This document shows positions 1 to 32,542 of a stretch of 32,542 bases of DNA, in pieces. Both the position numbers and the translations under genes were made by a program. The notes beneath the pieces are model-generated. The model did no database searches and was not told the origin of the DNA. It saw only the letters and a program-made list of their open reading frames with translations. The DNA comes from Methanobacteriota archaeon. GTDB taxonomy: Archaea > Thermoplasmatota > Thermoplasmata > SG8-5 > JAGLSY01. The first letter of the stretch is position 1; every line of letters starts with the position of its first letter. Where the stretch lies: assembly GCA_020697715.1 (NCBI GenBank), contig JAEHCO010000009.1, forward strand, positions 1-32,542, read 5' to 3'.

Positions 1-483
1 TATGTCACTCAGTCAGAAGGTAAATCCCATGCTTCTCTGATATTCGAGCATTCAAATTTCGAGGTATTGAAAAGATTCCTGGTCAATAATCTGCATACCC
101 TGGAGAATGTGAGACAGACAATGACAGTTCCATTGCTCGAGCCAAAATATTACTCTCTACCAGAAGACCATCCAAGAGATATGGAGAGATATCTCATCTC
201 CATAAGGGCAGACCCGGAGAAGATACCACAGATCAGAGGCCAGTTGGAAAAAATGGCTGTTCCAGGCACTCTTTATCAGACCTTTTTATCATATTCTATG
301 GGGGAATATGACATATTTTCATCTGTCCTGGCAGATTCCCGGGAAACTGTACAAAAATATGCTGAGGAGACCTTCGATAATATGGAGGGTATGATCCATT
401 ACAATATAACAAGCCAGCAGGAAATTATCTCTTTGGTATCAAAGGAAGAACGGCTTCAGCATAAGAAACAATTTGACAAATAA
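1..483 (+). CDS. 5'-truncated protein, probable tandem Lrp/AsnC-type ligand-binding (RAM-like) domains
   Basis: Frame is open from base 1 (YVTQSEGKSHASLIFEH...) to TAA at 481-483. Two repeats of a beta-alpha-beta-beta-alpha-beta pattern (e.g. SMGEYDIFSSVLADSRETVQKYAEETFDNMEG) resemble AsnC C-terminal domains. Confidence 0.5.
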   Translation, partial: YVTQSEGKSHASLIFEHSNFEVLKRFLVNNLHTLENVRQTMTVPLLEPKYYSLPEDHPRDMERYLISIRADPEKIPQIRGQLEKMAVPGTLYQTFLSYSMGEYDIFSSVLADSRETVQKYAEETFDNMEGMIHYNITSQQEIISLVSKEERLQHKKQFDK

Positions 484-488
484 ATAGG

Positions 489-529
489 GATGACAAGCTG
501 GTGCGGTACTCTCGCACCAGCTTGACATC
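489..529. terminator. 17-bp inverted repeat between convergent genes, possible bidirectional terminator or 3'-end hairpin
   Basis: GATGACAAGCTGGTGCG-gtactct-CGCACCAGCTTGACATC with one mismatch, followed by a T-tract on the + strand. Confidence 0.55.
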
Positions 530-550
530 ACATTTTTAAATAGGCTTAGC

Positions 551-1027
551 TCAATCGCAAGATGAACAGGATGAGCACGAGCTGCAGGATTCTGTTGCTT
601 CATCCGAGACGCTGACCACTTTCAATTTGAAGTTCAGATTCTGTCCTGCCAGTGGGTGGTTGACATCGATCTTCACTTTCTCATCGGTTATCTCGACGAT
701 CGTTGCTGTGAATGGTTGACCATTGTCCGATGTGACAGCGACCTTCTGGCCAACTGTGAGTTGGTCAGCTTCTGGAACCTCTTCTATTGGGAAATCTATG
801 ATCATGTCATCCCTTGGCTCTCCATAGGCCTCTGCTGCTGGTATGGATATCTCTTTTTCCATGTCCAGTTCCATTTCCTTAACAGCATTCTCAAAGCCGA
901 CTATCACTTGCTGTGCGCCCAGCTGGAATTCCAGAGGCTCTCCGCCCTCGGTACTGTCAAATACAGTTCCGTCATCCAGTGTTCCTACGTATTCGATCTT
1001 CACGAATTTACCATCTTCAATAGGCAT
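551..1027 (-). CDS. slyD: FKBP-type peptidyl-prolyl cis-trans isomerase (SlyD-like) with Cys-rich tail
   Basis: Motifs VKIEYVGTLDDGTVFDST, GFENAV, AEAYG, IDVNHPLAGQNLNF; insert-in-flap domain present; GGAG RBS upstream. Confidence 0.93.
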   Translation of the reverse strand: MPIEDGKFVKIEYVGTLDDGTVFDSTEGGEPLEFQLGAQQVIVGFENAVKEMELDMEKEISIPAAEAYGEPRDDMIIDFPIEEVPEADQLTVGQKVAVTSDNGQPFTATIVEITDEKVKIDVNHPLAGQNLNFKLKVVSVSDEATESCSSCSSCSSCD

Positions 1028-1101
1028 ATCAATTACTCCTTGCCCGGCTATTATCAGGTCATATAAGTAATTGTAGGGTGAAATGTTTGGAATAATATCA
1101 T

Positions 1102-1126
1102 GAACAATAGGTTTAAGGCATTGTTC
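1102..1126 (+). promoter_or_regulatory. TATA-like box (TTTAAG) flanked by the inverted repeat GAACAAT-N11-ATTGTTC upstream of the ABC operon
   Basis: GAACAAT at 1102-1108 and ATTGTTC at 1120-1126 enclose TTTAAG, about 25-30 nt before the start codon. Confidence 0.4.
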
Positions 1127-1142
1127 TTACATCAATGTGTCA

Positions 1143-2168
1143 ATGACCGCAGTTCCTCCACAAGGGCAGGCAGTGACCATAACCTCGAACAATGTCACTG
1201 TCAGGTATGGGAAGATCCTGGCTCTGAATGATTTTACTGTAAAAGTACCATCTGGCATAGTTGGATTGCTGGGCCCGAATGGAGCTGGCAAGAGCACCTT
1301 TATCAAAGCATTGTTGGGACTTCTGAGGCCGGATAATGGGACAATGACCATCGCTGGCCGTGACCCCAGCGATGATATGGGCGCGGTCAGGGATATGATC
1401 GGTTATATGCCGGAGCATGACTGTCTCATTGAAAGCCTCAATGCCGTGAATCTTGTCACTTATATGGGCCATATATCTGGAATGCTGAAAAAGGACGCTA
1501 TCCCTAGGAGTCACGAAGTTCTTGATTTCGTGGGCATAGGTGAGGAGAGATACCGTGATATATCATCATATTCAACAGGCATGAAACAGCGCGTGAAGTT
1601 GGCACAGGCAATAGTTCACGACCCCGCAATACTCTTCTTGGACGAGCCCACCAATGGAATGGATCCTCAGGGCAGAGTGGAAATGATGGAACTGATAAAG
1701 AAGATAAGTGATTCTGATAAATCCATCATGGTCTCCACCCACATACTGGATGATCTTGAAAAGGCCAGCGACTACATCATTATAATCAATAATGGCCATC
1801 TTGTAACTGAAGGGAAGATCGATGAACTTCTGGCCAAGAAGGAAGGTCAGAAGATGATCAAGGCTGTAGGCCAACCATCCGAATTGGATGTTTTTCTCAC
1901 GTCATTGAAGAAGGCCTTCGAGGTCAGGTCGGCAATTGTGGATGGAGGGCAAGCCTCCATCGTCTTGATAAACAAGGACGATGGCAATTATATCTTCAAG
2001 ATCGGCCAGGAAAGCCAGGTGCAGATCCGGGCCTATTATCCGGAGCGAGCCAGCCTGGAGGATGTGTTCATCGGCACTCTTGATATTGACAATGCCAATG
2101 AAGCTGAAAAAACTGATGCCGCTAGCCCTGGAAATAAGATAGAAGGAGGTGAGCCAGGTGTCAATTGA
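1143..2168 (+). CDS. ABC-2 type exporter ATP-binding subunit
   Basis: Walker A GPNGAGKS, signature YSTGMKQR, Walker B ILFLDEPT, H-loop STH. Start is ATG 1143 or GTG 1137. Confidence 0.93.
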   Translation: MTAVPPQGQAVTITSNNVTVRYGKILALNDFTVKVPSGIVGLLGPNGAGKSTFIKALLGLLRPDNGTMTIAGRDPSDDMGAVRDMIGYMPEHDCLIESLNAVNLVTYMGHISGMLKKDAIPRSHEVLDFVGIGEERYRDISSYSTGMKQRVKLAQAIVHDPAILFLDEPTNGMDPQGRVEMMELIKKISDSDKSIMVSTHILDDLEKASDYIIIINNGHLVTEGKIDELLAKKEGQKMIKAVGQPSELDVFLTSLKKAFEVRSAIVDGGQASIVLINKDDGNYIFKIGQESQVQIRAYYPERASLEDVFIGTLDIDNANEAEKTDAASPGNKIEGGEPGVN

Positions 2169-2979
2169 CCCAATAAGGTACAAGCCCTGGTCTGGTGAGA
2201 GGGCAAATCATTTCCAAAGGATATTCGTTATATCCAAATTCTTCTTCCTTCAGAAGATCAAGTCAAAGTGGATACTGCTACTTCTGATACTGGGAATATT
2301 CATATCCACTGTATTTCCTATATTTATGTATTCAATGATGCCTCATGAAGGTCTGGATAAAGAAATTATGGCGGATCACATGCAAACTCAGATCATCTTC
2401 ATCTTCACTCTTCTATTGGTTGCGATGATATGCTCGGATACCATATCTGAGGATTTGCGAAGCAATTCCTTTGTACTGTATTTTTCGAGAGCGATCAAGA
2501 CGGAGAGCTATCTGGCTGGAAAAATAGGTGGAGCTTTCCTCACATTATCCACCTTCACTCTCGTGCCTCCTATATTATTGGCTATTATCATAACCGCAAC
2601 TCAGTCTGGCAATGATTATCTTGCCAGTTTTGGCGTGGTAGGCATCACGGTAGTTGCTGCTATTGCCAATACTCTATTCTTCCTGCCTTTTGGGTTATTG
2701 ATATCCTCATTGACCAATAGGAAGTCATATGCTGCTGTTGGCACTTTCATGATAACATTCATCCTCATGATAATCAGTGGGATATTCATGGAATTCAATT
2801 CAAATTGGGAATTGATCGACCCATACAGTGTCCTTTATTACTTCCAAGAGGTCATTTATGGATTTGACCTGCCCTCTAATGTGAATAGCGGGGCTTTGGC
2901 CGCGATATTCACCGGCTTCATGACCATTCCTCTCGCACTGGTATACATTCGGATACACTTGAAGGCGGTGGGAAAGTGA
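2158..2979 (+). CDS. ABC-2 type exporter permease
   Basis: About 6 TM segments; ISEDLRSNSFVLYFSRAI..YLAGK motif; GGAGGTGA RBS ahead of GTG 2158 (track start 2149 is an alternative). Confidence 0.85.
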   Translation: MSIDPIRYKPWSGERANHFQRIFVISKFFFLQKIKSKWILLLLILGIFISTVFPIFMYSMMPHEGLDKEIMADHMQTQIIFIFTLLLVAMICSDTISEDLRSNSFVLYFSRAIKTESYLAGKIGGAFLTLSTFTLVPPILLAIIITATQSGNDYLASFGVVGITVVAAIANTLFFLPFGLLISSLTNRKSYAAVGTFMITFILMIISGIFMEFNSNWELIDPYSVLYYFQEVIYGFDLPSNVNSGALAAIFTGFMTIPLALVYIRIHLKAVGK

Positions 2980-3956
2980 ACAGTCAGCAGAATGCCACAT
3001 TCCAGCAGCCAATGCAACCCCAGGGCCCACCCCCTGTGATCAATACCATCAATCTGTGTAAGTGGTACGGAAATGTGATAGGCCTCAATAATTTCAATGT
3101 CCAGATCGGAGATGGCATCACAGGTATAGTTGGCCCGAATGGTGCTGGCAAAAGTACATTATTTAAGTTAATAATTGGTTCAATAAAGTCCAATGCTGGC
3201 TATATGGGCGTCATGGGACAGAAACCCTGGGGTAATACGAAACAGCTTGCCTCCATCGGCTTCTGCCCGGATTATGATTTCCTTCCTCTGAGCATGACAG
3301 GCCGCGAGTATCTGGAATTCATGGGCGGGCTCCATGCCATGGAGAAGACCCACTTGAAGAACCGGATCGCGGAACTGGCTAATATCGTGAAGATGGAAAA
3401 GGATATGGACCGTGACATGGGCGGATACAGCAAGGGCATGAAGCAGAGGCTGAAGATAGCTGGCGCACTAATCCACAATCCCAAACTTCTACTTCTGGAT
3501 GAGCCACTGAGTGGAACTGATCCAATCGTCCGAAGGGACATAATCAATCTTGTGAAGAAACTGCACAAGGAATACGGCCACAATATAATCGTCAGCTCCC
3601 ACGTGCTACATGAGATCGAGCGCATGACCAGTAATATCGTGCTAATTTACAAGGGTCGGGCGGTGGCATCTGGCAAGATATCCGAGATACGTGCCCTGAT
3701 AGACCAGCACCCGCACAATATCGTTCTGGAAGGCAAGAACATAGGAGCTCTGGCCAAATCATTCCTTGATCAACCTTACACTGTTTCCGTGGGCTATAAT
3801 CATAATCGGGAATCAATAACCATCCGGGTGACACAGCCCGATGAATTCTTCGACTCCATGCCCGCCCTTTTAGAAAATTCTGACTGCAAATTAGACAAGA
3901 TGTTCTCCCTGGATGACAATCTGGAGTCTATATTCAAGTATCTGGTGGGGTGGTAA
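2976..3956 (+). CDS. second ABC-2 type exporter ATP-binding subunit
   Basis: GPNGAGKS, YSKGMKQR, LLLLDEPL, SSH; GTGA overlap with the upstream gene; Q/P-rich N-terminal extension. Confidence 0.92.
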   Translation: MNSQQNATFQQPMQPQGPPPVINTINLCKWYGNVIGLNNFNVQIGDGITGIVGPNGAGKSTLFKLIIGSIKSNAGYMGVMGQKPWGNTKQLASIGFCPDYDFLPLSMTGREYLEFMGGLHAMEKTHLKNRIAELANIVKMEKDMDRDMGGYSKGMKQRLKIAGALIHNPKLLLLDEPLSGTDPIVRRDIINLVKKLHKEYGHNIIVSSHVLHEIERMTSNIVLIYKGRAVASGKISEIRALIDQHPHNIVLEGKNIGALAKSFLDQPYTVSVGYNHNRESITIRVTQPDEFFDSMPALLENSDCKLDKMFSLDDNLESIFKYLVGW

Positions 3957-3957
3957 T

Positions 3958-4725
3958 TTGGATCTGAACTTGAATGCCATTTACTCCGGTCTTTACGCGA
4001 TAATCAAGTACTCGACCAAGAAGATATTATTCAAAAAGCAATGGATCATCACTCTTCTGATAGTGATCCTGATGGGCTTCGTCATGGGATACGCTGGCTC
4101 ACAGGATTGGGCAGATGCTGATATACTGGATGCTGGAATGGAGCTTATGGACCTTCTGATATTATCCTTCATACTGCCTATCATCTCGATGATCTACGGA
4201 GCTTCCCTTCTGAGGAATGAGATCGAGGACAAGTCCATCACCCAGGTGATAATCGCGCCACTGGACAGGTCTATCTCTTATCTCGGATATTACATCTCTT
4301 TGGTCCTATCACTTTCTCTGATAATGGCAGTGGTCTGCATAGTTGGCTGGCTGGCATTCTTCGGCCAGGTGGGTGTCGATGGGGATGCCGCTGGAATTCT
4401 CGGCACCATGATCGTCCTGACCACCATTGGCTCGGCCGTATATTCAGCCATGTTCCTCCTGACCAGTATAATGTTTAAAAGACCAATTTATTTCGGTCTT
4501 TTCTACGCTTTCATCTGGGAGGGCTTCATAGGCTTGATGCCAGGAGCCATTGGTCAGTACACGATCAAGCATTTCATAAGATCAATAGGAGCTGGGATGA
4601 CGGATTTTGGATCATTGGGATCGTACATGGAAGCAGATGGAGGTATCTATGGGGCTCTTATCATGCTGATGATCGTATTGCTGGGCATCGGGGCTTTGCT
4701 GTTTAAAAATAAGGAATTTCCGTAG
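3958..4725 (+). CDS. second ABC-2 type exporter permease
   Basis: About 6 TM segments; LRNEIEDKSITQVIIAPLDR motif. TTG at 3958 follows the ATPase stop after 1 nt, so it is preferred over track start 3913. Confidence 0.82.
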   Translation: MDLNLNAIYSGLYAIIKYSTKKILFKKQWIITLLIVILMGFVMGYAGSQDWADADILDAGMELMDLLILSFILPIISMIYGASLLRNEIEDKSITQVIIAPLDRSISYLGYYISLVLSLSLIMAVVCIVGWLAFFGQVGVDGDAAGILGTMIVLTTIGSAVYSAMFLLTSIMFKRPIYFGLFYAFIWEGFIGLMPGAIGQYTIKHFIRSIGAGMTDFGSLGSYMEADGGIYGALIMLMIVLLGIGALLFKNKEFP

Positions 4726-4746
4726 TGGGTGATCAATATTTTTACG

Positions 4747-4972
4747 GGTGTTGGGGGGTTTTAGAAAGTTTGATCCCCCCGTCCTGCGCTCTTAGCTCGA
4801 ATCGCTCTGCTTCTCGAACTAATATTTTGCGCATTTAACGCAAAATAGGGCTTGGACGGGGTTCCGAATATCAGAGCACTCTGTGACTGTCACTCGAATA
4901 ATCATCGAATCCAGTACCCCGCCCTGCTGAATATTCTATGAATTATCCAGACGGGGCATGTTGCTGAGAATT
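4747..4972 (-). ncRNA. copy A of a repeated multi-hairpin non-coding element (candidate structured RNA or non-autonomous mobile element)
   Basis: The minus strand reads CATGCCCCGTCT-N24-GGGCGGGGTA-N4-ATTCGATGATTATTCGAGTGACAG (4960-4887), colinear with 26073-26146(+). Further stems are CCCCGTCC/GGACGGGG (4777-4784/4854-4861) and TATTTTGCG/CGCAAAATA. Confidence 0.55.
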
Positions 4973-5007
4973 ACATTGAAGAGAAAATGCTATGAATTGC
5001 TAATAAT

Positions 5008-5706
5008 TCAAACACGTTTCAGCCCAAACTCAGTCTCCAGCAGATCCATGAGCTGCGCGAAGTTCGTAAAAGTATAATCTGGCTGGATATTATGTTTATT
5101 CCTCTTCCACGGCCATTTGAGATAAGCGTTCATCATGCCCGCGTTCTTCGCTCCCTGGATATCGTATCTGAGCGAGTCTCCCACATGGAGAGTTTCTTCG
5201 GGCTTCGTGCCCATCTTCTCCATGGCCATCTTCAGCCCTGTTGGGTCGGGCTTCATCAATCCGATATCCTCGCCATTTAGAATTAATTTCCATGGATATC
5301 CCATGAACCCCATTTTCTTCATCTTGTCATGTGGTGGATAATCGGATACGACGCAGATCGGAATATCATTGGCAACCACCATGTCCAGCATATTGAAGAC
5401 ATTCTTCAAGGGTTTCACTCGATCGAAGGACGAGTTCCAGCCATCGTAAACAACTCTATCTATTTTTTTTCGTGTCCATTCAGGTGTCTTTTTCCATCGG
5501 ATGGCCATTGCCTCCACCTGCTTCTCTCGGAAGTTCTCCAGCTTCCCCTGTTTTCGAAGCTTGGAACGCTCATCTGTTAGGTCGTAGATGAGCTTCACAT
5601 GGGGCCCGAACCTATGAATTAACTTGGATACCATGATAGGATAATTGTAAAAGGTAGCATCATAATCGAATGTTATGCCAGATAGTTTTTTCACCATGAT
5701 CTTCAC
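5008..5706 (-). CDS. HAD-superfamily hydrolase (subfamily IA)
   Basis: Motif I FDYDATFY, motif II VVSD, motif III KPDP, motif IV HVGDSLRYDIQGA. Confidence 0.88.
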   Translation of the reverse strand: MKIMVKKLSGITFDYDATFYNYPIMVSKLIHRFGPHVKLIYDLTDERSKLRKQGKLENFREKQVEAMAIRWKKTPEWTRKKIDRVVYDGWNSSFDRVKPLKNVFNMLDMVVANDIPICVVSDYPPHDKMKKMGFMGYPWKLILNGEDIGLMKPDPTGLKMAMEKMGTKPEETLHVGDSLRYDIQGAKNAGMMNAYLKWPWKRNKHNIQPDYTFTNFAQLMDLLETEFGLKRV

Positions 5707-5722
5707 CTATTTTGAAATGGGA

Positions 5723-6817
5723 TCAGCCAAGTAAAAGACCCCAGGAGTATTCGCAATTGCCATTCCAATCATCCCCGCCTTCCTTATGAACTTTTCCTTC
5801 TGCATCTGTATATTCGATCTCCATTACTTCTGAAGGAAATTCATTGTAGAAGAATTTATTGCGCCAGTACTTGCGCCTTTCAAAGGTATATGTTGTTTTG
5901 GCAACCGTCCTCACCTTGATGCGGAGCCTCTCATCACCCAGCTCTCCCCAGGCCTCGAAACCCGGCAGGCCATTATCCTGCCGGAAGACATTGTATCTCA
6001 CGTGCTTGAATCTCTTAGTTGGCTGGCCAGCAGGAGTGTAGTTCAGATTCTTGTTCATAAATTTGTATTTATTGTCCGCGCTGGGCTTGCATTCCGAACT
6101 GCGTCGGAACATCAATCTGCTGAGAAATGTGGTGAAGTAAGTGAGATAAGAGCCGTCAGTCTTGTGAAAAACTCCCCAGAGCCAGGGAAATGCCGGCGTA
6201 TTTAGTGTGATATGCTGCATGTACAGGCTGCCCTCCATCTTGCGCTTGTCGCCCTTTGTGGAAAGCATGCCGGACCAATTGGCATGATAGATCTTCAGGC
6301 CGTCGAAGCCCAGGTTCTTTGTCAACATCGTGCGCTTGTAACCGACAGGCGGCGGGGTGGGTGTGACCTTGTCGATATTCAGATCAAAATCCTTTGGATC
6401 GCGGCAGAATCTGATATTGGTATTCACGCGACTGGCTTTCAACTGTACATCTTCTGAATCAATGGTCACACCACCGTCCTTGATCACGGTGGTGAACTTC
6501 ATGTTCTTGGGCTCGATCTCCTGAAATACCTTGCCATCCCAGTACCAGAAGGTGGCCATTCCATTGTATGTGAAATTGTCGGGTTGGCCAGAAAGCTCCG
6601 CAGCGGGTCCCCAATTGACACCGTTCGCCTTGACATTCTTGTATGATTTGGTTGTCCAGTAGGCGACAATTTGCTTCTTCACGCCATCTTCTTCGAAAAG
6701 GAACATCCACCACCACCATACGAAATTCCCCTTCTTGGAGAACATCCTGGCCGGTGGGAAATCCTTTATGAAATCAGGGTCAGTGGGTGGTGTGAATTTA
6801 TCAATAGGCTCGAACAT
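5723..6817 (-). CDS. hypothetical beta-rich protein, possible AttH/tocopherol-cyclase/CrtC-like fold
   Basis: Long ORF co-oriented with the HAD gene (16-nt gap). Aromatic motifs GNFVWWWWMF, PWLWGVFH.DGSYLTYF and C-terminal GNCEYSWG recall that superfamily. The fold assignment is inference. Confidence 0.5.
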   Translation of the reverse strand: MFEPIDKFTPPTDPDFIKDFPPARMFSKKGNFVWWWWMFLFEEDGVKKQIVAYWTTKSYKNVKANGVNWGPAAELSGQPDNFTYNGMATFWYWDGKVFQEIEPKNMKFTTVIKDGGVTIDSEDVQLKASRVNTNIRFCRDPKDFDLNIDKVTPTPPPVGYKRTMLTKNLGFDGLKIYHANWSGMLSTKGDKRKMEGSLYMQHITLNTPAFPWLWGVFHKTDGSYLTYFTTFLSRLMFRRSSECKPSADNKYKFMNKNLNYTPAGQPTKRFKHVRYNVFRQDNGLPGFEAWGELGDERLRIKVRTVAKTTYTFERRKYWRNKFFYNEFPSEVMEIEYTDAEGKVHKEGGDDWNGNCEYSWGLLLG

Positions 6818-6934
6818 TTTCTATCAGACTCGTGATGGTGGCTGGATATAATAAGAGTTGTGGTTTTGGCAGGCTCAATATGCTAATTGGATCATTAGTA
6901 ATTCTTTTAACACTCAAATGCATTACTTATCTTG

Positions 6935-9900
6935 ATGGAAGAGTTCGGATTGCAGCAACCGGAGCTCATTGGGAGAAGCAATGAGCTATCTTTATTGAAG
7001 AGATCATTGGAAAATGCCTTGGATCGTAAAGGCTCGACCATGTTCATCTCAGGTGAAGCTGGCATTGGAAAAACAAGGCTTGTATCCGAATTGAAGAAGC
7101 ATGCTCTTGAAAGTGGGATGAAGATAATTCAGGGCTGGTGTCTTGAAGAGGGCCTAGAGCCTTTGATGCCTGTCAAGATGGCATTGAGAGAAGCCAACAT
7201 GCAGCATTTGGTGTCTGGGGATCCACCACCCATGGTAGTATCTGCCTATCTGATAAACGAAGCTGGCATGCTCATGAACAAGGTCGAGCGAACTGAATCG
7301 GGATTGGATTCGGACATTTTCGCATCTATGTTACTGGCTGTAGGGAATTTTGTGAAGGATTCATTATCAATGATGGAAGAGGGAAGTCCAGGCAAATTGA
7401 ACTCATTAGGCTATGGTGATTTCACTATCCTCATCCAGTCAAAGAACAATCTATCGATAGCCACTGTGATAAAGGGGGCCAATAGTGAATTCCTTATCGG
7501 GGACATGAAAAGGATCCTTGAAGAGATAGGTGATGATTTCAGTGACTGGTCTGGCAATATGGAGAAGGTGGAGGTCATACAGCCAAAAATATCATGGTTC
7601 ATCAGCTCTGGTAAATATGATGGGAATTACCTGGTGGACGATCCAAAGATCAAGCAGGACAATCTTTTTGACAATGTCCTTATGGGCTTGCAGAGAGCAT
7701 CCGAGGAATCTCCCATTTTTCTCTATCTGGATGATCTGCAGTGGTCTGACCCTACATCACTGGCTCTTCTGCATTTTCTATCTAGGAACTTGAGGAAGAA
7801 TAGGGTATTGGTGCTTGGTACATATCGACCAGAGGATATTGGGCAGGCTAGTGATGGTATGCCTCATAAGCTCGAGACCACGATCCAGGCAATGAACCGT
7901 GAGGATCTTCTTGAGATAATAAAACTGGAAAGATTGGATGCTGATAATACTGAGAGAATGATATTCTCCGCAATGGGTGAAACACCTCTTGACAAGGATC
8001 TACTGGCCAGGATATTCAGGGAAACATCTGGAACTCCACTTTATGTACTTGAGGTCATTAAATTATTGGTCGAGGATGAGATAATATCAATGGCTGATAA
8101 TGGAGCCTGGCAATTGACAACAGACCTTGAAAATGTTGATATCCCCTCAAAGGTATATGATGTCATAAAACGCCGTTTAGGAAGGCTCAAAACAGATCAA
8201 AGGGATATTCTTGAATGTGCTAGTGTGATCGGGGAAGAATTTCGATCCGATATCATTGGCAGGGTCATTGGAATGAATAGGCTTCAGACATTGAAAACAC
8301 TGAATGATATTGAAAAGACCCATAAGTTGATACACAGCAAAGAGGCCAGCTATCGCTTTGACCATGCGAAGATCAAGGAGGTCATGTATTCGGATATCAA
8401 CAGCGAACTGAGAAAAGAATACCATAAGATGATAGCAGAATCAATTGAGGAATTGAACCAAGATAATATTGATGATTCTGTTTCTGAGCTGGCATATCAT
8501 TTCTTCGAGGCAAGGGATAAGAGGGCTGGTGATTATCTTATCCAGGTCGGAGATGTGGCAAAGGAGAGGTTCGCCAATGCGGAGGCGATATCATTCTACG
8601 TAAATGCCTTGGAGATCAATGGGAGGGATAAGCCAGATCCAATAACATTGAGCAAGTTGGGTAATATCAATAATTTAATTGGTGAATATGACACCGCTTT
8701 GGGATTTTTCAGAGAATCTCTAGCTTTAAGAGAGGAAGCTGTAGATAAGAAAAATGCTGCAGAGACATTGAGTGAAATCGGCCAGGTTTATTACAATAGG
8801 GGGGAGCTTGAAGAGGCGAAGATATCCCATACCGAAAGCCTGAGGATCATGGAAGAGATAGGGGATAAGCAAGGTATCGCGGCTTCAAATAATCTCATTG
8901 GCATCGTTCATTATTCGAAGAATGAATTGGAGGAAGCACTGGAATTCTTCAATAAAAGCTTGGCTATTGATGATGAGCTGAATGATGAGACTGGAAGAGC
9001 CACGACCTACAGTCATTTCGGGCTTGTGTACCATAAAAGAGGTGAGTTCGACAGGGCACTTGAATATTATGAGAAGAGCAAGGATACCAAGATGAAGATA
9101 GGTAAAAAGAATGATGTGGCCACTTTGCTCAATAATATTGGAACTATATATTCCAACCTTGGTGAAATGGATAGAGCCCTGAAATATTACAAGGAAAGCC
9201 TGGCTATCAGGATGGAGGTTGGAGATCGGAGAGGAATAGCCAGTGCTTACAATAACCTTGGAACCCTTTTCTACAAGAGAGGAGAACTGAAAAATGCTCT
9301 TGAGCATTATGAAAATAGCTTAAAGATCAAGATCGATATAGGGGTCCTTAGCACATTGTCAGTATCTTATAACAATATGGGAATAATCCACAGAGAATGG
9401 GGAGAGTTCGATAAGGCTATGGAGTATTATGAAAAAGGCCTGGCTATGGATCTGGACCATGGCAATAAGAATGTGATAGCCAAGACCATCATAAATATCA
9501 GTGAGATCATGCGAGAAAAAGGCCAGCTTGATGATTCTACAGCGAAATATCTTGAAGCCACAGACCTTTGCAGGGAATGCGGTGTGAAGGTATATCTTGC
9601 CCAGGGATTGCTGGGACTGGCTGAAACATATGTGCAAGCTGGCAAACTGGACCTCGCTCGAACGACCTGCGAAGAGGCTGAAACAATTGCCCAAGAGAGC
9701 AGTCTGAAGACTGAATATGTTGGAAGCCAGAGAATATTAGGGATCATATTCTCTGCCAAAAAGGATTGGAACGAGGCGGAAAAAAGATTCGAGAACTCCT
9801 TGGCCGGGGCGAAAGACCTGGCCGCTGAGACACTGACGGCCAAGATCAATTATTTCTATGGAAAGATGCTCTCTGAAAAAGGAGATGTAGATCGAGCCAG

Positions 9901-9994
9901 ATCTCTTCTGGAAACCTCACTGGTTCTATTCAATGATAGGAACATGAGAGTTTGGATAGCCAGATGCTCGAAGGAATTGAAGGAACTGGATTGA
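6935..9994 (+). CDS. STAND-class (AAA_16/MalT-like) NTPase with inserted longin/roadblock-like domain and C-terminal TPR array
   Basis: LIGRSNEL, Walker A GEAGIGKT, Walker B LYLDDLQWSD, GTYRPE, SGTPLYV, YRFDHAKI, ELAYHF; roughly 10 TPR repeats of about 40 aa (NNIG.IY..GE.D.AL.YY..SL.I). Confidence 0.88.
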   Translation: MEEFGLQQPELIGRSNELSLLKRSLENALDRKGSTMFISGEAGIGKTRLVSELKKHALESGMKIIQGWCLEEGLEPLMPVKMALREANMQHLVSGDPPPMVVSAYLINEAGMLMNKVERTESGLDSDIFASMLLAVGNFVKDSLSMMEEGSPGKLNSLGYGDFTILIQSKNNLSIATVIKGANSEFLIGDMKRILEEIGDDFSDWSGNMEKVEVIQPKISWFISSGKYDGNYLVDDPKIKQDNLFDNVLMGLQRASEESPIFLYLDDLQWSDPTSLALLHFLSRNLRKNRVLVLGTYRPEDIGQASDGMPHKLETTIQAMNREDLLEIIKLERLDADNTERMIFSAMGETPLDKDLLARIFRETSGTPLYVLEVIKLLVEDEIISMADNGAWQLTTDLENVDIPSKVYDVIKRRLGRLKTDQRDILECASVIGEEFRSDIIGRVIGMNRLQTLKTLNDIEKTHKLIHSKEASYRFDHAKIKEVMYSDINSELRKEYHKMIAESIEELNQDNIDDSVSELAYHFFEARDKRAGDYLIQVGDVAKERFANAEAISFYVNALEINGRDKPDPITLSKLGNINNLIGEYDTALGFFRESLALREEAVDKKNAAETLSEIGQVYYNRGELEEAKISHTESLRIMEEIGDKQGIAASNNLIGIVHYSKNELEEALEFFNKSLAIDDELNDETGRATTYSHFGLVYHKRGEFDRALEYYEKSKDTKMKIGKKNDVATLLNNIGTIYSNLGEMDRALKYYKESLAIRMEVGDRRGIASAYNNLGTLFYKRGELKNALEHYENSLKIKIDIGVLSTLSVSYNNMGIIHREWGEFDKAMEYYEKGLAMDLDHGNKNVIAKTIINISEIMREKGQLDDSTAKYLEATDLCRECGVKVYLAQGLLGLAETYVQAGKLDLARTTCEEAETIAQESSLKTEYVGSQRILGIIFSAKKDWNEAEKRFENSLAGAKDLAAETLTAKINYFYGKMLSEKGDVDRARSLLETSLVLFNDRNMRVWIARCSKELKELD

Positions 9995-11035
9995 TCAAAC
10001 TTCCTTAAGCACGTATTTTGTCGTACCCAGTCCGATCTTCTCCGCATAGCCGAAGGTATTCGATCCCTTGAACTTCTTGCCTTTCTCGGCCACAATGTCA
10101 TAACATGCCTTGTCCAATGCCACTGGATCAGTGGAGATGTAAATTCCAATATCATCCATCAGGAGCTTCATCTTCTTGCCGACGCAATCGCAGCCAGATG
10201 TTATGTTCATAACGTAATTGATGTAAATGTTATTCTTACTCTTCTGGGCGGCATAAGCGTACTCAACGACCCTTTCCCTGAAATCATTGCCTTTCAGGGC
10301 CTGGGACACCCCTGTCAAGTTCATTATGGACACTGCCTTGGATGGGCAAACAGCCAGACATGCTCCGCATCCAACACATTTATCATGGTCGATGAAAGAC
10401 TTTTTCTCGGTGATAGTGATGGCATCCTCGGCGCAATTCTTCTGGCATAGATGGCATTGCGTACATTTGCGGCTGGTTATTTGTGGCTTTATGCCCATGT
10501 GCATGGCCAGCTTCCCGCCCTTTGAGGCATGGCCCATGGATAGTTGCTTGATCGCTCCTCCAAAACCAGCGAGTCCATGACCCTTGAAATGCGCGACAAC
10601 CAGCATCTGGCTATAATTTGAGAACTCCTTTCCAACCTTGCATTTGTCAAAGTGTTTGAGGTTGACCTCCACATCGGTATAGGCTTCGCCATGATCTCCA
10701 TCCGCGATTATAACAGGAATGCGGGTGAAACCGTGAACCTCCGCGGTCTTCAGATGCACGTCTTTCTTGAACCTCTGGCCCCCATACAACACAGTGGTCT
10801 CCATGAAGGATGTTTTGATCTCCTTGCTCTCCAGATAATCGATTATCCCATTATAGTTCTCGGCCTTGATGAAAGTGACATTGCCAGGCTCTCCAAAATG
10901 AACCTTGAGTGGTATGTCTTTCTCAAGGATTATCTTCTCCTCCACCACGATCCTGTCAAGAAGCTCCCTGCATATTGCATTGACCTTATCCACCGACGTA
11001 CTGGAGTCTACTTTTGTGTAATATACATTTGACAT
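9995..11035 (-). CDS. DUF362 family Fe-S protein with 2x[4Fe-4S] ferredoxin insert
   Basis: LKVHFGEPGN, HFKGH...GFGGAIKQLSMG, CTQCHLCQKNC and CVGCGACLAVCP, CDC, STDPVALDKA. ATG 11035 preferred over 11053. Confidence 0.9.
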   Translation of the reverse strand: MSNVYYTKVDSSTSVDKVNAICRELLDRIVVEEKIILEKDIPLKVHFGEPGNVTFIKAENYNGIIDYLESKEIKTSFMETTVLYGGQRFKKDVHLKTAEVHGFTRIPVIIADGDHGEAYTDVEVNLKHFDKCKVGKEFSNYSQMLVVAHFKGHGLAGFGGAIKQLSMGHASKGGKLAMHMGIKPQITSRKCTQCHLCQKNCAEDAITITEKKSFIDHDKCVGCGACLAVCPSKAVSIMNLTGVSQALKGNDFRERVVEYAYAAQKSKNNIYINYVMNITSGCDCVGKKMKLLMDDIGIYISTDPVALDKACYDIVAEKGKKFKGSNTFGYAEKIGLGTTKYVLKEV

Positions 11036-11139
11036 AATGACCAATACTGGCATTGATAACTTGGTATATAATATATCTACCTTAACTCACGATATATTGA
11101 TACCGCAAGGATAATCAATATCCTAAACGATCACCAGTC

Positions 11140-11943
11140 ATGGAGAAAGGAAAGCAGATCGGCATTGGTAGGACAGCCGAGATATTCCAATGGGGCGAGG
11201 ACAAGGTCGTGAAGCTCTATATGGACTGGTGCTCGAAGACCTGGATAGGCCATGAGGAAGAGATGACAAGATCGTGCTACGAGGCTGGACTGCCAGCTCC
11301 CCAGACCTTCGGTCTCACGGACATCGATGATCGAAAAGGTCTGATAATGGAAAGGGTGGATGGGATCACCATGATGCAGGACATTGATGCAAAGTTCGTA
11401 TCAGATGCTGGCATATTCATCCAACACGCGCCAGTGATGGCGGAGATACATGCTTCACTTCATTCCAAAACCCTGCCTGGACTTCCCCTCCAGTACGATA
11501 TGATCCGCGGAGGTATCGAGAGGGCGAAGGATCTGCCAGAATATCTCCGAAAAGGAGTGCTGGAACGCCTTGAAGAGCTTCCTCAAGGCGATGTCGTCTG
11601 CCATTATGATCTCCACCCTGGAAATATCATGCTTTCATCCAGAGGCCCCATAATAATCGACTGGCTCACCGCTTCTTCTGGAAACCCACACGCGGACATA
11701 GCCAGGACCCTGTTATTGATAGGTCATGGAGGTCCACCCGAGGAGATCATGCCAAAAATCGAGTTCGACAAATTAAGAAGCCAGTTCATAGTTACCTATC
11801 TTGCTGAATATTCTAAGTTCCTGGAATTAGACCCCGACCAATTGAATGCCTGGAGGGCTCCAGTCGCCGCGGCAAGATTGAATGAAGGCATCCAGGAACA
11901 AAAGGACTGGCTCTTGGGGATTGTCGAGGATGGGCTTGAGTAG
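11140..11943 (+). CDS. aminoglycoside phosphotransferase (APH)/choline-kinase-like protein
   Basis: IGIGRTAEIF P-loop, VVKLY, Brenner motif CHYDLHPGNI, IIDW, ADIART. Confidence 0.85.
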   Translation: MEKGKQIGIGRTAEIFQWGEDKVVKLYMDWCSKTWIGHEEEMTRSCYEAGLPAPQTFGLTDIDDRKGLIMERVDGITMMQDIDAKFVSDAGIFIQHAPVMAEIHASLHSKTLPGLPLQYDMIRGGIERAKDLPEYLRKGVLERLEELPQGDVVCHYDLHPGNIMLSSRGPIIIDWLTASSGNPHADIARTLLLIGHGGPPEEIMPKIEFDKLRSQFIVTYLAEYSKFLELDPDQLNAWRAPVAAARLNEGIQEQKDWLLGIVEDGLE

Positions 11944-12037
11944 TCTTAGGGGGCTGGCACTTAATCAATATTTTTTCTGTGTACATATGAAGAATAAAGT
12001 AAAAAAGTGGAATTCAACCTTCCTACGGAATCTTGAA

Positions 12038-12091
12038 GGGTACGCCCACTGTGTTAGCTATACAATTGGCTACCTGTGGAATGGGCTACCC
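12038..12091 (+). other. intergenic stem-loop with large internal loop
   Basis: GGGTA-C-GCCCA pairs with TGGGC-TACCC; upper stem TAGCTA/TGGCTA has a G:U pair on the + strand. Confidence 0.4.
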
Positions 12092-12129
12092 ATCTTTGAA
12101 CAATGATATACAAAATATAAAAACAAATA

Positions 12130-12203
12130 TGGGCCCGCCCGGATTTGAACCGGGGACTATAGCTCCCAAAGCTACAAGTCTAGCCAAGCTAACCCACGGG
12201 CCC
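12130..12203 (-). tRNA. tRNA-Pro(UGG)
   Basis: Minus strand GGGCCCG...GTAGC-TT-TGG-GA-GCTAT...CCCGG-TTCAAAT-CCGGG-CGGGCCC-A folds into a full cloverleaf; CCA not encoded. Confidence 0.95.
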
Positions 12204-12230
12204 ATCTTGATGAAAGTGTGAATGAAGGAT

Positions 12231-12265
12231 GTAATAAATAACTTTTGGATGAAAATCTTTATTAC
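12231..12265. promoter_or_regulatory. back-to-back archaeal promoters for the two tRNA genes
   Basis: Identical TTTATTAC boxes on the minus (12238-12231) and plus (12258-12265) strands, each preceded by an AAAA BRE-like tract, 24-27 nt from tRNA position 1. Confidence 0.65.
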
Positions 12266-12289
12266 TAATTGGGATTTCCAGGGCTATAA

Positions 12290-12402
12290 GGGCCTGTGGT
12301 CTAGCCAGGTTATGACGCCGCCTTCACACGGCGGAGATCTCCGATTCAAAAGAGGCCGGCATGAAAATAGCCGGCTGTTTGGAAATTCGGACAGGCCCAC
12401 CA
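12290..12402 (+). tRNA. tRNA-Val(CAC) with a 35-nt intron in the T-loop; CCA encoded
   Basis: Acceptor GGGCCTG/CAGGCCC-ACCA, anticodon arm CCGCC-TT-CAC-AC-GGCGG (CAC at 12325-12327), T stem TCCGA/TCGGA. Removing 12351-12385 restores a 7-nt T-loop TTCAAAT. Confidence 0.9.
12351..12385 (+). other. bulge-helix-bulge tRNA intron at non-canonical position 59/60
   Basis: 4-bp central helix TTCA/TGGA flanked by 3-nt bulges AAA and AAT; outer helix is the T stem; inner helix GGCCGGC/GCCGGCT. Confidence 0.85.
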
Positions 12403-12406
12403 CCTT

Positions 12407-13423
12407 CTACAATATCTTCTTGACAGACCATCCCAGCATATTGAGTCCTAACCAGATGCCCGGGAACCAGGAGATTATCAGAATCAATACACCAAGTCCT
12501 GTCAATGACCATAATGCCGATGAGATCGTGAAGATGCCTGCAAAGATAAAGGCATCTTTCCATGTGTATCTTGGGCCCGGTTTTCTGCTCACCCGAGGCC
12601 GGCGGGATCTTTTAAGTCCCCTGCTGAACAATAAGAATGCTCCAATATATAATGAAATAATTATGATGTGGCCAGTAATTCCCGGAAGTATCTCCGGCCT
12701 TATGAATATCCCCATGATGATGTAGATCAATGCAAGTGGTATGGCAAGTATCCACATTTCTTTCTTAGAAGGCATGAGGCTCCGGAATGAGAAGTCGGAG
12801 CCTTGTATCTTGCTTTTCCAAATGTAGGCCAACAATCCCAGGAATCCAAAGACACTGGCACTTGAAGCCAGTGAATGCATCGGTGAAGGTGAAGCGCCGC
12901 CATGCAACATGCCTGCCCACAGGAAGAACAAAGCGGGTATCAGTATGGGTCTTTTGGCTATGGCCTTTCTGAATTTTCCTGGTAATTCGTAATATATCTC
13001 GGAGGAGCCAGTGAGTAGATATTCTGCGGTCAGCATCGGCAGGATGAAGGATAATATCGGATGCCACCAAAGTACCAGTACCATGGTCTCGATGACTGCC
13101 ACGCCACCCATGCTCACCATGGGCTCTCCCCAAGACGGTATCCATAGAACCTTCGTGATGTAAGCCTCGTAAAGGCCGAATATGATGCCACCGATGAAAA
13201 GAAGCCAGAGCTTCGGCCTGCCTCTCAGGACGAAATGCCCGATCACAAGGAGATGAAGACCATAAAGCGGTATCACGGCGATCCATCCCCACACTGTCGT
13301 GAATGGGAATATGAAGGAGCCGGATATCACCTCGGCAAAGAAGGTGGACAGGGCGCTCAATATAAGCCAGAAGAATATCTTTTGATATTTCGAAGGCTTT
13401 GATTGGCCCAATACATTTTGCAT
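12407..13423 (-). CDS. polytopic membrane protein of unknown function
   Basis: About 10 hydrophobic segments with embedded FAEV, YEAY and WHP. ATG 13423 lies about 25 nt downstream of a TTTATATA box, which suggests a leaderless transcript. Confidence 0.75.
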   Translation of the reverse strand: MQNVLGQSKPSKYQKIFFWLILSALSTFFAEVISGSFIFPFTTVWGWIAVIPLYGLHLLVIGHFVLRGRPKLWLLFIGGIIFGLYEAYITKVLWIPSWGEPMVSMGGVAVIETMVLVLWWHPILSFILPMLTAEYLLTGSSEIYYELPGKFRKAIAKRPILIPALFFLWAGMLHGGASPSPMHSLASSASVFGFLGLLAYIWKSKIQGSDFSFRSLMPSKKEMWILAIPLALIYIIMGIFIRPEILPGITGHIIIISLYIGAFLLFSRGLKRSRRPRVSRKPGPRYTWKDAFIFAGIFTISSALWSLTGLGVLILIISWFPGIWLGLNMLGWSVKKIL

Positions 13424-13515
13424 GAAAAGACAATTCCTTGCATCTATATATAAACAATGTGGGTAAACGCGATCAATGTGGAACCCCATTGATACGAGAT
13501 GAATTCAAGCCTCGA

Positions 13516-14046
13516 TCAAGGCACGAAATCATGCAGTTCTTTCAGATCGGGATTCTGCTTTCCCTCTGATACCAGGGAAAAATTGATGTCTATCATGACT
13601 GGTTTTTCCTGAAGATGATCCGCGTATTGAAGTCGCAATGTCTCGAAATACTTCCTGGCGGTTGCATGATCCGGGGCCGTGAAACGTATGACCCAGTCGA
13701 ATTCTCCATTGACATAGAACATGTTCTTCAGGTGCACGCCCTGTTTCCTGGGTTCTTCTTGAGATATGCGCTTGATGAGTATGTCCACAAGCTCCTTGTT
13801 CATTGTCCTCGTCTTCATCAGGACAATGTATGACACGTGGTTGAGCTGGCTCTCATCCACGACGGCCGTGTAACCCCATATGACATTCTCCTCTTCCAGC
13901 TCCTTTCTGCGACGCCAGACCTTCTGCCTATAGGTGTTCAGGTCCAGGGCGATCTCTCTATCGCTCCTCGTTGGGTCATCCATGAGGGCTTGGAGTATTT
14001 TATCATCATAACTTATATTGTTACTAATTGTAGTTTTTTTCTTCAT
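13516..14046 (-). CDS. Lrp/AsnC family transcriptional regulator
   Basis: DDKILQALMDDPTRSDREIA..L....VWRRRKELEEENVIWGYTAVVD HTH; C-terminal VNGEFDWVI effector domain. Confidence 0.88.
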   Translation of the reverse strand: MKKKTTISNNISYDDKILQALMDDPTRSDREIALDLNTYRQKVWRRRKELEEENVIWGYTAVVDESQLNHVSYIVLMKTRTMNKELVDILIKRISQEEPRKQGVHLKNMFYVNGEFDWVIRFTAPDHATARKYFETLRLQYADHLQEKPVMIDINFSLVSEGKQNPDLKELHDFVP

Positions 14047-14113
14047 AATATCACTATTTGTAACATATTACCTAACTTAACTCTATATCTGTTATGGTAT
14101 AATAGCTTTATTG

Positions 14114-14174
14114 AGGCGGATGTAATGAAAGTAAACTTTCATTATTTGACGCCTAGATCCCATGCAAAATGGGA
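14114..14174 (+). promoter_or_regulatory. palindromic operator or structured leader upstream of the acyl-CoA ligase-GNAT gene
   Basis: TAATGAAAG-TAAA-CTTTCATTA (14123-14144) is enclosed by AGGCG/CGCCT, followed by TCCCAT-GCAAA-ATGGGA abutting the GGTGA RBS. Confidence 0.5.
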
Positions 14175-14184
14175 CGGTGATAAA

Positions 14185-16869
14185 ATGCTGGACAAGATAT
14201 TCAAACCACAGAACATAGCCCTAATAGGTGCTAGTGATGAGGAAGGATCAGTAGGAAGCAGATTGATGAAAAACCTGACTGGCTCAGGTTTCGAAGGCAA
14301 GGTATTCCTTGTCAATATAAGGAAGAAGAAGATCCTTGAGCATAAGGCCTACAAGTCCGTCAAGGATATACCTGAAGCTGTGGACCTGGCCATCATCTCC
14401 ACGCCTGCAAAGACCGTTCCAGGTATCGTGAAGGAATGTGGCGAGGCTGGCATCGAGGGTATCATCATCATATCTGCCGGCTTCAAGGAGATCGGTGCCA
14501 AGGGTAGGGCATTGGAACAGGAGATAATGAAGATAAAGAATGAATATGATCTCAAAATTATCGGGCCGAACTGTCTGGGTGTCATAAGACCGGATGTCAA
14601 ATTGAATGCCACATTCGCAGGTAAGATGCCCAAACCTGGAAAGATCGCCTTCATATCTCAAAGTGGGGCTCTCGGGACTGCAACATTGGACTGGGCCATT
14701 CATGAGAATATCGGCCTCAGTGCCTTCGTGTCTATTGGCTCGATGATAGATGTTGACTTTGGCGAACTGATAGACCATTTTGGATCAGACCCAGATACTC
14801 GAAGTATTTTGCTCTACATTGAAGGGATCGAGGATGCGAAGAAGTTCATCAGCGCGGCTCGTCACTTTGCCAGGACCAAGCCCATCATCGTGGTCAAGGC
14901 CGGAAAGTTCTACGAGAGTGCCCAGGCAGCAGCTTCCCATACGGGTTCCATGACCGGCGAGGATGCGATCTATGACGCGGCCTTCAAGAGAGCTGGTATG
15001 ATCAGGGTGAATGATATCAGCGACCTCTTCAATTGCTCGGCCATCCTGGGAACCCAGCCACTTCCAAAAGGTCCGAGATTGGCAATAATCACCAATGCCG
15101 GTGGCCCAGGAATAATGGCCACCGACGCACTCATCCAAAAGGGAGGTAAATTGGCACAGCTCGGTCCAGATACCATCAAGGAGTTGGATGAGAAACTGCC
15201 GCCTTACTGGAGCCATGGAAATCCTATTGACATACTTGGGGATGCTGGCTCCGATCGGTACGAGGCTGTTCTCAAGGCCTGTTTGAAGGATAAAGGGATA
15301 GATGGAATACTTCTGATAAACACAGTCCAGGGTGTTGCAGACCCGACAGATTCCGCGAGAAGGATCGTCAAGGTGATCAAGGATGGAAAGCATACCTCAA
15401 AGACGATATTGACATCATTTATCGGTAGAAAGGGGGTGGAGAAGGCCAATCAGGTTTTCTCCAAGAACAATATACCTACTTATGCCATACCTGAACAGGC
15501 CATTGATGCTTATATGTACATGTACCAGTACAAGCGAAATCAGGAATTGCTTTATGAAACTCCTGAGGAGATGACGATGGACGGTGCACCTCCCAAAAGG
15601 CCGCTCATGGTCATCATGAGAAATGCTGCCAAAGAGGGGCGGGATATACTCACGGAATCTGAGGCCAAACGCTTGCTGGATTATTATGATATACCTGTTG
15701 TCAGGACCGAGATAGCTGAGACTTCGGCCCAGGCAGTCCATAAGGCATTCCAGATCGGTTACCCTGTCGCCATGAAGATACACTCTCCTCAGATAGTTCA
15801 CAAAACGGATGCTGGCGGCATCATGCTCAATATCAGCTCGGATGAAGGAGTGAAACAAGCCTTTGATACCATAATCAACAATGCCAAGGAATATGATCCT
15901 GATGCGGAGATACGTGGTGTCACGATCCAGCCAATGGTGAAAGGAGGCTATGAGGTCATACTTGGCTCAAAATCAGATCCACTGTTCGGACCAGTAATCG
16001 CCTTTGGAACTGGAGGTACTGGTGTGGAGATCTACAAGGACATATCAATAGGTCTACCACCACTCAATCAAACCCTAGCCAAGCGCATGATGGAAGAGAC
16101 CAAGATATACAGCATGCTCAAGGGTTTCAGGGGCCGCCCACCAGCAGATATCAAACTCCTCCAGTCGATCATGGTCAGATTCTCCAATATGCTCATTGAT
16201 TTTCCGGAGATCAAAGAAGTGGACATTAATCCATTGCTCATAGATGAGAACGGAGCCTTCGCCCTGGATGCTAGAGTGGTCATAGACAAGGACAAGGTCT
16301 TCCAGGTAAAGGAGCCTTATGAGCATCTGGTCATCAATCCCTATCCAAAGAAATATGAGATCCCGTGGAAGATGAAGGATGGGCGAGATGTCATTCTCAG
16401 ACCTATAAAACCTGAGGACGAACCGATGTGGCTGGAGATGTTCAATAATTTCTCTGAGAGCTCGATAAGATTCCGCTTCTTCCAGTCAATAAAAAGCACA
16501 CCTCATGAGGTTCGTGTCAGATACTGCAATATCGACTATGACAGGGAGATGGCCATAGTCGCGGAGCTCAATGACGAGGGCAAACGGAAGATACTGGGTG
16601 TCATCAGGGTGATACTGGATTCTGACAAGAAGAATGGCGAGATCGCTTTCATCATAGCCGACCCCTGGCATGGACTTGGCCTGGGCTCGAAGATGGCGGA
16701 TTATATGATCGAAATTTGCAGGGACAGGAAGATAGACGAACTATATGCGGAGATGATGACCGATAATAAGCCAGCTATTCACTTGCTGACCAAAATGGGC
16801 TTCGATATCAAGCATGAGAGTGGCGGATATGTAAGTGCGTATCTGGACCTTAAGAAGGAACATTATTGA
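14185..16869 (+). CDS. acetate/acyl-CoA ligase (ADP-forming) alpha-beta fusion with C-terminal GNAT domain (Pat/YfiQ architecture)
   Basis: IALIGAS, IIGPNCLG, FISQSGA, AAASHTGS, TNAGGPG, NPIDILG, KIHSPQIVHKTDAGG, EVDINPL, ALDARV, then GNAT (LRPIKPED, IDYDREMAIVA, WHGLGLGS). GGTGA RBS precedes ATG 14185. Confidence 0.93.
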   Translation: MLDKIFKPQNIALIGASDEEGSVGSRLMKNLTGSGFEGKVFLVNIRKKKILEHKAYKSVKDIPEAVDLAIISTPAKTVPGIVKECGEAGIEGIIIISAGFKEIGAKGRALEQEIMKIKNEYDLKIIGPNCLGVIRPDVKLNATFAGKMPKPGKIAFISQSGALGTATLDWAIHENIGLSAFVSIGSMIDVDFGELIDHFGSDPDTRSILLYIEGIEDAKKFISAARHFARTKPIIVVKAGKFYESAQAAASHTGSMTGEDAIYDAAFKRAGMIRVNDISDLFNCSAILGTQPLPKGPRLAIITNAGGPGIMATDALIQKGGKLAQLGPDTIKELDEKLPPYWSHGNPIDILGDAGSDRYEAVLKACLKDKGIDGILLINTVQGVADPTDSARRIVKVIKDGKHTSKTILTSFIGRKGVEKANQVFSKNNIPTYAIPEQAIDAYMYMYQYKRNQELLYETPEEMTMDGAPPKRPLMVIMRNAAKEGRDILTESEAKRLLDYYDIPVVRTEIAETSAQAVHKAFQIGYPVAMKIHSPQIVHKTDAGGIMLNISSDEGVKQAFDTIINNAKEYDPDAEIRGVTIQPMVKGGYEVILGSKSDPLFGPVIAFGTGGTGVEIYKDISIGLPPLNQTLAKRMMEETKIYSMLKGFRGRPPADIKLLQSIMVRFSNMLIDFPEIKEVDINPLLIDENGAFALDARVVIDKDKVFQVKEPYEHLVINPYPKKYEIPWKMKDGRDVILRPIKPEDEPMWLEMFNNFSESSIRFRFFQSIKSTPHEVRVRYCNIDYDREMAIVAELNDEGKRKILGVIRVILDSDKKNGEIAFIIADPWHGLGLGSKMADYMIEICRDRKIDELYAEMMTDNKPAIHLLTKMGFDIKHESGGYVSAYLDLKKEHY

Positions 16870-16871
16870 GC

Positions 16872-19800
16872 TTACTCTGTCAGGTCTTCGTCATCATCCA
16901 TTGTTTCGGTATCTGGGGCAGGTTCAGTCGATGCTTCTTCTACTGCATCGACCTCCTCCTCCAGATCACTATCCTCTATTTCTTCTGCTTCCTCAGAACC
17001 TTCATCAGCCATATCCTTAGTTTCCTTACTCCCAGATCCCTTCATGAAGAGTATGGCTCCAACAATTCCAACAACGATCAATATTATGATGATCCAGAGC
17101 CAGGATGATGTGTTCTCGTCATCATCTGCATTGTCATCATCTGCATCATCATCGGTATCATCATCGTCATCTTCAACAATATCATCTAATACAAGACCTG
17201 TTGTTGAATCATCAGCTGTGTAGCCAGGGTTCCATTCATCTGGAGCTCCGTCATCGTCATCGTCCACAGATGCTGCTGGGTCAGTTGGGAAAGCATCTGC
17301 ATTGTCTCCCGTGCCGTCACCATCCGTGTCGCTGGTCTCACTGGCATCGGTTGGGAAATCATCCGCATTGTCGCCAACACCATCTGAATCAGTATCAACT
17401 GTTTCGGTTGCATCATTAGGGAAAGCATCATCTTCATCCGGCACGCCATCATCATCAGTATCGATAGGAACTACCTCAGCTCCAACCGTGTCATCCAGAG
17501 GATCCAGGTCATCAGCATCGACTACACCGTCACCATCATCGTCGGTGTCCTCATTGTTGCCTAAACCATCTCCATCAGTATCCACGGACTCATCTGGATC
17601 TGTCGGGAAGGCATCGTCCACATCATCGACCCCATCGCCGTCATCATCGGTATCTGCATTGTCACCGATGCCATCGTCGTCGGTATCGGTGTTCTCGGTC
17701 TCATCCAATGGGAAGTCATCATCTACATCATCGACCCCATCGTCGTCATCATCGGTATCTGCATTGTCACCGATGCCATCGTCGTCGGTATCGGTGTCCT
17801 CGGTCTCATCCAATGGGAAGTCATCATCTACATCATCGACCCCATCGCCGTCATCATCGGTATCTGCATTGTCTCCGATACCATCGTCGTCAGTATCGGT
17901 GTCCTCATTCGGGTCTGTTGGGAAAGCATCCTCTGTATCATCTACCCCATCGCCATCGTCGTCGGTGTCTGCACTATCATCCACCCCATCCCCATCTGTG
18001 TCTAACATCACCTGAATGGTCTCATTTGAATAAGCCACACCACCATTTCCATCACTCACAGACACTGTTAAATTATGATGACCAACGTCTGCGGCCAAGG
18101 GACTGCCAGTGAGCTCTCCTGTGGCAGGGTCAATGGATAGCCAGGCAGGACCTGCTTCCAATGCCCATGTCATAATATCGGTCGCATCCACATCAGTGGC
18201 TGTGAAGGTCTCTGTCAGGTCTTCGCTAGTCAATAGAGTGTTGGTTCCCCAGGTCGAGGTTATGATGGGAGCATCATTGGCACCGTTTATGGTTATTGTC
18301 ACGGTGGCAGTATCAAAGGCACCATTCCCATCACTGACAGTGTAACTGAATGTATCCGTTAAGCTCTCTCCGACAGCCAGTGTTTGATATGAGGTATTGC
18401 TCAAAGTGAGGTAGGTGAAGGACCCATTAGAGTTTACCACCATACCAACTCCGTTTGCTGTGTTTGCATCATTGCCAGTCACAATTATAGTGTCAGTATC
18501 ATTAGGATCAATATCATTGGCTCGGACTCCTGGTGCCGACACGCTCAAGGTAGTATCCTCATCAATTGCATAATTGTCATCAATTGCATCAGGAGGCCCA
18601 TTCAAGATCACTGCCACACCATCATCATTGTTCACAATATCTGGGTCTGAAGTGGTCGAGGTCACGGTTCCGTTGGCATAGAATATTCCGGTATCATTGG
18701 CTATGGAATCAACGACCAACCGGGCAACCTCGCCATTCATAAGCAGACCGATGTCCCAGGTGAAATTGTCATTTCCCCATGGTATCAATGTTTGATCGAA
18801 AACCACATTGCTCAGTTCACCCCCCTCCACATGGAAGGTGAAATTAACATCAAGTGCATTATTTGGTCCATTATTCGTCACATTGGCAAAGAATAGTATC
18901 TGACTGCCATTCTGAACGAGTGTGGGCGATGCCTCAAAGACCAGATCAATGTCAGCCGAGAAGGTCATTGGAGGCAGAGGCAAGAACATTGGATATTCCT
19001 GTAATTCATAAATTCCCCATACATTCGTGAAATCCCATCCAGCATTTGTGAAAGTGGATTGGGTTAACATGTCCACCGTGTTCTTCCCTGTAGCCCCATT
19101 TCCAGTCATGTGGCCAGATGTCTGATTGTCCCAGAAGCAGTTATTGGAATCTCCGTTCGGTTCTCCTAAAAAGCCGCCAACCAATGAATCGCCAGATGCT
19201 GATCCGACACTGTAGCTGTTGTTGATGACACCACCAGTCAGTTCATTCATTCCACCAAAGCCGCCAACGGTCATATTGATGGCCGAAACATCACCATGCG
19301 CGTAACAGTTCTCTATGAAGCCACTGAGAGTGTTCAGGCCCACAAAGCCGCCGACCATTGAATAGCCAGAAACAGAACCTGTCGCAAAGCTCATGTTGAC
19401 ATCTCCATCATTGGTCCCAACAATTCCTCCGACAGAATTATTACCAGATACACTGCCTTCTGTAAAGCACCGGGTGATGGTTCCCTGATTACTGCCCACC
19501 AGACCACCTGTGTTGTTGACACCAGTAACAGTACCGTAGGCTGATGAGGTGGTCAGTGTAGCGACCGGCATCCGACCCAGGAGACCGCCAGTGTTACTCT
19601 GTCCCGTCACGTTACCTCGGGCTGTGCAATTATTGATATTGTTGGAGTTCAAATTACCAATGAGACCGCCGGTATAGTCACCACCACCGGATACATCTCC
19701 GTAAGCATTGGAGTGCGATACCCCTCCGTGGCTGGAATAGCCCATAAGACCGCCGACATTGTTGCCGGTTCCATTGACTTCTCCGTATGCGTTGCATAGA

Positions 19801-22145
19801 GTGGTCGGGGTGTTGGGGGTTGGGTCGCTGTTCTGACCTATAAGGCCGCCGACATTGCTGGTGCCGCTCACGAACCCGCTGGCAGTGCAATTCGTTACCG
19901 GAACCTGGTAGTTATAGCCGCTCAATCCACCTACATTTCCTCCATTTGCCGATACATTTCCGTAAGCATTGTTGTTGATCATCTGGTTGCCAACAGTCCC
20001 CTGGTGTTCGCCCACGATACCTCCCACCGTGCTTGCCCCCTGGGTGTCTCCGTAAGAGTTGCAGTTCTGTATCGTGGCCCATGCCACGTATCCCACAATA
20101 CCGCCGATCTGGCTACCCGAACCATTCATGTTTCCATATGTTTTGCTATTTGAAATGGTTATCCAGGTGCTGGAACCGACCAAACCTCCGGATCGTCCAC
20201 CAGCACTTTCTACATCACCGTGAGCAGTACAGTTGTTCAGGCTTGCCTGTATGAGCCAACCCACAAGACCGCCAATACTGGCAGTTCCTGCTGTACTGGT
20301 TCCTTCCACATCACCGTAGGCATTTGAGTTAACAAGTGTCCCGCTTTCGCGCCCTATCAAGCCACCTACATTGGCTGTTCCATAAACACCATTGTAGGCA
20401 TTGCAGGCATTGATCGTTCCACCGGATGCATATCCAACAAGTCCACCTACGCCATAGCCAGTGGAATTGACATTGCCATATGTCTCGCAGTTGGTAACAG
20501 TCGTACCAGTGGTGTTGCCGATAAGGCCACCAAGGTTCTGAGTCGCGCCAGTACCTGCGAAAATTGCTCCTGAAACTGAGCAGTCCTCTATCAAGCTACT
20601 GATGGCAGTGCCAGCCAAACCGCCGACCGCATTATGGGCGTAGATGTATGTATCCAAAATCTGAACTTCGGAAATGTCCGCATTGGATAGGAAACCGAAC
20701 AGGCCAGCGTAGTTCATTGAACTCCTGTTGATAAAGAGCCCGCTTATGGAGTGGTTATCACCCTCAAGTGAACCTGTAAATCTAGTAGACACATCGCCCA
20801 CGGGCGTGAAGCCTTTCATCGCATTCCAGTTCACAGTGTCAGTGGCATCGATATCGTTCATGATGGTGTAATTCTCACCCAGATCAACAGCCATCAACTG
20901 GAGGTCAATAACATCAGTTATCTCACTAGTGGTCTCGAATTGAAGGTGTGGGTACCCAGCCATGAACCAGTTCCCAATAGTTCCATCGCCTATAATGCTG
21001 AAATCCCAACCCAATAAATTGGCCTGATCGAATAATTCCAAAGTTGTGAGACCAGTAACACCAATAGGATCAGCTGATGTTCCTTCAACTCCGTCCATTG
21101 TGTTTGATGTGTCTGTGTCCCAGTAGCAGTTGTAATAGTCCATGGAGTTGTTGCCGCCAAAGAACCCGCCGTACATATCAGTGACCATCCAACCAGGATC
21201 TCCGGTTGCATAACAGTTTTCCACAATATCCAAATTCACGCCGCTATCAATTCCTCCAAAGGCACCGACAATATTGAAGCCAACAACATCTCCAGCTGCA
21301 TAGCAGTTCCTTATCTGTGCGCCTTCCATGCGACCAACAAATCCACCTGCCACATATGTTCCAGCAACATCACCAGTTGCATAGCACTGGCTTGCATTTG
21401 TACCCTGCCCCATTATGCCGATCGCACCGCCGATCGGACCCATATTGGAATTCATTGCAGTCGAGACATCCCCAGTTGCTGCTGAACGCATAATCCAACT
21501 GCCATTATACATGGCGCCAATAAGACCACCCATCCTTTGATTTACAGAGTTGGTAGAATACACTGTAGCTTCACTTATTGAATCTGTTATATCTCCTAAT
21601 GAAAGAATGCCAGCAATTCCGCCAACATATCTTCCGCCAGTAACACTACCATTTACCAGGCAATTTACTATATTATAGCCTTCAAAGATCCCGGTGATCG
21701 ACCCTGTATAGTCATTACCTGTTATATCTGCATTTAATAAGTTTAAATTGGTAATATTAGCTGTGCCAGAGGCATATCCGAATAATCCCACATGAACTTC
21801 CCCACTTCTATCAATATATAGATTATTAATAGTTTTTCCATCTCCTTCTAATGAGCCTGTGAAAGGTGTGGCCAAGTCTCCAATGGGGTCAAACCCACCA
21901 CCCCATCCAGATGTGGCACTGGCATCAATGTCATTGATCAGAATATAATGTGCGCTTAAATTAGCACTCATGTTCTGCAAGTCATCAATGTCCGTAATCT
22001 GATATGGATCCCCTATGGTTCCATCCCCGCCAATGAACTCTAGCACAGCAGGGGTGGGTTCAGAAATAACCGCTGGCAACATCGCGCTCAGTGGTACTAT
22101 CATCATCAAAACACATACTATTAAAGGCATCATCTTATGCTTCAT
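16872..22145 (-). CDS. large membrane-anchored cell-surface protein (1757 aa): signal peptide, two GLUG-repeat blocks, DUF11-like, cadherin/Ig-like domains, thrombospondin type-3 Ca-binding repeats, TM helix, acidic tail
   Basis: FIGGDGTIGDPYQI start and many VGGLVG repeats; VTNNGPNNALDV; PDAIDDNYAIDED/TDTFSYTVSDGNG; WLSIDPATGELTGSP; DTDGDG.GDN.D.DDDGDG repeats; WLWIIIILIVVGIVGAILF anchor; GAAGGAG RBS before ATG 22145. Confidence 0.88.
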   Translation of the reverse strand: MKHKMMPLIVCVLMMIVPLSAMLPAVISEPTPAVLEFIGGDGTIGDPYQITDIDDLQNMSANLSAHYILINDIDASATSGWGGGFDPIGDLATPFTGSLEGDGKTINNLYIDRSGEVHVGLFGYASGTANITNLNLLNADITGNDYTGSITGIFEGYNIVNCLVNGSVTGGRYVGGIAGILSLGDITDSISEATVYSTNSVNQRMGGLIGAMYNGSWIMRSAATGDVSTAMNSNMGPIGGAIGIMGQGTNASQCYATGDVAGTYVAGGFVGRMEGAQIRNCYAAGDVVGFNIVGAFGGIDSGVNLDIVENCYATGDPGWMVTDMYGGFFGGNNSMDYYNCYWDTDTSNTMDGVEGTSADPIGVTGLTTLELFDQANLLGWDFSIIGDGTIGNWFMAGYPHLQFETTSEITDVIDLQLMAVDLGENYTIMNDIDATDTVNWNAMKGFTPVGDVSTRFTGSLEGDNHSISGLFINRSSMNYAGLFGFLSNADISEVQILDTYIYAHNAVGGLAGTAISSLIEDCSVSGAIFAGTGATQNLGGLIGNTTGTTVTNCETYGNVNSTGYGVGGLVGYASGGTINACNAYNGVYGTANVGGLIGRESGTLVNSNAYGDVEGTSTAGTASIGGLVGWLIQASLNNCTAHGDVESAGGRSGGLVGSSTWITISNSKTYGNMNGSGSQIGGIVGYVAWATIQNCNSYGDTQGASTVGGIVGEHQGTVGNQMINNNAYGNVSANGGNVGGLSGYNYQVPVTNCTASGFVSGTSNVGGLIGQNSDPTPNTPTTLCNAYGEVNGTGNNVGGLMGYSSHGGVSHSNAYGDVSGGGDYTGGLIGNLNSNNINNCTARGNVTGQSNTGGLLGRMPVATLTTSSAYGTVTGVNNTGGLVGSNQGTITRCFTEGSVSGNNSVGGIVGTNDGDVNMSFATGSVSGYSMVGGFVGLNTLSGFIENCYAHGDVSAINMTVGGFGGMNELTGGVINNSYSVGSASGDSLVGGFLGEPNGDSNNCFWDNQTSGHMTGNGATGKNTVDMLTQSTFTNAGWDFTNVWGIYELQEYPMFLPLPPMTFSADIDLVFEASPTLVQNGSQILFFANVTNNGPNNALDVNFTFHVEGGELSNVVFDQTLIPWGNDNFTWDIGLLMNGEVARLVVDSIANDTGIFYANGTVTSTTSDPDIVNNDDGVAVILNGPPDAIDDNYAIDEDTTLSVSAPGVRANDIDPNDTDTIIVTGNDANTANGVGMVVNSNGSFTYLTLSNTSYQTLAVGESLTDTFSYTVSDGNGAFDTATVTITINGANDAPIITSTWGTNTLLTSEDLTETFTATDVDATDIMTWALEAGPAWLSIDPATGELTGSPLAADVGHHNLTVSVSDGNGGVAYSNETIQVMLDTDGDGVDDSADTDDDGDGVDDTEDAFPTDPNEDTDTDDDGIGDNADTDDDGDGVDDVDDDFPLDETEDTDTDDDGIGDNADTDDDDDGVDDVDDDFPLDETENTDTDDDGIGDNADTDDDGDGVDDVDDAFPTDPDESVDTDGDGLGNNEDTDDDGDGVVDADDLDPLDDTVGAEVVPIDTDDDGVPDEDDAFPNDATETVDTDSDGVGDNADDFPTDASETSDTDGDGTGDNADAFPTDPAASVDDDDDGAPDEWNPGYTADDSTTGLVLDDIVEDDDDDTDDDADDDNADDDENTSSWLWIIIILIVVGIVGAILFMKGSGSKETKDMADEGSEEAEEIEDSDLEEEVDAVEEASTEPAPDTETMDDDEDLTE
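17621..17935. repeat. 105-bp tandem repeat (35-aa TSP3 unit), 3 copies
   Basis: Units start at 17621, 17726 and 17831. Units 1 and 2 differ at only 2 of 105 positions; unit 3 diverges in its right half. Confidence 0.9.
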
Positions 22146-22248
22146 GTACTCTTCTCCTTCACTAACTATTGAATATAGCAGGATTATTGAAGTAATTTTG
22201 CATAACCCCACCCTCAACCTTTTCTACCAGTTCCACATTATCCAACTG

Positions 22249-22815
22249 ATGGGAATCGTTACTATACTCGGCCAGGCCTTGTGGTTCATACTTCCAGCCC
22301 TGGCTCCCAGCTCCGGCGCAGTTCTGACAGGAGGCGGCACACCTATCGACTTCGGCAAGGTCGCGAAGGATGGGAGACCAATTCTTGGCCCTGGCAAGAC
22401 ATGGAGAGGCTTGATCGGTGGAACCCTTACCGGGATGGCACTGGGCGCGATATTCAATTTTCTGGCTCTCAATGTCCTTGACAAGCCAGAGTGGTCCTTC
22501 GGGGAATGGGGAGATGCCATTCCACTTTTGTTCTTCCTGGCTTTCGGCTCCATGATCGGCGATCTGTTGGGCAGCTTCCTGAAGAGAAGATTAGGCAAGG
22601 AAAAAGGTTCGAAATTCCCGATAATGGATCAATATGACTTACTTATCGGCTCCCTTATCTTCATACTCATATTCGAGTTCTCGTGGTTCGAGAGCCAGTA
22701 CCTTGCTGGAGATCATATCTTCGGCCTTATTTTCATAATCGTACTGATACCAATCCTGCATCGGCTGACCAATATAATCGGCTACAAGATGGGAAAGAAG
22801 GAGGTGCCCTGGTGA
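22249..22815 (+). CDS. carS: CDP-archaeol synthase
   Basis: LWFILPA, GGGTPIDFGK...DGRPILGPGKTWRG, GDLLGSFLKRRLG, DQYD, LHRLTNIIGYKMGKKEVPW. ATG 22249 preferred over track start 22015. Confidence 0.93.
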   Translation: MGIVTILGQALWFILPALAPSSGAVLTGGGTPIDFGKVAKDGRPILGPGKTWRGLIGGTLTGMALGAIFNFLALNVLDKPEWSFGEWGDAIPLLFFLAFGSMIGDLLGSFLKRRLGKEKGSKFPIMDQYDLLIGSLIFILIFEFSWFESQYLAGDHIFGLIFIIVLIPILHRLTNIIGYKMGKKEVPW

Positions 22816-22857
22816 TCTGGCCCTCCCATAGATATGCGATTCAAATAGGTGATTCAA

Positions 22858-23370
22858 ATGCTTGAAGAAATGATAGTCAAATTGGGCGCGTTCAAGACCG
22901 GGAAGTTCACACTGGCTTCCGGCAGGGAGAGCGATTATTATGTCGATCTGAGAGTGGCGATAACACAGCCTGACTTTCTAAAGGCTGTGGCTGAGGCCAT
23001 GGCCCCACATACAGATGGCATCGACAGGGTTGCGGGAGTTGCATTGAGCGCGGTTCCCATTGCGGCCGCGCTTTCTCTGGAAACTGGAAAGCCATATCTG
23101 ATGATCAGAAAGGCCAGCAAGGGTCACGGCACCCAGAAGAGAGTGGAAGGCACTATCGAGAAGGGTGATAAGGTCATCTTTGTCGAGGACACCGCCACAA
23201 CAGCTGGTAGCCTGATAAATGCCATCGAGTGCGTGAGGGAAGTTGGTGGCATCGTGGAAAAGGCTATAGTCATTGTCGATCGGGAAGAGGGTGCGGCCCA
23301 GAACCTGGCAGATGCCGGGGTGGAAATGCACTCACTGGCTTCCATTGATAAGCTGAGGGAATTCAGCTGA
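22858..23370 (+). CDS. pyrE: orotate phosphoribosyltransferase
   Basis: GKFTLASGRESDYYVD, IRKASKGHG, PRPP-binding VIFVEDTATTAGS, VDREEG; GGTGA RBS before ATG 22858. Confidence 0.95.
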   Translation: MLEEMIVKLGAFKTGKFTLASGRESDYYVDLRVAITQPDFLKAVAEAMAPHTDGIDRVAGVALSAVPIAAALSLETGKPYLMIRKASKGHGTQKRVEGTIEKGDKVIFVEDTATTAGSLINAIECVREVGGIVEKAIVIVDREEGAAQNLADAGVEMHSLASIDKLREFS

Positions 23371-23379
23371 TACATATAG

Positions 23380-23433
23380 ATGAAGGTAGTAGTAGTCGGC
23401 AGCCGTGGAGTAAATTCTTTGAATGGAAGATAA
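23380..23433 (+). pseudogene. 17-codon ORF MKVVVVGSRGVNSLNGR, probable N-terminal remnant of a Rossmann/SLOG-like gene
   Basis: Begins 9 nt after the pyrE stop with a typical first-beta-strand motif (MKVVVVGSRG) and then terminates. Confidence 0.35.
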
Positions 23434-23451
23434 ATGTAGTCGTATTAACTC

Positions 23452-23616
23452 TTCTAATCGCTAGTGGGATACAAAACTAAGGCGATTAGAAATCCCATCA
23501 ATAATCATTCAATTAAACGCGGAGCTTTTAACTCCGCGAGTTTGGGCATATGGCCTTGAATACAAATTTTCGCCTTGATCTACTGCAAATACATGCTTAA
23601 AAGGCGATAGTTTGTA
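23452..23616. other. cluster of three hairpins between pyrE and rpo11
   Basis: TTCTAATCGC/GCGATTAGAA (23452-23491), CGCGGAG/CTCCGCG (23518-23538), TACAAATTTTCGCCTT/AAGGCGATAGTTTGTA (23561-23616). Confidence 0.5.
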
Positions 23617-23662
23617 GAAACCTTAAATATACATGAGAATATCAGCCCTACTCGGTGCTCCT

Positions 23663-23935
23663 ATGAAATTCATTCTCGTAGAAAAAGAAAAGGACAGCAT
23701 AAAGATCGAGGTCGCGGAACCTGACCAGACATTGATCCAGCCCATAATAGTGGAATTGCTGAAAGATAAGAACGTGAAGACAGCCCAGGTATTCCAGAGG
23801 CATCCGGTTCTCGACAAGCCACTTATTTACGTCACCATGAACTCTGGCAAGCCGGAAACTGCGATCAAGAAGGCCGTGAAGGGTCTTTCTGCAGAATATG
23901 GTAAGGCTCTGGACAAACTAGAGAAAGTATTGTGA
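23663..23935 (+). CDS. rpo11: DNA-directed RNA polymerase subunit L (Rpo11)
   Basis: 90 aa; IKIEV..DQTL...IVELLKDKNVKTA...HPVLDKP.IYV...GKPETAIKKA pattern of RpoL/Rpb11; TTAAATA box at about 23623. Confidence 0.85.
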   Translation: MKFILVEKEKDSIKIEVAEPDQTLIQPIIVELLKDKNVKTAQVFQRHPVLDKPLIYVTMNSGKPETAIKKAVKGLSAEYGKALDKLEKVL

Positions 23936-25257
23936 TGTCCGATATTCTGCCAGCTGGAGCCCAGGAAAAGCAGATAGGTCTTGAATATTTTTATACCAAT
24001 ACCGAAGGTCTTGGCGGTCGGCTGAGGACGACCGCCGAGGATTTTCGAGTAATAGAAAGGTCAGATATGCCCCTGGAGGCCAAAGGCCATTTCACTGCCG
24101 CTATTGTGACATCCAAGAACTGGGAGACCAATCGCCTCGTCAGAAAGATGGCGAAGAATCTCCGAATAAGTCGCAGGAATATCATGTTCTGCGGGACCAA
24201 GGATAAGCGGGCTGTCACGACCCAACTTTTTGTCTTCCAAACCACACTGGAAAATGTGAACATGATGCACATGCCAGATGTCACGGTGGAAAAAGCCTAT
24301 AGCACCCACAAGCGCGTGAACATAGGCGATCTCTTTGGTAATCAATTCGAGATCGTTCTGCGTGATCTGGAAAAGCCCATCGACGAGGCCACCAGCATAG
24401 CAACAGAAGCAGTTGCCCAACTCAAGGAACTGGGTGGCTTTCCAAATTATTTCGGCATACAGCGCTTTGGCGCGGTAAGGCCCATCACCCACAAAGTAGG
24501 CCGTCACATGATAGAAGGCCAGTTCAAGGAAGCGGCTGACTTGTATCTTTTCGATATTGTTGGCAATGAGAACCCGGGAACCATCGAAGCCCGAAAGCGG
24601 CTGAAAAAAGAGGGCGATTATGCAGACGCCCTCGTTTACTATCCCGATCACATGGGCTTTGAGAAAGCGATCTTGAATCATCTGGCACTCCATCCAGATG
24701 ATCATATCGGAGCTCTGGAGCAACTTCCTAAGAATCTGCTAATGATGTTCATCCACGCTTATCAATCGTACATATTCAATAAGACCATGAGCGAGAGGAT
24801 GGCTCAGGGCCTGCCCTTGAACGAGCCAGTTCCGGGGGACGCGGTTCTGAAGATGGACAAATACGGGCTGCCGGATCACAAGAACTGGGTGATGGCCAAT
24901 GATACTAACATCCCTAAACTTACAAAGCTGATAGGCAAACAAAAGGCCTTCATCAGCGCTCCACTTATCGGTCATGAGTCCGAATTCGCCGAGGGCCAGC
25001 CAGGTGAAATTGAGTTGAAAATATTCGAGGCCGAGAAGATAAGCCAAAAGGATTTCATCATACCAAAATTGGAAAGGATGAGTTCCAAGGGCACGAGGCG
25101 GGAAGTGCTCTGTCCACTCAATGATCTCGGGCTTTCCAGTGTGGATATTGACTCGGAAAATCCAGGTCTGAAACTGGATTTCGATCTGAACAAAGGATGT
25201 TATGCCACCACCCTGTTGAGGGAATTCATGAAGTCCGAGAACTTGCTGGACTATTGA
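23935..25257 (+). CDS. truD: tRNA pseudouridine(13) synthase TruD/Pus7
   Basis: EDFRVIE, GTKDKRAVTTQ (catalytic Asp), GNQFEIVLR, FPNYFGIQRFG, FIHAYQSYIFN, KGCYATTLLREFMK; TGATG overlap with rpo11. Confidence 0.95.
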   Translation: MSDILPAGAQEKQIGLEYFYTNTEGLGGRLRTTAEDFRVIERSDMPLEAKGHFTAAIVTSKNWETNRLVRKMAKNLRISRRNIMFCGTKDKRAVTTQLFVFQTTLENVNMMHMPDVTVEKAYSTHKRVNIGDLFGNQFEIVLRDLEKPIDEATSIATEAVAQLKELGGFPNYFGIQRFGAVRPITHKVGRHMIEGQFKEAADLYLFDIVGNENPGTIEARKRLKKEGDYADALVYYPDHMGFEKAILNHLALHPDDHIGALEQLPKNLLMMFIHAYQSYIFNKTMSERMAQGLPLNEPVPGDAVLKMDKYGLPDHKNWVMANDTNIPKLTKLIGKQKAFISAPLIGHESEFAEGQPGEIELKIFEAEKISQKDFIIPKLERMSSKGTRREVLCPLNDLGLSSVDIDSENPGLKLDFDLNKGCYATTLLREFMKSENLLDY

Positions 25258-25333
25258 AATTTCCTTTAACAAAAAACTGTACCAATTTACTTAAGTATGG
25301 TCTAAGCCAATTATGATATGAGGTGGAAGTAGA

Positions 25334-25990
25334 ATGAAGATCAAAGATAATATTGATGCTGGCTTGGATATAAAGATCATTGTGGCTATAATGGCTGTTA
25401 TTGTGATCACAGCATCCGCCGTCTGGTATTATTCTGAGAACGATAGAAATGATGATAATGACGATATCAATGATGATCTTGGGAACAATACATCTGGATC
25501 CACCGACTATTTGAATTTCACTGGCAACTATGTCGAGCTTGTAAAATACGGGGGCCTGTCTTTCGATACCAGCCGTTTGGTTGTTTTTGAGAATGGCAGT
25601 TATTATTATTTCGATTATTACCCCAATGAGATGTGGTTCAATGTCACAGAGGAGTATAACAACATATCGAAGGAAGAATCTCAATGTCTTTATGATTATC
25701 TCAATATAAGTAATGAAGACTATGATGATTATATTGTATATCATTCACAGAAAGGAATTCTCACCAATGCCAGCTTATTGGACTCAATGTTCAATAACCA
25801 ATCATTGATCCAAGAGTTCTGTTTGTTGAACGATACATACAGGGTGTTCGAGATCACAGATGGCGGTTCACGTGCAATTCATGTAAAAATAGACAATTAT
25901 GAACATTATGTGTCCACTAACTCGGTATCTTATGATTCAGAAGTATTTATTGAATATATGGAACTGTTAATGGAAGCCGACCCAAATTGA
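25334..25990 (+). CDS. hypothetical membrane-anchored extracellular protein
   Basis: Single N-terminal TM (IIVAIMAVIVITASAVWYY), N/D-rich linker, 10 N-x-S/T sequons; GAGGTGG RBS; AT-richer than its neighbours. Confidence 0.7.
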   Translation: MKIKDNIDAGLDIKIIVAIMAVIVITASAVWYYSENDRNDDNDDINDDLGNNTSGSTDYLNFTGNYVELVKYGGLSFDTSRLVVFENGSYYYFDYYPNEMWFNVTEEYNNISKEESQCLYDYLNISNEDYDDYIVYHSQKGILTNASLLDSMFNNQSLIQEFCLLNDTYRVFEITDGGSRAIHVKIDNYEHYVSTNSVSYDSEVFIEYMELLMEADPN

Positions 25991-26044
25991 CGTAACCAGA
26001 TGGGCGATACACTGTGCCAGTAGAGCATAGAACATGCAAAGAAT

Positions 26045-26234
26045 ATTCTCAGCAGAGCGATAATTCTGCAAGCATGCCCCGTCTAAACACAGTGTATTCT
26101 CATTGTGCGGGCGGGGTATTATATTCGATAATTATTCGGGTGACAGCTGCGATGTGCCAGCAAAAGAATGAACCACTCGCTTTCAAGGCGAGTGGGAAAA
26201 CCAAACCCCGACCCGATCAAAGCAGGGTCGGGGT
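26045..26234 (+). ncRNA. copy B of the repeated multi-hairpin non-coding element
   Basis: CATGCCCCGTCT-N24-GGGCGGGGTA-N4-ATTCGATAATTATTCGGGTGACAG (26073-26146), then GCTG/CAGC, CCACTCGC/GCGAGTGG and ACCCCGACCC/GGGTCGGGGT stems, followed by a C/A-rich tract. Confidence 0.55.
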
Positions 26235-26305
26235 CCTTATCCTCACCCCACATAACAAATCCCAACTCCACACCCTCTCACCCAGCTTGACAAACCCTCA
26301 CGTAC

Positions 26306-26373
26306 CATGGAACACCCTCAATTCATAATCATAGCAAAATATATTCTAATTAAATCTATACGGGTGTTCCATG
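26306..26373 (+). promoter_or_regulatory. perfect 12-bp inverted repeat whose right arm is the rpiA RBS plus start codon
   Basis: CATGGAACACCC (26306-26317) is the exact reverse complement of GGGTGTTCCATG (26362-26373). Confidence 0.45.
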
Positions 26374-27060
26374 ACACTCACCCCCGAACAAGCCAAAAAG
26401 CTCGTTGGAGAGAAAGCAGCTGAATTCGTCAAGGACGGAATGATAGTCGGTCTGGGCACTGGCTCTACCGCGTATTACACCATTAACAAGTTAGGCGAGA
26501 TGGTCGCTGATGGCCTCGATATCAAAGCCATTCCAACTTCCAAGGCCTCGGAGAAACAGGCGATCGAAGTGGGAATCCCCCTGGTCGGTCTCGAGTTCCA
26601 CCCGGTCATCGATATCACGATAGACGGAGCGGATGAGATAGATCCAGACCTTAATTTGATAAAAGGTCTGGGTGGCGCACTCCTTCGTGAAAAGATAGTT
26701 GCCGCGGTGTCAAAGCAAGAGATAATCATCGCGGACGAGCGAAAACTTGTTCCGCATCTTGGAACAAGGTCTCCATTGCCAGTGGAGATAATACCATTCG
26801 GATTGGAGGTCTGTCTTACAAAATTGAAGCCAATGTGCAAGGATCTCAAAATGCGCATGGTTGACACAATGCCTTTTGTCACTGATAATGGAAATTACAT
26901 ACTGGATATGTATTTCGATAAAATAGACGACCCAGTTAAACTTGAGACCAGTCTGAATAACATACCTGGCGTCGTGGAGAACGGCCTGTTCATAGGCTTA
27001 GCTACATCAGCAATTGTCGAGTCCGAGGGTAGTATCAAAATATTGCAAAGACCTACTTGA
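26371..27060 (+). CDS. rpiA: ribose-5-phosphate isomerase A
   Basis: VGLGTGSTA, IDGADEID, IKGLGGALLREKIVA, LPVEIIP, TDNGNYILD, IPGVVENGLF. Confidence 0.97.
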   Translation: MTLTPEQAKKLVGEKAAEFVKDGMIVGLGTGSTAYYTINKLGEMVADGLDIKAIPTSKASEKQAIEVGIPLVGLEFHPVIDITIDGADEIDPDLNLIKGLGGALLREKIVAAVSKQEIIIADERKLVPHLGTRSPLPVEIIPFGLEVCLTKLKPMCKDLKMRMVDTMPFVTDNGNYILDMYFDKIDDPVKLETSLNNIPGVVENGLFIGLATSAIVESEGSIKILQRPT

Positions 27061-27421
27061 CAAGCTTCTTCAGTTTGTCCATATTGGTCTTGATATCTTT
27101 GATCTTCTTCTCTTCTTCTTTATCTATTGCCTCAATAATCTTCGTGAACGGCATCGCCAGAATATAGGCGTGTACCGGCCTCCCCTTGCCTTCCTTTTTG
27201 ATGTCGCGCTTCTTAACCCATTTCTTGACACGCAGATCCTGCATGACTATGGAAACCTCTGGTTGCCTGAGAGCGGTGATGCCCTCTATGACGACCGATA
27301 TGGTCTCTTTGCCCTCAGACAGTACGACGAGGGTCTTAGCCATGTTTTTGGACATGCCAGTCTGAACCAAATGGTTAATGATGGCTTCATCCTTTTTTGT
27401 TAAAGCTGTTTTGGCGCTCAA
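27053..27421 (-). CDS. archaeal winged-helix transcriptional regulator
   Basis: GMSKNMAKTL, IEGITALRQPEVSIVMQDL..KKWV, KEGKGRPVHAY, C-terminal coiled coil; TTG start with GGTGGTG RBS. Confidence 0.85.
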   Translation of the reverse strand: MSAKTALTKKDEAIINHLVQTGMSKNMAKTLVVLSEGKETISVVIEGITALRQPEVSIVMQDLRVKKWVKKRDIKKEGKGRPVHAYILAMPFTKIIEAIDKEEEKKIKDIKTNMDKLKKLVK

Positions 27422-27671
27422 TTTAATACACCACCGCTTATATTTAATTATAGGTATATATTAGTTTCTATTTCTTTATTTGTATTTCTATTAATAAATT
27501 ATAGGATCTATATTCTAATCACTGGCTATTGAATAAAATTATTAAAATAACCGAAAATTATATAAATGTTTAGTTTGACATTTTTTATTATATGTATAAA
27601 TAGATTATATTTATCATCCTTTTCATATATACGGAAATATATTAGTATTCAAAGGCATATAATCAAAACGA
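27422..27671. promoter_or_regulatory. very AT-rich divergent promoter region
   Basis: 250 nt with several TATA-like boxes; repeated AATTATAGG (27446, 27497) and ATATATTAGT (27456, 27637). Confidence 0.55.
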
Positions 27672-28115
27672 ATGGTTTCCGAAGAAAAAAAAGATGAAAG
27701 GAAATGGGTCGGGGTGAGGATCTCAAAGGCGATGATGCATCAGGTCACGGAGCTTATCGAACGTCATCCAGAACTTGCTTATAGCACACCCAATGATTTC
27801 ATAAGAGATGCCACCCGAAGGCGTATAGAATCCGTTTTCGAGAGGGAAATGGTGGCAAGAGCCAATATCAATACACTTCCAGAGAGGGTGGAGTCCATCA
27901 TCGAGGATGCTGTTGGTGAAGGCCTGGCGAAGGATCTGGAACATGAACTGGAGCTTCTCTTGAAGAAAGTAGACCCTAAGACGGACCCTGATGGATTCAT
28001 GAGGGGTGTCAAGAAGATACTTTCATCGACCTTTGGACCTACAATGGCAGAGAGCATAGCCAGTAGGATAATCCAGGAAAGCAATGGGGAACCGGACGGG
28101 GGTAGTGAAGTATGA
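27672..28115 (+). CDS. ribbon-helix-helix DNA-binding protein with C-terminal helical domain (DUF3227/NitrOD5-like, tentative)
   Basis: WVGVRISKAMMHQVTELIE..PELAYSTPNDFIRDATRRRIE is an archaeal RHH pattern; C-terminal PDGFMRGVKKILSSTFGPTMAESIASRII. Confidence 0.65.
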   Translation: MVSEEKKDERKWVGVRISKAMMHQVTELIERHPELAYSTPNDFIRDATRRRIESVFEREMVARANINTLPERVESIIEDAVGEGLAKDLEHELELLLKKVDPKTDPDGFMRGVKKILSSTFGPTMAESIASRIIQESNGEPDGGSEV

Positions 28116-29581
28116 AGATAAGGACAGGAATAGATGGATTGGACGAGATCACCAAGGGGGGTTTGGTGGAAAATTCCATTGTTCTTTTGAGTGGATGCGG
28201 GGGTGCTGGCAAAACAATTCTGGCATCTCAGTTCCTGGTGAACAATGCGGCCGAGACAGGTGAGAAAGGTTTGTTCATAACCATGGAGGAGGGTAGATCC
28301 AATATCATCAACTCTCTACCAGGCGGATTGAAGAAGACCCTGGATCAGAATGAGGACAAGGTATGGTTCCTTGATCTTTCGACCATAAGGCAATTATCAT
28401 CTCCAGATGCGAATAAGGATGATATTGCATCCAGTGTGCTGAATGTGGAGATAATATTGGAGATAATAGAGACCTGGGTGGAAGAGAAAGGCATCCAGCG
28501 GCTTGTGCTGGATGGTATCGCTTCTTTCGGTCTGCTGTATGAGAAAAGCACGGAGTTCAGGAATGCGCTTTTTAGGATAGTGGCAAAGCTCAAGGCATTA
28601 CATATCACGACCATAATCACGACCGAGATAAATGATCAAGACAGATTATCTCGATTGGGAGTTGAGGAATTCGTCACGGATGCCATAATCAGGATAACCC
28701 ATGTCAGCGGAAGACGATATGTGGAGGTTCTGAAGATGAGAGGCAGTGACTTCATCTCGGGTAGGCATTCCTGTGAGATAACGAATGATGGAGCCCGTGT
28801 GTTCCCCATCCTGAAGCCTGGCATGGACATACCCAAGACCGATACCCGGATAAGTACAGGCATTTCGGGTTTGAACAATATGACCGATGGTGGCTTCTTC
28901 AAAGGGGACGCTATCCTTGTCAGTGGAAGTGCTGGAACTGGTAAGACCACCATGGCCCTTCAGTTCATAGATGAGGCTGCCAGGAATGGCAAGAAGTCCA
29001 TATACATCGGATTTGAAGAGAATCCGATGGAGCTTAAACGTAATGCTGCAGGATTCGGAATAGATCTGGAAGGATATGAGAAAAAAGGTCTTGTTCAGAT
29101 ATTATACAATATCCCCAGCCAGCTGGACCCGAATAAGCACGGGCAGGAGATCGCCAGATCTCTGGAGGGAGTTGAAAGGGTGGTCATTGATACAATATCA
29201 GACTATGATATCGTATGCCAGGAATCTGGTCTCAAGAACTTCCTGAACAATCTTGTGATCCTTTTCAAAAATCACAATATCACATCTTTGATGACCGTGG
29301 AGACCGATGAACTAATGGGTATCACCACCCTCTCCAATCAGGGAGCGTCGAACATCGTCGATGGCATAATCATGCTGAGGTATGTGGAGATAGGTTCGGA
29401 AATGAAGAAGGCCATGAACATCCTGAAGTTGAGAGGTGCGAAGCACAAACAGGAGATCAAGGAATATGAGATCACCTCAAAGGGAATAGTTATCGAGGAC
29501 AAGTTCGTGGGAATGGAAGGTGTTCTAACTGGCTCTCCAAGAAAATCCATAACCGACAGGGTGGAGAAGTTCTTCGATTAA
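28112..29581 (+). CDS. kaiC: double-domain KaiC-family ATPase
   Basis: Two RecA-like domains: GCGGAGKT/ITMEE/GVEEFVTD/KMRG and GSAGTGKT/IGFEE/ASNIVDGII/KLRG; C-terminal LRYVEIGSEM...GVLTGSP; ATGA overlap with the RHH gene. Confidence 0.9.
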   Translation: MKIRTGIDGLDEITKGGLVENSIVLLSGCGGAGKTILASQFLVNNAAETGEKGLFITMEEGRSNIINSLPGGLKKTLDQNEDKVWFLDLSTIRQLSSPDANKDDIASSVLNVEIILEIIETWVEEKGIQRLVLDGIASFGLLYEKSTEFRNALFRIVAKLKALHITTIITTEINDQDRLSRLGVEEFVTDAIIRITHVSGRRYVEVLKMRGSDFISGRHSCEITNDGARVFPILKPGMDIPKTDTRISTGISGLNNMTDGGFFKGDAILVSGSAGTGKTTMALQFIDEAARNGKKSIYIGFEENPMELKRNAAGFGIDLEGYEKKGLVQILYNIPSQLDPNKHGQEIARSLEGVERVVIDTISDYDIVCQESGLKNFLNNLVILFKNHNITSLMTVETDELMGITTLSNQGASNIVDGIIMLRYVEIGSEMKKAMNILKLRGAKHKQEIKEYEITSKGIVIEDKFVGMEGVLTGSPRKSITDRVEKFFD

Positions 29582-29596
29582 TAGGGAGTTATTCAC

Positions 29597-30874
29597 TTGA
29601 GAACCATGAGATCCATCTTTGAAAAACTAGTTAGCACACCTATAAAGGATCCTTACAGAGCACAGCAGGCTAGATATTTCATGACCATGGTGACAGCCTT
29701 CGCGATCCTTTTTGTAATAGTGATCATCACTTTGATAATACAAAGCCTGATCGATAATCCTGAAGATAATGGGCTTGGATTCTCAATCCTGAATACTTGC
29801 CTTGTATTTTTTTCAGCCCTTGCATCATACCTGCTGGTCAAGAAAGGATATTATAATCAGGGGATCTATGTTTTCCTTATAATCATGATAGTGGGAACCA
29901 CATTTGCCTTGATCAATAGAGGTCTTTCATTCACTATTACTTTGATATATGCCGTTGTGGTCGTTACAGCTGGATTATTGGTGGGTCCCAAGAGTTCCAT
30001 GATATTTGCATCCTTCAGTATAATTTCCTACGCCTATACTTTCAATCATCTTGTGGTATCCAATCAAATAAAACATCCAAATATCTCCGAGATGGCGACC
30101 TACAATTTTTCAGGTCTTATCGCCTCCCTATTGGTTCTAGCCATACTTACATCCATCATATCAAAGGGATTGAGAACACAGGTCAATGAACTTCATAAGA
30201 GCAATAGGGCGAGGGTCAAGGCCATGAACGAGGCCAATAAGGCGCTTAATGAGAAAGAGATACTTCTCAGAGAGATACACCATCGTGTGAAGAACAATCT
30301 CCAGATCATATCCAGTCTTTTAAGCCTGCAATCCACCCAGCATGGGGATGAAAAGACCCACAAGATGTTAATGGACACCCAAAACCGTGTGAAATCCATG
30401 GCCCTCATACATGAGAAACTCTACATGACATCTGATATATCTCATATTGATTTTGATGAATACCTGAAGGTCCTGGTCAATCACATGGCTCTCTCTTATC
30501 TGATCGATCCTGGGTCGGTCAAATTGGAATTGGATATTGACGATATCGTATTGGATGTAGATAATGCGATATCATGTGGTCTAGTGATCAATGAGCTTGT
30601 ATCCAATAGTATGAAATATGCTTTTATTGGAAGATCAGATGGTATTATTGACATATCCATGAAAGTGGATGATCAAAAGGACTTGATGATCCTAATGGTA
30701 TCAGACAATGGAGTTGGAATTCCAAGATCACTGGATATACATAATCTGGAATCTCTTGGCCTTCAGCTTGTAGACACCCTTGTTTGCGAAATGAAGGGTC
30801 ATGTAAGACTTATAAGCAAGGAAGGAACAAAGTTTATTATCACCCTGCCATATGTTAGGAACAGGGGGCTTTAG
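29597..30874 (+). CDS. membrane-bound sensor histidine kinase (HisKA_2 type)
   Basis: About 6 N-terminal TM helices; H-box LLREIHHRVKNNLQIISSLL, ALIHEKLY, N-box NELVSNSMKYAF, VSDNGVG, SLGLQLV. Confidence 0.93.
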   Translation: MRTMRSIFEKLVSTPIKDPYRAQQARYFMTMVTAFAILFVIVIITLIIQSLIDNPEDNGLGFSILNTCLVFFSALASYLLVKKGYYNQGIYVFLIIMIVGTTFALINRGLSFTITLIYAVVVVTAGLLVGPKSSMIFASFSIISYAYTFNHLVVSNQIKHPNISEMATYNFSGLIASLLVLAILTSIISKGLRTQVNELHKSNRARVKAMNEANKALNEKEILLREIHHRVKNNLQIISSLLSLQSTQHGDEKTHKMLMDTQNRVKSMALIHEKLYMTSDISHIDFDEYLKVLVNHMALSYLIDPGSVKLELDIDDIVLDVDNAISCGLVINELVSNSMKYAFIGRSDGIIDISMKVDDQKDLMILMVSDNGVGIPRSLDIHNLESLGLQLVDTLVCEMKGHVRLISKEGTKFIITLPYVRNRGL

Positions 30875-30878
30875 GCAT

Positions 30879-32542
30879 ATGGACAAGGCCAAAAAAAGAA
30901 TAATCATAGTGGAAGACAAGAGCATCGTCTCCCATGATCTCAGGAAGCGACTGGAGGTTCTTGGATATGAGGTTCCAGGCATTGCTGCTTCTGGAGAGAA
31001 GGCCATTGAGCTTGTGAAAGAACATATGCCGGACCTGGTCCTCATGGATATCCAGCTTGAGGGCAAGATGGATGGCATAGAGGCCGCGAATGTCATCAAG
31101 GCCGAATATCATATTCCAGTAATATTTCTCACAGCTTTCAGTGATGAGGACACGCTTAAAAGGGCCATGATCACCGAACCCTATGCTTATATAATCAAAC
31201 CTTTCGAGCCTCGTGAGCTCCAGGTGTCCATTGAGATCGCTCTCTACAAGCACGATATGGAGACAGAATTAGAGGACACCGCTGAGTTCCTGGATATGAT
31301 ATTGGGAAACACCGAAGAGGGTATATTTGTCCTGAATGATGATTTTGAATATGTTTATATCAATGCCGCATCTGGCCGCATGATGGGCCATGATCCCAAG
31401 GAATGGATCGGCAAACGCGCAGGCTCCAATGTGCATCCAGATGATGCCGGTATCGGCCTGGCCGCATTGCAAGTGATGTATGAGAAAGGCAAAGCGGATT
31501 TCGTGGCCAGGATCATGAGATCTGACGGGGTCTACAGAAACCTCCAGATCACTTATTCTTTGATGAATTGGAGAGGCAGTGAGCATGTATTGGGCGTCTC
31601 AAATGATATAACAGAAATGTTGGAAGCTGCCAATAAGGTCCGCGAGAGCGAAGAAAAATACAGAAGCCTGGTCGAGGAGGCTGGGGATGGCATTGTGGTG
31701 ATAGATGGAGATGCTCAGATCACGCTGATCAATGATTATCTTCTGGAATTGGGAGGGTATGAAAGGGAGGAAGTAATGAATATGGAGTTCATGGATTTCA
31801 TTCCTGAAAAATACCTTGCCAGTACAATGGAGATGTTCGAGAAGGCTCTCAATGGCGAGGAGAGCCCATCCTTGGAAATGGAGCTCAAGAAAAAGGATGG
31901 TTCCTCTGTCTCCGTGGGCTACAAGGGCACTGTCATATTCAAAGACGGTGAGTTCCAAGGTATAAGAGCCATAATTAGAGATATCTCTTTAAGAAAACAA
32001 ATGGAGCAGTCCTTAAAGGACAGTGAGGAGCAATACCGCACACTGTATGAATCTTCAGCTGATGCCGTAATGCTTCTTGATGATACAGGATTCATAGATT
32101 GTAATGATGCCACTTTGTATATGTTCGGCCTTGAGAAGAAAGATGAGTTCGTTGGTGTTAGACCATCTCAACTATCTCCACCCACCCAACCGAATGGAGA
32201 GGAATCCACGGTGGCCGCTAATAATAGAATTGTCGATGCTTATGAATGGGGGCATAATAGATTCGAGTGGGTGCACAGGAGGAAATCCGGAGAAGATTTC
32301 CCAGCGGAGGTCTGGCTGACTGCTTTTGAGCTGAAAGGCAAACTCGTACTGCAAGCAACGGTAAGAGACCTTACAGAAAAGAAGAAGATAGAAAATGAGC
32401 TTGAAAGACACAGGGAACACCTTGAAGAGATGGTCGAGGAGACCTACAAGGACCTCAGCGAATCTGAAGAGAAATATAGACTTCTGATAGAGAGGGCGAA
32501 TGATGGGATCGTCATCATCCAGGATGGTCTTGTCAAATATCT
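30879..32542 (+). CDS. REC-PAS-PAS-PAS-PAS... signalling protein, 3'-truncated by the window edge (absent from the ORF track)
   Basis: My translation from ATG 30879: MDKAKKRIIIVED...PDLVLMDIQLEGKMDG...PVIFLTA...YIIKPF, then PAS domains (VHPDD..NDITE; ESEEKYRSLVE..RDIS; SEEQYRTLYE..RDLTE; SEEKYRLLIE...). No stop before the window end. Confidence 0.92.
   Translation, partial: MDKAKKRIIIVEDKSIVSHDLRKRLEVLGYEVPGIAASGEKAIELVKEHMPDLVLMDIQLEGKMDGIEAANVIKAEYHIPVIFLTAFSDEDTLKRAMITEPYAYIIKPFEPRELQVSIEIALYKHDMETELEDTAEFLDMILGNTEEGIFVLNDDFEYVYINAASGRMMGHDPKEWIGKRAGSNVHPDDAGIGLAALQVMYEKGKADFVARIMRSDGVYRNLQITYSLMNWRGSEHVLGVSNDITEMLEAANKVRESEEKYRSLVEEAGDGIVVIDGDAQITLINDYLLELGGYEREEVMNMEFMDFIPEKYLASTMEMFEKALNGEESPSLEMELKKKDGSSVSVGYKGTVIFKDGEFQGIRAIIRDISLRKQMEQSLKDSEEQYRTLYESSADAVMLLDDTGFIDCNDATLYMFGLEKKDEFVGVRPSQLSPPTQPNGEESTVAANNRIVDAYEWGHNRFEWVHRRKSGEDFPAEVWLTAFELKGKLVLQATVRDLTEKKKIENELERHREHLEEMVEETYKDLSESEEKYRLLIERANDGIVIIQDGLVKY

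Follow-up and report, generated by a model that had tools for sequence, protein, structure and literature searches.

Palindrome-associated transposable elements (PATEs), IS200/IS605 derivatives that carry no genes, have been described in Haloquadratum, Halobacterium (VNG_R0052) and Geobacillus (PMC4615843, PMC10055086). In the portions of these two papers that we draw on, PATEs are a left end (LE) fused to a right end (RE) and are transcribed (PMC4615843), they are mobilised in trans by TnpA, and they often encode omega RNAs (PMC10055086). The same portion of the first paper reports that a PATE-derived RNA is expressed and affects growth in Halobacterium, and that the archaeal RNA HgcC carries an RE-like tetraloop of IS200/IS605 (PMC4615843). 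A second group, the REP, BIME and REPIN sequences, is presented in the relevant part of PMC2817692 as abundant extragenic imperfect palindromes with a fixed 5' tetranucleotide, which form mosaics, are depleted at promoters and are linked to HUH Y1 enzymes. Archaeal MITEs (Sulfolobus SM elements, Halobacterium) are surveyed in a review that lists no Thermoplasmata MITE in the sections drawn on here (PMC10969869).

Here we describe a repeat from an uncultured Thermoplasmata archaeon that we interpret, with a probability of roughly 0.65, as a PATE-like, gene-less, non-autonomous derivative of IS200/IS605. A search of the literature found no description of this repeat family.

A family of structured intergenic repeats

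The initial annotation of the 32,542-nt stretch of DNA analysed here (the window) had paired two 74-nt cores, the reverse complement of 4887-4960 (copy A) and the + strand of 26073-26146 (copy B), as colinear without gaps, and our re-alignment agreed. Both cores carry CATGCCCCGTCT, a 24-nt spacer, GGGCGGGGTA, a 4-nt spacer and an ATTCGAT.ATTATTCG.GTGACAG block, as had been reported; the pattern CATGCCCCGTCT-N24-GGGCGGGGTA has two matches in the window versus none in 100 dinucleotide shuffles. The hairpins previously drawn in the spacers, the GTGC-loop hairpin and the CCCCG...CGGGG terminal stem are all present in both copies, their stems do require G:U pairs in the orientation proposed, and a co-oriented gene does lie 5' of each copy, encoding a HAD hydrolase (copy A) or a 218-aa ORF without assignment (copy B). 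What had to be revised was the extent of the element, which had been drawn too short for both copies. Copy A spans about 4746-5007 on the - strand, occupying nearly the entire intergenic gap, and copy B about 26014-26296 on the + strand (Table 1). The terminal stem of copy A (4777-4861) surrounds a nested 60-nt two-hairpin insert that is absent from copy B, and the two copies represent two tail subtypes, type I and type II, within one family. The leader of copy A is also found at the orthologous locus of a related genome, G003, and the extra hairpin of type II has compensated variants in other copies (e.g. TCCTCGC/GCGAGGA and CTCATCGC/GCGATGAG). The only ORF across copy B (26014-26328) matched no Pfam family, and the element has no protein-coding capacity, as indels between copies are not multiples of three.

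Table 1. Parts of copies A and B and their neighbouring genes, in window coordinates.
Feature	Position	Strand	Remarks
HAD hydrolase gene	5008-5706	-	upstream of copy A
Copy A leader	4961..5007	-	degenerate ~16-nt GCATATTCYCARCA-like units; immediately after HAD hydrolase stop codon
Copy A CATG + SL1	4916..4960	-	CATG at 4957-4960
Copy A SL1 5' arm	4949-4957	-	GCCCCGTCT
Copy A SL1 loop hairpin	4925-4948	-	24 nt
Copy A SL1 3' arm	4916-4924	-	GGGCGGGGT
Copy A centre	4887..4915	-	degenerate H2 region ATTCGATGATTATTCGA, then conserved GTGAC 4889-4893
Copy A GTGC-loop hairpin and linker	4862..4886	-	linker ATATTCGGAA, ahead of SL2
Copy A SL2	4777..4861	-	5' arm CCCCGTCC 4854-4861; 3' arm GGACGGGG 4777-4784
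Copy A nested insert	about 4787-4846	-	~60 nt, two hairpins, in SL2 loop
Copy A type I tail	4746..4776	-	GGATCAAACTTTCTAAAACCCCCCAACACCC
ABC-2 membrane protein gene	end at 4725		convergent with copy A
Copy B leader	26014..26072	+	GTGCCAGTAGAGCA... with ATATTC units; 24 nt past stop of ORF 25334-25990
Copy B CATG + SL1	26073..26117	+	5' arm 26076-26084; 3' arm 26109-26117
Copy B SL1 loop hairpin	within 26085-26108	+	CACAGTG/CATTGTG
Copy B centre	26118..26161	+	GTGAC 26140-26144; GCTG-CGATGTGC-CAGC hairpin 26146-26161
Copy B extra hairpin	26173..26195	+	CCACTCGC-TTTCAAG-GCGAGTGG; type II copies only
Copy B SL2	26206..26233	+	CCCCGACCC, loop GATCAAAGCA, GGGTCGGGG
Copy B type II tail	26234..26296	+	TCCTTATCCTCACCCCACATAACAAAT and second tail-like CACCCAGCTTGACAAAC
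rpiA gene	start at 26371		downstream of copy B

An iterated nhmmer search of the 2.1-Mb genome (G000), a count that the initial annotation had suggested, gave 46 hits at 41 loci. An exact pattern gave 32 hits in the same genome versus none for a reversed control. The copies are scattered across 10 contigs beside unrelated housekeeping genes, and they form mosaic, BIME-like arrangements with other repeat modules. Elements are 125-300 nt long with three conserved hairpins and share one plan, which runs 5' to 3' through a leader, CATG, the stem-loop SL1, the hairpin H2, GUGAC, the stem-loop SL2 and a short tail; the span from CATG to the end of SL1 is 25, 33, 44, 45 or 46 nt. The pattern occurred in all genomes of two families of one uncultured Thermoplasmata order (f1, 4/4; f4, 13/13), to which the element is common, in none of two other families (f2, 0/2; f3, 0/2) and in one of 39 genomes from further families. 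The same architecture was seen in G004, G010 and G020. When genome contigs were scanned with the pattern, 23 of the 80 matches listed were archaeal, and all the archaeal matches listed were labelled Thermoplasmata, Ca. Proteinoplasmatales, Methanomassiliicoccales or Methanobacteriota MAGs.

The earlier view that structure is conserved while sequence drifts held up: SL2 and H2 show compensatory changes, and hairpins of different sequence occupy the same place in other genera. The 9-bp stem of SL1 contains three G·U pairs and does not vary among the aligned copies (49 of 49); these had been selected by a pattern fixing the first seven of nine 5'-arm bases, the preceding CAT and six 3'-arm bases. 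Because the three G·U pairs are fixed, folding of SL1 is strand-specific. SL2 is 98% paired with double changes at five of eight pairs; of 88 copies, 75 form seven of seven pairs and the remainder mostly have one mismatch. H2, for which rows were picked without a pairing criterion, is 91% paired versus 73% in shuffles, has double changes at seven of eight pairs and is a covarying hairpin in other genera. The motif [GTA]TGAC follows SL1 in 88 of 95 occurrences. The basal loops of SL1 and SL2 are GNRA tetraloops (GUAA or GUGA), and SL1 (GCCCCGUCU/GGGCGGGGU) resembles SL2 (CCCCGNCU/GGNCGGGG), both being subterminal, on one strand and with G·U pairs; together they form a direct, not inverted, hairpin pair. 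The nested ~60-nt insert has eight copies in the genome, seven of which sit at a loop apex of SL1 or SL2. Readings of the centre as a C/D-box sRNA, a hammerhead or a K-turn were dropped by eye, the motifs not being kept in other genera.

Placement, turnover and an IS200-type tnpA

Elements start 14-80 nt past the stop codon of the upstream gene. By a crude longest-ORF gene caller, on which all our orientation statistics rest, this gene is co-oriented at 33 of 39 loci in G000 (p 1.4e-5) and at 17 of 24 in G003, and the G000 copies lie in 17 convergent, 17 tandem and 3 divergent intergenic regions (expected 7.3, 20.7 and 9.0). Along the 956-kb contig C11 no strand blocks of elements were seen by eye, a weak test of lagging-strand targeting. 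On direct reading, the TATA-like ATATTC units lie too near CATG to serve as the element's own promoter, and the promoter spacing is not conserved.

Empty sites, which the initial annotation had proposed looking for, were found: at the position orthologous to copy A, G003 and G001 carry an element and G002 does not, and at least six G003 elements stand opposite an empty G000 site. One locus, L180, offers a clean filled/empty junction, without target duplication or terminal inverted repeats, and the left flanks of copies show no firm shared target motif. Hairpin cassettes have been exchanged at 11 orthologous pairs between congeneric genomes. Elements at orthologous sites are far better conserved than the flanking genes, with an identity at L192 of about 96% (counted on the alignment) versus 86.7% for the HSP. 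Among the ORFs of larger G003-specific insertions beside elements we saw, by reading, no transposase; the same reading found membrane proteins and a small RHH/RelE-like pair.

A single Y1 transposase gene is present in G000 and is intact; its 164-aa product carries the HVH and Y motifs and scores 116 bits on the NCBIfam IS200 model (cut-off 55). CATG, SL1 and H2 of the element are colinear with the first ~200 nt of one IS200 tnpA subclade, except that the element lacks the ~100 nt enclosed by a long-range helix. In the G000 gene and its closest homologs the order is that of the element: (C)ATG..GCCCCGTC, about 120 nt, GGCGGGGT, then GCCATCGAAT..AATTCGATG. The homologs with arms are those of G010 (76% amino acid identity), G014 (71%) and the metagenome locus L255 (62%), and all three arm-bearing tnpA genes from genomes lie within element-bearing families. 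Extended or compensated arms vary (CAGCAC/GTGCTG, CCGGAATC/GGTTCTGG, GCCTCGT/ATGAGGT), the helix being based on four sequences with two double-changed pairs. The colinear matches between tnpA and element are short and each is weak (blastn E 0.02 to 3 in a tiny database).

We looked for a full-length IS with tnpA between SL1 and SL2 plus tail and found none; SL2 plus tail lies downstream of tnpA at 0 of 15 loci in the order, here sampled by 22 genomes only, and at 0 of 5 metagenome loci. The three genomic arm-bearing tnpA copies all lack an SL2-type right end, that of G000 running into msrB, and the flanks of the G000 gene are free of the element. In G014 and other f4 genomes different GAATGC-type hairpins lie downstream of tnpA, and likeness to the right end is limited to a CCCCGA motif, resembling the 5' arm, at the tnpA stop in G014 and G010. 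TnpA homologs occur across the order regardless of the element, including f2 (2/2) and f3 (2/2); no homolog was found in G002 (74% complete) or G004 (83% complete), both of which bear the element. Congeneric homologs are 68-69% identical and sit in different gene contexts.

Weighing the explanations

As the initial annotation had suggested, we ran cmscan against Rfam. No family reached its gathering score on the element, the only such hit in the window being a tRNA at 12130-12203, and at E<=10 copies A and B gave chance-level hits alone, with no ribozyme, riboswitch or HgcC. HgcC was reportedly discovered by Klein et al. in 2002. Sub-threshold hits of this family (RF00062) fall on the element in 12 of 13 f4 genomes, with none in f2 or f3; they reach 17-29 bits (best 28.9, in relatives) against a gathering score of 50, and G000 has none. 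From these sequence comparisons the 3' half of the element appears to resemble HgcC RNA weakly, which somewhat lowers the novelty of the element. In G000, PF07282 matched none of 29 candidates and PF01385 none of six; PF07282 was not found above cut-off in the 4 f1 or the 13 f4 genomes, and Rfam returned nothing at E<=0.5 on 11 TnpB loci of relatives. The reverse transcriptase domain PF00078 had no match in G000, and retro-mobility was therefore dropped.

The initial annotation had left two choices, an ncRNA family or a mobile element recognised as a single strand. The evidence favours the second, given the many copies, the presence/absence polymorphism and the colinearity with a Y1 tnpA. Most likely, then, we are dealing with a further case of a known type of selfish DNA rather than with a novel class of RNA. 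Under the PATE-like reading, the mobile form would be single-stranded DNA. Its similar top-strand hairpins SL1 and SL2 would be recognised by a Y1 (HUH) TnpA acting in trans, which would excise and insert the element without terminal inverted repeats or target duplication. Variable hairpin cassettes would be exchanged by ectopic recombination between copies. Co-orientation could arise if insertions are viable only where they spare promoters and coding regions, and possibly also if the non-template strand of transcribed DNA serves as the single-stranded target. With the element behind a co-oriented gene, we propose read-through transcription from that gene, which would place the same GNRA-capped hairpins, now as RNA, at the 3' end of the mRNA. 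Several observations weigh against this reading. No parent IS with an SL2-plus-tail right end was found, and TnpA homologs are present across the order irrespective of the element. The LE hairpins of studied IS200/IS605 elements are compact, and a hairpin with a 120-nt loop is unlike them. There is a single clean filled/empty junction, no target motif could be established in left flanks, no strand blocks hint at lagging-strand targeting, and the HgcC scores are far under the gathering score.

The strongest competitor, to which we give clearly less weight than to the PATE-like reading, sees the element as a functional family of structured RNA, serving in the 3' UTR or as a small RNA like HgcC and transcribed together with the upstream gene or behind it. 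The GNRA-capped hairpins would be kept by selection acting at the RNA level, for example for 3'-end exonuclease protection or protein binding, and the family would have spread via recombination, not transposition. Much of the evidence suits it: the placement 14-80 nt behind a co-oriented gene at 33 of 39 loci, the strand-specific fold through G·U pairs, the GNRA basal tetraloops on both stems, the compensatory changes in SL2 and H2, the tolerance of insertions at hairpin apexes only, the conservation of orthologous elements beyond that of flanking genes (about 96% versus 86.7% at L192), the weak HgcC likeness, and the expressed PATE RNA with its growth effect in Halobacterium, as given in the part of PMC4615843 drawn on here. 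Every one of the structural features, however, is equally expected of single-stranded DNA ends, and a 5' part apparently derived from a transposase gene, presence/absence between congeners at many loci beside unrelated housekeeping genes and the lack of conserved promoter spacing all argue against it. We doubt, but consider worth stating, a further step beyond selfish DNA, in which read-through HgcC-like RNAs, in lineages that have lost TnpB, were recruited as 3'-UTR modules. If so, the GNRA-capped hairpins would define where mRNAs end or how stable they are, or would titrate or regulate the Y1 transposase, and the swapping of loop cassettes would be a fast-evolving layer of post-transcriptional control; in a bolder variant, the RNAs would guide a still unrecognised RNA-guided protein.

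Two other readings tie the element to known transposon-derived systems, and both appear improbable. The copies could be orphan omega-RNA-like guides, that is, TnpB-type (IS1341) right ends whose flank-reading transcript guides a nuclease encoded elsewhere. The HgcC-like scaffold, with its terminal GC hairpin followed by AGG(A/U)G(G/U)UC, fits such guides, as does an HgcC-like hit directly 3' of a TnpB zinc-ribbon match in G027. Right ends of TnpB elements in other Thermoplasmata are a hairpin plus AGGATGTCA, compared with GGGG-ATGTTCAAA or GGGG-AGGTCAA here, and PATEs often encode omega RNAs according to the portion of PMC10055086 used here. Opposing this, no TnpB domain was found in G000 and the 17 other f1 and f4 genomes have no PF07282 match above cut-off, at E<=0.5 Rfam matched nothing at the relatives' TnpB loci, and it is tnpA, not tnpB, from which the 5' half appears to descend. 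Slightly less probable again is a REP/RAYT-like domesticated system, with REP-type hairpins kept by a single-copy, vertically inherited tyrosine transposase. G000 does have a single Y1 transposase gene, many extragenic imperfect palindromes behind the fixed tetranucleotide CATG and mosaic, BIME-like arrangements, but the transposase scores 23.8 bits on REP_Tyr_transpos (cut-off 80) versus 116 on IS200, its gene is not flanked by the repeats, and the hairpins are direct, not inverted doublets. Moreover, because its congeneric homologs are so diverged and differ in context, it is not a syntenic single-copy gene. Finally, the presence of just two copies inside the window might have reflected a local duplication in decay or a likeness by chance, without any wider family; the 46 genome hits, the absence of shuffle matches and the retention of the element in 17 other genomes of two families refute this, and we assign it a negligible probability.

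Comparison with known systems

The PATE-like reading would account for about 40 structured intergenic regions that carry no annotation in this genome, and for similar numbers in related uncultured Thermoplasmata, and it guards against mistaking such regions for a new class of ribozyme or riboswitch. It would also supply a worked example of an IS200-type element decaying to a gene-less hairpin repeat that retains the transposase start region. Because placement behind co-oriented genes is strong and hairpins turn over like cassettes, the family is a useful natural system for asking whether single-strand transposons target transcribed DNA, and whether read-through transposon RNAs gain host functions.

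A classical MITE is bounded by terminal inverted repeats, and the DDE transposase that moves it leaves a target duplication. The element is likewise small, non-autonomous, multi-copy and intergenic, but we rejected this assignment, as its termini, GCAGAGCAT... and ...AACAAAC, do not form an inverted repeat and no target duplication is seen at the L180 junction. Integron attC sites form arrays beside intI, with one bottom-strand hairpin following every cassette; this assignment was rejected too, since the copies are spread over 10 contigs by housekeeping genes and have two to three separate hairpins each. Like REP, BIME and REPIN sequences, the element is an extragenic, abundant, mosaic and Y1-linked imperfect palindrome with a fixed 5' tetranucleotide, CATG, and it too is under-represented at promoters. 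It differs from REPs and REPINs in its direct hairpins, in its enzyme (an IS200-type TnpA, not a RAYT) and in its greater length of 125-300 nt with three conserved hairpins.

TnpB omega RNAs (reRNA/sotRNA) share with the element a structured 3' scaffold at the transposon's right end, closed by a GC-rich hairpin and a short conserved tail; here no tnpB was found next to the element or elsewhere in the genome, and the 5' half appears to derive from tnpA. HgcC (RF00062, Methanocaldococcus jannaschii) has the same order of features: a hairpin, GAUGA/GGUGA, UGAC, a terminal CCCCGCCC-loop-GGGCGGGG hairpin and AGGAGGUCA-like bases. HgcC lacks the CATG and SL1 module, and the element scores below the HgcC gathering score. 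The likeness suggests that archaeal HgcC-like RNAs, too, are part of the wider world of IS200/IS605 ends.

The closest match is to PATEs. The element has no ORF, appears to consist of a left-end part fused to a right-end-like hairpin and is present in many copies; it carries similar hairpins at both ends on one strand and, at the single clean junction, shows neither terminal inverted repeats nor a target duplication. Here, too, a Y1 TnpA in trans is the likely mobiliser, and published PATEs are so mobilised and are transcribed, according to the sections of PMC4615843 and PMC10055086 used here. Compared with PATEs, no parent element sharing the right end was found, and the host lineages are without detectable TnpB. 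The left part contains the transposase start codon and a long-range helix over the first ~45 codons of the parent gene, co-orientation behind genes is strong, and the hairpin loops are swappable as cassettes, with nested inserts.

Plan, fold and repeat context of the element

The initial annotation had paired two stretches of the window as copies of a structured non-coding repeat (hereafter the element), copy A on the minus strand and copy B on the plus strand. The reverse complement of 4887-4960 indeed aligned without gaps to the plus strand of 26073-26146, with the shared blocks as listed there, and the composite CATGCCCCGTCT-N24-GGGCGGGGTA occurred twice in the window and in 0/100 dinucleotide shuffles. 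RNAfold recovered the hairpins described in the spacers, the hairpin with the GTGC loop and the terminal CCCCG...CGGGG stems; the terminal stem of copy A contains a nested insert. The resemblance stood and the proposed spans did not, the elements being longer, about 4746-5007 and 26014-26296. The reported position 3' of a co-oriented gene held for both copies, behind the HAD-type hydrolase gene (A) and the 218-aa ORF (B). An ORF overlapping copy B (26014-26328) had no family match. The sole Rfam match of the window at the gathering score was a tRNA gene at 12130-12203 (minus strand).

The repeat had been read as an unannotated ncRNA family or a single-strand-recognised mobile element, and many copies were found in its genome (G000; a 93.8% complete assembly of 2.12 Mb in 34 contigs, of which the window is C34): BLAST and four nhmmer rounds gave 33, 44, 46 and 46 matches at E<=0.01, and the 46 matches represent 41 loci. 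The printed copies share a single plan: a leader, CATG, a first stem-loop (SL1), a centre with a terminal GUGAC, a small hairpin, a second stem-loop (SL2) and a tail, which in G000 is of type I or type II.

In a MAFFT alignment of 49 copies, preselected by a pattern fixing most of SL1 and a 7/7 pairing rule for SL2, pairing in SL1 and SL2 was 99%, versus 95% when shuffled and 47-68% with slid partners. SL1 is invariant in these rows and includes three G.U pairs; in SL2, five of eight pairs are doubly changed, one position showing CG, UG, GC and UA. The 7/7 rule is weakly selective: [GTA]TGAC comes after 88 of the 95 SL1 occurrences, 75 of these 88 have a 7/7 SL2, and in most of the other 13 the SL2 has a single mismatch. 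Hairpin H2 of the element, scored in 24 copies selected without a pairing criterion, paired at 91%, versus 73% shuffled and 24-44% slid, with double changes at 7/8 pairs. Wobbles are exclusively G.U on the element strand and the fold is therefore strand-specific, a property compatible with RNA and with top-strand single-stranded DNA alike.

Intergenic regions are BIME-like mosaics of repeat modules. A two-hairpin insert of 57-60 nt was found eight times, in seven cases at SL1 or SL2 loop apices and in one at the hairpin apex of another repeat. Invariably placed at a hairpin-loop apex, it resembles a separate mini-element that targets loops. Another, second repeat module, CTTTTTTCTTTA.CC.TCGCTGTGCTGG ... 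CCAAAGAAAAAAGACGGACAAA, is a frequent neighbour of the element, and contigs C32 and C12 are broken inside composites of the two. A third, CACTCCTCCGCTGG ... GGCCTGCTCGGAGTG, is kept across genera and frequently adjoins the element.

Table. Positions and sequences of the element, its neighbours and related features (C, contigs of G000; L, fetched loci)
Feature	Location	Strand	Sequence or relation
HAD-type hydrolase gene	window 5008-5706	-	flanks copy A, same orientation
ABC-2 membrane protein gene	window 3913-4725	+	flanks copy A, convergent
218-aa ORF, no assignment	window 25334-25990	+	flanks copy B
rpiA	window 26371-27060	+	flanks copy B, other side
Leader			1-3 degenerate ~16-nt GCATATTCYCARCA units
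SL1			GCCCCGUCU ... GGGCGGGGU
SL2			CCCCGNC ... GNCGGGG
Type I tail	e.g. copy A		GG(A/G)TCAA(A/T)CTTTCT...
Type II tail	e.g. copy B		extra hairpin + TCCTTATCCACACCCAGCTTAACAAAC
Two-hairpin insert			TATTTTGCG..CGCAAAATA + TAGTTCGA..TCGAACTA
Insert in SL loops (7)	window 4787-4846; C28:168558, C11:68477, C11:270668, C11:42424, C22:109829, C15:1-41		
Insert in another repeat's hairpin (1)	C29:70528		
Second repeat module	G000 C22 about 215,150-215,240; C28 about 96,700-96,850; C12; G003 L180 about 6,800-6,950		
Third repeat module	G000 C11 about 161,100-161,160; G003 L191 about 1,130-1,200; many G004 loci		in G004, immediately upstream of CATG
Subclade tnpA start			(C)ATG, then after 0-6 nt GCCCCGTC (GCCTCGTT in L255)
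Subclade tnpA, about 120 nt further			GGCGGGGT (GATGAGGT in L255)
Subclade tnpA, immediately next			GCCATCGAAT...AATTCGATG
f4 region, three hairpins			TTGAATGC..GCATTCGAC, GGTGAATGCGA..GCATTCGCC, CCGGTAATC..GATTACCGG

Distribution, turnover and position relative to genes

The pattern CATGCCCCGTC-N8-36-CGGGGT matched 32 times in G000, versus 0 for a reversed control pattern, and was present in 19 of the 61 genomes compared. Within the order, it occurred in the family of G000 (f1; 4/4 further genomes) and in family f4 (13/13) and was absent from families f2 (0/2) and f3 (0/2); other families of the class contributed one match, in 1/39 genomes. Among 80 matches listed in a scan of species-representative genomes, 23 were archaeal, labelled Thermoplasmata, Candidatus Proteinoplasmatales, Methanomassiliicoccales or Methanobacteriota MAGs, and the non-archaeal matches listed were one each, in G+C-rich bacteria. 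The plan was found again in another f1 genus (G004) and in two f4 genomes (G010 and G020), where the basal element is about 125 nt, GNRA tetraloops (GUAA or GUGA) cap both stems and H2 forms a clean hairpin, with a sequence that varies by genus.

At the orthologue of copy A, the congeners G003 and G001 carry an element, and G002 has an intergenic gap of ~10 nt. A comparison of 20 G003 loci (24 SL1 occurrences) to their G000 counterparts showed at least six elements opposite an empty G000 site (L176, L181, L187, two in L191 and the second in L180), and three more lie within larger indels. One junction is clean, ...TTTAGAT / GCAGAGCAT...AACAAACCGAAT / CTAGTGC..., and neither a duplication nor inverted ends are present at it. 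At 11 sites filled in both genomes the conserved parts are near-identical; the L192 element is about 96% identical (counted on the printed alignment), versus 86.7% for the spanning HSP. Between such orthologous elements, H2 or the loop of SL1 or SL2 is replaced blockwise, and one site is type I in G000 and type II in G003. From the filled and empty sites and these swaps, therefore, copies exchange segments and the family turns over at the time scale of species divergence. A separate observation concerns G000 contig C15 (599 bp, with an element copy), which shares 98.7% identity with a G003 locus across 299 nt, versus about 85% outside C15; this suggests that a stray fragment from another strain or species entered the assembly.

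With genes called by a crude longest-ORF caller, the upstream gene is co-oriented with the element at 33 of 39 G000 loci (binomial p 1.4e-5), at 14/17 loci in tandem regions alone and in 17/24 cases in G003. Observed against expected, regions are convergent 17/7.3, tandem 17/20.7 and divergent 3/9.0 (p 1.6e-4). Because many loci are shared by descent, neither p value refers to independent events. The upstream stop usually lies 14-80 nt from the core start.

Links to an IS200/IS605 transposase and to HgcC

The sole Y1 transposase gene of G000 (C1:16308-16799, minus strand; 164 aa, HVH and Y motifs) scored 116 bits against the NCBIfam IS200 model (cut-off 55) and 23.8 against the REP-associated model (cut-off 80). 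Homologs of this gene, tnpA, are spread over the order (f1 2/4, f2 2/2, f3 2/2, f4 9/13), so the distribution of the gene family does not follow that of the element. Element motifs lie within one tnpA subclade, comprising the G000 gene, its closest homolog in G014 (71% aa), a frameshifted G010 copy (76%) and metagenome locus L255 (62%), G014 being, like G010, an f4 genome. Their order is that of CATG, the SL1 arms and H2 in G010 elements. The helix extends inward with complementary though divergent sequence (CAGCAC/GTGCTG in G000, CCGGAATC/GGTTCTGG in G014), and RNAalifold predicted the extended helix, including the start codon. The SL1 loop of G010 begins with TGAATC and ends with ATCTGGAG (compare CCGGAATC ... 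GGTTCTGGTAG in G014), as if it were a G014-like helix whose ~100-nt interior had been deleted. SL1-type arms were absent from eight other tnpA homologs inspected, and the arm-bearing genes from genomes (3/3) all fall within the two element-bearing families. Individual matches are short (blastn E 0.02-3, tiny database); the case rests on colinearity and recurrence and not on a single score.

Two further features lie near tnpA. An imperfect palindrome of ~100 nt upstream of the G000 gene (C1 about 17215-17300; L031/L032), beside a 90-nt tRNA-Phe, has outer repeats AGTCACGAT.../...ATCGTGACT and a centre of two inverted hairpins with an element-type stem (CCCCGTCC-TTAC-AGACGAGG); the 29-mer ACAAGCCTCGTCTGTAAGGACGGGGTATA or near variants lie ~100-250 nt from tnpA in G001, G006, G009, G013 and G020. 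The palindrome may represent a target or an end of IS200, or else a site of integration. The motif (A/G)TACTTTC(A/G)CCCACCCC, 10-12 nt ahead of a TTTATATA-like box, precedes tnpA and some other genes (L032-L043), an arrangement that resembles a promoter type characteristic of the lineage; parts of it have look-alikes in the type I tail and in the linker that precedes SL2 in G010 (TCATCCTTTTAAAG).

Rfam HgcC gave matches below threshold, at 17-29 bits versus a gathering score of 50, initially on two copies of G020 and subsequently on copies from 12/13 f4 genomes, with 0 matches in f2 and f3 and 0 on G000 copies. The alignment pairs H2, GGUGA, UGAC, SL2 and an AGG.GGUC tail. Gomes-Filho et al. 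(2015, PMC4615843) describe in HgcC a tetraloop hairpin like that at the right end of IS200/IS605 (IS1341-type) elements. In G027 one HgcC-like match lies immediately 3' of a TnpB zinc-ribbon match. We found neither TnpB nor a reverse transcriptase in G000, and no TnpB over the cut-off in 17 other f1/f4 genomes. SL2 with the tail followed tnpA at 0 of 15 loci in the order and 0 of 5 metagenome loci; the f4 copies have different hairpins downstream. A non-coding region with three hairpins is kept about 250 nt downstream of tnpA in f4 loci L033, L037, L038, L040 and L043, in some cases with another partial tnpA behind it; it differs from the element and probably represents the right end of a different IS200 group.

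Interpretation and comparison with known elements

The best-supported reading is that the element is a non-autonomous IS200/IS605 derivative resembling palindrome-associated transposable elements (PATEs), which are gene-less; its conserved hairpins would act in cis, as ends that are recognised on the top strand. The right end is the weakest link of this reading. We infer transposition, a target motif and any role of read-through RNA. The main rival, an RNA module of 3' UTRs that is kept by selection, is compatible with most of the structural facts, and such an RNA role may be additional to a transposon origin, not an alternative to it. For PATEs themselves, left ends joined to right ends and one copy expressed as RNA are described by Gomes-Filho et al. 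(2015, PMC4615843), and according to Meers et al. (2023, PMC10055086) TnpA is predicted to mobilise PATE-like elements in trans, and such elements often encode omega RNAs.

We found no published description of the family in the literature searched; the archaeal MITEs named in the relevant passage of a review are only those of Sulfolobus, Halobacterium, Haloquadratum, Desulfurococcus and "several other" genomes (PMC10969869). The kind is known from PATE, REP-like and HgcC-like elements, and what is new is the family itself as a member of that kind. Four of its traits are new as well: its putative left end includes the transposase start, its hosts are without detected TnpB, its cassettes are swapped at hairpin loops, and it is located behind co-oriented genes.
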